Below are positions 1-64,000 of a DNA stretch of 64,000 bases, piece after piece. Under the pieces are notes generated by a model. The model did not search any database. It saw only the letters and a program-made list of their open reading frames with translations, and had not been told where the DNA came from. Origin of the DNA: Macrostomum lignano (lineage: Eukaryota); contig NIVC01000927.1 in the NCBI GenBank assembly GCA_002269645.1, positions 124,001 to 188,000 on the forward strand. The letters run 5' to 3'. The position numbers and the translations under genes were made by a program. Position 1 is the stretch's first letter. The number at the start of each line of letters is the position of its first letter.

Positions 1-408
1 CCGACTTAATGTTTCCTGGTGCTTCATATGCAACATCCAAGTTTCTGTTCATGTATTGAAATGCAGTACTCCACTGCAGTTAAGGAGGCATAACTTAAGT
101 TCGTGATATTTAAAAAAAATATTTCACTGTATTATTTGAGCTTTGGTATCAAAGCCTCCTTTAAAGCTATGGCGTAACCCTAGCTCTCCCTTTGTTGCTT
201 GACCCTTTGAATTTCAGCAACCGCCCTATGAGCCGCGGCATTTCAGCGATCTAATTTTGGGATTCCGTATAGACTTTTCCGATGCATTTTAAACGATATT
301 TCAGACTACACTACTATAATCAGTAATAATCTGAGCTAACTTATCAAAAGATTAGCGGAAAAAGTTGACTGTAAACAGTGACCGCTTTCTTTCAATTTTA
401 TATTGCAG

Positions 409-3400
409 AAGGAGCACGTACTGTCATCCAGCCAGCTGGTGGAGGCTCTGACTAGCGTTCGCTTTATCATCTATATGGTGAGTTCACTTTGGGTTAATTG
501 TAAATAAACCTCACCTTGCTTTTGTGATATGCTCAGTAACTCTCAGATTCTTCATCTCTGCAGTTAACCTCCCACTCCCAGATTCTCAGTCACTCGCCAC
601 CCTCCCAGATCCTCAATTCCTCATATAATGTCATAATTGGAGAGTACTGCAATAAGTTAACATAGAGATTCGTTTCGTTTCGACTTTTTCGATTTTTCAG
701 TCGCTGGAGCTTCTCACGCTGACAGTTCTATTCTTTCTACTCTACGTTGCTAAGAAAGACAATGTGCTCATCCTACTGCTCATCACCAGCATTGTCGGTG
801 CGTTGTTACTTTTTTCTTCCACATGAAGAGTCATTATAGAAGCGTCCCAGAGTCGCAGACAATAAAACGCATCAAAGTGACTCTCAGGTGACTCTTTGAC
901 GACTTCTTGGCGACCTGTACCGTTGACATGTCGTCGATTTAGAGTCGTCTGGAGTCACTTCTTTCCTATTTTACCTGTGTTACCTCAAGAAGCTCTGAAA
1001 CCAATCTGTGGTGACGCAAGTGACTCAGGGGACGCTTCTTGGCCTAGGTACTGTTTTCATTGGGGTTAAGTATAGAGCAGAACCTGAAGTTAAAGAAAGT
1101 CAATAACTAAATTCATTAATCAACTCCTTGTGGTATACAATATATTTCAAAACAGCAATATCTTGAATCAGGTCACAAACTCGACAACATTAAACACTAA
1201 TGTTTCTCTACGAAAACATTGTATAGCAAATTTATGTAATTTATCTGCAATTTATAGCAGAGGTTTTAGCCTAGTGGTTAGAGCGTCGCACTCACGACTT
1301 GAAGGTCGGGGGTTCGATACCCGATCCCACTGGAACAATTTGTGTCCTTGAGCAAGACACTTAACTCTGCACTGCTTCAGTTCACCCAGCTGTAAAATGG
1401 GTACCAGGATTAGCTGGGATAATTGAGGATGTGCATGGCGACCCCCCCAGTCCTTGGACTGAACAGCCGTACGCAGCCTTCAGATGCGCCGCGCAATAGC
1501 TGCGGCTGAGCTGTCGGTTGCAAATCTGCACATTAGAGCAAGTGTAATCAATTATTAATTTATTATTATTTGCACTTTATGCAACTCAGTTATATACCGT
1601 ATTTCGGACGCATTTCAGCTTCCTTCACAGTGATCTGCGCCAAGGCCGTGTCCGGTCTGTTGAATCTTAGCCTCGCCGGCCTGCCGCAATTCGGACATCC
1701 TGTACTCTATATCATGACTGCCGTACTTGTGGCCACTGCCGTGCTGCAGGTTTAGTGAGTTTTTTTGAGTAGACATCTAGCACTGTTTTTTTAGCTATTC
1801 TGGCATATTGTAACATGGAATCTGATAGTGACAATTAGATAATTATGTGCTGTTTTTATACTGTTTTAACTGGCAGCTTTGAATGCTGTTGATTTCCACC
1901 CTCCCAGATCCTCAGTTGTTGGGCCAGCCTCCCAGACCCTGCTGGGATACCCTCCCAGAGTGTCAGTTGCTGGGCCAGTCTCCCAGACCCTGCTGGGATA
2001 CCTTCCCAGAGTGTCAGTTGCTGGGCCAGTCTCCCAGACCCTGCTGGGATACCTTCCCAGAGTGTCATTTGCTGGGCCAGTCTCCCAGACCCTGCTGGGA
2101 TACCTTCCTAGAGTGTCAGTTGTTGGGCCAGTCTCCCAGACCCTGCTGGGATACCTTTCCAGAGTGTCAGTTGCTGGGCCAGTCTCCCAGACCCTGCTGG
2201 AATACCCGCCTAGTGTGTCAGTTGCTGGGCCAGTCTCCCAGAGTGTCAGTTGTTGGGCCAGTCTCCCAGACCCTGCTGGGATACCCGCCTAGTGTGTCAG
2301 TTGCTGGGCCAGTCTCCCAGACCCTGCTGGGATACCCGCCTAGTGTGTCAGTTGCTGGGCCAGTCTCCCAGAGTGTCAGTTGCTGGGCCAGTCTCCCAGA
2401 GTGTCAGTTGCTGGGCCAGTCTCCCAGACCCTGCTGGGATACCTTCCCAGAGTGTCAGTTGCTGGGCCAGTCTCCCAGAGTGTCAGTTGTTGGGCCAGTC
2501 TCCCAGACCCTGCTGGGATACCCGCCTAGTGTGTCAGTTGCTGGGCCAGTCTCCCAGACCCTGCTGGGATACCCGCCTAGTGTGTCAGTTGCTGGGCCAG
2601 TCTCCCAGACCCTGCTGGGATACCCGCCTAGTGTGTCAGTTGCTGGGCCAGTCTCCCAGAGTGTCAGTTGCTGGGCCAGTCTCCCAGACCCTGCTGGGAT
2701 ACCTTCCCAGAGTGTCAGTTGCTGGGCCAGTCTCCCAGACCCTGCTGGGATACCCTCCTAGTGTGTCAGTTGCTGGGCCAGCCTCCCAGGTTCCCAGTTC
2801 TCTAAGCCAACTGCTCACCATTGCAGCTACTTAAACATGGCCATGAAGGGCAGCGACAGCACGGTTGTTGTACCAACCAATTTTGTGTTCTTCACAATCA
2901 GCGCCATCTTGTCAGGTAGGTTTGGCACGCAGTGCTTGTACCTTTAAAATTGTAGGAGTATTTTTGGTACATTAAAAGTGCTCACCATTTATTTTAAGGC
3001 ATAGTTTTCTTCAACGAATTCTGGGGTCTACACGGTCTGAGCATCTTCATGTTCCTGCTTGGGTAAGCTATGGCCTGGTAGTAGAATTCACTGTTTGCTC
3101 GGTAGAACACCCAGAAACTTCTATTCGTCTCTTTTTCTTTCTCAAATTGCTTGCAGCTGTCTTCTGTCCTTTGTTGGCGTCTATTTCATCACTTTGAATC
3201 GGGGGAGCCGGTCAAACGATGCGGCCGCCGAGGTCCTGGACGACACTGTGCCGATTAAGAGTTCCGCGCCGCTTGGCGGGGGCGAAATACGTCAAGTTCA
3301 ATTCGACGTTTTCCCCAGTAAGTTGTTAGACAAGTTTGGGCCAAGCACTACTCAAGAAACTACTTAAGGACGGGACACTACGTTTCTTAGAAAATGTTTA

Positions 3401-4047
3401 TGAAGCTGGTTTTCGCCGAAAAATACACTACGGAGATAGGAAGTTTTCATTTTTCAGCACAAAAATTGTTATTGCTTTCGATAGCAGCCATACCCAATGT
3501 TCATGTTTTGATCTATTGTGCCTTTCTTAAAGCATTTTTGATATTCATATTAAAGCTGTTCGCTTAGAAAATTAGGATTCTATATTAATTTTGTATTCTA
3601 CGTACAATTGTATACATGTCCTGTGCCTAAAAACCATTAAAATCTAATTTCTAAACGAAAAGCTCCATAAATACAAATAGAGCTATAAGAAAGGCACAAC
3701 ATATCAAAAGATGAATATTGAGTCTGTTTTAAGTACCTTTATCCATAGTGTTTTTTTTCGGTAAAAACACAGCCTCATAAACAGCAGCCCTAATTCTCAT
3801 ATTGGTCCTAGGTTCGAATCCTATCCTCTACTATTTGTACTTTTATTGAGTCTAATCACCGCTCAACATCTTCACATTCTCAGCCTGGCTATTCGCGTCA
3901 GTGCATCGGGCCGAAGTTCAGCCGAGGCGCTCGCATCCGCAGTGGACCGGGCCGCCGTGTGCCGAAGGCGACGACAATGATCGGCAGCGGCAGCAGCAAC
4001 CGGCTGGCGCCAATGAGGAGGACAAGCAGCAGCTGCTGCCTGATTGA
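409..4047 (+). CDS. NIPA-like magnesium transporter (NIPAL2/3-like, DMT superfamily), 5' part outside the window
   Basis: Hand-spliced exons 409-477, 701-797, 1619-1754, 2827-2915, 2999-3062, 3157-3317, 3884-4047; all GT-AG and phase-consistent, total 780 nt. Translation includes [54 protein letters not shown] and [17 protein letters not shown], which resemble NIPAL2 C-terminal helices (recognised from memory, not searched). Confidence 0.88.
838..1039. mobile_element. ~200 bp MITE-like element in NIPAL intron
   Basis: Imperfect terminal inverted repeats AGAAGCGTCCCAGAGTC (838) and GACTCAGGGGACGCTTCT (ends 1039). No clear target-site duplication. Confidence 0.5.
1258..1570 (+). mobile_element. 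tRNA-derived SINE, copy A
   Basis: Pol III A box TAGCCTAGTGGTTAGAG and B box GGTTCGATACC; central GTGTCCTTGAGCAAGACACTT...CACCCAGCTGTAAAATGGGTACC domain of CORE/V/Meta-SINE type; (ATT)n tail; homologous copies at 15326, 24050 and 28790. Confidence 0.88.
1905..2790. repeat. Minisatellite with 51-bp and 28-bp units in NIPAL intron 3
   Basis: Unit CTCCCAGACCCTGCTGGGATACCTTCCCAGAGTGTCAGTTGCTGGGCCAGT mixed with its 28-bp subunit. Source of the artefactual ORFs at 1879-2834. Confidence 0.95.
3342..3785. mobile_element. Long-TIR MITE, right end truncated (same family as 11758-12121)
   Basis: Shares ACTACTCAAG...AGGACGGGACACT.CGTTTCTTAGAAAATGTTTATGAAGCTG and the internal CTAAACGAAAAGCT...GCTATAAGAAAGGCA segment with the 11.8 kb copy. 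Confidence 0.75.
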
Positions 4048-5371
4048 GCACTCAACTTCTGATGGTGTTTGCTTTTATAGACTTGAGAATCCATGGGTAT
4101 TCTGAGATGGTGACTTTACGATTGAGATCTATATGAAGGTTATAAAATGTTTAGCGATCGCCATAGTAAGAGCCGGATCATATCGAACACATATTATTAT
4201 ATTATTATTATAGGTAATCGTTGTGCAATTCTATATTACGTTTAAAATGTCAATATTAAGCTCCAATTCTGTTGTATCTTCCCTTCAGCCTGGGCAGCTT
4301 ATTACTGTGTCAGCTGTAATCTCCCTATTGTCTTCAGGCAAAACATTACAAATAATTATTTTCCCATATAAAGATCAATAATGATTGTTAGACTTGACTA
4401 TTAACCTGCATGACTTAATCTGTTAAGTGCAATATTTCCCTGTTCTGCGTCATTCGATATTATTTACTATATTATATTGTTACTAATGTCTAGCATTTTG
4501 TGTTTTCTGGCTTATTTGCTATTTATTATACACTCATTTTTATACTACTTTTAGTAGGCTATACGCAGTAATTAGGCCTCATTTCTGTTGCGGTTTGTAA
4601 CGAACTTTTTTGCGTGTTTCTTTCTAAGTCACCTTTTTAACTGCCCTTAGAAGTTTCTGTTGCCTATTTATCTATTTCTTGAGCTCTTATGCTAGACCTT
4701 CCCCTGTGTTTTCAAAGCATTAAGTAGCATAGCTTTACTACGATTTTTTGACAAACATTTTTTAGCAAATAAAAATTAACACATATAGTTCATGTTTTCT
4801 TCTAAAATAAATTATCCTCAAGCTGTTATGCTAAATCGAGTTTTTCAAGTCTATTTTTTACGTTAGAATTTAAGTTCCAGTTCACCCTGCCATGATAGTG
4901 TAAAGAGTTTATTATTAAAGAGAAAATGCAGGAATTCCTTTCAGTAGCAAAGAAGAATACATAGACTATTTTACTAAAATAAGGGCTGTTGAAATGACCG
5001 ATAAGTTTAGAAGCCCAAGCTTGCAGGCGTAAACAACTTGCTAATTGGTTCAGCAATAATGTACATTAGCCAGTCCACTGAAATGTACATGGCCGCTTTC
5101 GGCTGGAATTCCGAGATAGTCATTAAAAGTTGGGGCGGGGCGGGGGGTAGTGTGGAATGGTGCGTTGGAGGGTTTATGCTGGGGGGGAGGGGGTAACAGC
5201 CGATAAATGAGCTTTGACTTTAAAATACATTTAAATGCTTCTGTTTAGCTTACTTACTTACTACTGAACTGAAAGTAGCTTACACGCAAATGTGCTAAGT
5301 GGCCCATCTAGTTATTCTACTAGTATCTATGGCCTACTGTTAGTAGCGTAATTTTAATAAAATCTTAAACA

Positions 5372-8300
5372 ATGTCTCCCTCCTACCCGCTGCAGCACTG
5401 CGGCCAGCGAATTCTCGTGACAGGCCTCCGCAGCGGCGGTCGGCCACCCCAGCCGGCGCTGATTCTGCTACGAAATCTGTCTCGACGTCGGCTAACTTCG
5501 CCGAAGTCCACTTATTCGTCAAGCAGCAGTTCCTCAGCGTCAACTAGCAGCGCTGGCAGGCGGCTGATCCGCGGCGGAGTCACCTGCGCCGGGCTCGGAC
5601 TGGCGACCTTCGCTGTTGGCCGGGTGTCCCTGTACGAGCGGCTCAAGGGTGAGGGGCGGAATGTCTTCACTGTCCTATGCATTACTGACACTGTCCTATG
5701 CATTACTGACACTGTCCTGTGCATTACTGACACTGTCCTATGCATTACTGACACTGTTCTATGCATTACTGACACTGTCCTATGCATTACTGACACTGTC
5801 CTATGCATTACTGACACTGTCCTATGCATTACTGACACTGTCCTATGCATTACTGACACTGTCCTGTGCATTACTGACACTGTCCTATGCATTACTGACA
5901 CTGTCCTATGCATTACTGACACTGTCCTATGCATTACTGACACTGTCCTATGCATTACTGACACTGTCCTATGCATTACTGACACTGTCCTGTGCATTAC
6001 TGACACTGTCCTATGCATTACTGACACTGTTCTATGCATTACTGACACTGTCCTATGCATTACTGACACTGTTCTATGCATTACTGACACTGTCCTATGC
6101 ATTACTGACACTGTCCTATGCATTACTGACACTGTTCTATGCATTACTGACACTGTCCTATGCATTACTGACACTGTTCTATGCATTACTGACACTGTCC
6201 TATGCATTACTGACACTGTCCTATGCATTACTGACACTGTCCTATGCATTACTGACACTGTCCTATGCATTACTGACACTGTCCTATGCATTACTGACAC
6301 TGTTCTATGCATTACTGACACTGTCCTATGCATTACTGACACTGTCCTATGCATTACTGACACTGTCCTATGCATTACTGACACTGTCCTATGCATTACT
6401 GACACTGTCCTATGCATTACTGACACTGTCCTATGCATTACTGACACTGTCCTATGCGTTACTGACACTGTCCTATGCATTACTGACACTGTCCTGTGCA
6501 TTACTGACACTGTCCTATGCATTACTGACACTGTTCCAATCGATAATTTCAGGAACGGCAGGCGGTCTGATTGGTGACGGCGGCCTGGACGTCCGGCGCT
6601 GGTTGCCAAGCGATTGGCGCCACTATCCCATGCACGCCTACGCACTGATTGGAGTCAATGCAATTGTTTTCCTGCTGTGGCAGCTGCCAGCCGCTCGGCC
6701 TGTGCTGAACCGCTGGGCAATGCTGTGGCCTAGCCGGCTTGGCCCCCTGTCGCTCATTGGATCCATGTTCAGTCACCAGCACTGGCTGCACCTGCTGGTT
6801 AACATGCTTGTACTGCACAGTTTTGCACCGGCTCTGACAGCTCAGTTGGGATCTCCCGAAGAGTTCCTCTGTCTGTACGCCTGCTCGGGTGAGGCTTCTG
6901 CTGAAGTTTTTATCTATATATTATCTTCTTGTTTCAGCATAATTATTAAACTTTGCACTGACTTTACAATCACTTTAAAGCAAAGCCTCCCTTCAGGTTC
7001 TTCTAACTCTTTCATGGCCTACCATCAACTCCCAATTGTTTCTTAGCATCTTAGCAATTCCCCCATGAGCCTGGACATCTCAGCAATCCCCCATGAGTCT
7101 GGACATCTCAGCAATCCCCCATGAGCCTGGACATCTCAGCGATTCCCCCCATGAGCCTGGACATCTCAGCAATCCCCCATGAGCCTGGACATCTCAGCGA
7201 TTCCCCCCATGAGCCTGGACATCTCAGCAAACCCCCATGAGCCTGGACATCTCAGCAATCCCCCATGAGCCTGGACATCTCAACAATTCCCCCATGAGCC
7301 TAGACATCTCAGCAATTCCCCCATGAGCCTTGACATCTCAGCAATTCCCCCATGAGCCTGGACATCTCAGCAATTCCCCCATGAGCCTGGACATCTCAGC
7401 AAACCCCCATGAGCCTGGACATCTCAGCAATCCCCCATGAGCCTGGACATCTCAACAATTCCCCCATGAGCCTTGACATCTCAGCAATTCCCCCATGAGC
7501 CTGGACATCTCAGCAATTCCCCCATGAGCCTGGACATCTCAGCAATTCCCCCCATGAGCCTGGACATCTCAGCAATTCTCCCATGAGCCTGGACATCTCA
7601 GCAATTCCCCCCATGAGCCTGGACATCTCAGCAATTCCCCCCATGAGCCTGGACATCTCAGCAATTCCCCCATGAGCCTGGACATCTCAGCAATTCCCCC
7701 AATGAGCCTGGACATCTCAGCAATTCCCCCAATGAGCCTGGACATCTCAGCAATTCCCCCAATGAGCCTGGACATCTCAGCAATTCCCCCCATGAGCCTG
7801 GACATCTCAGCAATTCCCCCATGAGCCTGGACATCTCAGCAATTCCCCCAATGAGCCTGGACATCTCAGCAATTCCCCCAATGAGCCTGGACATCTCAGC
7901 AATTCCCCCAATGAGCCTGGACATCTCAGCAATTCCCCCAATGAGCCTGGACATCTCAGCAATTCCCCCAATGAGCCTGGACATCTCAGCAATTCCCCCA
8001 ATGAGCCTGGACATCTCAGCAATTCCGTCTCCAAGATATTTATTTATAAAATATCAATAAGCAGCTCAGTGGTAAACGCGGAACTCTCGCGCCACGACCC
8101 CTGGTTCGATTCGGTGCGTGACCACATCAATTTGCCGTGAGGGTGTCATGATGTTGTGTTGTTTTGTGTACAGTATTGGCGAGCTTGAATGTGCTCAGCA
8201 GTCAGTGGAATAGGCAGAATTGCCTCAGCTCTATGGTGCTAGGGTGTCCACAGCACTCCTGCAAATATGTATCACGAATGTATGAATGTCTGCATGATAT

Positions 8301-8987
8301 AACAGATGAGGAGGACGTCTGACAAAGCAGATACTACTCGTAGTAGGCTTGTGATGAAGGCGCCTCAATTTAAAAGTTGATATTTAAATGTCGGTATGTA
8401 TGGAACCTTGGTTGCACTCGTAGTAGTTGCCATAAGAATCTAGAAGCCTCGCCCGTTGGAAACGATACCGTGACAAGAATCGCTGAACAGTCGTTGAAAA
8501 AAACAACTCTACTTGTTAGTAGGCGATATCAAATTTATTAGTACTATACTCGTACTGTACTTAACCATTGAAGTCAATTGCCATCAATTATAATCGATGC
8601 ACATCCGCAGGCCTGTGCGCCGGCTTCATGCACGCCGCCCTAATCCCGTCGCTGCCCTGCATCGGCGCTAGCGGCTGCCTACTCGGCATCTTTGCTTACA
8701 CCGCCATCACTAATCCCGACGCTAAAGTTGGCCTGGTGCTCATCAGCAGCCTGTTCCCCGATCTGCAATTCACCGCCTACAATGCATTCCTAGCTATGGT
8801 GGCCTTTGATGTTGCCGGCCTGTGTCGCCTGTTCAACCTGGGCTTGTCGCACGCCGCTCATCTTGGCGGCTCGGCATTCGGAACCGCCTATGCTAACGGG
8901 CTGCGGCCCTGGCTGTGGCTGCACTGGGGTGATTTGGCGCTGGGCTGCTGGCTGAGACTGAAGCGGGCCGTCTCTGGGGGGAGGTGA
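5372..8987 (+). CDS. PARL: Mitochondrial rhomboid protease, PARL-like
   Basis: Exons 5372-5648, 6553-6888, 8611-8987 (990 nt, 329 aa). Arg/Ser-rich presequence-like N-terminus; SMFSHQHWLHLLVNM motif; catalytic GASG serine motif; HAAHLGG histidine motif. Confidence 0.9.
5670..6535. repeat. 21-bp minisatellite (~41 copies) filling PARL intron 1
   Basis: Unit GACACTGTCCTATGCATTACT, highly homogeneous. Confidence 0.98.
7040..8025. repeat. ~30-bp minisatellite in PARL intron 2
   Basis: Unit CCATGAGCCTGGACATCTCAGCAATTCCCC with variable C-run length. Confidence 0.97.
8061..8124 (+). pseudogene. tRNA-like fragment (SINE head or tRNA pseudogene)
   Basis: CAGCTCAGTGGTAAA (A box) and GGTTCGATTCG (B box) with tRNA-like spacing; no intact acceptor stem. 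Confidence 0.4.
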
Positions 8988-8989
8988 AT

Positions 8990-9322
8990 TGCTGGATATT
9001 GCTAGTCTATCCGCTGCTGGATTGCTAGTCTATCCGCTGCTGGATTGCTAGTCTATCCGCTGCTGGATTGCTAGTCTATCCGCTGCTGGATTGCTAGTCT
9101 ATCCGCTGCTGGATTGCTAGTTTATCCGCTGCTGGATTGCTAGTCTATCCGCTGCTGGATTGCTAGTTTATCCGCTGCTGGATTGCTAGTCTATCCGCTG
9201 CTGGATTGCTAGTCTATCCGCTGCTGGATTGCTAGTCTATCCGCTGCTGGATTGCTAGTCTATCCGCTGCTGGATTGCTAGTCTATCCGCTGCTGGATTG
9301 CTAGTTTATCCGCTGCTGGATT
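8990..9322. repeat. 23-bp minisatellite starting right after the PARL stop codon
   Basis: Unit GCTGCTGGATTGCTAGTCTATCC, about 14 copies. Confidence 0.97.
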
Positions 9323-9424
9323 GCGTTTTGTGTAGCTTTCTAATAGACATTCTCTTAGACTTGATGATGCTTGAGATTTGCCAGGGTTTGTGGCTTGGGC
9401 TTGGCTGGCCGCTACCCTTTCACA

Positions 9425-9530
9425 GTCGGTCCTCAGTTGCCGGGCCAGCCTCCCAGATCCTCAGTTGCCGGGCCAGCCTCCCAGATCCTCAGTTGTCGGT
9501 TCATCGCCGCCCTCCCGGATCCTCAGGCTG
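9425..9530 (+). repeat. Short cluster of the dispersed 28-bp repeat family
   Basis: GGGCCAGCCTCCCAGATCCTCAGTTGC units; related copies at ~570-620, 1900, 21017 (-) and 63575 (-). Confidence 0.85.
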
Positions 9531-10123
9531 CGAAATTTAACCTTAGATTAGTATGTAGTTCTCAACTGGGTACACGTCAAGGTCAAAGGAAGCTTTTAAA
9601 CGCGAAGCTTAACTGAGCAATGCAGTCCGGTACAGCAAAGCGTATTCCAGATCTAGCCAGAGACTGAAATTTTTTCTCCTGCTGCATTTCCTGCATCCCC
9701 ACTCCGTTTTGCCCTAAGCTATTTGTCTGCGAGTACTAATTGATTAATTACCTAGACAATAGAGTAGACCTATCTGTGTATCCTGCTTACCGTTCTAATT
9801 GTTCGATCTGAACTTACCCTAGCGAAGTAATTGCTTACACTGTCTTGTGCTCTTGTTTACTCACTTTGTATTTGTTGGTCCAACTTTGTCATAAACTAAT
9901 CTGATTATGAAGTATGTTATCAATTTCTCCGAATGTGTCAATGCTTTTCCTTCCTTTTAACTTTTTTACAACACTGTATAAAGTTGTTACTTAATATGCT
10001 ACTGATTCAACTCAGTAGTATGTACAAAGATTTAATTTCTCTATCGATTTTCTCCACTTTCAGCGTCACGTGACGGGCAGTTAGTAAGCAAAACTGAAGC
10101 CTCCGCCACCCCTACGCGGCCAG

Positions 10124-11489
10124 ATGGAAGAAGTGCACGAAGGCATGCGCTACCGGCCCTACAAATCCGAGCTTGACCTGCCGGACATTGTCGGACAGAT
10201 AACTAGCGAATTGTCCGAGCCCTACTCTGTGTACACTTATCGATATTTCATACACAATTGGCCGGAGCTCTGCTACCTGGCCTACGATGCCGACACTGGC
10301 CGCTGCGCCGGGGTCATTGTGGGAAAACTGGACCAGCACAGGATGGGGCATCTGCGCGGATACATTGCCATGCTGGCTGTGGAGCCCGCGTTCAGGCGGT
10401 GAGGCTTCACACTGACTTTTGTGCGCAATATTTAGCTTGTAGCTGTGCCCGTCACGCCAGGGAGTGGCGCCGATCGCGCCAAATAATGACGTTAGTCACA
10501 CCAGATAGAAATGTTGGACACACCTAATAGAGATGTTGTCATACCTAATAGAGATGTAGGTCACATCTAATAGAAATGTAGGTCACACCTAATAGAGATT
10601 TAGGTCACATCTAATAGAGATGTTGGTCACACCTAATAGTGACTTTAGTCATACCCAATAGAAATTTCGGTGACGTAATAGAGATCCCAGTCACTTCTAA
10701 AAGATATTTTCACACCCAATAGAGATGTCGGTCACACCCAATAGAAATGTCGGTCACACCAAATAGAGATGTCGGTCACAAGAAATAGAGATGTCGTTCA
10801 CACGAAATAAAGATGTCAGTCACACCAAATAGAGATGTCGGTCACACCAAATAGAGCTGTCGGTCACACGAAATAGAGATGTCGTTCATAAGAAATAAAG
10901 ATGTCAGTTACACCAAATAAGAGACATGTAATCGAGACTTGAATCACACGAAATTAAGATGTCGATCACACTAAATGGAGATGTCTGTCACATCAAATGC
11001 AGATGTCTCACCAAAAAGAATGTCGGTCACACGAAGTAGATATGACGATCACACAAAATAGATGTCGGTCACACCAGATAGAGAAGTTAGTCACACGAAA
11101 TAGTGGTGTCGATCACAACAAAAAGAGATTTCAGCCACACCAAATGGCGATATCTGTCACACCAGATAGAGATTTCGGTCACACAAAATAGATATGTCGG
11201 TCACCAGATAGAAGTGTCGGTCACGCGGCCTCCACTAGATGTGTGAACTGTCTGCATACTGTCACTGGCCGCCATTCACCGCAGGCGCCGCATCGGCAGT
11301 CACCTGGTCCGCCTGGCCCTTGCCAGCCTGCAGCAGCAGGGCTGCACAGAGGTGGTGCTGGAAACCGAAGTGACAAACGGAGCGGCTCTCAACCTGTACG
11401 AGAGGCTGGGCTTCATCAGGGATAAGCGCCTAATTCGCTATTATCTCAACGGTGTTGACGCCTTTCGCCTGAAGCTTTGGCTTGCTTAG
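10124..11489 (+). CDS. NAA30: N-alpha-acetyltransferase 30 (NatC catalytic subunit, MAK3)
   Basis: Exons 10124-10398 and 11285-11489 (159 aa). Motifs LSEPYSVYTYRYFIHNWP, RGYIAMLAV, EVVLETEVTN and LYERLGFIRDKRLIRYYLNGVDAFRLKL are characteristic of NAA30/Mak3. Confidence 0.96.
10495..11230. repeat. Degenerate 22-bp minisatellite in the NAA30 intron
   Basis: Consensus GTCGGTCACACCAAATAGAGAT with many substitutions (older array). Confidence 0.9.
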
Positions 11490-11757
11490 TTCAATGCACT
11501 CATTATTATCTGTAGTCGTTTCAGTAATTTGATTTTCCAACACCTGAAGTGCTTTTATTCTGTTTTGTAGCTCTTTATGTAACAAATTTCTATATCAAAT
11601 ATACTTAATCGCTTTATGAATTCTCTAGCTGCGTTTTGTAACTGATGTTTGTCTTGATTAATAATCCCTATTTGTTGAATATTGCAGCCTTGTTATTTCT
11701 CTTTTGTTGAAATAACTAATTTAATAAAGTTTCACATTTTAGTTGCTATGTTATTCT

Positions 11758-12121
11758 CAAGGACTACTCAAGTAGAAGGACGGGACACTGCGTTTCTTAG
11801 AAAATGTTTATGAAGCTGTTTTTCGCCGAAATACACTACGGAGATAGGAAGTTTTCATTTTTCATCTACGTAGATTTCCTGTACCTAAAAATCGTAAAAA
11901 TGCATGGAAAATACGAGTAGAATCCTGATTTTCTAAACGAAAAGCTTTATGAATATCAACAGGGCTATAAGAAAGGCAACTGTCCTATCCTATCGAAAGC
12001 AATAACAATTTTTGTGCTGAAAAAATGATAACTTATCTCCGTAGTGTACTCTTCGGTGAAAACCAGCCTCATAACCATGTTCTAAGAAACGGAGTGTCCC
12101 GTCCTACTTAAGTAGTCCTTG
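11758..12121. mobile_element. 364-bp MITE with ~100-bp terminal inverted repeats
   Basis: Left CAAGGACTACTCAAGTAGAAGGACGGGACACT...; right ...AGTGTCCCGTCCTACTTAAGTAGTCCTTG. Inverted similarity extends about 100 bp inward; no ORF. Confidence 0.85.
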
Positions 12122-12371
12122 GTTCTGTTACTAAATGAAAACAATTCCACGCCAGAAAAATATGGGGAAACAAGCGTAAATTTTAGCTTTTCCTATCCGG
12201 ATGCCTACTTATAGTAGCAGCAACAACAAGTGAAAATAAAATTTAGAAAACCGAGAAGAAAAAGACTTCTGATTCTAATTGAGTGAATTTTTATATTTTT
12301 ATAATGAATCGGTTAGTTGATCTTGTCATTCAAACTACACAGAATATGTTACATAACGCATAGGTCACGCA

Positions 12372-15151
12372 CTAGGGTGGCTGCATAGTATCGTCCTGGC
12401 TCGGCTCATCAATAGCACCCTTGTAGATGCGGTTCGGTCCAAGGACACTATCCGCGCCAGACATGGACTCAACCGCAGGAAATGGCCGACTAGACACCAT
12501 CGGAGTTGATGTCGCTATTCCTCCCGAGCATTCGGCATCATCTGCTAGCCCTGTTCCGTAGGGTCGCTTGCCGATCAGTTCTTGAATGCGATCGTCCAGC
12601 GACCTCATTCGCCTTTCGATGCTCTGCTGAGAAGAGCTCGGCGATTCCGACCCACCGTCCGGTGTACCCGGCGCCCTGCTAGACAACTCTGCGTCTGCAG
12701 TTGTTAATGAGCTGTAGCTCTCAACAAACTGATGAGGCTCGCCCAGCTGCTTAGCTCTGGCGTCCAGCAGTGCAATCTGACTATTGATCATCTTTCTGGA
12801 TGCCGCATCTAGCCAATGGCTTGCGGAGACATTGTTGCGTCTGTCCGAACAGTCTTGAGGCTCTGTGGCCAGGCCTTGGCCGCAGACGCAACAAAGGCTG
12901 TCCGAAGCCAGATCTACGGCATTTGGCCTGTTGTCCAGGCGGCCGATTCTAGCATTCAATTTGTCCAATCTGTCTAGAAGTAGTCGCACCTCGGATCTGC
13001 TGTGCTGCAGCTCTTTGGCTAAATTGGCATTGGCTTGTTGGAGTCGGCTATTCTCTGCAGTCAGTGACTTTATCTGGTCAATTAGGGACTGGATTTCTCT
13101 GTCCTTGTCCTTCAGAGATGACAACCGGTCTGCTCTACCACCGCTTTCTATTGGCGATTCACGACGCTCGGTGACTTGGGCCTGTTGGAAGTTGAGAAAG
13201 TTGGTTCATTCTTCGTCGGGTCCTCTTCCTCCTCTGTTACTGAGGTTGGTCCTCTTCTTTCTCTCTGTCACTGAGGCTGGTCCTCTCCCTCCCTTCTGTC
13301 ACTGAGGTTGGTCCTCTCCCTCCCTTCTGTCACTGAGGTTGGTCCTCTCCCTCCCCTCTGACACTGAGGCTGGTCCTCTTCTTTCTCTCTGTCACTGAGG
13401 CTGGTCCTCTTCTTTCTCTCTGTCACTGAGGCTGGTCCTCTCCCTCCCCTCTGACACTGAGGCTGGTCCTCTCCCTCCCTTCTGTCACTGAGGTTGGTCC
13501 TCTCCCTCCCCTCTGACACTGAGGCTGGTCCTCTTCTTTCTCTCTGTCACTGAGGCTGGTCCTCTCCCTCCCCTCTGACACTGAGGCTGGTCCTCTCCCT
13601 CCCTTCTGTCACTGAGGTTGGTCCTCTCCCTCCCCTCTGACACTGAGGCTGGTCCTCTCCCTCCCCTCTGTCACTGAGGCTGGTCCTCTCCCTCCCTTCT
13701 GTCACTGAGGTTGGTCCTCTCCCTCCCCTCTGACACTGAGGCTGGTCCTCTCCCTCCCTTCTGTCACTGAGGTTGGTCCTCTTCTTTCTCTCTGTCACTG
13801 AGGCTGGTCCTCTTCTTTCCCTCTGACACTGAGGTTGGTCCTCTTCTTTCCCTCTGACACTGAGGTTGGTCCTCTTCTTTCTCTCTGTCACTGAGGCTGG
13901 TCCTCTTCTTTCTCTCTGTTACTGAGGTTGGTCCTCTTCTTTCTCTCTGTCACTGAGGCTGGTCCTCTCCCTCCCTTCTGTCACTGAGGTTGGTCCTCTT
14001 CTTTCTCTCTGTCACTGAGGCTGGTCCTCTCCCTCCCCTCTGACACTGAGGTTGGTCCTCTTCTTTCTCTCTGTCACTGAGGCTGGTCCTCTCCCTCCCT
14101 TTTGTCACTGAGGTTGGTCCTCTTCTTTCTCTCTGTCACTGAGGTTGGTCCTCTTCTTTCTCTCTGTCACTGAGGCTGGTCCTCTCCCTCCCTTCTGTCA
14201 CTGAGGTGGTCCTCTCCCTCCCCTCTGACACTGAGGTTGGTCCTCTTCTTTCTCTCTGTCACTGAGGTTGGTCCTCTTCTTTCTCTCTGTCACTGAGGCT
14301 GGTCCTCTCCCTCCCTTCTGTCACTGAGGTTGGTCCTCTCCCTCCCCTCTGACACTGAGATTGGTCCTCTTCTTTCTCTCTGTCACTGAGGCTGGTCCTC
14401 TCCCTCCCCTCTGACACTGAGATTGGTCCTCTTCTTTCTCTCTGTCACTGAGGTTGGTCCTCTTCTTTCTCTCTGTCACTGAGGCTGGTCCTCTCCCTCC
14501 CTTCTGTCACTGAGGTTGGTCCTCTCCCTCCCCTCTGACACTGAGATTGGTCCTCTTCTTTCTCTGTCACTGAGGTTGGTCCTCTTCTTTCTCTCTGTCA
14601 CTGAGGCTGGTCCTCTCCCTCCCTTCTGTCACTGAGGTTGGTCCTCTCCCTCCCCTCTGACACTGAGATTGGTCCTCTTCTTTCTCTCTGTCACTGAGGC
14701 TGGTCCTCTCCCTCCCTTTTGTCACTGAGGCTGGTCCTCTCCCTCCCTTTTGTCACTGAGGTTGGTCCTCTTCCTCCTCTGTTACTGAGGTTGGTCCTCT
14801 TCTTTCTATCTGTCACTGAGGCTGGTCCTCTCCCTCCCTTTTGTCACTGAGGCTGGTCCTCTCCCTCCCTTTTGTCACTGAGGTTGGTCCTCTTGTTTCC
14901 TTTTGTCACTGAGGTTGGTCCTCTTCCTTCCATCTGTCACTGAGGTTGGTCCTCTCCCTCCTCCCTTTCTCTGAGGTTAGTCCTCACTAAAAACGCCAAG
15001 TAGAAAACCTGACCTGCTGCCCTGAGCCAACAACAGCTTGAAGCGAAGTTTCCTCATCAGTGGGGATGATGTTGCCAGCGCCGCTGCTTCCGCTGCCTTC
15101 GTTTCCATGGGTGATGCCATCTGACCTCGTTTGCTCACCAGGATTTTCCAT
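12372..15151 (-). CDS. Uncharacterised coiled-coil protein (315 aa)
   Basis: Exon 1 15151-15014 (MENPGEQ...GSGQQ, donor GTCAG); exon 2 13181-12372 (acceptor CCAACAG); phase 0. Heptad-rich segment LKDKDREIQSLIDQIKSLTAENSRLQQANANLAKELQHSRSEVRLLLDRLDKLNARI followed by CCVC. No family recognised. Confidence 0.72.
13235..14990. repeat. 31-bp minisatellite (~1.75 kb) filling the coiled-coil gene intron
   Basis: Alternating variants TCACTGAGGCTGGTCCTCTCCCTCCCTTCTG and TCACTGAGGTTGGTCCTCTTCTTTCTCTCTG. Confidence 0.97.
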
Positions 15152-15325
15152 GAACGCAGACTGTATTGAATATAAGAATTACTCGTATTTAATTAGAGTT
15201 GTTAGTTTTGCTTCCAGTTATGATTTTATGTCAACATCAACTGTCGCTAATAGCTTTCCCGAAGTCGACCTTATTAACATGGCAACGCTAGTCTATGGCT
15301 AGGCCTACGTGTTATAATAGCCCTA

Positions 15326-15628
15326 GGTGGTTGTAGCTTAGTGGATAGAGCGTCGGACTCGCGACTTGAAGGTCGGAGGTTCGATTCCCAATCCCACTGG
15401 GACAATTTGTGTCCTTGAGCAAAACACTTAGCTATGCATTGCTTCAGTTCACACTGCTGTAAAATGGGTGCCAGCATTAGCTGGGGTAATTGAGGCTGTG
15501 TGTGTGGCGATCCTCAGTCCTTGGACTGAACAACCATATAATAGCTGCGGCTGAGCTGTCAATTGCACATCTGGCCCAATCGGGCCAGGAGTCATTAATT
15601 ATCAATACTAATAATTATTATTATTATC
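15326..15628 (+). mobile_element. tRNA-derived SINE, copy B
   Basis: A box TAGCTTAGTGGATAGAG, B box GGTTCGATTCC, same central domain and (ATT)n tail as copy A. Confidence 0.88.
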
Positions 15629-16224
15629 ATAGCCCTTGGCCTAGACGAAAAGCAAGCAACAGGCAACAGCTAAAGAGAGGATCAAGGACTACTATTTTCT
15701 CGCATTAGTCCTTGGCTTGGATAAATGATACGCGTGAACTAGTAAATACCATCTAAATCTATATAATGACAGCAGCCATCAACAACTAGAAGAATTCTCT
15801 CGAGACTGTCTTCTATGGGAACCCTGTCTGCCCGGCAAATGGGAACTTGTTTGGAATGGAATTTTTTAGGATCCCATCCCATCTGGCTCGGCTATTCGGA
15901 GTACGCTGGTTTCGCGTAGGCGGCTGGTCAAGGAGACCTAGTAACAGAATCTGGGTCTTTTTTTAATTGCTTTTATATCATACTCTAAAATGTCTAAAAT
16001 ATGGTTGTACTCATATTCAAAACCCCGTTGGGGAGACAAAGAAAGAGATAATTTGTTAATAGACTACATGTACTTTTTGACCTTGCACAGTCATCACTAC
16101 TGTTAATTTCTTAAAGAGAATGACGTTTAAAGCAAAATAGCATCCAGCCCTAAAAGCCAGTTGACTGACCTAAGATATCAGATCTTTCCTTTGGCTTTGA
16201 GCTTTGGCTCAAAGCAAACCCCAT

Positions 16225-17170
16225 GAGCCACAGAATTTTAGCGATTCCCCCATGAGCCACAGCATTTTAGCAATTCCCCCATGAGCTACAGCATTTTAGC
16301 GATTCCCCCATGAGCTACAGCATTTTAGCGATTCCCCCATGAGCCACAGCATTTTAGCGATTCCCCCATGAGCCACAGCATTTTAGCGATTACCCCATGA
16401 GCTACAGCATTTTAGCGATTCCCCCATGAGCCACAGCATTTTAGCGATTCCCCCATGAGCTACAGCATTTTAGCGATTACCCCCATGAGCTACAGCATTT
16501 TAGGGATTACCCCATGAGCCACAGCATTTTAGCGATTCCCCCCATGAGCTAAAGCATTTTAGCGATTCCCCCATGAGCTAAAGCATTTTAGCGATTACCC
16601 CCTTGAGCTATAGCATTTTAGCGATTCCCCCATGAGCTAAAGCATTTTAGCGATTCCCCCATGAGCCACAGCATTTTAGCAATTCCCCCCATGAGCCACA
16701 GCATTTTAGCGATTCCTCCCATAAGCCACAGCATTTTAGCGATTCCCCCATGAGCTACAGCATTTTAGCGATTCCCCCCATGAGCCACAGCATTTTAGCG
16801 AATCCCCCATGAGCCACAGCATTTTAGCGATTCCCCCATGAGCCACAGCATTTTAGCGATTCCTCCCATAAGCCACAGCATTTTAGCGATTCCCCCATGA
16901 GCCACAGCATTTTAGCGATTCCCCCCATGAGCCAAAGCATTTTAGCGATTCCCCCATGAGCCACAGCATTTTAGCGATTACCCCATGAGCCACAGCATTT
17001 TAGCGATTCCCCCATGAGCTACAGCATTTTAGCGATTACCCCATGAGCCACAGCATTTTAGCGATTCCCCCATGAGCCACAGCATTTTAGCGATTCCCCC
17101 ATGAGCCACAGCATTTTAGCAATTCCCCCATGAGCTAAAGCATTTTAGCGATTACTTCCATGAGCTACAG
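16225..17170. repeat. 29-bp intergenic minisatellite
   Basis: Unit CCATGAGCCACAGCATTTTAGCGATTCCC; related to the 7040-8025 unit. Confidence 0.97.
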
Positions 17171-17668
17171 CATTAGTCAGCCTATACAGTTACATAGGAG
17201 GTTTAAGGCAAGAGTTGGCACTCCAGACTCCTGGCTCTGGGTCTCCTTGGCCCAAGCAGTAAGTCTGGGATGTCGGTTTGATTGCATTGATGCGGGCAGG
17301 CGGGGGCCGCAGCTGAATTAGAACTGAAAGATAGCAGGATGAGAGAGAAAAACGCAATACGAGGCTTTTCCTGCTAACAGCCTCTGTCTCCCCTTTCTCC
17401 CTCTCCCCTCCCCAGCTCACTCCTAATCCTCGCCTCAATGACAGGCCAGCTGCAATCGGAGGCGCGATGCTTGGTCGGATTTGTCGGCAGCAGGGCTAGG
17501 CGAATGGGAGGAGCTCGGCAGTGTCTGTACTTTAGATTTAATGAAACAGAGCAGCGCAGACTTGGGTAGAGGAGAACACCCCAGAGGAGTCTCTCTGATC
17601 TTGTCCGCAGTGTCTATCTCTGTCCTAAAAGGCTTGGGATTCTGCAGCGACTTAAATATTATTTAGCC

Positions 17669-20600
17669 ATGTTGCATCTGCGGCCGAATCTGACCCCACT
17701 GCTGCTCCTGCTAATCACTGCTCTGATGTCGGACGCTCAATCACCGAGTCCGCCTCCTAGTGGCGGCGGCAGCTCCATGCTGGAGTTGCTGATGCGAATG
17801 CGGAACCCCGACGATGGCAGCGGCAGCGGTGTCGGAAACAGCAGCGGCAGCGCCTCCGACAGCGTGATCTCGCGCTACATGGCGAAAATGCGCACCAGAG
17901 GAGCCAACGGCAACAGCAGTAGCGGCAACAACAGCGGCAGCAGCAGCGGCAGCAGCAGCAGCGGCCGCGTCGGCAAGGGCCATCCGGATTTCGACTCGAG
18001 CTACCTGAGCAGCATCCAAAAGGTTACGGGCGGCAACGATGAATCAGTGGTGCAGTATGGCTTGTTCGTGTACAGCAACTACCAAGGATTTCTGGCGTGA
18101 GTCCTAGTGAAATATTGATTGCCAGTAGTTAGAGGACTTTAAATCTGTAGGAGATTCCTGCAAGGCTCGTGGCTTCAAATGATATTTTCAATTTTTAATG
18201 CCTCGCTGAACTCGAGAGAAGACTAATTTTCTTCAGCGACGAAGTTGAGGGATGAGATGAGGCTCGCTGAGATTGAGGCTCGCTTCTCTGCGCTTCCGTG
18301 ACATCGAATTTTGTTACTTCTCGCTCATTTTTCTTCCCATCCCATCTGTAAACAAGGCGGCGGCGGCGGCAATCAGGCCTCTGCATGCACTTCTAGGCCC
18401 GCCCACGCAACGACTCTCTGCAGGCTGTGCGACCTTAGCCAGGCGCACTGGCAAGCTAAATTATGTTCTCCAGTCATTTGCCGGCTAGCCAGCCAATTCG
18501 AATGGACTGACGCAAAACCGGGATATTTTTATCATGAATTGTCTGTCCATGCTTCTTTAGTCTGTGATTATATTATAATCTTCATGAAACCCTTTCCTTC
18601 CTTTCCTCTCCTCTCAGTCTCACAGCCACCTCACTCCCTGCCCTTTCCTCTCCCCTCAGTGTCACAGCCACCTCACTCCCTGCCCTTTCTTCTCCCTCGG
18701 TGTCACAGCCACCTCACTCCCTGCCCTTTCCTCTCCCCTCGTGTCACAGCCACCTCACTCCCTGCCCTTTCCTCTCCCCTCAGTGTCACAGCCACCTCAC
18801 TCCCTGCCCTTTCCTCTCCCCTCAGTGTCACAGCCACCTCACTCCCTGCCCTTTCCTCTCCCCTCAGTGTCACAGCCACCTCACTCCCTGCCCTTTCCTC
18901 TCCCCTCAGTGTCACAGCCACCTCACTCCCTGCCCTTTCCTCTCCCCTCGGTGTCACAGCCACCTCACTCCCTGCCCTTTCCTCTCCCCTCAGTGTCACA
19001 GCCACCTCACTCCCTGCCCTTTCCTCTCCCCTCGGTGTCACAGCCACCTCACTCCCTGCCCTTTCCTCTCCCTCAGTGTCACAGCCACCTCACTCCCTGC
19101 CCTTTCCTCTCCCTCAGTGTCACAGCCACTTCACTCCCTGCCCTTTCCTCTCCCCTCAGTGTCACAGCCACTTCACTCCCTGCCCTTTCCTCTCCCTCAG
19201 TGTCACAGCCACCTCACTCCCTGCCCTTTCCTCTCCCCTCAGTGTCACAGCCACCTCACTCCCTGCCCTTTCCTCTCCCCTCCAGTCTCACAGCCACCCC
19301 ATGCTTTCACAGCGCGTTTCAAATTCTCAGCAACAGTCGCATATCATCTAATCTCTACCCCGCCCCCGAACCCCAGTCCGTCGACCACCCCGCTGCAAGT
19401 GCAGGCGCACGTATCGCCGCTGCACCTGTCCCGACGGTCCGATCAGCAGCGGCAAGACTCGCTGACAGCTCGGCTGACCCTGCGACTCTACTGGCGCGAC
19501 GCCCGGCTGGCATTCAACAACACGCGCGTCTCTCGGGTTCAGCTGTACCAGACATTTCTCAAAAAGTTATGGAAGCCGAGTATTCAGTTCTTAACCGCGA
19601 CAGGCCAGCAGGACTTCGCGGTGGTCATGGCAACTGTGGATGCAGACGGTCTGGTTACTCTGACGCAGCGTCTAAACGTGGGCTTGGAATGCGCTGAGAA
19701 TCAGGTAGCATGATTTTAATTATTTTTCTATTATTTATCTAGATAATTACCCCCTTAGAGAAGTGATTTTTGCTAAAACCCACGATTATTAAGACAAATA
19801 AGACCAACTCATAGGTGCAAATTCTACACAGGCCACTCATCCCTCAGTTTTAGCAGTCACCTCACGCCTTCCCCCCCCCCCCCCCCCAGTATTTGCAGCC
19901 ATTTCACGCCTTCCCCCACCCCTCATTATTTGCAGCCACCTCACGCTTTGCCCCACCCCTCATTATTTGCAGCCACCTCACGCCTTCCCCACCCCTTCAT
20001 TCCTTGCAGCCGTCCACGCCTTCCCCAACCCCTCATTCCTTGCAGCCACCCTATGCCTTCCCCACCCCTCATTATTTGCAGGATTGCAGCCACTTCATGC
20101 CTTCTCCCACCCCTCAGTTTCTGCAGCCACCTCACGCCTTCCCCCACCCTCATTCCTTGCAGCCACCCCACGCCTTCTCCCACCCCTCATTATTTGCAGC
20201 CACATCACGCCTTCCCCAACACCTCATTCCTTGCAGTCACCCCACGCCTTCCCCACCCCTCATTATTTGCAGCCACATCACGCCTTCCCCAACCCCTCAT
20301 TCCTTACATCGACCTCGCGCCTTGTCCTGCCAGAACTCTAGCTTTTGAAGTACAATAACTAAATGTACATATCGGTAAAGCTTAAAGGCTAGATAAAAAT
20401 CCAAACCCAATCCCTCAGCTGCACCTGCTCCCGCTGGACACTCTGAAGTGCGACGCAAAATTAAGCGTTAGCACCGCGTCCCAGTCTCAGCAAAAGCTCG
20501 ACTGGTTACTGCCTGGCAACGCCTCCTTCAATTGGCCAATCGGCAGTCAGGTCAGCGACTTGATTCTGACAGACGTGCAATTTCTGGACGGGAACGCTCG

Positions 20601-21747
20601 AGAGGAGATGGCCAGTCTGACGCTTCGGCTAAAATTGCGCCGTCAGTTGGCGCGCTTCTTGGTTGCCGCCTACGCGCCTAGCGCGCTGCTTGTGGCGCTG
20701 TCGGCTTGCAGCTTGCGCTCCGGCCGGTCCGGCATGTGCGCCGGCTGCGCTGCTGGCGCCTTCCTGCTCTGGTGGCTCCTGGCTCAGCAGGTTCGCAGAA
20801 TTGAATTCTTAAAGCGTTTTATTACTATTATAAGCTCTTGTAAGGTGCTAATTTTTCGTTAAAAATGCGATTTTCAAACTCGCAATCTTTTTGCGCGCCA
20901 CCTCAATGAATGAATGAGATTCTATTTACATTCTTTCTCGCTACTCATCAGTAGGCGATCTTTAATATTGCTGATTTGCAGATTGAAGGGTTTTAGAGCC
21001 ATCGTGGACAAGCCTAAGGATCTGGGAGGGTGGCGGTGGCCTCACAACTGAGGATCTGGGAGGCACTGGCCCCACAACTGAGGATCTGGGAGGCTGGCGT
21101 AGTAACTGTGGGTGGCCTCAATATCTGGAGGGGTAGCCACACTGATCGAGAATCTGTGAGATTGATAGTAGCACTCCGATCATCTCCGATACGAATCAAT
21201 TATTACAGTGTCTTTTACACGCTCTTTACACGCATTGTGAACGAGCCTTCAAGCTCCATCTCATGGAGTCATTCTACCGGTGCACCATTCAAACTGAATT
21301 CGATTGTTCGCAGACTTACGGCCGGGCGCCGCCCGACTCGCTGCTCGGCCTGTGGCTGCTCGGCTGCAGCGGCCTCACCGCATTGGCCACATTTGCGGCC
21401 GAGCTGGCCCGGGCCGTCCAGCTTAGACGCGGGCGTCTCCATGGCAACGAAGACCACCCGAGCGACGAGTCCGGCCGAGCGAACGGCTCGGCCAACAAGC
21501 GGAGAGTCGATCATGACGGCGCCCCGCCGGCACTGCCGCCGCCTCCGCCGCTGCCGCCATTCCGCTGATTTCATCGCCAGCTGCTGCAACCGAGACGGAC
21601 AACTGTCGGCGACTTCAGCAACGCCGCAGCCGCGTACGGAGCTGCCTGCTGACCGGCCTGCTGACCCTGCACCTTCTCGTTTGCGTGGCCCTGCTGGCTG
21701 CTTACGCCATGGCAGTGGCTCTGCGTCTGGACGCTGGCACAGACTGA
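17669..21747 (+). CDS. Divergent Cys-loop ligand-gated ion channel subunit (GABA-A/glycine/GluCl-like fold) with a frameshift in the last exon
   Basis: Exons 17669-18096, 19377-19704, 20419-20790, 21314 onward; phase-consistent. Signal peptide; RLYWRDARL and LWKPSIQF (WxP) motifs; Cys-loop C-AENQLHLLPLDTLK-C; pre-M1/M1 LRLKLRRQLARFLVAAYAPSALLVALS; M3-like LGLWLLGCSGLTALATFAAE. The frame stops at 21568, while an M4-like helix in another frame ends at 21747. Confidence 0.8.
18620..19295. repeat. 42-bp minisatellite in channel intron 1
   Basis: Unit CAGTGTCACAGCCACCTCACTCCCTGCCCTTTCCTCTCCCCT. Confidence 0.97.
19880..20315. repeat. Degenerate ~37-bp minisatellite in channel intron 2
   Basis: Consensus TTGCAGCCACCTCACGCCTTCCCCACCCCTCATTAT; shares CAGCCACCTCAC with the intron 1 array. 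Confidence 0.9.
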
Positions 21748-21828
21748 CAGATGAGGCAGAGGCTGTGTACCAAATAGGGGACGTCAAGTAGCCTCTTAGG
21801 AAGGCCGCTGCAACCGCTAGTTGTGAAA

Positions 21829-21964
21829 TTTTTGCTGCAAAATGCATCTATATCAAGATTAGGAAGTTTTCAGCTTTGAACAAATGATCACTGTTCCTAT
21901 TTTAGTGAGAGCCCATTAAAAGCTCCGAAACTTCCTATCTTACTGCTGCATTTTGCAGCAAAAA
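21829..21964. mobile_element. Small hairpin/MITE-like element
   Basis: TTTTTGCTGCAAAATGCA (21829) and TGCATTTTGCAGCAAAAA (21947), plus an inner inverted pair TAGGAAGTTT.CAGCTTT / AAAGCTCCGAAACTTCCTA. Confidence 0.6.
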
Positions 21965-22494
21965 AACTGGAGTTGCATGCAAGCAAGAACAAGACAAGAA
22001 CTGGAAAAGGCTTTTTTGTATCCATTTTCTAGAAACTAATCATTTCTATTTGTTTTAACTCGTCAAAGATCCTCCCGAAGTCCCGTCCGACTGTTAACGA
22101 ACGGCGTACCGACCCCGATTTCTCCGAGGAACAGTGGGAAACCTTTTTGTTATTTACGAGTAACTTAACAACGAATTTCGCAATAAAAGTGGCAGTTGGA
22201 TTATCGCGATCATTGACAGTTCGAATAATTTGACACAAGTTACAAACCCTGGCAACAATCAATTGGCTGCATGATGAAGGCCTTAGTTATTAATAGTTTA
22301 ACTTAAGTGTACAAGGTTTACTAAAGCTTGAAGTTTCTGTCCAAGCCAAGAGCGGGGTCCCCTACCTCAACGTGGAGAAGATGGCCGCCTACCACAAGGC
22401 TCCGCATCGTCTGCTGGAAGGCGAGAGTTCGCCTGCATCTAAGCTAAAATGCAGCTGATCAATTACTACTATCAATTTTCTTTGATTTCTAAGA

Positions 22495-22683
22495 TGCGCA
22501 GATCCTTGCTGTACTGCAGCGCAAGGCCTACGCGTGGACCAGGTCGTGTGAACACGAAGCACTGGCCCGACTCATCAAAAACCGGATTAATTACTTAGTA
22601 GTCCAATGGACTACGTTAGAGGAATTAATCTCTAAAGAACAGAAACTACACTTTGATCTTAGCCAATAAGGCCGAGAAGCGAT
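22495..22683 (-). ncRNA. U2: U2 spliceosomal snRNA, full length (~189 nt), divergent
   Basis: Minus strand begins ATCGCTTCTCGGCCTTATTGGCTAAGATCAAAGTGTAGTTTCTGTTCTT. Stem IIa TTAGAG/CTCTAA; IIb GTAGTCC/GGACTAC; IIc ATTAATT/AATTAAT; Sm-like GGTTTTTGA; stem III GGGCCAG/CTGGTCC; stem IV CCTTG/CAAGG with a 13-nt TGCAGTAC-containing loop. Confidence 0.94.
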
Positions 22684-24049
22684 AAGAAATGTGGCGTTGG
22701 AAACCAATTTTTCTTAAATAATTGAGCCGTACACTAGTCAGAAGCCCTTGTTTTCGTAGCACCTATTATCTTGTCCACTAAACTTGAATAAATAGTGTTC
22801 AATGTGTAAATATCGTACAGAAACGGACCGGTAATACTAAAAAAATTCTTATCTTAAAATGAAGTGACAAAGCAAATTATTTTATAAAATCTAAAAATCT
22901 AATTTTAATTTTAAACGATTTATATACACTATCGAACTATTTTGACCCAAAAGGAATGCGCAAATAGCTCTACTGTAAGTATGAGGACGCAATTATATGC
23001 AATTTTAACTATTGCCGACTCAAACCGTTGGGGCAACTTGGGACGGGAGTTTTCGATTGGTGGAAAGCGGAGAGGCAGGACTGGGGTCCGTCCCGCAAGC
23101 CAGCTGCATTGAAGCTATGAGAATAGGGAGGCAATATAATCTAGCTTTAGAATTTCAGAAACTTTCACAAATTGCGTTTTGCACGGCGCACACATCTTAC
23201 TCTGTGATTTGTTGTTGTTAAACGGGGGTGGGAAGCTGGGCTTACCCGCGGATCAGCCCTAAAGGGGGCTCTGCCGCTAGTGGGGCACTTACCAAGGGCA
23301 CGGGGAATTCCGTGTACCCGAGTTACCCTCCTCGGAAGTCCGAGAACCAATTTAGTTGGGCCCTGACTAAGGCCAGGGGAGGCGAGGGACTTCAAACCTA
23401 CGGTACCGCCAACCCAAAAAGTGGAATCAGGGACGGTGCTAGGACCGAGTCCACCCAGGCCACCCCCCCCCCCCCAGCAGACAAGTCCTCAGGAGTGCGC
23501 TTCAGAAATAGAATTTGAAACCGAAAAGTTTTGGATATGCTACTTAAAGCGGTCCGAGAGCGGGGATACCCCGAAGTCAACGGAAATGGCTTATCAATTG
23601 GAGTGAGTCTGGAAGGCTTGTTTCCGAGGGGGAGACTCCAGGCGGGAAGACCGACCGCCTCTGTTGCTACCAACCCAAGGGTATCGCCTATCCAGCTCTA
23701 AACAGGGCCAGGCCAAGGGGGGGAGGGGCACAAGGAGCAAGAGGAAACCGGACTCAGCCGGTTTTCCCCGATTCGGGACGAACTTCCTTCCCAGGACTCC
23801 AATCCACTGTCAGAGCCGAGACGCAAAAGCAGGGAGGCAACCAGAGGAGCCAGCAGATCGGGCAGGTGGGCAGAGCTCATAACTCCGAAGAATTGGATTG
23901 TGATTTCCTTGTTTTTCCTACAAACAAGCAAGATTTTCATTTTTAGTATATGGATGTAATATGACTTCACACGAAATCTTCATTTTTATTTACTGGTACA
24001 GTGTACATTTATCCCCTTTAGGACATACTAGCGATCGACATACTACTTA

Positions 24050-24230
24050 AGTTTAATTAATTGATTACACCTGCCCCAATTGGGCCGGATGTGCAACCGA
24101 CAGCTCAACCGCAGCTATTGCGCGGCGCATCTGAAGGCTGCGTACGGCTGTTCAGTCCAAGATTAGGTCGAGAATCGAACCCCCAACCTTTCAGTCGTGA
24201 GTCCGACACTAAACACTAGGCTACACCCCC
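24050..24230 (-). mobile_element. tRNA-derived SINE, copy D, internally deleted
   Basis: Reverse complement gives the tRNA head (TAGCCTAGTG...GGTTCGATTCTC) joined directly to the 3' part (TTGGACTGAACAGCCGTACGCAGCCTTCAGATGCGCCGCGCAATAGCTGCGG); the central domain is missing. Confidence 0.82.
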
Positions 24231-24725
24231 GAAAACTACTATGAGTAGGCGGTAACTGACGATTGCGAAAAACGGAATTACCATGTTTCGAAATCGGTTC
24301 TTAGCGCAGAAAACTGCGATTTTAAAACACAAAGTGCCGTAGAGTTTATTATCACTGTTTTAAATATGCTATTTTGATTTTTAAAATTCAATTATCAAGT
24401 GCAACACAGCATCATCATGAAAGCTACATGGAACGCTTACGACCAAACGTAGGGCTAACAAAAACTTCGGTAACAAGAGAAACTCTGATGCGAGAGTAAA
24501 AATGCCAAGAGGAATGGGGCGCAGGGAGTCGCGTTACGCAATCTTAGAGACTGTTTTATAATTTTTATATACTTAAGCGCGTACATAAAATGAAAAAGAC
24601 GATTATTATAATTACAATAAAATATTACAGTAATATCTCCACATCGCTATCGCTACTAACAGTAGTCATTATAAGTTTCGCAGATTTTTAAGTCAAGAAG
24701 AGACTGCATGCCTCATCTCTCCAGT

Positions 24726-27168
24726 TCAATCAACCTCCTCCATCTTGGCGTCGTCGTCAGCGGCAGCCGAGTCGCCAGCAGCGGCTGGCATCGGCTGATC
24801 GACAGCTTCGGGTTCGTCGGCGGCGTCCTCAATGCCAAGGCCCAGCTTCACCATGCGATGGATGCGGCCGGCGTGGATCTGCGGATCGTCCAGGCTGAAG
24901 CCGGAGGCCAGCAGGGCGGTCTCGAACAGCAGGTGCACCAGATCCTTCACCGCCTTGTCGTTCTTGTCAGCCTCGAAGCGCAGCTTGAGAGCGGAGCAGA
25001 TGGCGTGGTCAGGGTTGATCTCCAGGTGCTTCTTAGCCGCCATGTAGCCCATTGTGGAGTTGTCGCGCAGAGCCTGAAATTGGTTTTGTAGGTAAAAATT
25101 CACGGTTATATCTTAATTGCTAAAAAGACCGACTTATCTGATACTACTAACAGTAGTCTTAAGGACTAAAACAATTTGATAAAATAGATCGAGTTAACCT
25201 ACCTGTGCCTTCATGATCCGCTCCATGTTGGCCGACCAGCCGAACTGCGAGGTGACGATGCAGCAAGGCGAGTCAACCAGCCGGTTGGACACGACCACCT
25301 TCTCGACCTTCTTGTCCAGGATGTCCTTCATAGCCTTGCACAGCGGCTCGAAGGCGGCCTTCTTTTCTTCGAACGCCTTCTTCTCGTCCTCGTCCTCGGG
25401 CAGCTCAAGGCCCTCCTTGGTGACGCAGACGAGCTTCTTGCCGTCGTACTCGCGCAACTGCTGCACAGCGTACTCGTCGATTGGGTCAGTCATGTACAGC
25501 ACCTCCAGGCCGCGCTTTCGCAGTCTCTCAACAAATGCGGAGTGAGAGACTGCCTCCCGGCTCTCGCCGGTGATGTAGTAGATGTCCTTCTGGTTCTCCT
25601 TCATGCGGCTGACGTACTCCTTCAGGCTGGTCCAGTCGTCGCCGGAGTTGGTAGAGTAGTAGCGCAGGTAGTCGGCCAGCTTCTTGCGGTTGGTGCTGTC
25701 CTCGTGGATGCCCAGCTTCAGGTTCTTGCCAAACTGCTCGTAGAACTTCTTAAAGTTCTCCTTGTCCTCCGCGATGTCGTCGAACAGTTCCAGGCACTTC
25801 TTCACGAGATTCTTTCTGATGACCTTGAGGATTTTGTTCTGCTGCAGCATCTCACGGCTGATGTTGAGCGGCAGGTCTTCGCTGTCCACTACGCCCTTGA
25901 TGAAGTTGAGGTACTCGGGGATCAGGTCCTCGCAGTTGTCCATGATGAAGACCCGTCGCACGTACAGCTTGATGTTGTTACGCTTCTTCCGGTTCTCGAA
26001 CAGGTCAAATGGCGCCCGCTTCGGGACAAAGAGCAGGGCGCGAAACTCGAGCTGACCCTCAACGCTGAAGTGCTTCACGGCCAGGTGCTCCTCCCAGTCG
26101 TTGCTGAGCGACTTGTAAAACTCGCCGTACTCCTCCTGGGTGATGTCCTCGTGGTTGCGGGTCCAGATTGGCTTCGTCTTGTTCAGCTCCTCCTCATCGA
26201 TGTACTTCTCCTTGACAGTCTTCTTCTTTTTCTTCTTCTTGTCCTTCTCCGAGTCGCTGCCTTCGTCGTCGCTGCTTTCGTCGTCCTCGATCTTCGGCTT
26301 GTCGGTCTCGTCGGACTTCTCGTCGGCCGGCTTCTCGGAGTCTTCGTCCATCTTCTCAGGCTTTGAGTCCTCCTCAACTTCGGCTTTATCGTCTTCAATC
26401 TGGAAATGAAGGAATGTTACCGACAGGTGAGATCATTGAATATGATTAACAGGATGCCGACACACTAATTGTCTCTTGACGCAAACTTACCTCCTTATCG
26501 CGCTCCTTCTCGAGCACCAGCTTGATAGGATAGCCGATAAACTGAGAGTGCTTCTTGATGATCTCCTTGATCTTGCGCTCCTCCAGGTACTCGGTCTGGT
26601 CCTCCTTCATGTGCAGGACAATCTTGGTGCCGCGACCAATGGGCTCGCCAGTGTCGGGCCGGACGGTGAAGCTGCCGCCGGCGGAGGACTCCCAGGCGTA
26701 CTGCTCGTCGTCGTTGTGCTTGGAGTAGACCTCGACCTTGTCGGCCACCAGGTAGGCCGAGTAGAAGCCAACGCCGAATTGGCCGATCATGCTGATGTCA
26801 GCGCCCGCCTGCAGCGCCTCCATGAACGCCTTGGTGCCAGATCTGGCGATGGTGCCCAGATTGTTAACTAGATCAGCTTTAGTCATGCCGACTCCGGTGT
26901 CAACGATGGTCAGGGTGTTGTTAGCCTTGTTGGGGATCACCTTGATGTACAGCTCTCGGCCGGTGTCCAGCACGGACTGATCCGTCAGGCTTCTGTACCG
27001 AATTTTGTCCAAGGCGTCGCTGGCATTCGAGATCAACTCGCGGAGGAAGATCTCCTTGTTCGAGTAGAAGGTGTTAATAATTAAGCTCATCAGCTGAGCG
27101 ATCTCAGCCTGAAAAGCAAAAGTCTCCACCTCCTGCTGCTGGTTGATTTCGACCTCGTTGATGGTCAT
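24726..27168 (-). CDS. HSP90: Cytosolic heat shock protein 90 (Hsp83/HSP90A), 740 aa
   Basis: Exons 27168-26491, 26399-25203, 25073-24726. Motifs [44 protein letters not shown] and [10 protein letters not shown]; C-terminal MEEVD. Confidence 0.99.
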
Positions 27169-27328
27169 TCTTGGCTTGCAGGATTTGCGGCTGTGCTGTG
27201 ATAGCGATGCGAGACGGAAGCGATGCGAGAATAGCAGAAAAAGTCTGCTTGTTGCTAGGCGTCAAGCTTGTAAAGGAGCTTGTATTGCTTTAGCAAAGCT
27301 TGGAAAACTGCCGCCTCGCGCGGGTTTG

Positions 27329-27575
27329 TTTTATAGACGCCAAAATGGATTCCCCTACTTTTCTAGAATGTTCTGGATTTCAGTTCTCGGGGATTCCCTC
27401 GCGCGAGAGCTATTTTCAGAACCCAATGCCCAATCGTGCGCTGTGGAACTGTACATTCTAACCCTAGCGGGGGGAGGTCGCAGAAAATTCTAGAAGAGTG
27501 TGTGATGACTCTGTTCTAGAATTTTCTTTCTATTTTGGAGGTTTTCTGGCTTGCAGAAGATTCGAGAAATTCGAC
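27329..27575 (-). promoter_or_regulatory. HSP90 promoter: TATA box and cluster of heat-shock elements
   Basis: TATAAAA on the minus strand at 27329-27335. Alternating nGAAn/nTTCn triplets at 27360 (TTTCTAGAATGTTCT), 27482 (AGAAAATTCTAGAAG), 27513 (GTTCTAGAATTTTCT) and 27555 (AGAAGATTCGAGAAA). Confidence 0.88.
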
Positions 27576-27915
27576 ATGTAAACATTCTCTCAGTCTGTGC
27601 TTTGCTTTTCAATCGGATCTGTAATTAGCAAAATCATTTGGCAATATTGAAATGGGAACTTGGAAAATCCATTTGACTGTCACAATTCACTTCCGCCAGA
27701 CTCAGTAGGCAGTACAGAACTTCTGAATATTTGCAAAGATCTGATGAAATAAAGTGAAGCACAGTAACAGTTCAAATTGACTCTTGTAGATTTGTCTCTC
27801 GTGCAAAATCGAAACAATAGTTAAAGCATTGCCGTGCATTTTGAGCAAACTTGAAATTGTCATCACTCATCAGCCTCTAAGATATGCTATTTCCTTAATA
27901 TGTCAGATGACATTA

Positions 27916-28320
27916 GACTGCCAGTGACATTTGAGTGGCAGTAACATTTCATTGACAGTGATATTTGACTGTCAGTGACACCTGACTCTCAGTAACATTT
28001 GACTGCCAGTGACACCTGACTCACTGACTGTCAGTGACACTTACTGCCAGTGACATTTTACTGCCAGTGACACCTGAATGTCAGTGACACTTGACTGCCA
28101 GTGACACCTGACTGTCAGTGACACTTGACTGCCAGTGACATTGACTGTCAGTGACCAGTGAGTGACATGACTGCCAGTGACACGTGACTGTCTGTGAAAT
28201 GTGATTGGCAGTAATATTTGTCTGCCTGTGATATTTGACTTCCAGAGATATTTGTTGACTGCCAGTGACATTTGACTGTCAGTGACATTTTACTGCCGGC
28301 AATTTGACTGTCGACTATTT
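27916..28320. repeat. Degenerate ~18-20 bp tandem repeat
   Basis: TGACTG(C/T)CAGTGACA(T/C)TT units. Confidence 0.88.
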
Positions 28321-28789
28321 AGGTTTAGATTTGGACAATTCATATTACATATTGAGTTTGGGTGTGTTTTATTTAAGGTCGGCCGTCAAGAAAAAAATTG
28401 CGGCAGTCAATTTTCGTAGATTGCCATGTTGCCAGTGAGCTTTACATGCATAGACAGTTGTTTTGCTTACTATTAGATACTATTATTAAAAAGTTTAGGC
28501 ACAGAGATGAGGTATGGGAGAAAATGAAAATGAAGATGAGAGGGGAGGGGAGGAGAGAGGAGAGCTGAGAAGAAGTACTAATCAGGCCAGGATGCTATTG
28601 TAGGGATTGCAATCCCGGGTTTATTCTAATTTAAATTTTGATATATGATTTGCTTCTTTACTATTAATTAGTACTTTTATACTACTTACTTAAATACGTC
28701 ACTAGATAATGCTGTTTTTCATCTCCAAATAGATAATTAACTCTATAACAATCAAAAATGCAAGCAAAAAAAACGTTTCGCGCATATTT

Positions 28790-29052
28790 TGCCTTGTGAT
28801 TAGAGGGTCGGACTGATGACTGAAAGGTCTGGGGTTCGATTCTCGACGACCCACTCGGAACAATTTGTGTCCTTGAGCAAGACACTGAACTCTGCATTGC
28901 TTCCAGTTCAACCAGCTGTAAAAAGAGTGTCAACATTAGCTGGGGCAATTGAGGGTGTGTGGCGACCCCCCCCCCCCAGACTTTGGACTGAACAGCCGTA
29001 TAATAGCTGCGGCTGAGCTGTCGGTTGTAGTCAATTATTATTATATTATTAT
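28790..29052 (+). mobile_element. tRNA-derived SINE, copy C
   Basis: B box GGTTCGATTCTC, central GTGTCCTTGAGCAAGACACT domain, 3' ATAGCTGCGGCTGAGCTGTCGG and (ATT)n tail. Confidence 0.85.
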
Positions 29053-29912
29053 CGCAACTCGAGTAAACTATGAGGGTTTTAGTGTCTGCGGCCAGATGCA
29101 CAAGTTATTAATTAGAGTGCTCAGGGATCCTGGGATCTTAGATAAATAACGAATATTAACATTAATAAAGACATAAAATCTTCAAATGATTAGATGCAAA
29201 CATAACAAACGACTTTACTATCATCGGTGGTGTTAGATAAGAAAAGCACACACATATATAACTGGTATATATGTGGCATTACTTCAGCATTGGGTTCTGG
29301 TTTATTATTTTGTACGATAGTTTAATATATTCATTTTGCTGTTCTTCTTCGCTTTATATAGCTACTATGAGTAGAGCATTAGCGTTATTGAAACGGAAAT
29401 ACATACATACATAGTTGAGAGTGGCAGGGGATATATTTAGCTTAGTTAATAAATAGTTATATAGCACATCAGAGCAAGGAAACTGCTGTGTTTTATTTCA
29501 ATTTTCGGCTGCCAAAGAAAACAAACAGACAGTTGCAACTTGTGTCTTTTTTCGATCAATCGGCGGAGGAGGAGGTGGTGAGCGACGGCGGCGGCAACAG
29601 TGAAAGCAGCAGAGCAGCAACAGCTAGAAGACGACCGAAGGAAAGAAGAAACCGGATATTTCATGTGCGGCCAGGCGCATAGATTAAAACAAATTAAGCA
29701 GCACAAGAGTTGTTGATGCATTTCTGATCCTGTCTGGTTCTAAGCAGTCTGAGTCAGCTACATTAGTCGAATAGAAGTTCGGGTTTGAAATTTTATAAGC
29801 TAAAAAGTTGCTACGGAAACGGCATACAAAAATTTGATGGGCGAGGAGGTGGGGCCATTTCAATTGTTAATCTCCCTTGGGATCTAAGTCAGGCTGTTGA
29901 TCCCCTTCAAAT

Positions 29913-32900
29913 TCAGAGCATATCATCGCTCCACTGGAACGGCTCCGGCGGCGGCGGCTCCGGCAGGTCGTCCTCTTTTGAGTTCGCCGAAGTTGGGCCG
30001 TGCGCCTTCACGGTTGGCACCAGGGACTCCTTCTCGTCTGGCCGACGGTCGCGCAGCATTATAATGCCGCCAATGGTGACGCTCTTCACCGGCTGGTAGC
30101 GGCCGCCTTCAAGCGTCACGAGACGCTGCTGGGCTCGCATAACCCGGCATGGATTGGACAGCAGGCTAAAGTTTGGCTCGGGCCCGGGCTTGTCCGTTGA
30201 GGTGCCAGTAGAAACTGTGGCGGGCTTATCAGTCAGGGTACCCTGGCTCTTCGAAGCCGGCGCCGGCTCCTTTGTTGACGTCTCAGTTGAGGCGGCGGCG
30301 GCGGGGGCGGCAGCGGCTGTGGTGGCACTGGAAGTCTCGCTACCGGCTGGAGTCTCCTTGCCCTCCGGGATTGACGGAACTGGAGCGGCGGCGGGGCCAG
30401 AAGCCGAAGTTGCAGTCGCAGCAGCCGCAGTTGTGGAGCCGCCCGGCTGATTCTGATGAGCCGTAGCTGCCGCTGTTTTCTTTTTCTCCTGCTCCTTGCG
30501 CTTCTGCTTGGCCGTGATGCTGAGCACGGCGGTCTCGACTTTTTCTTTCTTCTTCTCCACCTGGGTCACTGAATATGGCAAAGGGAATTGCGCGATACGT
30601 TTTTAAACTGTGACCCACCGCATTCACTACCTGTAAACCCATCCCTGAACTCAACACACACCTGTAAACCAATCCCTGAACTCAACACACACCTGTAAAC
30701 CCATCCCTGAACTCAACACACACCTGTAAACCAATCCCTGAACTCAACACACACCTGTAAACCAATCCCTGAACTCAACACACACCTGTAATAAACCAAT
30801 CCCTGAACTCAACACACACCTGTAAACCAATCCCTGAACTCAACACACACCTGTAAACCAATCCCTGAACTCAACACACACCTGTAAACCAATCCCTGAA
30901 CTCAACACACACCTGTAAACCAATCCCTGAACTCAACACACACCTGTAAACCAATCCCTGAACTCAACACACACCTGTAAACCAATCCCTGAACTCAACA
31001 CACACCTGTAAACCAATCCCTGAACTCAACACACACCTGTAAACCAATCCCTGAACTCAACACACACCTGTAAACCAATCCCTGAACTCAACACACACCT
31101 GTAAACCAATCCCTGAACTCAACACACACCTGAAATCCCTGAACCCAAGACCCTTAAAACCGAATCTAAAATACGCGTAACTTTTATCTTAAAATTAATA
31201 AGTAGTTCAAAAACTGACCCAGAGGCGGCGGATAATCAAATGTGCTGGGCTTAGCATTGGAGCGGAACTGAACCTGCGGCATTTCCAATGCCTTATTCAG
31301 CCCAATCAGACTGGTAGGCGTGAAGGCCAGACAGAGGAAGTGCGTCAAAGGATACCAGTACCAGAATTGCTGGAACACCAGGACGCCAACAGCGGCGGCC
31401 ATGTTAGACTGGCCAGTCCGGGTCTGCAGGCTGATGGTGACATTGCGACCTCCGGCATCAACAATGCCAAGGCCGAGAATGGCGCCATGCTTAGCCATCA
31501 CGTCTTCGTGCTTGTCGGCCACTACTTTTAGGCAGAGTTCGCGAAATTCGCCAGCCTTCGGACAGTTGACACCGTTCTGTTGGATTAGCACCATGCCCAG
31601 CGCGATTAGTGCGCCTTGGCGGACAAAGTGCACAGCGTCCTGCGTCATGGGATCAAGGATGTTGATAGCCTCCTTGAGCGCGGTGCCGGCGCAAGCGATG
31701 CCCAGAGCCATGGCGGCGCCGTAGCGAACGTGCGGGTTGAATGATTCGGCTAGGAGGGACACGAGGTCCGGCACCTGAGTGGGGAGAGTGAGGCATTAAT
31801 ATCTAAACTAGGCTACTCATAGTAGAATGAGTCGGACAATGCTAAATATATGTTAATATTGAAAATCTAAGGGTTTAAATAGACTTCTTAGCGCCACATC
31901 GGCCTCTGTGTTTTTCTTAAGCGCCTACTTCTATTGTGGCTTCTAGGGCGCCAAATCGGCCTGTTGGGATCTAGGGCACCAAAATAACCTGTTGGGATGG
32001 GATCTAAGGCGCTGAATTGGTCTAGGGGTCTAGGGCGCCGATTGGCCTGTTTGATTGGGATTTAGGGCGCCGAATTGGCCTGTTTGAATGGGATCTAGGG
32101 CGCCGAATTGGCCTGTTTGATTGGGATTTAGGGCGCTGAATTGGCCTGTTTGAATGGGATCTAGGGCGCCGAATTGGCCTTTTTGAATGGGATCTAGCGC
32201 GCCGAATTAGCCTGTTGGGATCTAGGGCGCCGAGTTGATCTAAGGGGTCTAGGACGCCAAATTGGCTTGTTTGAATGGGATCTAGGGCGCCGAATTGGCC
32301 TGTTTGAATGGGATCTAGCGCGCCGAATTAGCCTGTTGGGATCTAGCCTCTCTCTATTTGACTGCAGTTTTAGGTGCTTATAACCATTCCCGACGGATAG
32401 TTCGAAAACAGCCATAGACAGTTTTCAAATTTACGATCATAAATGTTGCTGCTACCACCGTTCCCGCCTATAGTCTCGCTTAAATTTAGTGTCTGTTCGC
32501 TAATTTAATTCATTTATACATAATATCTATATGGCCGTTTTTGGCCTCTAGTCGTCGGTCGGGAACGGCTGTGGTAAAGAATCCAACAAATCTGGCCCAT
32601 AGAGATTGATTTTATGCCGTCTAGCTTGGAGGTAGACAGAGTGGACGAAAACGGCCATCCGTCTGCCTATGGCTAGGGCGCCGAGTTGATCTAAGGACTC
32701 TAGGACGCCAAATTGGCCTGTTTGAATGAGATCTAAGGCGCCGAATTGGCCTGTTTGAATTGGATCTAGGGCGCCGAATTGGCCTGTTTGAATGGGATCT
32801 AGGGCGCCGAATTGGCCTGTTTGAATTGGATCTAGGGCGCCGAATTGGCCTGTTTGAATTGGATCTAGGGCGCCGAATTGGCCTGTTTGAATGGGATCTA

Positions 32901-35900
32901 GGGCGCCGAATTGGCCTGTTTGAATGGGATCTAGGGCGCCGAATTAGCCTGTTGGGATCTAGGGCGCCGAGTTGATCTAAGGACTCTAGGACGCCGAATT
33001 GGCCTGTTTGAATGGGATCTAGAGCGCCGAATTAGCCTGTTTGAATGGGATCTAGGGCGCCAAATTGGCCTGTTCGAATGGGATCTAGGGCGCCAAATTG
33101 GCCTGTTCGAATGGGATCTAGGGCGCCGAATTAGCCTGTTAGGATCTAGGGCGACGAATTGGCTTATTGGGTTCTAGGGCGCCAAATTGGCTTGAAAGTT
33201 CTAGGGCGGCGAATCGGCCAGTGTGGTCTAGGATGCCGAATGGGCCAAGGGGTTTAGGGCGCTAACTTGGTCTGGGGGTTTCTGATTTCTCACAAAATAG
33301 GAAGAACCGGTCTTTAAGAGTTCAGATACACAAAACTGTCTATTGACTGACCTGTTCGGGCGATTTAAACAGCACAAAGCCGATGCTAAGCACGGCGGCC
33401 CGGCGAACATCGTCGCTAGTATCAGTGACAGCGTAGTGCAACAGGCGCCGGACAGCAGAATTCGAGCCCGAGCCGCAGTAGGCCATAGCAACAGTGTACA
33501 CGCCGCTCCATCGCAGTATGGGATCTTTATCCTCTAGCAGGCTCTGGGCCAGCAGGTCGGCCTCCTCCAGCCGGCCGTACATAGTCAGAGCTACGCCAAC
33601 AGCCAGGCCTCGGATAATTTTATCGTGCTGAGTCTCCTTAGCGTAGGAAACCATGTCTTTAACGGCGGCCGAGCTGCTCGAGCCCAGCATTACTAGGCCC
33701 ATAGCTAAGCCGGCCGCTTCGCCAACAATAGCATCGTCCTGGTATAGGCTCAGCTTAATAGCCTCGTAAACATCCTGCCTAGCCGTGCCCATAGCGGCGA
33801 GGCCCAGGCCCAGACAGGCGCCGTGCCTGACCGGTTCAGCGGTGGCTCCGGACAGCTGCTGCAGAAGATAATCGGTCACAGCCGAGCCGTGATTGGCGTG
33901 GATCAGGCCCAGTGCGTACAGGCCGCCACCCTCCGAATAGGCCGTGGTTCCGGCGCTATTCCTAGGCAGATAGGCGGCCATCAGGCGAAGCGACTCGGTC
34001 TCGTGGCCCCGATGGATACAGCCTAGGCTGGCCGTGGCGGCAAACTTAGCCCAGTTAGTTGCCCGGCCAAGCCACTCCAGATTGTCGCGCAGAAACTGAT
34101 CGCTAGTGGTGCCGGCGTGCATGAAGCCGTTAGCGGTCACTGTGGCCGAGTGAGTGATGGAATTGCGCACAGATTCGCGCAGCCGGTCTAGGTAGCGCGC
34201 ATCGGCTCGGTTATTACGGATTAGAAATTGCAGGTGCAGTTGGATTACCTGCAAAGTTATCCAAGTAACAAATACTGACAATGAAACAAACTCAAGTCTA
34301 CGAAGTTTGCCCGATGACATTTGAAAGTCAGACATCTAACATCTAAAACGTCAGCCAGCTAGACGTTTGCCAGCTAGATGTTTGCCAGCTAGATGTTTGC
34401 CAGCTAGATGTTTGCCAGCTAACATTTGCCAGCTAGATATTTGCTTTTGCAAGCCAATTGCCAACCAACATAAGTAAAGAGCCAAACTATTGTAATAGAA
34501 AATCCAGCAAAAACGTCTTAACTAATCTAACTAGTAACTACTGATGTTTCCCTCAGCTAAGTAGTGCAACAGCAAGTCTACGTTAAGCTTAGTACACCTC
34601 CTTTATTTAAGAATTAATAGAACACAAAACCCTTCAGTTCCTACCTTCTCTCCCGATAGAATAGTCAACAATCTGGCGAATCTCTCTTTGGCAGCCTCGT
34701 CAACTTCAGACGAATCGGTTGTCATCATTTCTTCAGCCTGCGGCGGCGGAGTTTTCGGCGCAGTCGACGCGGCATCGGGAGCGGCCGCGGCCGTGTCAAC
34801 GTCGGCATCAGCGTCGGCTTCCGAGGCCGACGGAGCGGCGGCGGCAGGAGCAGCTGCGGCATCGTCACCAGCAGGCCGCCTGGCCAGAGGAGACGCAGCC
34901 AAGGCGGTGTGCACCCGCTGCATAAACTGCTGGCTGGCATTCTCGTACAAATCGAAGGCGATCTGGAACGCGGTGAGGGCTTCGTCTTCGGAGCGCGAGA
35001 CCAGACGTTCGAGTATTTCAGCGGTGTGCGGCGGATCGTCTAGCAAGATTAAGCACTGCGACATGCTGACAAAGTCGGGCTGCTGCAGTTGGCGGTATAG
35101 TCGAACCAGAGTCTGCAACAACTGCTGCCGGAATTTCCTGTTTTGCACCACTTGAACGGTCAGTCTATAGGAATAGTTGAGCAATTCGTCCTTGTTAGAA
35201 GTGAGTTGGACGCATCGTTCCAAAATGTCCAGACGGCGCATATCGATGGCAATGCCAACGGCGTGCTTAAATTGGCGGTGCTCAAAGCAGCGCTCAAACA
35301 TTCGATTGATGACGCCCTCCAGTTTAGCTCGGATCTGTTCGTCGCGCTCATCCAGCTCTGTAACTTCTTCGTCGATTTGCGCCACTCGATTTTTAATATA
35401 CCGATCGATGCACTTGCACACGATTGTCTCTACATACTCGGCCGAGTCGTCAATGTCGAATAGTTCGTCAGCGTGCAGAGCAAAGAACAGGCTCTCGTCG
35501 TAGGCGCCCAGGTGATAATATACCTTGGAGGCTACTAGGGCGGCCAGTTTACTCTGGGGAAAGTTGCGATCCTCGTGTAGCATTTCAATCTTGCTAACAG
35601 AGTCGGATATCTCTGGCCAGAATACATCGACCAAGGTGTTCAGCTTTGACAGGGCGAATGACTGCGGAATGAAAAACAAAACAATTTGGGGAGGGAATCT
35701 GTCAGCTTTCCTATTTAGATGAATATATCCAATACATTCTATATGCACACAATATATATATATATGAGCATATATAAAAAAATTATACTATATCAGGGAT
35801 CGGCAAGCTTTAATTCAAGGGCCAGATAGAGAACCTAGAGAATGACTGCAGGCCGGAGGAGAGGAGAGAGGGAACAAAGAGTAGAGAAGGGAGATAGGAG

Positions 35901-37972
35901 AAAGGAGAGGCGAGAAAATAAAAGAAGACAGGAGTGGAGAGAAGAGGAGATAGGAAGAGAGAAGCAGAGAGGAGGAGAAAGGAGAAAGGGGAGGAGAAGA
36001 AAAGAGAGAAAAGAGAGAAGAGAGAAGAGGAGAGGAGAGAGGAAGAAATTAGAGGAGATTAGAGCAAAGATCACTGAGAAGAGTTATAAACACTGAGTAG
36101 GCTGGATTGCTATTATAAAGTTTCAAAGGACCTGAGGGCCAGATAGAAAGGCCTTATAGGCTAAATAAAGATCCACTTATAAAATATCTTAAAAAGTACA
36201 ATAAAACATTGGCAAACTCTAATTTTAATTAATGTGAAAAAGTTTAGCATTAGTACTTTTAGTAATTATTATTGTTGCTTTGAAAAAAGATGAAATATAA
36301 TCTTACAATGGCAATTGAATGTTTCTTTTATTTTCTAACTGAATTTGCAGTTGTTTAAGCACGGTTATCTTCTTGATTCAAAATATTTTGTTTTTGTTAA
36401 AACTATGGCTATGGCTACGGGAACTATGGGAATATGGTAATTTTAAGGTCCCTATGGCTACGGAATATAGAGAATTAGAATAAGCTGTAGTTTTGCTTAC
36501 AGCTATGGCTATGGTACATGGACCCTCTTTACAGTGGAACACTATTTATTAAGCAATAAAGAACAATGAAATTACATTTAAATATGTATCATTGTGGTGT
36601 GTATGCAGGAAAAAAGAATTTTCTAAATCGCTTTAGTAGAAGCTGAGTAAAATGCAATTTTCCGATCCTTATAGGAATTTATATGCTTAAATAATAAACT
36701 TATATTGAATATAGTATTTATTGCAAACAAACTCTACAAAATACACTTTGTCAATAGTAACAAAAGTGGTAAACAAATAAACCCTCAAAAAGAATGCTAA
36801 ATATGTTGTAGAATTATAGAATATAATATTATAAGATACTTAAAGTTAATAAATACATTATTAGAGCTTTTCTATCATTTCTATGAGTCATTTTAGTTGT
36901 AAATTAATTTACTTTTTTAATAAATCATCTTATTAAAAAAAGCTATATGTGAATAATTTGTGTTTTTATAGATGTTTTTAATTTTTTTAAACTCAAATAA
37001 AATTATGTTATAGCTTTATTGTTTTCAAATCGCCAAAAACAAATTTTCAAAAAACTTACCCCTAATTCTTAGATTTTGCCACATACATAATTATAATCTA
37101 TAACTATACTATAAAGAATTAGGCCCTATAAATATCAATATTGCACTTAATTATATTTTTAAAGATATATAATTTAGTTGAACATAAAACTATACCCATA
37201 GTCAGGAAGATGGCATTTTACTTAGAAAATTCTGGCGTACACAGAAAAATTTTGGGCCAATTTTGGCATACACGGCATACCACGGTTTAGAGAAAGTACC
37301 CCATGGTGTGCAATGGCATGCCACAACACACAATTATACGCCGCGCCACTGTGGGCATGGGGCCCTGCCCTCCTGCAATATCCCAAATCCTGATGCATTA
37401 CATTTATTTTAAAAAAAAGTTTTTTAAAACTGGAAAGAAAAGAAAAAATGTTTTTTCTAGTGCTAATTTTCTTTCGTTAAAGTCATTGAACTTTCAACAC
37501 AAATGAAAACTTTGTTGAAGTTTGATGTTTTACATTATTTTAAACTTCTATTATTATTTAACGGATTATTATTGAAACTTCCATTCACATGCACTACCCC
37601 CCAGTCTGTTGGCGTACCACTGGGTTCCGATCTCGGTGTACATGGTGTACCAGTTTTTTTTACCGACTTTTTATTCCAGCGTACCCGTGCCATGATCCTG
37701 ACTATGGAACTATACTAGGGCACTGGGCTAGGTGGGGTCTTAATTACTTACCACTAAAATAATATCTTATATCTTAGGCCTAATCTTTAAAATATATATA
37801 ATATTCCCTAGACAGGTGACTTATGGTACGCAATTATGTTATAAAAGATATACATTGACAGTAACAATAAAATAGAAAACATTTTCATTTATTGCATCAG
37901 TAACCTTACCTTAAGGTCTGAATCATCCTCCTCCAATAAAGCCAACACCCCAGCTGCAGAAGTAAGTGTCAT
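29913..37972 (-). CDS. PSMD1: 26S proteasome non-ATPase regulatory subunit 1 (Rpn2), ~1062 aa
   Basis: Exons 37972-37910 ([17 protein letters not shown]), 35661-34645, 34248-33352, 31774-31219, 30568-29913; phase-consistent. Motifs [32 protein letters not shown] repeats, [11 protein letters not shown] and [10 protein letters not shown]. Confidence 0.97.
30628..31133. repeat. 31-bp minisatellite (~16 copies) in PSMD1 intron 4
   Basis: Unit CCTGTAAACCAATCCCTGAACTCAACACACA. Confidence 0.97.
31960..33220. repeat. 33-bp minisatellite in PSMD1 intron 3, interrupted by an insertion at 32347-32672
   Basis: Unit GATCTAGGGCGCCGAATTGGCCTGTTTGAATGG. Confidence 0.95.
32347..32672. mobile_element. 326-bp insertion flanked by duplicated CTAG
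   Basis: CTAG at 32343-32346 and 32673-32676. Removing the insert and one CTAG restores the higher-order unit seen at ~32210. Internal direct and inverted AAAAC(A/G)GCCAT motifs. Confidence 0.6.
34350..34440. repeat. 15-bp short tandem array in PSMD1 intron 2
   Basis: CAGCTAGATGTTTGC, about 6 copies. Confidence 0.85.
35850..36065. repeat. GA-rich low-complexity tract in PSMD1 intron 1
   Basis: Almost pure purine sequence on the plus strand (GAGAGGAGAAAG...). Confidence 0.85.
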
Positions 37973-39034
37973 GATTTATATAACTGTTCTTTTATTACGC
38001 AATGTAATAACAATGGCGATTAAGTGCTAAGCAACAATAGAATTGAATTTAGTATATGGATTAGTTGGTGTTCGACGATGTGTGTACAACGAATTCCTTC
38101 CTTCCTACGCGCTTAACTTACTAAGCAAAATTTAATATTTGAATTAATTTTATACTACTAAAACAAATAATATACAATGATGATAAAGCGCACCGCTTAT
38201 AGTTAATTTTACTATTAGAATTTACTTCCTAACCGAAAATTATATGTTTTAAAATACTAATAAAACATATTTTTCTCTAACACAGTTCGAGTATCTTAAA
38301 CCGCTACTGGATGTTTAATCTTTGATCTTTGATATACTATCGATCACATTAAGCTTTTATAGTGTTAGTTATTAGTGCATACACGGTATGATTTTGTCAT
38401 TTTATTAATTCACTGGACATTTTATTTTCCATGAACGAATTTAAATGTGCTTTTGAACTTTTGCTAATGTATTTTAAAAGCTTGTGTCCTGAGGTAGACC
38501 ACTTCCACTTGATAATATATTTGGTGTATTACACGCGTAGAAATGTTGGATGCACGTCCGCTAATGTCTACTAATCGCTTAAGTCTGCCGAATTCCATTA
38601 CCTTGTCTTGTTAGGGAATGTCCTTGCCCTTCAGTGGATTCTGCTATTTTCTGCTATAGTTCCGCAAATATGTATACGAGCTATTTGCCACTCTAATTTT
38701 GACTCTCATTCATACTGTAATGCGTGGATTTGTTCAACTGCTCTGACAGCATGCGTTTGCATGATTTAGCGCATTAATTAGTCATATTCAGATACACATC
38801 ACTGTCTTTCTACAGGACAGTTAATTAGTGTCGACCTACCCCTGTGTAATGAGTGTAGCTCAATTGCAATAAACATGAGCTTAAAGCCTATGATATATTT
38901 TATCATTCTGGGACTAGTAATATATTCTTTGAATTATACATGTAAATACGAGCTACTTTTAATTCTTGTTTTGCATAACAAAACAGATAACAACAAAGTA
39001 CGCAGCCCCGCATGTAAGGTCACAGCAACAGGAG

Positions 39035-39712
39035 AACAGGGCATGTTAGATGTCGCGCCGCAGAGCCTGAGAACAGACGAAGTCCGCCCAGTTGGCAGTG
39101 TCGGGCGCCTCGGCGTCGCATAATAGGAGGCAGTCCACGTATCGACGGGTTTGGGCCTGACCCCGCCTGAACGGGCCCTGCAAGGTGAGCAGCAAGGACG
39201 TCTTAATTGAACAGGTTGGGAGCAGTAGCAGCCCTCGGTCCGGATCACGTGGCCCACCAGTTGAAGTCGCCGCCGGCGCAGGATGGTGGACGGGCGCTGC
39301 AACTTGGCTCAATCGTACAGGTCCTCGGTCCCGACGCTCTCGCTCGTCAGCTCGAATGGCCGCACGGAGCAGCCCTGAGTGCACCGAGTCCAACTGCCGC
39401 TCCAGCGTAGCCGTCAGCGTCCACGTCTCGGCGTTGTAGAGCAGGACGGTTTCGACCACCGACTGCCACAGCCGAGCCCTCTGGCGGTCGGTCAGAGCTT
39501 CAGACTTGAGGACGGCTCGGATCGAACGGAAGGGCCGCCCAGGCAAGTCCTCTGCGCCGCCGGAGGTCTTCCTCCACGTGGGGGCACCAGACCGCCGAGG
39601 TAGGTGAACCGCTGGCAACGTGCGAGCTGGTCGTCTGCCCGTCTGCGCCGCGGCACGTCAGGTTCGCTGGGATGTCGGCCGGCACAGTCAGCACCTCGGT
39701 CTTCAGCTTATT
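39035..39712 (-). mobile_element. 5'-truncated, frameshifted non-LTR retrotransposon (RTE-like RT C-terminal region)
   Basis: Fragments in several frames: KTEVLTVP...EEDLRRRRGLAWAA, LWQSVVETVLLYNAETWTLTATLERQLD and LRRRRLQLVGHVIR. These match the LYG.ETW and RRLRW.GHV.R signatures of RTE-clade LINEs. Confidence 0.82.
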
Positions 39713-40849
39713 TTGCATGATTGTAGCTATAGTGGTCCTTAAGTGTAGTCTAAGGAATAAAACCTTATTAGTAGATCATTATGTATGTGACATTTATCAG
39801 ACAGAATTTTGAGAAGCCTAGCTGATTTTTGTGCACTGCAGCAAGCGTGTCATTGAGTTCTTTTAGAGCACTATAGCCGATGTAAATGTAGGCGTAAATA
39901 AAATATGAGTAAATGTAGGAGTAATTATCTGATAGAATTAACAGTTAATGGTTTTTGTTCTTTTAATTTTTTCTTTTTGAAGCGTCAAAAAACGAGTTTA
40001 CATGTATGATGCGATTATTTAGGAATTTGGCAAAATTAGCGGAATTTCTCTAAGGGCGCCAGTGGATGTCATGTTTAGGGCTACCTTTCTCTATACTTAA
40101 TGATCCATAATCTCTTAAAGCACGGATGCAAATTAATTGTGAAATATTTCCCTGTTTGAGCGTTGGGGATACAAAGTTCTGCGTGGTTTGAATTTTTGGC
40201 TGCATGCATGCACGAGACCAGTTGGAACCTGCACGTTGCATATTAACACAATTCGATGGAAACGGTTGTGTGAGGAATGGTGTTAATTCCAATTAATTTA
40301 CTGTACGTTCAAAATTTATAGCAAACAATAGGATTAGGATGGCACCTTTTTCCTTCCTATAATGGAATTTAGTATAAAGGCCAGAGAGTTATTTATGGGG
40401 TGCAAATGCGCAATCAATATGCGCGCAGACAAAAGGCGCTAGTTTCGAGGGGGGTAGCTTCAAGGGAGAGGAAATTTCAAGCAAATTTTTGTTTAACAGA
40501 GGCAAGAGCTAGGCTAATTCTTTTCTTTTCTGGTTGCGCAACTGCGACTTTGCCTTTCTTTAACTCTCGCTATCCTAATTTACAGATCTGTCCAGATAAG
40601 CGAATAAAAAGTAAAATTTACCTTTAGCTATTCATGTATGTGAAATTATCACCGCTAAGCGACAGACAATAGTGAGCATGTAGCTTACAGTTAAATTATT
40701 ATCTAATAACTCCTTAATGAGGCTAATAACGTTTTTTTAATAAATAATCCAAGCATAAAGTCACCTCAATTTTGTTTTACTAGTATCTTATGAAACATGC
40801 ATGGCCGAAGCACCGTAAGAAACCGTACGTCAATGGAAGACGTAAAGGG

Positions 40850-41290
40850 TCACTGGAAGATGTAGGAAGAGGTAGTAGGTGGTCACTGGAATAGGTAGTA
40901 GGTCACTGGGAGAGGTAGTAGGTCACTGGAAGACGCAGTAGGTCACTGGAAGACGCAGTAGGTCACTGGAAGACGCAGTAGGTCACTGGAAGAGGTAGTG
41001 AGTCACTGAAAGAGGTAGTGGGTCACTGGGAGAGGTAGTAGGTCACTGGAAGACGCAGTAGGTCACTGGAAGACGCAGTAGGTCACTGGAAGAGGTAGTG
41101 AGTCACTGAAAGAGGTAGTGGGTCACTGGGAGAGGTAGTAGGTCACTGGAAGACGCAGTAGGTCACTGGAAGACGCAGTAGGTCACTGGAAGACGCAGTA
41201 GGTCACTGGAAGACGCAGTAGGTCACTGGAAGAGGTAGTAGGTCACTAAAAGAGGCAGTAGGTCCCAGGACGATGCACTGGGTCACTTTT
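40850..41290. repeat. 20-bp minisatellite
   Basis: Unit AGGTCACTGGAAGACGCAGT with AGAGGTAGT variants. Confidence 0.95.
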
Positions 41291-41911
41291 TCAGAGATAG
41301 CTGGTCTCTGGAAGATGCACTGAGGCACTAAGGAAGTCGTGTAGCGTCATATTAGGAAGAAAAAGACTCCCAAGGCTCAGAGGAAGCGGTTGGTCTTGAT
41401 TTTCGCACAAAAAGACACTGTGAATCGTTATGGAAATGCATGAACAGCAGAAGCAAGCAATCGGGTTTTTCTTCTCTGGCTGCAAACTAGCAGCTGAAAT
41501 ATTGGCACATATCCGCTTAAATGGATGCAGTCGCTGAATTTATAAAAAAACCCAAGAAAACAAGGAATTCAAAGAATTTTCTGGACGAAAAAGCAAAGAA
41601 ATGTTTCTATTCACTTGCTTTATGAAATTCCGTGGCAAACTGCGAGCTTGGCAAGGCGGTGGAATTTGGGACTGGGTATAGATAATATACAGATTGGCAG
41701 TATAGCGGAACCAAAGTTACTCTGCGTGAGACACCGCCACATTCTGTCAGTCAATTTTGGCACCCAATACAAATGGCATTGTGTACGCCTAGTTATTATT
41801 GGAATGTTGGCAGAAAACGTTTGCTTTTCTGCAGAGGATTTTGAGAGGATGGCACACAGGTGCAAGCTCTATTCCCTGCTTTGTGGGACCACGTGGCACT
41901 TGCTATAGCCA

Positions 41912-42422
41912 GACCCTGGTGCTGGCGCCCCTGGTGCTGGCGCCCCTGGTGCTGGCGCCCCTGGTGCTGGCGCCCTGGTGCTGGCGCCCCTGGTGCTGGC
42001 GCCCCTGGTGCTGGCGCCCCTGGTGCTGGCGCCCCTGGTGCTGGCGCCCCTGGTGCTGGCGCCCCTGGTGCTGGCGCCCCTGGTGCTGGCGCCCCTGGTG
42101 CTGGCGCCCCTGGTGCTGGCGCCCCTGGTGCTGGCGCCCCTGGTGCTGGCGCCCCTGGTGCTGGCGCCCCTGGTGCTGGCGCCCCTGGTGCTAAAGCCCC
42201 TGGTGCTGGCGCCCCTGGTGCTGGCGCCCCTGGTGCTGGCGCCCCTGGTGCTGGCGCCCCTGGTGCTGGCGCCCCTGGTGCTAAAGCCCCTGGTGCTAAA
42301 GCCCCTGGTGCTAAAGCCCCTGGTGCTAAAGCCCCTGGTGCTAAAGCCCCTGGTGCTAAAGCCCCTGGTGCTAAAGCCCCTGGTGCTAAAGCCCCTGGTG
42401 CTAAAGCCCCTGGTGCTAAAGC
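41912..42422. repeat. 15-bp minisatellite with two variant blocks
   Basis: (CCCCTGGTGCTGGCG)n changing to (CCCCTGGTGCTAAAG)n. Confidence 0.98.
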
Positions 42423-43659
42423 AAGAGTTTTGGTGGTACAGAGAGAGAGAGGAACGGAGAGTTCAGGGTCAGGGGTAAGATGAGGATTTAGTTAGTTAGA
42501 GTGGCCAGATGATGGAAGCCGTTTGGGGGTGTCCAGGTGTGTCAATCCGTCCTCCGTACATCTGTGGCAGCGCTACCTATATGGAATTGAATTTGAACGG
42601 AGGTTGAGGTGAACCCACTGGCTTGGCAGCAGCAGAAGTCGCGTGCAGTCGAGGGGGAGCAGGGAAACGGATTGAGAGGGGAGAGCAAACTCTCCAGAAC
42701 TTGCATAATTGATGCCGTGAGAGGAAGCTTGAATAATGGACACGTGGGGGAGGCTGAGGCAGGCAGGAATTGTTGGGAGGAGATGAAGCTGAGAGGCTGA
42801 GAGGAAGCTGCAATGATGCTGCTGGACAAATTTGAGGTGCAGGGGTGCAGGGGCGAGGGAAGGCAGTCTCCACACTGAGTCCCATTCAGCTTCTCTGCCA
42901 TTGTCCGCCAAGCCCCCACCACATACAACAAGGCCCTGTCAATCAAAAACCGCTGGAAATGATGATGATGCCCCTGGAGTTATAGCACGAGAGCAGCATC
43001 CGTGACCCGCGCAAAAATATAGACCCCAACCCTATCCCCTCATGCCACTCCTTCCCCTCCTCGTCAATGTGTTAATAATCAGCATTAAAGGCTACCCATA
43101 ACCAAATCATCACCCAATAGGCACACAGCTTGGCTCTGATTGGCTGTCAGCTGGGGGTTGGGACCTTCGCCTCACCCTGTCCCCCTGGTTGTGTTCCATC
43201 ATTGCAAGGGTTGAGCAGTGCACGGAAGGTTGGGCCGGACAGCTTATTGGGGATGAGATATTAGACCATTCGACGCCTCATCTCTTCTTACTTCTCTCCC
43301 CTCCCCTCATACAATTCTTTCCGCCTATAAACTGCAGTCCCTGCCCCGCCCTATTAATTTATTACTGTCAATCGCCGCCGTCTCCTCCCGTTCCCAGGTG
43401 ACAGCTTTAAGGTCGTAAAAATTTTAAAACTAAAAAACTGTACCATAAAAGCTTTACGAAAGCAGAAATTGAAAAGAAATACAAATTCTGGCGCGTTGAA
43501 CGGAGCGACCTCTGAGCTGCCAAAATGCATGGGTGAGCAATCATTGATCAATCAAACTTTTATTATTAACTTTTTCGGGGATCGGGCATGTTTGCCACCA
43601 TCTAGAGACTCGGTTGCACACACCTTCGTACCTGCTTAGGGATCCTGGCACCTTCTCTA

Positions 43660-44390
43660 GAGATCCTGCCCAATTTTCTAGATATCTCATGTCTCCTCAT
43701 CTAGAGATCTCACGGCTCTTCATCTAGAGAGCTCATGTCTCCTCATCTAGAGATCTCACGGCTCTTCATCTAGAGAGCTCATGTCTCCTCATCTAGAGAT
43801 CTCACGGCTCTTCATCTAGAGAGCTCATGTCTCCTCATCTAGAGATTTCGTGTCTCCTCATCAAAGATCTCATTTCTCCTCATCTCGAGATCCCATGTCT
43901 CCTCATGTCTCACGGCTTTTCATCTAGAGATCTCGCGGCTTTTCATCTAGAGATCTCGTCTCTTCATCTAGAGATCTTATGCCTCCTCGTCTAGAAATCT
44001 CATGGCTCCTCGTCTAGAGGTCTCATGGCTCCTTATCTAGCGATCTCATGGCTTCTCATCTAAAGATCTCACGGCTTTTCATCTAGAGATCTCTCGTCTC
44101 CTCATCTAGAGATCTCATATCTCATCATCTAGGGATCTCATATCTCCTCATCTAGGGATCTCATATCTCCTCATCTAGGGATCTCATATCTCCTCATCTA
44201 GGGATCTCATATCTCCTCATCTAGAGATTTTATGGCTCCTCATCTAGAGATCTCATGGCTTCTCATCTAGAGATCTCACGGCTCTTCATCTTGAGATCTC
44301 ATGGCTTCACATCTAGAGATCTCATTGCTCTTCATCTGGAGATTCTGATTCGGGAGTTTCAGATTCTAAGCTTCTCGTCTAGAGACCCTA
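43660..44390. repeat. Degenerate 23-bp minisatellite
   Basis: Consensus (G)TCTCCTCATCTAGAGATCTCA(T/C)G. Confidence 0.92.
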
Positions 44391-44789
44391 TCGCCTCATG
44401 CAGAGACTAAGAGGTATGTGAGACTTAACTAAATAAAAAGTATGTCAGAGTGTATGTTAACCCCACTGCCATTTCCGCCAGTGCAGAATACATAACGCAC
44501 ACCTAAGCCTCGTGAAACTGCAGCGGTCGCTCTTTCCTGAGTGACAGACTGTATGTATACCGTTATAGGAAAAAAATCCCCTTGCAGGGCTGCGTAGCCT
44601 AATCTAACCGAGCAATCGTTATTTCCAAAAAAAGCTTGCTGGGATAGGAGCAGCGTTATCCTATGCAGCAACAGCCCTTACCTGTGCTGTATGGATTGTA
44701 GCTGATGCTTTCGCTGTAGGGCCTCGATTTGTGAATGCGCGAGCTAAACGCTTCTTAATGAACTGATCATCAGACTTAGTCTTTTCTTC

Positions 44790-45755
44790 CTAGTGTTAGA
44801 TTGCCGGTCTTCCCTAGTGTCAGATGGCCGGTCTTCCCTAGTGTCAGATGGCTGGTCTCCCCTAGTGTCAGATGGTCCGTCTCCCCTAGTGTCAGATGGC
44901 TGGTCTCCCCTAGTGTCAGATTGCTGGTCTCCCCTAGTGTCAGATTGCTGGTCTCCCCTAGTGTCAGATGGCCGGTCTCCCCTAGTGTCAGATTGCTGGT
45001 CTCCCCTAGTGTCAGATTGCTGGTCTCCCCTAGTGTCAGATTGCTGGTCTCCCCTAGTGTCAGATGGCTGGTCTCCCCTAGTGTCAGATTGCTGGTCTCC
45101 CCTAGTGTCAGATTGCTGGTCTCCCCTAGTGTCAGATTGCTGGTCTCCCCTAGTGTCAGATTGCTGGTCTCCCCTAGTGTCAGATTGCTGGTCTCCCCTA
45201 GTGTCAGATTGCTGGTCTCTCCTAGTGTCAGATTGCTGGTCTCCCCTAGTGTCAGATGGCCGGTCTCCCCTAGTGTCAGATGGCCGGTCTCCCCTAGTGT
45301 CAGATGGCCGGTCTCCCCTAGTGTCAGATTGCTGGTCTCCCCTAGTGTCAGATTGCTGGTCTCCCCTAGTGTCAGATTGCTGGTCTCCCCTAGTGTCAGA
45401 TTGCTGGTCTCCCCTAGTGTCAGATTGCTGGTCTCCCCTAGTGTCAGATGGCCGGTCTCCCCTAGTGTCAGATTGCTGGTCTCCCCTAGTGTCAGATAGC
45501 CGGTCTCCCCTAGTGTCAGATTGCTGGTCTCCCCTAGTGTCAGATGGCCGGTCTCCCCTAGTGTCAGATGGCCGGTCTCCCCTAGTGTCAGATGGCCGGT
45601 CTCCCCTAGTGTCAGATTGCTAGTCTTCCCTAGTGTCAGGCGGCCAGTCTTCTCTAGTGTCAGATTGCTGGTCTCCCCTAGTGTCAGATGGCCGGTCTCC
45701 CCTAGTGTCAGCTTGCTAGTCTTCCCTAGTGTCAGGCGGCCAGTCTATCCTAGTG
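44790..45755. repeat. 24-bp minisatellite (~40 copies)
   Basis: Unit CCCTAGTGTCAGATTGCTGGTCTC with a GATGGCCGG variant. Confidence 0.98.
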
Positions 45756-48700
45756 TCATCTGGCTGGATCCAACCAGTCAGACGCCCACACTGATGGGGG
45801 TCAAATTGTTACTAAAAAATCTCAACTTCCCGTGTCAGGTTGCACCAGCTCGCACAGTGCAGCAGCAGTACCGATTACCTATGCAAGGGTAGCAACAAGC
45901 TTCTGACTAGCACCTTCCCTCGCCTTTCTCTTCGCTACAATAAATAACAAATTACTGATTTGCTGAGGTGAAGGTTGTTCGCGCATGGAATGACTGAGAA
46001 TTTGACTGACAGCCGAGGGCACCCGCCAAGCAGCCCCATCGACTCCGCCCCCAAACTGCATGTCAGTCAAGCGCACTAAGAATATCAATTAGAAGGTCTA
46101 TACAGTATTAGACTGATGTCGATTGATAGACACTGGAATTGCCTAGACAAGTTCAGGCAGAGACTAGAGGCTTTACCCATTGTACGTATTTTTGCACAGA
46201 TTATTTAGCATTAACAAATCTTGCTAGTAATGACCCTGCAACATATGAACATGAAGCAGGCTGATGCTGGCAATCCTAAGTTCAAAAACAATTGAGTGAA
46301 ATTGCTTTAAAACATAGTGAGATTAGTTATATGTCTGTAAATTAACCAGATTTTTGCTTTCTTGATTGAATTTCTTACAATAATAAATCTCTGGCAAACC
46401 GACCGCCACCCTGACAACTGCAGTGCCTGCTCCTGCCAATCAAGTCCCCTTCCTGAGCAGCTGTCCCAACTATATGAGACTTTTCAGACTTGAAGCCACT
46501 CCACTACTCTGCTACTGTTCAATGCAGTGCAGACAGGCAGGAAGTGGAGTGAGCTGTTTTTCATAGAAAGCTGCCAACTTTCTGCTCCCTGCAGCTCCAC
46601 CCTCTCTTTGAGTCTCTGTCTCCCCTCTGTCTGCTGTTGTCATTCTCTTGCAGAAGAAGCGCGCCTTCGAATCAAGCAAAGAGCCCAGGGAGCGGATTAA
46701 GCCAGCCAGTGGCTCCCCTTCTCCACCCCCTCCCTACCGCAAGTCATAGAGAGCGGATTCTCTGTGTGAGTCACGGCTTGCATGCTGATTAACGTTAATT
46801 GTGTGCTCAAATCCACTTGTCCGCCGCGCTGCAGGCTTTGCGACTCAGCGAGTTTTTGCGGCGCTGCAGTAAGCAGATTTTCTGAAGTGGGTCTCGGGTA
46901 GCCATCTCGGTTCAATGCGACTGTCGCTGCTTCTTTTGCAGCTCCACCAACACTCTCTATCCAATCCAGGCTTATAGCTGTTGTCCGCTGATTCACACAC
47001 ACACCAGCTCACCTCTCCGTGACGGCACTGGGCTGGGTGGGAGGGGAGGGCAGAGAAAGGACAGACAAAGGACCCGTTTTCACTTTTTCCTCTAGCAGTG
47101 TAGCATTTGCGGTTGAGTCGCCTCTGCATTATGGTGCACGTGAAAAAGTCGCAATACCGTTTTCAGTCTGTCTGGCGTGTTTTAAAAAAATTATCCCTGT
47201 GACTAAATAGAGCGGGGGGACTCAGTGTTTACTCAGCGCGAGGGAAAATATAAGGAAATTGCCCTTGCAGAGAAAACGCCTCTATAATGGACCGGCCCGG
47301 TTACAGTTTCCAGTTTCCAGCGACAAATTTACAGGCTTCAAGAAGCCTTTAAAACTCTCCTATTTAGGAACAGTTGGAATGCCGAAGGAGTTGCCGACAC
47401 ATGACGTTGGAGACAAGCCGTAATCCCTGCGCAATCTCCGGATATTTTCCTAAGTCCTCGGAACCGGGGGAAAGTGACGCCCGCAGCTGACTGTCGCGCG
47501 CAGGTCCCGCCGTGGAGCGGCTTGGCCCCCGAGTTTTTGCTTTTCTAAGCCGACTATTCAGGCGGGCAGGCCGGGGGGGGGGTTCCTTTTTAAAAGAGAA
47601 AGAAAAGGAAGAAGAGAAATCAGGAGGATTTCAAGCTCTGACGAGGCAGGACTGGGATTACCGCCTGTTTTGGGAGTGACCCCTTACAAGTGACACCGGT
47701 GCGTTTGTTAATCAGCTGTTACAGCTGTCTGATTCTGTCTGGTCTGACTCATCGATTCGGCTTAAGCTGCAGAGACATGTATATTGGGATATAAGGTATT
47801 TGAATACTCCAAGATGCCAATCGGTAGCCCCCTTATCCACCCGGGAAGTTGGAATTCTGGCTGATAGCTAAAAGAGTGACACACGGACTTCCCTTGGGCT
47901 GCTTAGTCCCCATAATCCCTTTAATACTCGCTAAGAAATGGAGGGAGATTTGTGCAGATCCTATCCTTACAGCTATTAACTGTCACGGGCCTGCAACTGG
48001 CAATATTAAACTTTCATTTCGGTATTAGGGGTTTCAGACAGTCAGTCTCTGAGCTGTAACACGGTTCTCGAACGGAGAGACGAGGTTGCTGGGCTTGCTG
48101 AGGGGCTGATTTTAGGAGGAGAGCAGTCCCACCCCCCGCGGGGTAGATCTCGCCTTTCGCCGTCTGTCCTGTTTTGAGAAACCCGACAAGCCCGGTTGAG
48201 CAAAGGGGTTGCGCATGTCCTGACAAGACAGGACAAGACAAGCAAGCCCGTGTTCAATTGAGGGATTCGGGTGGTATCAAATTTTACTTTTCCAGTTAAT
48301 TAGAGGCTGTCTTTAACAGCCAAGGAGCCCGAGCCGTGGCCGGGAGAGACAGAGACCCGTTCTTAGATTGAGAGAGCACGGACTCAAGAATCCGCTTTCG
48401 CGAGCTAGTTAGCGAACGGGTGAGCGACAGATGAAAGAGAACAGAACCAAGACAAGGGAGGATCAGACTCTCACTCAACGGGCCGAATTGCAGTGTTTGC
48501 AAGCCATTAGCTCGGCAGGCCCATGGAGTTGAATCAATAATCCTTCCAGTGTGTCAAAAATTCTGCGATCCCACGGTACACAGCTGAGTATTGCGTGGGA
48601 TCGATCGGCAGTTTTGCAACCATTTTTTTCTCCTCCTTGAAGGCACCTGAATGCCTTCTCTGGCGCACACAGTGGTGAGGGAGGGGGCCACCCAGAATCT

Positions 48701-49289
48701 TTTTATATTGCATTGTTTCTCTCGGTGAAGACGTTGGTTGAGCCGACAATTGGAAATCTTAACAGAGAGCAACCCGGAACCATGAATATTGCAGCAGCTC
48801 CTTTGTCTTTGGGACAAGGAACAGGAACAGGGGAGGGGGCACACCTGGCGCGAAGGCTCAGCTAAAGGAATCAAAGGAATAGAAATGGAGTGTCGGCGCT
48901 GCATGTTAGTTTCTGAGCTACAAGCTATTTCCCCAAAAGAGTAAGATGCAGCTGCCTTTGATGAGTATACTCTTTGTATCGGCGCCTCTCCATTCCGTTA
49001 GCTGATACACTTGCGGCTGGCTGCGAAAAAAATTGGATGCAATGAAAAGAGATTGGAATACAATCATAATACAATACCAAACTGTGTTTCTTTTTGTGGC
49101 ATACGGGTGCCAAGGCACGCGTCTTTGCTTATTTTGGCACCCTGGCATTAGATGTTAGATTCCAGTACCTAGGCACAAGTCATTGACTACCGACAGCATT
49201 AAAAATATTCAAAGCTTTATGCCAACTGGCATTTAAATTGATTTTCAGCTTGGGATGCCATTTTTAAATCGCGTATCCAGCTACCTTTC

Positions 49290-49870
49290 ACTCGATCTAT
49301 GGTAGCTTATCTCGTGTCTACCTCTCGCTCTATGGTATCTTATCGCATGTCTACCTCTCACTCTGTGGTATCTTATCGCATGTCTACCTCTCACTCTGTG
49401 GTATCTTGTCTCGTGTCTACCTCTCACTCTATGGTATCTTATCTCATGTCTACCTCTCACTCTGTGGTATCTTGTCTTGTGTCTACCTCTCACTATATGG
49501 TATCTTGTCTTGTGTCTACCTCTCACTATATGGTATCTTGTCTCGTATCTACCTCTCTCACTATGTGATATCTTGTCTTGTGTCTACCTCTCACTCTATG
49601 GTATCTTATCTCATGTCTACCTCTCACTCTGTGGTATCTTGTCTCGTGTCTACCTCTCACTCTATGGTATCTTATCTCATGTCTACCTCTCACTCTGTGG
49701 TATCTTGTCTTGTGTCTACCTCTCACTCTATGGTATCTTGTTTCATGTCTACCTCTCACTATGTGGTATCTTGTCTTGTGTCTACCTCTCACTCTATGGT
49801 ATCTTGTCTCGTATCTACCTCTCTCACCATGTGGTATCTTGTCTTGTGTCTACCTCTCACTCTATGGTAT
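49290..49870. repeat. 33-bp minisatellite just upstream of Frizzled exon 1
   Basis: Unit CTACCTCTCACTCTATGGTATCTTGTCTTGTGT; ends about 55 bp before the ATG. Confidence 0.96.
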
Positions 49871-49926
49871 CCACACCCAACCCGTTCCCCTCCTCAATAC
49901 TCAGATCCCAAGTCCGTCGAGATCCC

Positions 49927-52900
49927 ATGAGCCGACAGCTGCTGCTGCTGGGCCTGCTGTTGGCACTGGTGTCCGCCTGCGGCTCCATCGAACGCTCTTC
50001 GCCGCCAACTCGGCCACTTGGCCTCGGCTATTCGGACTACCCGGACGGCCGGACGGGCCACTTTGGCTCCAGTCACATCCCCATAGCTGGCAGCCTGCCA
50101 AGCGATATGGGTTCGGGCAAGCGTTGCCAGCCGATCACTATACCGGTTTGCCAGGGCATCGGGTATAACTACACTTTCATGCCGAATCACTACAATCACG
50201 AAACCCAGGCGGAAGCTGGAATATCCGTAAGCAATGATGCATGTACTGCCTTTTGAATGCTCTGTGTAGCTCTTTGTAACTGCCATTTGAAGAGTTTGTA
50301 GCTCTTTGTAACTGCCATTTGAAGAGTTTGTAGCTCTTTGTAACTGCCATTTGAAGAGTTTGTAGCTCTTTAAAATTGTTCCTCTATGCATTGAATTCCT
50401 ACCTCTCACTCTATGTTAGCTTGTCTCGTGTCTACATCTCACTCTATGGTAGCTTGTCTTGTGTCTACCTCTCACTATGTGGTAGCTTGTCTTGTGTCTA
50501 CCTCTCACTATGTGGTAGCTTGTCTTGTGTCCACTTCTCACTCTATGGTAACTGTCTTGTGTCTACCTTTCACTCTATGATAGCTTGTCTTGTGTCTACC
50601 TCTCTATGGTAACCTGTCTTGTGTCTACCTCTCACTCTATGATAGCTTCTCTTGTGTCTACATCTCTATGGTAACCTGTCTTGTGTCTACCTCTCACTCT
50701 ATGATAGCTTGTCTTGTGTCTACATCTCTATGGTAACCTGTCTTGTGTCTACCTCTCACTCTATGATAGCTTGTCTTGTGTCTACCTCTCTATGGTAACC
50801 TGTCTTGTGTCTACCTCTCACTCTATGGTAGCTTGTCTCGTGTCCACTTCTCACTCTATGGTAACTGTCTTGTGTCTACCTTTCACTCTATGATAGCTTG
50901 TCTTGTGTCTACCTCTCACTATGTGGTAGCTTGTCTTGTGTCTACCTCTCTATGGTAACCTGTCTTGTGTCTACCTCTCACTCTATGATAGCTTGTCTTG
51001 TGTCTACATCTCTATGGTAACCTGTCTTGTGTCTACCTCTCACTCTATGATAGCTTGTCTTGTGTCTACCTCTCTATGGTAACCTGTCTTGTGTCTACCT
51101 CTCACTCTATGGTAGCTTGTCTCGTGTCCACTTCTCATTCTATGGTAACTGTCTTGTGTCTACCTTTCACTCTATGATAGCTTGTCTTGTGTCTACCTCT
51201 CACTATGTGGTAGCTTGTCTTGTGTCTACCTCTCTATGGTAACCTGTCTTGTGTCTACCTCTCACTCTATGGTAGCTTGTCTCGCGTCTACCTTTTACGC
51301 TATATACTATTCTGTCTGTCTCGTGTCTACCTTTCCTCGTGTCTCAGTAGTTTGCCTTCAATTTGACTTCGCAATTACCCGCTGTAGTAATTGCTAGATC
51401 GAAATCTACAACATTATCCCTTTATATACATCGGGGATGTTTACTCCAAATGCAATTTTAATCTTCTTGTTCAAGCTTTCGGAATCATTTGACTTCAATG
51501 CAACACAGAATTGGCGGAATGGCCTGTGACTGCCGGCTAAATTGCTATTACGGCATTTTGCATAAGGTAGAGATTATCTAATCCTGCATTCCATTACAAG
51601 ACTGCATTATCCAAGATTTGCATCAGCAAAAGAATAGAACTGGAGCTACGAGCTGATGTTGTTTTTAGGCAACAGAAATCCCAGTCAGCTGCAGTGATTG
51701 ACACATCATCCAGACCGATCAAGCATCATCACAGCCCGGCAGCTTGTGCGATCTGACAATTAAAGAAAGAAAAGTTTTATGTTTCACCAGACACTCTGGC
51801 CTACTAGCTGTTAATGCAGCCTTTCTTTCAGAAGATTTTACACTTTCTTGGTGTCCGGTTATAAGCAAAATAATCAGGCAGCCCCAAGATTCCTGAGCTT
51901 TTGCAGCCAGTGCCAAATATAATAATTATTGTTAAGCCTTTTATCGACGGCTTGGTGACTCATCATCAACCGGGGGCCCAGTTCCCGGTCCTAATTCCTA
52001 TTAATTTTCTTTCCTCTTCTCTGCATGTGCATCTCCGCGGCTCCATGGGCGGGAGGCACCTTCGCCGCCGACGTCTGCTCAGCGGGGGGTCCCCCCCCCC
52101 TGCCCCACCGGAGTCCTGGGCAACATCTGGGGGGAGGGCGGCCTTTCAAGGACCCCCCACCGTCTCAAGTGCCCTCCGTTTCGCTATAGCTTTGCTGTCT
52201 GTATATACATATGCATAATATTCGTTCGCTCTTTATTAAAAGCAACGTCTGTTCCGTCTCCCAAATTCTGTCGCCAGTTCTCCGTTAGACAGAATTTTCA
52301 GGGAATGAATGAATGAATAAAAGCAAAGCCCTTCTATGCCGGTTGAAGAGCCCCCCGAAATCACCCTCTGGCAATGCCAACCCCACCCACCCCCCGCTGG
52401 CAAGCCCACATGTGCTTAGGGTTACATCATCATTCCTCTGGCATTATCGAGCTGGCGGAGTACTCCAGCTCGCCTCTCTCTAACTCGAAAGTCTCGCTTC
52501 GCACCCCTCAGTCTCTGCTCTGTCTATTATTCTTCTCTATATGCTTAGTGGACAAAGACCCACTGCGTAATAATTGAGTCACGTGATCCACACAGTCGGT
52601 CTCTATCTTTTAGTTGCTTATATAACCCATTAGTAGGACAATTATCTTTTGTATAAAGCTATTGTATTATTGTATTCTATTGTTTAGACTTAACCCGCAC
52701 ATCCGCAAACTTAAAAGGTTTGATAGCTATCAGAACTTGCTCATCTCACATTCCTTTTATCGCTCCGTTTAGCGATTTAGAGATACTACTAGAGGGCGAT
52801 TCAGACACTGAAATCGGGGCGATTTAGACACTGAATTAGGGGTGATTCAGGCACTGAATTCGGGGCGATTTAGACACTGAATTAGGGGTGATTCAGGCAC

Positions 52901-55900
52901 TGAATTAGGGGCGATTTAGACACTGAATTAGGGGTGATTCAGGCACTGAATTCGGGGCGATTTAGACACTGAATTAGGGGTGATTCAGGCACTGAAATCG
53001 GGGCGATTTAGACACTGAATTAGGGGCGATTCAGGCACTGAATTCGGGGCGATTTAGACACTGAATTAGGGGTGATTCAGGCACTGAATTAGGGGCGATT
53101 TAGACGCTGAATTAGGGGGGGTTTAGTCATTGAATTAGGGGCGATTTAGACACTGAATTAGGGGTGATTCAGGCACTGAATTAGGGGCGATTTAGACGCT
53201 GAATTAGGGGGGGTTTAGTCATTGAATTAGGGGCGATTTAGACACTGAATTAGGGGTGTTTCAGGCACTGAATTAGGGGTGTTTCAGGCACTGAATTAGA
53301 GGAGATTTAGGCACTGAATTCGGAGTGATTTAGACACTAAATTAAAGGAGATTTAGACACTAAATTAGGGGCGATTTAGGCACTGAATTAGGGGCGATTC
53401 AGGCTCTGAATTTGAGGCGATTTAGGCGACTTTGACCTTTTTAGCTTTCGGATTTTTTGTGTAATTTTTTATCTCAAAAAAGCAGCAGTTTGCGGAAGCA
53501 GAAGCAGCAGATTTCTCTAACCAACAGTCAGCAGCAGAAGTGGCAAAGCTGCGAGGAAGCCAGAGGAAACGACAGCCGCAGGGGAGCTCAAGCAGGGGAT
53601 TTGGGAACTGATTTATTTTCACTACTATATACACGCGCTGCTCGCCACGGCCGGGCCCTAATGCCAATCCGATGATTCGCTCCCATCCCCCACATGCCAT
53701 GCAGCACAAGCTCTGGCCAGGCCCTGAGCAGTATATACAGTATGTATATATAAGATTCGTGTTGGGCGAAGTTGCCGCAGCTTACCCCTAGAGACGGGGG
53801 GGAGGGCAGCGGGGCGTTCTTCATCCGCTTCCCTCGGAGCTTCTCTATCTCTTTCTTCCTTTCTCTCTCTTTAGCCTCTGCTGCTCGGGTCGGGTCGGTT
53901 GGCCGGGAGGGGGGGACATGCCAAAGCTTTAGAAGCATTAGAGCAAGATGCAGAGTAGAGATGCAGCATTTTCGCAGGATGCTGCTGGGGACACTCACTC
54001 CCCCACCCCACACCCTGCCCGCCGAACTCAATCAACTCTCTTCGCCCCATCCCTTATAGCTACTCGCTAATAAGGCGTTTGGCTTATCGAACGAATATTC
54101 GCTCACTCTGTCTGCCCGACTCTTCTTCAGTTAGCTTCCTCCGCAACCCCGCAGTCATAAAGCACGCACAATGTCGCAGCTCCAACACGCTCTTCTTCCT
54201 GCTTCTGTCACGCCTTAACATTTGCCCCGCTTCCTGCTTGAGGACCAACTGATTGACTGACTGCTAACTCATTTGAGAAATTTTCCCAAACCGAATTAGG
54301 CATTGAAATTGTTATTATCGATTGATCGCTACGCTGCGGGTCTTTTTAAGCGTATTGGGGGCATTGATTTTTATCGATTCTCTGGGTCCCCGCCTGGCAG
54401 AATTCCTTCGGGTAGAATTTATCTATTCAATGTTTGTTGATTGGAATCTGGAATTGGAAATTACTGCCCGGCTCTGTATCTTCTGTTCTGTCCGGTTCTC
54501 TGTATCTTCTGTTCTGTCCGGTTCTGTATCTTCTGTTCTGTCCGGTTCTCTGTATCTTCTGTTCTGTCCGGTTCTCTGTATCTTCTTTTCCGTCCGGTTC
54601 TCTGTATCTTCTTTTCCGTCCGGTTCTCTGTATCTTCTGTTCTGTCCGGTTCTCTGTATCTTCTGTTCTGTCCGGTTCTCTGTATCTTCTTTTCCGTCCG
54701 GTTCTCTGTATCTTCTGTTCTGTCCGGTTCTCTGTATCTTCTTTTCCGTCCGGTTCTCTGTATCTTCTGTTCTGTCCGGTTCTCTGTATATTTGTTCTGT
54801 CCGGTTCTCTGTATCTTCTGTTCTGTCCGGTTCTCTGTATCTTCTTTTCCGTCCGGTTCTCTGTATCTTCTGTTCTGTCCGGTTCTCTGTATCTTCTTTT
54901 CCGTCCGGTTCTCTGTATCTTCTGTTCTGTCCGGTTCTCTGTATCTTTGTTCTGTCCGGTTCTCTGTATCTTCTGTTCTGTCCGGTTCTCTGTATCTTCT
55001 TTTCCGTCCGGTTCTCTGTATCTTCTGTTCTGTCCGGTTCTCTGTATCTTCTTTTCCGTCCGGTTCTCTGTATCTTCTGTTCTGTCCGGTTCTCTGTATC
55101 TTTGTTCTGTCCGGTTCTCTGTATCTTCTGTTCTGTCCGGTTCTCTGTATCTTCTTTTCCGTCCGGTTCTCTGTATCTTCTGTTCTGTCCGGTTCTCTGT
55201 ATCTTCTTTTCCGTCCGGTTCTCTGTATCTTCTGTTCTGTCCGGTTCTCTGTATCTTCTGTTCTGTCCGGTTCTCTGTATCTTCTGTTCTGTCCGGTTCT
55301 CTGTATCTTCTGTTCTGTCCGGTTCTCTGTATCTTCTGTTCTGTCCGGTTCTGTGTCTTCTGTTCTGTCCGGTTCTCTGTATCTGCTGTTCTGTCCGGTT
55401 CTCTGTATCTTCTTTTCCGTCTGGTTCTCTGTATCTTCTGTTCTGTCCGGTTCTCTGTATCTGCTGTTCTGTCCGGTTCTCTGTATTTTCTGTTCTGTCC
55501 GGTTCTCTGTATCTTCTTTTCCGTCCGGTTCTCTGTATCTTCTGTTCTGTCCGGTTCTCTGTATCTTCTGTTCTGTCCGGTTCTCTGTATCTTCTGTTCT
55601 GTCCGGTTCTCTGTATCTTCTGTTCTGTCCGGTTCTCTGTATCTTCTGTTCTGTCCGGTTCTCTGTATCTTCTGTTCTGTCCGGTTCTCTGTATCTTCTT
55701 TTCCGTCCGGTTCTCTGTATCTTCTGTTCTGTCCGGTTCTCTGTATCTTCTGTTCTGTCCGGTTCTCTGTATCTTCTGTTCTGTCCGGTTCTCTGTATCT
55801 TCTGTTCTGTCCGGTTCTGCATCTTCTGTTCTGTCCGGTTCTCTGTATCTTCTTTTCCGTCCGGTTCTCTGTATCTTCTGTTCTGTCCGGTTCTCTGTAT

Positions 55901-58900
55901 CTTCTGTTCTGTCCGGTTCTCTGTATCTTCTTTTCCGTCCGGTTCTCTGTATCTTCTGTTCTGTCTGGTTCTCTGTATCTTCTGTTCTGTCCGGTTCTGT
56001 GTATCTTTTGTTCTGTCTGGTTCTCTGTATCTTCTGTTCTGTCCGTTTCTGCATCTGCTTTTCTGTCCGGTTCTGCATCTTCTGTTCTGTCCGGTTCTGT
56101 GTCTTCTGTTCTGTCCGGTTCTGCATCTTCTGTTCTGTCCGGTTCTGTATCTGCTGTTCTGTTCTGATTGTTAACCTACTTAAATTTCAAAGCAAAGCCC
56201 CCCTGCTTTCTGTACAGGTCCATCAATTCTGGCCACTAATTGAAATTGGCTGCAGCCAAGATCTGCGCTTCTTCCTATGCAGCATCTATGCACCGATTTG
56301 CATTCAAAACTACGACAAACACCTGCCCGTCTGTCGGTCAGTCTGCGAGAGGGCCAGGAGCGGCTGCGCGCCCCTCATGCGGCAATACGGGTTCAGCTGG
56401 CCTGAGCACATGGACTGCTCCAGACTGCCTGGTAAGCGGTGCTGGTACAGGGTACTCGCATCTGGTACAGGGTACTCGCATCTGGTACAGGGTACTCGCA
56501 TCTGGTACAGGGTACTCGCATCTGGTACAGGGTACTCGCATCTGGTACAGGGTACTCGCATCTGGTACAGGGTACTCGCATCTGGTACAGGGTACTCGCA
56601 TCTGGTACAGGGTACTCGCATCTGGTACAGGGTACTCGCATCTGGTACAGGGTACTCGCATCTGGTACAGGGTACTCGCATCTGGTACAGGGTACTCACA
56701 TCTGGTACAGGGTACTCGCATCTGGTACAGGGTACTCACATCTGGTACAGGGTACTCGCATCTAGTACAGGGTACTCGCATCTGGTACAGGGTACTCGCA
56801 TCTGGTACAGGGTACTCGCATCTGGTACAGGGTACTCGCATCTGGTACAGGGTACTCACATCTGGTACAGGGTACTCGCATCTGGTACAGGGTACTCGCA
56901 TCTGGTACAGGGTACTCGCAGCTGGTACAGGGTACCCTCGCATCTGGTACAGAGTAGAAAGTATTAGTATCTTGTACAGATGGAAAGCACTCGATCTCCT
57001 AGTAGACGAGCACAGCGGACAGGTACAAAAATCTAAGAAGGAAGTCGGAATTCGAAGAACTCAGAAAGGAAGGACGCGAGAATCCGCCAGCACGCACGAA
57101 AATCCCAGTGAAGAGCCTGAAGCCTCTCCTCTCCCCGCCTCCGTTCTTCATCATATTCTACTCTCGCTTGCCTCCTTTCAATCATCTCTCAGCCATGCAG
57201 CTGGGGGCAGACTTTACTGCAGGTCTCAGGCCGCACTCACCTGCTAATGCAGCGGTTCAGAGGGGGAGAGAATCGAGTGCAAGCTCATGGCAAAATGCTC
57301 TGCTTGGGCGTGGCCTCGCGGGGAAGTCGGGATTAAAGAGACACGCTAAAAGATGGCGGCCTCCGCCTCCGAGGGCACGGGGAGGAAAGGAGAGGGTGGG
57401 AGGAAGCGAGTCGCATGGCGAAGGGGCGAGCTTAGATGAAGGCGAGAAAAGCTTTGGCTTTTTAACAGAGGGCGGAGAGAGGAATTGTTGTGCGCTCTCT
57501 CTCTGTGTATTTTTTCAATTCGCAAATATCCCAAATTCCCTCTAAGCCTAGCCTCAGAGCAGCCTCTCTGTTTGTTCCTCATCATCCCTAAACACGCGAG
57601 ACAGGCAGGCCGGGATGAGGGAGGGCGAGGACGCGTGGGATCTCGGGGAAGGTGGGAGCAGCGCGGGCGCCAGGAGGGATGAGAAGGGGAAGCGAGGGCG
57701 GAGGGGAAAGTGACAAAAATGAGTTTGTCACTCTGCCAGCTTTGATGAGGTGGCTGACGGGCAGGCGGGGCAGCTTTGGGGAGGGAAACATCCCATCGAG
57801 CCTGTCTAATCCCCGTCATCCTCTCGTCCGCTTTCAAGCCCGACTTTCGGTAGGCAGGTAGGAAATTAGTTTTGACGAATTGAATGTCAGCGACTGTCAG
57901 GACAAGCCGGAACTGACCGACAGGTCAGTCTGTTGGAGCTGATAAATCACACTTTCATAAATCATGGAAGCTTGGTAAAAGTGACGAGGCAGTTTCGAGT
58001 ATGAAGGCAGTGAGTATTAAGCAGTGGCGGACCCAGACTGGGTCAAAGTAGATCAGCTGAACACTGATCTACATTAGAATATTTGCACCTGGCATAAAAT
58101 TTTAGTGGTAAATAATAATATTTAAACAGCACGAGATGTCCGAGCTCACGGGGAGGGGGTCGTTGAAATTCTGTGGCTCATGGGGGGTTGAAATGCCAAA
58201 GGATCAATTGAAAGTTGTTGGTAGACCGAGCAAAGGTAGATCGAAGGGAGAGTTAGGGTTAAGCCATGGCTTAAAGGGAAGCTTTGATGCCAATGCTCAC
58301 AGGGGATGCTGATATCTTAGGCTAGATAGCTGGACTTCAATGGTGATGATTTTTTGCTTAAAGCATGATTTTCTTTAGGATACTAACAATAGTGACTGTA
58401 CAAGGTCAAATGCTACTTGTATAGTTTATTCAAACATTTTCATTCCTTTCTTTGTTGCCTCCCCCAACGGGGGGGGCGGTGATTGCTAGTCCATTATACT
58501 AAAATCGTTATCTACATTCTACTATTAGAAATTGGCACTAACTAGATTGAAGAGAAACTAGAATTAGGAAAGGGGCATAGCAGGAAGGCAGGGTAGGGTA
58601 GCCATGCCGACCATCCGGCGTGGAGTATGCTTGAGACTGAGGAGAAAAAAGCGGTAGCCCACGGCGTCTTTCCGCTTCTTCGTCTGCTGCTTCTGCTGCT
58701 CCTGCTGCTGAACCTCTTCTGCCCTGGCGCTGCATTAAAAGCTCTGCACTCAAAATGTTTCCAGGTTGAAGCGGGGAGGGGAAGGGGCGGTTTAAAAATA
58801 TGAGAAGCCGAAGATGATGCCCGATGATGACTAAGAAGCTGAGCCGAAGGAAGGGGCGGGAAGAATTTTAGACTTGAGAGGAAGTAAGAGAGGGGGAGAT

Positions 58901-61900
58901 GAAGAGAAAAGAAGTTTCTCTACGCACGCAATTTTCTCCCGTAGAGCTTGAGTGGGCAAAATTTGGGGAAAGAATTTCCCACCTTTCTCAATTGAGTAGA
59001 ATCACTCATCCCTTGGCCTTGTCGCGGGGTTGCCAGGGCGACGGCTCTAGGGGCTATGGCTTCGGGAATGTGGGGAGACTGAAGATGATGAGGCGGGCGG
59101 AGGCTGGTCCGGGGCGAGCTCAGGTGAGAGAGACGGTGATGTGACGATTTTTTCGATCGATTTTTGCAGCAATTTTGTCGAACCTCTTCTTCTTCTTCTT
59201 ACTGCTTATCGACCTTCCTCTCTCCACCCTCTCTCTCTGTTCCATCCACCTTCTCTTTCTTGTTTCTAGAAATGCTCCGTGCCCGATCCCTATCTCAGCG
59301 GACTCACGGCTGCCCGGCTCATTAGCGCGAATCCTTCCCTCATCCCCCCTGCTGCTCCTCCAGCTTCCCTTGAAATCCCAAACTGCCCCTGCAGGGTGAA
59401 CACGGAATGAGATCGGCTTACCTTGTGCGACCCCCCTCCCCCCGCGGCTCGGGGTCTCTTCCTCTTGCTTGTCTGCCTCTTCGGCGCTTTTTCTATACCT
59501 TTCTTCTGGTTTTTTTTGCAAGTCTATCGATTGAATCCTGCGCAGGCTTGAGGGACCCAGCTACCTGCCGACGGCTCCCAGCTAGAGCACAAAGAGACCT
59601 CAAAAACTGGGTAATTCTATCTCAAATCTTGCTTAGCTTCATCATATAACTGGATTCATATCTCGTTCGGCAATCTTTTCTCTGATTCTCCAATTTTGTT
59701 TCATGGAGTCTGGACCTGTCTCTCCATCAATCGGGGCTTCTACTGCTCGTCCCGCTCTTTTTTAGTCGTCTCAAATTCAGTTCGCGAGCGGCCCCTAATG
59801 GTTCGGATCTGGAAATTGGGGGTCGAGTTGCTGCTGTTACTGCCGCTAAATGCAGGTCACGTGCTGGCGTATCTGTCAATCTTGATGGATAAAATTAATT
59901 TAGTGTAAACATTTTTAGCCATGTAACTTTTTTTTCTATAAGACTCAAGTACCGTACTAGTCTACTAACCCGTATTTAGTAGTATAGAGGGTTAAATATT
60001 CAAATTCGTGTCAAAAAGTTACAGAGTCCCAGGTTTCGTGTAGGAATTGGATTTTTCTAGCGCGGATCTCTCTCCATCGAATTTGTCTATGGCTAAATCC
60101 CATTCAACGCCATGAGTTCTCTAGTAGAGCAAACTAAAATGCACCAGCGATGCCACAAATCGATATTCCTATCGGGTCTCCAGCTCATTTCTAAGAAAAT
60201 CGAGTGTTTCTGTCTACGAATTGTCTAGCTATACACTTTTTGAAGATACGAGCTTTCCAGCTAGTAAAAGATTCTGTTTTTAGACGTCAAATTTCCAGTT
60301 TTTTATGAAACTATTCTTGGATGAGAAATCAATAAATGAATCAATGAAACCCGCAGTATTCGGCGATCCGGACATCCTGTGCATGGACGTCAACAACACG
60401 CAGCAGAGCAGCAGCAAGACTCCGGAGCCGCTGTCCTCCGATCCGACTCTGCCGCCGGCTGATCCGGATTCGCCGTCGTCAACGTTCGGCATTGAATGCG
60501 ACTGCAAGTGCCGCAAGCCGTTGGTGACGCTCACCGAGGCGGATCAGGGCTACTATAATCGGGTGCACACTGGTGGAGTTGACAACTGCGCTCTGCCCTG
60601 CGAGGGCGCCTTCTTCGCCGACAGGTCGCAGCTGGCCACCGTCTGGATGGGCATCTGGTCGATTCTGTGCGCGGCCAGTTCAACCCTGACTGTGCTCACC
60701 TTCCTGCTGGACACCAGACGGTTCAGCTATCCAGAGCGGCCCATCGTGATGATGTCCGCCTGCTACATGATGGTGTCAGCCGGCTACATCCTGCGACTGG
60801 CTGTCGGGCGGGATGCCATCGCTTGCGATGGTCGACTGTTGCGCTACGGCTCCACCGGGCCCTGGCTGTGCACCGTGGTGTTCCTGCTGACCTACTTGTT
60901 CGGCATGGCCAGCTGCGTGTGGTGGGTCATGCTGTGCGTGGCCTGGTTCCTGGCGGCCGGGCTCAAGTGGGGCAGCGAGGCCATCGCCAAATACAGCGAG
61001 GTTTGTCGCATCTTATCTGAGTGTGCTTCTGTGTATCTGAGTGTGCTGCTGTGTATCTGAGTCTGTTGCTGTGTATCTGAGTGTGCTGCGGTGTATCTGA
61101 GTCTGCTTCTGTGTATATTAGTGTGCTGTTGTGTATCTGAGTGTGTTGCTGTGTATCTGAGTGTGCTGCGGTGCATCTGAGTGTGTTGCTGTGTATCTGA
61201 GTCTGTTGCTGTGTATCTGAGTGTGCTGCTGTGTATCTGAGTGTGCTGCTGTGTATCTGAGTGTGTTGTTGTGTATCTGAGGGTGTTTTTGTGTATTTGA
61301 GTGTGTTGCTGGGCTCACTAGGTCCATGTAACTAATGGTAATTACAATAAAGAAAACAAAAACAAAACTCCTTCAAACAGGTGTTCCACGGCATTGCCTG
61401 GCTCCTGCCCATCGTGCAGTTCATCCTGGCTCTCACCTTCTCATTGGTTGACGGCGATCCAATATCCGGTATCTGCTCCGTCGGGAACACCAGCCTCACA
61501 GCTCTGCAGGTGTTCGTGCTGGCTCCCATGGTGACCTACCTGTTACTGGGCAGCGCCTTCCTGCTCACTGGCTTTGTGGCGCTATTCCGCATCCGTTCTG
61601 TGATCAAGCAGCAGGCCTGCGCCAAGACCTACAAGCTGGAGAAGCTGATGATCCGCATCGGGATCTTCTCCATCCTGTACACCCTGCCAGCCTGCGTGGT
61701 GATCGCCTGCCATTTCTACGAAGCCCAGCTGCGCGAGGCCTGGCTGAGAGGCAAAACCTGCCGCTGCCTCGGCCAGAACCAGGCGCCGGCTCCGGAGCCA
61801 GAGTACGGCGTGTTCATGCTGCGCCAGTTCATGCAGCTGGCCGTTGGCATCACCAGCGGTGTGTGGGTCTGGTCTGGCAAGACTCTGCAGACTTGGCGCT

Positions 61901-62052
61901 CGTTTTTCTACCGCCTGTTTTGCTGTCAGCCGCGCGCGATGCACTCGGCAGATCCGAGGCCGTATTATAAATTCAATGTGGCTCCGGGACACCCGCCTCT
62001 GCCGCCGCTGCCGCCGCTGCCACCAATGCCGGGTCACATGTCGCAGGTGTGA
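49927..62052 (+). CDS. fz5/8: Frizzled-5/8 class Wnt receptor, 609 aa
   Basis: Exons 49927-50226, 56218-56431, 60357-61000, 61381-62052; phase-consistent, 1830 nt. Signal peptide; CRD with YNYTFMPN and [44 protein letters not shown]; KTxxxW motif (KTLQTW); C-terminal SQV typical of Fz5/8. Confidence 0.95.
50258..50370. repeat. 32-bp unit x3 at the start of Frizzled intron 1
   Basis: GCTCTTTGTAACTGCCATTTGAAGAGTTTGTA. Confidence 0.9.
50398..51335. repeat. 29-33 bp minisatellite in Frizzled intron 1 (same family as 49290-49870)
   Basis: CTACCTCTCACTCTATG(G/A)TAGCTTGTCTTGTGT and shorter variants. Confidence 0.95.
52790..53425. repeat. 23-bp minisatellite with alternating variants
   Basis: GGGGCGATTTAGACACTGAATTA and GGGGTGATTCAGGCACTGAATTC. 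Confidence 0.95.
54470..56165. repeat. 26-bp pyrimidine-rich minisatellite (~65 copies) at the 3' end of Frizzled intron 1
   Basis: Unit TTCTGTTCTGTCCGGTTCTCTGTATC. Source of the 450-880 aa artefact ORFs. Confidence 0.98.
56440..56950. repeat. 20-bp minisatellite starting a few nt after the Frizzled exon 2 donor
   Basis: Unit TCTGGTACAGGGTACTCGCA, about 25 copies. Confidence 0.98.
61012..61312. repeat. 20-bp minisatellite filling Frizzled intron 3
   Basis: Unit GTGTATCTGAGTGTGCTGCT. Confidence 0.95.
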
Positions 62053-62191
62053 ATGCGATGGTGTTGGCATTTTTGCTGCTTTTTGTGTACCCGACACAGA
62101 AACTGACTGGAGTTCTGCCAATAAGTTCGGCTGAAGCCGTCTTATCAGTGATTTGTACTTTTGCTAGCGTTCTCACGGTGTGTTTGCAACA

Positions 62192-62640
62192 ACTGAGGGA
62201 GCGGAGAGGCAGATTCAAGGACACTGAGGGAGCGGAGAGGCAGATTCAAGGACACTGAGGGAGCGGAGAGGCAGATTCAAGGACACTGAGGGAAGGGAGA
62301 GGCAGATTCAAGGACACTGAGGGAGCGGAGAGGCAGATTCAAGGACACTGAGGGAAGGGAGAGGCAGATTCAAGGACACTGAGGGAAGGGAGAGGCAGAT
62401 TCAAGGACACTGAGGGAGCGGAGAGGCAGATTCAAGGACACTGAGGGAGCGGAGAGGCAGATTCAAGGACACTGAGGGAGCGGAGAGGCAGATTCAAGGA
62501 CACTGAGGGAGCGGAGAGGCAGATTCAAGGACACTGAGGGAGCGGAGAGGCAGATTCAAGGACACTGAGGGAGCGGAGAGGCAGATTCAAGGACACTGAG
62601 GGAGCGGAGAGGAAGATTCAAGGACACTGAGGGAGCGGTA
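62192..62640. repeat. 31-bp minisatellite downstream of the Frizzled stop (likely 3' UTR)
   Basis: Unit CACTGAGGGAGCGGAGAGGCAGATTCAAGGA, about 14 copies. Confidence 0.97.
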
Positions 62641-63574
62641 AGGCAGATCAAGTGACTCTAGGCTAATAACCAAGATGAGAACGGACATAACTTAGCGTTA
62701 ATATGCACCATGACTGAACAAATTAATATCTGAGAACTTCACATATTATCATGCAGTACCAAGATTTTTTTCTACAAAACGCTGTTGCGTCTAAAGAAAA
62801 TGAATTCTCAGTAAAGCTACCGAATTTTTAACCTCACTGTTGTCAAGCGGTTCTAGTTAAACGAATTAACCATTGCAGTGACAATCTAGCTATCTGTCGA
62901 ATATTCAAACCTACGTTTAACATAACTGTTCAATCTTGATGAATTAACAATATCGCTTATATCGAAGCAACACTTGCCACCTCACTCTTTCAACACCCGT
63001 GTGCGAGAGAGTGCAAATTTAAACTTTTTTATACACGATGTTTGCACTACTTTCAGCAATATCCATAGCTTTTGTTGCGTATTTTGTAATTATAATTGTT
63101 TCTATATTCTATCTCTATGTGGTCCATACAAATGTTCGAGCTTAAAAAAGCAATTTTTTGCGTTTTCCTTTGTTTTCAATTCATTATTTCCAAGAACCAG
63201 TAACTTGCCTCCACACTCGTCACCCTATGCGAACTAATTTTGCCGATTGAGCTAAACCCCTATGTTTTGTTTATGTGTACAAAATACTGTACTTGCATTA
63301 CAGTTGTGAGTCGCAACTTTTGTCTTAGATTATTAATTTCCAAACCCATGCGAACTTGCAAACCGTGCAGCACTTTTCTGTCTGACAGTTCACTGCAGTT
63401 CTACGTGTACATGACTACAATTTTTGTGTTAACCTTGCACCTGAACAATTTATTGGTTTATTTGAACGAATCTCAATACAGTCGCACGGACACTGCACTG
63501 ACATTCAAATGTTCAGTTTTGGTTTATTTTCGTTTGGAATAGCGATCCGATTTCAAGCTGAAACTGGGGATCTG

Positions 63575-63785
63575 CATGGGAGGTTGGCTCAGCAACTGAG
63601 GATCTGGGAGGCTGGCCCAGCAACTAGGGATCTGGGAGGCTGGCCCAGCAACTGAGAATCTGGGAGGCTGGACCAGCAACTGAGGATCTGGGAGGCTGGA
63701 CCAGCAACTGAGGATCTGGAAGGTTGGCCCAGCAACTGATGATCTGGGAGGCTGGCCCAGCAACTGCGGATCTGGGAGACTGGAA
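63575..63785 (-). repeat. 28-bp dispersed repeat family, tandem cluster
   Basis: CAACTGAGGATCTGGGAGGCTGGCCCAG, about 7 copies; reverse complement of the 9425 unit. Confidence 0.92.
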
Positions 63786-64000
63786 ACCAAACTTATGAGG
63801 CTGCAAGCGAATTTGAGCATGAGGAGGGCCTATAATTAAGTATTGCGAAAAAATGAAGAAACACATTCCTGCTCCATTTTGCACGTCATAGCAAAGATTA
63901 TAATTTTCAGCAATGTAATAATTTCAGTGCACTTGCTTCATTCACAATTCAACTTTGGCAGCATTTAATGCAATGGTACTTCAGACAAAAAAATCATCAC

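What the first reader, a model, noticed from the sequence alone, without database searches (positions are those of the whole stretch)
22495..22683. Structurally intact U2 snRNA with altered branch-point recognition sequence, Sm site and loop IV
Seen: stems IIa, IIb, IIc, III and IV all pair despite sequence far from vertebrate or insect U2, which argues for selection on structure. Yet three near-invariant elements differ. (i) The branch-point recognition sequence is GUAGUU instead of GUAGUA (position 22644, equivalent to human A38), predicting pairing to AACUAAC-type rather than UACUAAC branch sites. (ii) The Sm site is GGUUUUUGA rather than GAUUUUUGG. (iii) Loop IV is CGCUGCAGUACAG versus UAUUGCAGUACCU, altering the AUUGCAG U2B''/SNF contact. 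Established: variant snRNAs exist in animals, and trypanosome U2 uses a non-canonical Sm site with dedicated Sm proteins. Inference: either a lineage-wide rewired U2 or a specialised U2 variant serving an intron subset or trans-splicing. AACTRA-type candidates occur upstream of some acceptors here (e.g. ~21293, ~61329) but are too few to test.
Basis: partly seen in the sequence, partly recalled or inferred. Interest (0 to 1): 0.75.

Follow-up and report, generated by a model that had tools for sequence, protein, structure and literature searches.

The report
Flatworm U2 snRNA gene, unusual bases
This is a real, well-folded U2 spliceosomal RNA gene from a flatworm-like animal; its altered intron-recognition base turns out to be a rare but recurring natural variant already known from Giardia, and only its odd Sm protein-binding site is truly unusual.

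Summary
Window 22489-22683 (minus strand) is a full-length U2 snRNA gene (Rfam RF00004, 144.7 bits, E 1e-29). All stems are intact, and it carries GUAGUU, GGUUUUUGA and loop IV GCUGCAGUACA exactly as described. [quoted passage not shown]

The three "near-invariant" deviations are unequal.
- U38 is rare: 0 of 93 U2 5' ends in one independent sample. It is also recurrent: seven metagenome contigs from at least four lineages carry intact GUAGUU U2 genes, two of them inside U1/U2/U5 clusters. Giardia U2 has GUGUAGUU matched to an AACUAAC branch site.
- The loop IV change lies within natural variation; one panel U2 has CGCUGCACUACAG.
- Only the G at the first Sm-site position is unique among 23 non-redundant natural U2 genes.

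There are no retro-pseudogene hallmarks. Branch-like sites in the window show no A preference at position -5.

The most likely reading is a working U2 gene with a tolerated, lineage-derived branch-recognition base. Whether it is this genome's main U2 or a variant or dead copy cannot be decided, because no close relative or other copy was reachable.

The parts
22489..22683 (-). U2 snRNA gene, full length (195 nt as aligned; the mature 3' end is probably a few nt upstream of 22489)
   Evidence: Rfam RF00004, 144.7 bits, E 1.2e-29, model 1-192/192; fold z = -3.9
22657..22677 (-). Stem-loop I (RNA 7-27), with a 5-nt loop UUAUU (one extra U relative to the consensus)
   Evidence: Model alignment, all pairs standard
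22652..22654 (-). AAA run holding one extra A relative to the consensus GAUCAA-GUGUAGU
   Evidence: Insertion in the model alignment. The same insertion occurs in 8 of 93 independent U2 5' ends that carry canonical A38
22644..22649 (-). Branch-point recognition sequence GUAGUU; 22644 is the U that replaces the canonical A (human A38)
   Evidence: Sequence. The same state is found in 7 metagenome U2 genes and in Giardia U2
22616..22635 (-). Stem-loop IIa (RNA 49-68), UUAGAG / CUCUAA, six Watson-Crick pairs; compensated relative to the canonical UAUCAG / CUGAUA
   Evidence: (four of the six conserved-column deviations are these paired changes)
22598..22614 (-). Stem-loop IIb (RNA 70-86), GUAGUCC AUU GGACUAC
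   Evidence: inverted repeat I2
22585..22592 (-). 3' strand of alternative stem IIc (AAUUAAUC), which pairs with GAUUAAUU at 22623-22630
   Evidence: Inverted repeat I1; both strands differ from the canonical UUUAAUAU / AUAUUAAA yet remain complementary
22575..22583 (-). Sm site GGUUUUUGA; G at 22582 replaces the conserved first adenosine of the AUUUUUG heptad
   Evidence: unique among 23 non-redundant natural U2 genes
22536..22568 (-). Stem-loop III (RNA 116-148)
   Evidence: one U-C mismatch at the inner end of the lower helix
22496..22533 (-). Stem-loop IV (RNA 151-188), twelve standard pairs; the loop GCUGCAGUACA lies at 22510-22520
   Evidence: loop IV variants of the same kind occur in panel U2 genes
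22713..22721 (-). TTATTTAAG, a TATA-like element at -38 to -30; GTGTACGG at -51 to -44 (22727-22734) is a possible proximal element
   Evidence: Sequence only; not validated, because there is no second snRNA gene of this genome to compare
22469..22488 (-). A-rich downstream stretch AAATCAAAGAAAATTGATAG, a possible 3' box
   Evidence: Sequence only; similar AAAG/CAA-rich stretches follow the snRNA genes in L007 and L008

Best explanation
This is a genuine, single-copy U2 spliceosomal snRNA gene in the genome of a free-living-flatworm-like animal, and it is most likely functional. It would work as any U2 does. Its 5' end and the AGAUC region pair with U6. GUAGUU pairs with the intron branch site and bulges the branch adenosine. 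The Sm site and stem-loops III and IV carry the core proteins. The U at the last position of the recognition sequence changes only the terminal pair of the branch helix: the intron base five positions upstream of the branch A would pair if it is A (or G by wobble) and not if it is U. Animal branch sites are degenerate at that position, so the cost should be small. That would explain why the same change has arisen repeatedly in fast-evolving U2 lineages. [quoted passage not shown] The loop IV change lies within natural variation. The G at the first Sm-site position is the one real anomaly; it is inferred to be tolerated, or to lower assembly efficiency, without abolishing function. Shown: identity, structure, the three base states, recurrence of U38 elsewhere, and absence of retro-pseudogene marks. 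Inferred: expression, Sm-core assembly, effect on branch choice, and whether this is the genome's main U2.
For: Full-length Rfam U2 match at 144.7 bits. All helices are intact, with compensated changes in stems IIa and IIc. At 64 columns that are at least 90% conserved, the gene deviates only 6 times, and 4 of those are paired compensations. There is no A-tail and no flanking direct repeats. GUAGUU occurs in intact U2 genes on 7 independent metagenome contigs scoring 95-138 bits. L007 and L008 carry it inside U1/U2/U5 clusters, and in L007 the three genes share an upstream motif. Across these U38 genes, 20 of 35 predicted pairs show both-sided compensatory changes, so they are under selection for structure. 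L007 (U38) is closest to L022 (A38), and the window's gene is closest to A38 genes, so the change arose independently several times. Giardia U2 has GUGUAGUU with the branch site AACUAACAC (PMC3510501). BSL energies: insertion plus U38 in the shifted register +2.0 kcal/mol, against +2.2 for canonical and +2.5 to +4.0 for the insertion with A38. G31 and U32 are paired BSL positions in human U2 (PMC13019295). In yeast, losing one of the seven Sm-ring base contacts, including SmE's adenine contact, is tolerated (PMC4986888). Loop IV CGCUGCAC exists in L042, and GUUGCAC in four lineages.
Against: The Sm-site G is unique among 23 natural U2 lineages. In the human system, A-to-G at this position 'dramatically reduced' Gemin5 binding (PMC5131778). 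Three departures at functional single-stranded motifs with no stem damage is also what a young pseudogene with 3-4 hits could show about one time in eight by chance (my estimate). The gene is solitary and not in an snRNA cluster. The promoter and 3' box could not be validated. It is not syntenic in Macrostomum lignano or Paragonimus. Schistosome genomes hold many more U2-like hits than real genes (PMC2770079). There are no expression data.
Confidence: 0.55

Rival explanations
1. This is a young, silent or poorly assembled U2 copy (a pseudogene or minor variant). The lineage's working U2 genes lie elsewhere and are canonical at some or all of the three positions. The Sm-site G in particular would be a disabling lesion.
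For: The Sm-site first-position G is unique among 23 lineages. A-to-G there cripples Gemin5 binding in humans. The copy is solitary and non-syntenic. Flatworm genomes carry surplus snRNA-like copies. Intact stems do not exclude a copy only about 3% diverged.
Against: There are no retro-pseudogene marks. The gene is full length, with a TATA-like element at -30 and an A-rich 3' flank. Two of its three 'lesions' (U38 and loop IV GC) are states found in evidently functional U2 genes elsewhere. The conserved 5' 48 nt are otherwise perfect.
Confidence: 0.3
2. This is a specialised variant U2 that coexists with canonical U2 and serves a subset of introns, or spliced-leader trans-splicing, through AACUAAC-type branch sites.
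For: Flatworms trans-splice (PMC2770079). Expressed variant snRNA genes exist in humans (abstracts listed). Giardia shows that GUAGUU and AACUAAC can be a matched pair.
Against: No class of AACUAAC-type sites is visible. Position -5 of 44 branch-like sites with 3' splice-site context is flat, and CUAAC-core sites are few. No second U2 type is available for comparison. In L007 and L008 the U38 gene is the only U2 in the cluster.
Confidence: 0.08
3. The deviating bases are assembly or sequencing errors in an otherwise canonical U2.
For: None specific. The homopolymer-adjacent positions (UUUUU, AAA) are the kind that long-read errors affect.
Against: The deviations are substitutions at three separate sites, not indels. 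Neighbouring coding exons read through cleanly; HSP90 splices into a perfect 740-aa frame. The same U38 state appears in unrelated assemblies.
Confidence: 0.03

Closest known systems
Canonical metazoan U2 snRNA (Rfam RF00004)
   Same: Length, all stem-loops (I, IIa/IIb/IIc, III, IV), U6-pairing 5' sequences, the position of the branch-recognition sequence, the Sm site between IIb and III, and the UGCA core of loop IV.
   Different: The last base of GUAGUA is U. The first base of the Sm heptad is G. Loop IV begins GC and not AU. Stems IIa and IIc are re-written but compensated.
Giardia lamblia U2 snRNA (Rfam RF02492; Hudson et al. 2012, PMC3510501)
   Same: It carries GUGUAGUU, the same A-to-U change at the end of the recognition sequence. 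There it is matched by an extended AACUAACAC branch site in all nine known introns.
   Different: Giardia U2 is a short, highly divergent RNA. The window's gene does not match RF02492 at E <= 1 and is an ordinary metazoan-type U2. No matching branch-site consensus is visible here.
GUAGUU U2 genes on metagenome contigs L002, L004/L006, L005/L008 and L007 (found here)
   Same: Intact U2 genes with U38. L005, L007 and L008 also share the extra A. All are derived at otherwise conserved columns.
   Different: They keep a canonical A at the first Sm position, and L005, L007 and L008 keep AUUGCA in loop IV. They are not specially related to the window's gene.
Expressed variant snRNA genes of humans (e.g. 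RNU2-2)
   Same: Multi-copy snRNA families in which non-consensus copies can be transcribed and incorporated (abstracts listed).
   Different: In humans, canonical copies are known to coexist with the variants. Here no other copy could be examined.

Membership tests
U2 spliceosomal snRNA (RF00004) | Covariance-model score above the curated gathering threshold over the full model | tested here: met
   144.7 bits against 46, model 1-192/192, E 1.2e-29
U2 spliceosomal snRNA (RF00004) | Conserved 5' sequences that pair with U6 (AUCGCUUCUCGG... and GCUAAGAUCAA) | tested here: met
   Identical to the consensus apart from one inserted U in loop I and one inserted A
U2 spliceosomal snRNA (RF00004) | Branch-point recognition sequence at the canonical place (GUAGUA; the last base is known to vary in Giardia) | tested here: met
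   GUAGUU, 5 of 6 identical. The sixth base is U, as in Giardia and in 7 metagenome U2 genes. It was A in 93 of 93 U2 5' ends in another sample
U2 spliceosomal snRNA (RF00004) | Stem-loops I, IIa, IIb, III, IV and alternative stem IIc | tested here: met
   All pairs standard except one U-C in stem III; IIb and IIc recovered as inverted repeats
U2 spliceosomal snRNA (RF00004) | Sm site Pu-A-U(4-6)-G-Pu between stem IIb and stem III | tested here: inconclusive
   The place, the U5 run and the G-Pu are right, but the conserved A is G (GGUUUUUGA); it is the only such case among 23 non-redundant U2 genes
U2 spliceosomal snRNA (RF00004) | Loop IV with the U2B''/U2A' recognition motif (AUUGCA-type, 11-nt loop) | tested here: met
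   An 11-nt loop GCUGCAGUACA with the UGCA core kept. GCUGCAC (L042) and GUUGCAC (L016, L020, L027, L038) occur in other natural U2 genes
U2 spliceosomal snRNA (RF00004) | snRNA-type promoter (proximal element) and 3' box | tested here: inconclusive
   A TATA-like element at -38/-30 and an A-rich 3' flank are present. No second snRNA gene of this genome is available to define the lineage's motifs, and schistosome snRNA promoters are reported to be highly derived
U2 spliceosomal snRNA (RF00004) | Expression, trimethylguanosine cap and Sm-protein binding | not testable with these tools
   No RNA or read data for this organism
Giardia-type U2 (RF02492) | Match to the Giardia U2 covariance model | tested here: not met
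   No RF02492 hit in the window at E <= 1. L007's U2 gave only 25.9 bits against a gathering score of 100
Retro-transposed snRNA pseudogene | 3' A-tail and/or truncation, flanked by target-site duplications | tested here: not met
   Full length. The only repeats within 22380-22800 are the gene's own stems and one internal 11-mer

The most novel reading that the evidence does not exclude
U38, the G-first Sm site and the GC loop IV are all fixed in this flatworm lineage's only working U2. That would imply co-evolved partners: a purine preference five bases upstream of the branch A, Sm-core assembly that does not read the first adenosine (for example with no Gemin5-type selection), and an adapted U2B''/SNF protein. 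Together with the nematode-like and other metazoan-type GUAGUU clusters found here, it would show that the 'invariant' GUAGUA has been replaced repeatedly within animals.
Probability: 0.2. Interest if true: 0.65.

Novelty: new member of a known kind. Interest (0 to 1): 0.4.

Why it matters
GUAGUA in U2 is usually treated as invariant from yeast to humans, and A38 is part of both the branch helix and the BSL. A short search of public contigs shows that GUAGUU occurs in intact U2 genes of several unrelated lineages, always in U2 sequences that are otherwise strongly derived (5 of 5 against 1 of 18, p = 1.8e-4). This gives splicing researchers natural experiments on how much the terminal branch-helix pair and the BSL closing pair matter. 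If the Sm-site G proves functional, it would be a natural test of how strictly Sm-core assembly needs the first adenosine. If this copy proves silent, the finding is an ordinary variant or pseudogene copy.

Tried and rejected
1. Synteny. The HSP90 loci of Paragonimus kellicotti (L001) and Macrostomum lignano (L009-L011) hold no U2 and share only HSP90 with the window.
2. Strict coupling of the extra A with U38 as a compensatory pair in the BSL. Rejected as a rule: the extra A occurs with A38 in at least four intact lineages, and U38 occurs without it in at least two; association 3/5 against 4/18, p = 0.14. It is kept only as a permissive effect.
3. Shared ancestry of the window's U2 with the L005/L008 or L007 genes. 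Rejected: its nearest panel members carry A38.
4. A de novo intron set from ORF continuity. Swamped by minisatellite ORFs. Homology gives only about 6 secure introns, too few for a logo.
5. A window-wide branch-like motif test. No A enrichment at -5.
6. Viral-contig scans for base rates. No U2 at all.
7. Searching for spurious ORFs translated from U2 to reach relatives. Only low-complexity repeat proteins were found.
8. Literature and supplements for flatworm U2 sequences (Schmidtea, Schistosoma, Macrostomum). Nothing held.
9. The bacterial-type promoter and terminator scan is irrelevant here and found nothing.
10. Exon-sized protein queries misled taxon placement, because the search lists only hits up to about 1.75 times the query length. 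The spliced 740-aa HSP90 fixed this.

Full report
**What is there.** Rfam's U2 model matches window 22489-22683 on the minus strand over its whole length, at 144.7 bits against a gathering score of 46 (E 1.2e-29). A permissive scan of all 64 kb finds no other snRNA, and a mismatch-tolerant search finds no second U2 fragment. With RNA position i = window 22684-i, the sequence reads as follows.
- Branch-point recognition sequence: GUAGUU at 22649-22644, with the non-canonical U at 22644.
- Sm site: GGUUUUUGA at 22583-22575.
- Loop IV: GCUGCAGUACA at 22520-22510.

Stems I, IIa, IIb, III and IV are all standard pairs apart from one U-C at the inner end of lower stem III. Stem IIc (GAUUAAUU / AAUUAAUC) and stem IIb are recovered independently as inverted repeats. 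The fold is more stable than shuffles (z = -3.9). It omits one inserted A just upstream of the recognition sequence (GAUCAAAGUGUAGUU) and one inserted U in loop I.

**Host and context.**
- The window is animal DNA with short introns and many minisatellites.
- HSP90 splices cleanly into a 740-aa protein from three exons.
- Its best full-length relatives are two Macrostomum lignano HSP90 proteins (84% identity, 1364 bits), ahead of Lingula (1274) and Dugesia (1256). Exon-level searches also put flatworms first among named hits.
- The host is therefore a flatworm, probably free-living, but not M. lignano: the M. lignano HSP90 loci share nothing with the window except HSP90 and contain no Rfam hit.
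- The U2 lies between a Cys-loop channel gene and HSP90. PSMD1/RPN2, Frizzled and a rhomboid gene lie further out.
- No target-site duplication or A-tail flanks the gene.
- A TATA-like TTATTTAAG sits at -38/-30, and an A-rich stretch follows the 3' end. Neither can be validated without a second snRNA gene from this genome.

**How unusual is U38?** Two independent samples were taken.
- A pattern that accepts either base at position 38, with or without the extra base, was run over eukaryotic contaminant DNA in 185,579 prokaryote assemblies. It returned 93 U2 5' ends: 85 canonical, 8 with the extra A and A38, and none with U38.
- A U38-specific pattern run over JGI metagenomes returned seven contigs. 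All are Rfam U2 hits; the full-length ones score 120-138 bits.
- The seven contigs fall into at least four sequence lineages besides the window: L002, L004/L006, L005/L008 and L007.
- L007 and L008 are U1/U2/U5 gene clusters. In L007 the three genes share an upstream motif at about -45 to -65.
- Across the U38 genes, 20 of 35 predicted pairs are maintained by changes on both sides, so they are RNAs under structural selection and not debris.
- The window's gene is closest to A38 genes (L047, L022), and L007 is closest to L022, which has A38. U38 has therefore arisen several times independently.
- All five U38 lineages are strongly derived at otherwise conserved columns: 6 or more deviations in 5 of 5, against 1 of 18 A38 lineages (Fisher p = 1.8e-4).
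- The literature holds a direct precedent. Giardia lamblia U2 contains GUGUAGUU and pairs with the extended branch site AACUAACAC found in all nine known Giardia introns (PMC3510501).

U38 is thus rare but recurrent and compatible with function.

**Mechanism for U38.** In the branch helix, position 38 pairs with the intron base five positions upstream of the branch adenosine. In the free snRNP, position 38 belongs to the BSL. The human study treats G31 and U32 as paired positions next to the loop (PMC13019295). Nearest-neighbour energies of the isolated hairpin are all slightly positive:
- canonical: +2.2 kcal/mol
- A38U alone: +3.2
- extra A with A38: +2.5 to +4.0
- extra A with U38 in a shifted register (A-U39, G.U38): +2.0

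In the extra-A background, U38 therefore does not weaken the hairpin and may strengthen it. The coupling is not a rule, however: the association is 3 of 5 against 4 of 18 lineages (p = 0.14). I also looked for an AACUAAC-type signal in the window. Among 44 CU[AG]A[CU] cores followed by a pyrimidine tract and an AG at branch distance, position -5 is A 13, U 12, C 10, G 9. That is flat. It fits a degenerate animal-type branch site at which the change is nearly neutral, but the test is crude.

**Sm site.** In a panel of 23 non-redundant natural U2 genes, every intact member has A before the U-run. In humans, substituting this adenosine by G or C dramatically reduced Gemin5 binding (PMC5131778). 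In yeast, SmE contacts this adenine, yet SmE triad mutants grow normally, and the authors conclude that six of seven RNA contacts suffice (PMC4986888). The G may therefore be tolerated, but it is the strongest argument for a defective or variant copy.

**Loop IV.** The first two loop bases vary in nature. GUUGCAC occurs in L016, L020, L027 and L038. CUUGCAC occurs in L002, L044 and L046. L042 has CGCUGCACUACAG, almost the window's CGCUGCAGUACAG. The UGCA core is kept, so this deviation is within the natural range.

**Is it decaying?** At 64 columns that are at least 90% conserved, the window's gene deviates six times. Four of those are the two compensated pairs of stem IIa; the other two are the Sm G and the loop IV C. 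This argues against long neutral decay. It cannot exclude a copy inactivated recently, since three or four hits that all miss the stems would happen by chance roughly one time in eight (my estimate).

**Verdict.** Of the three anomalies, one is rare but recurrent and already known from Giardia, one is within natural variation, and one is a real outlier. I rate the alternatives as follows:
- a functional gene with a tolerated derived recognition base: 0.55
- a silent or minor copy: 0.30
- a specialised variant: 0.08
- sequence error: 0.03

The decisive data are the other U2 copies, reads and RNA of this species, and U2 genes of sister flatworms. None of these could be reached with the collections at hand.

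Noticed in passing
L007:337-1222 and L008:148-1572: Metagenome contigs carrying tight U1/U2/U5 snRNA gene clusters, in which the only U2 has GUAGUU plus the extra A. L007's U1 starts AAACUUACCUG, and its U2, U1 and U5 share an upstream AAAC..GG....TACGG motif. From memory these features look nematode-like; this was not tested.
   Followed up: partly
L012, L013, L021, L030, L032, L053 (CAWUFA03 contigs); L028, L031, L036 (CBDAUV01); L037, L039 (CBDHHR01): Assemblies labelled as bacterial MAGs (Hormoscilla, Anaerolineae, Metamycoplasmataceae, Poribacteria and others) contain tandem arrays of eukaryotic U2 genes, for example a 1.37-kb repeat with more than 30 copies. This is evidently host DNA binned into the MAGs.
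   Followed up: no
window 15327-15396 (+): A weak tRNA model hit (31.9 bits against a gathering score of 29) with several non-standard pairs. ARAGORN does not call it. Probably a tRNA-derived or decayed element.
   Followed up: no
window ~1.9-2.8, 5.6-6.6, 18.7-20.3, 41.9-42.5, 44.8-45.9, 49.4-49.9 and 54.3-56.9 kb: Long minisatellite arrays that are open in several reading frames on both strands and produce spurious ORFs of up to 881 aa. Several lie inside introns of the Frizzled and Cys-loop channel genes.
   Followed up: no
window 22297-22455 (+): A GC-rich open frame ending ...SGVPYLNVEKMAAYHKAPHRLLEGESSPASKLKCS* stops 34 nt from the U2 3' end, convergent with it. Its identity is unknown; it may be the last exon of a plus-strand gene.
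   Followed up: no
window 36001-38000: GC content drops to 0.305 in a window that otherwise runs at 0.41-0.55. An ORF at 39046-39618 (-) looks like a reverse-transcriptase remnant but has no Pfam hit.
   Followed up: partly
window 24726-27168 (-) compared with L009-L011: HSP90 here has three phase-0 exons with introns of 91 and 129 nt. The gene order PSMD1-HSP90-U2 is not shared with the Macrostomum lignano HSP90 loci.
   Followed up: yes
panel alignment of 23 U2 genes: Every U38-bearing U2 has a rewritten stem IIa and 6-16 departures at conserved columns, against 0-8 for A38 genes. U38 appears only in fast-evolving U2 lineages.
   Followed up: yes
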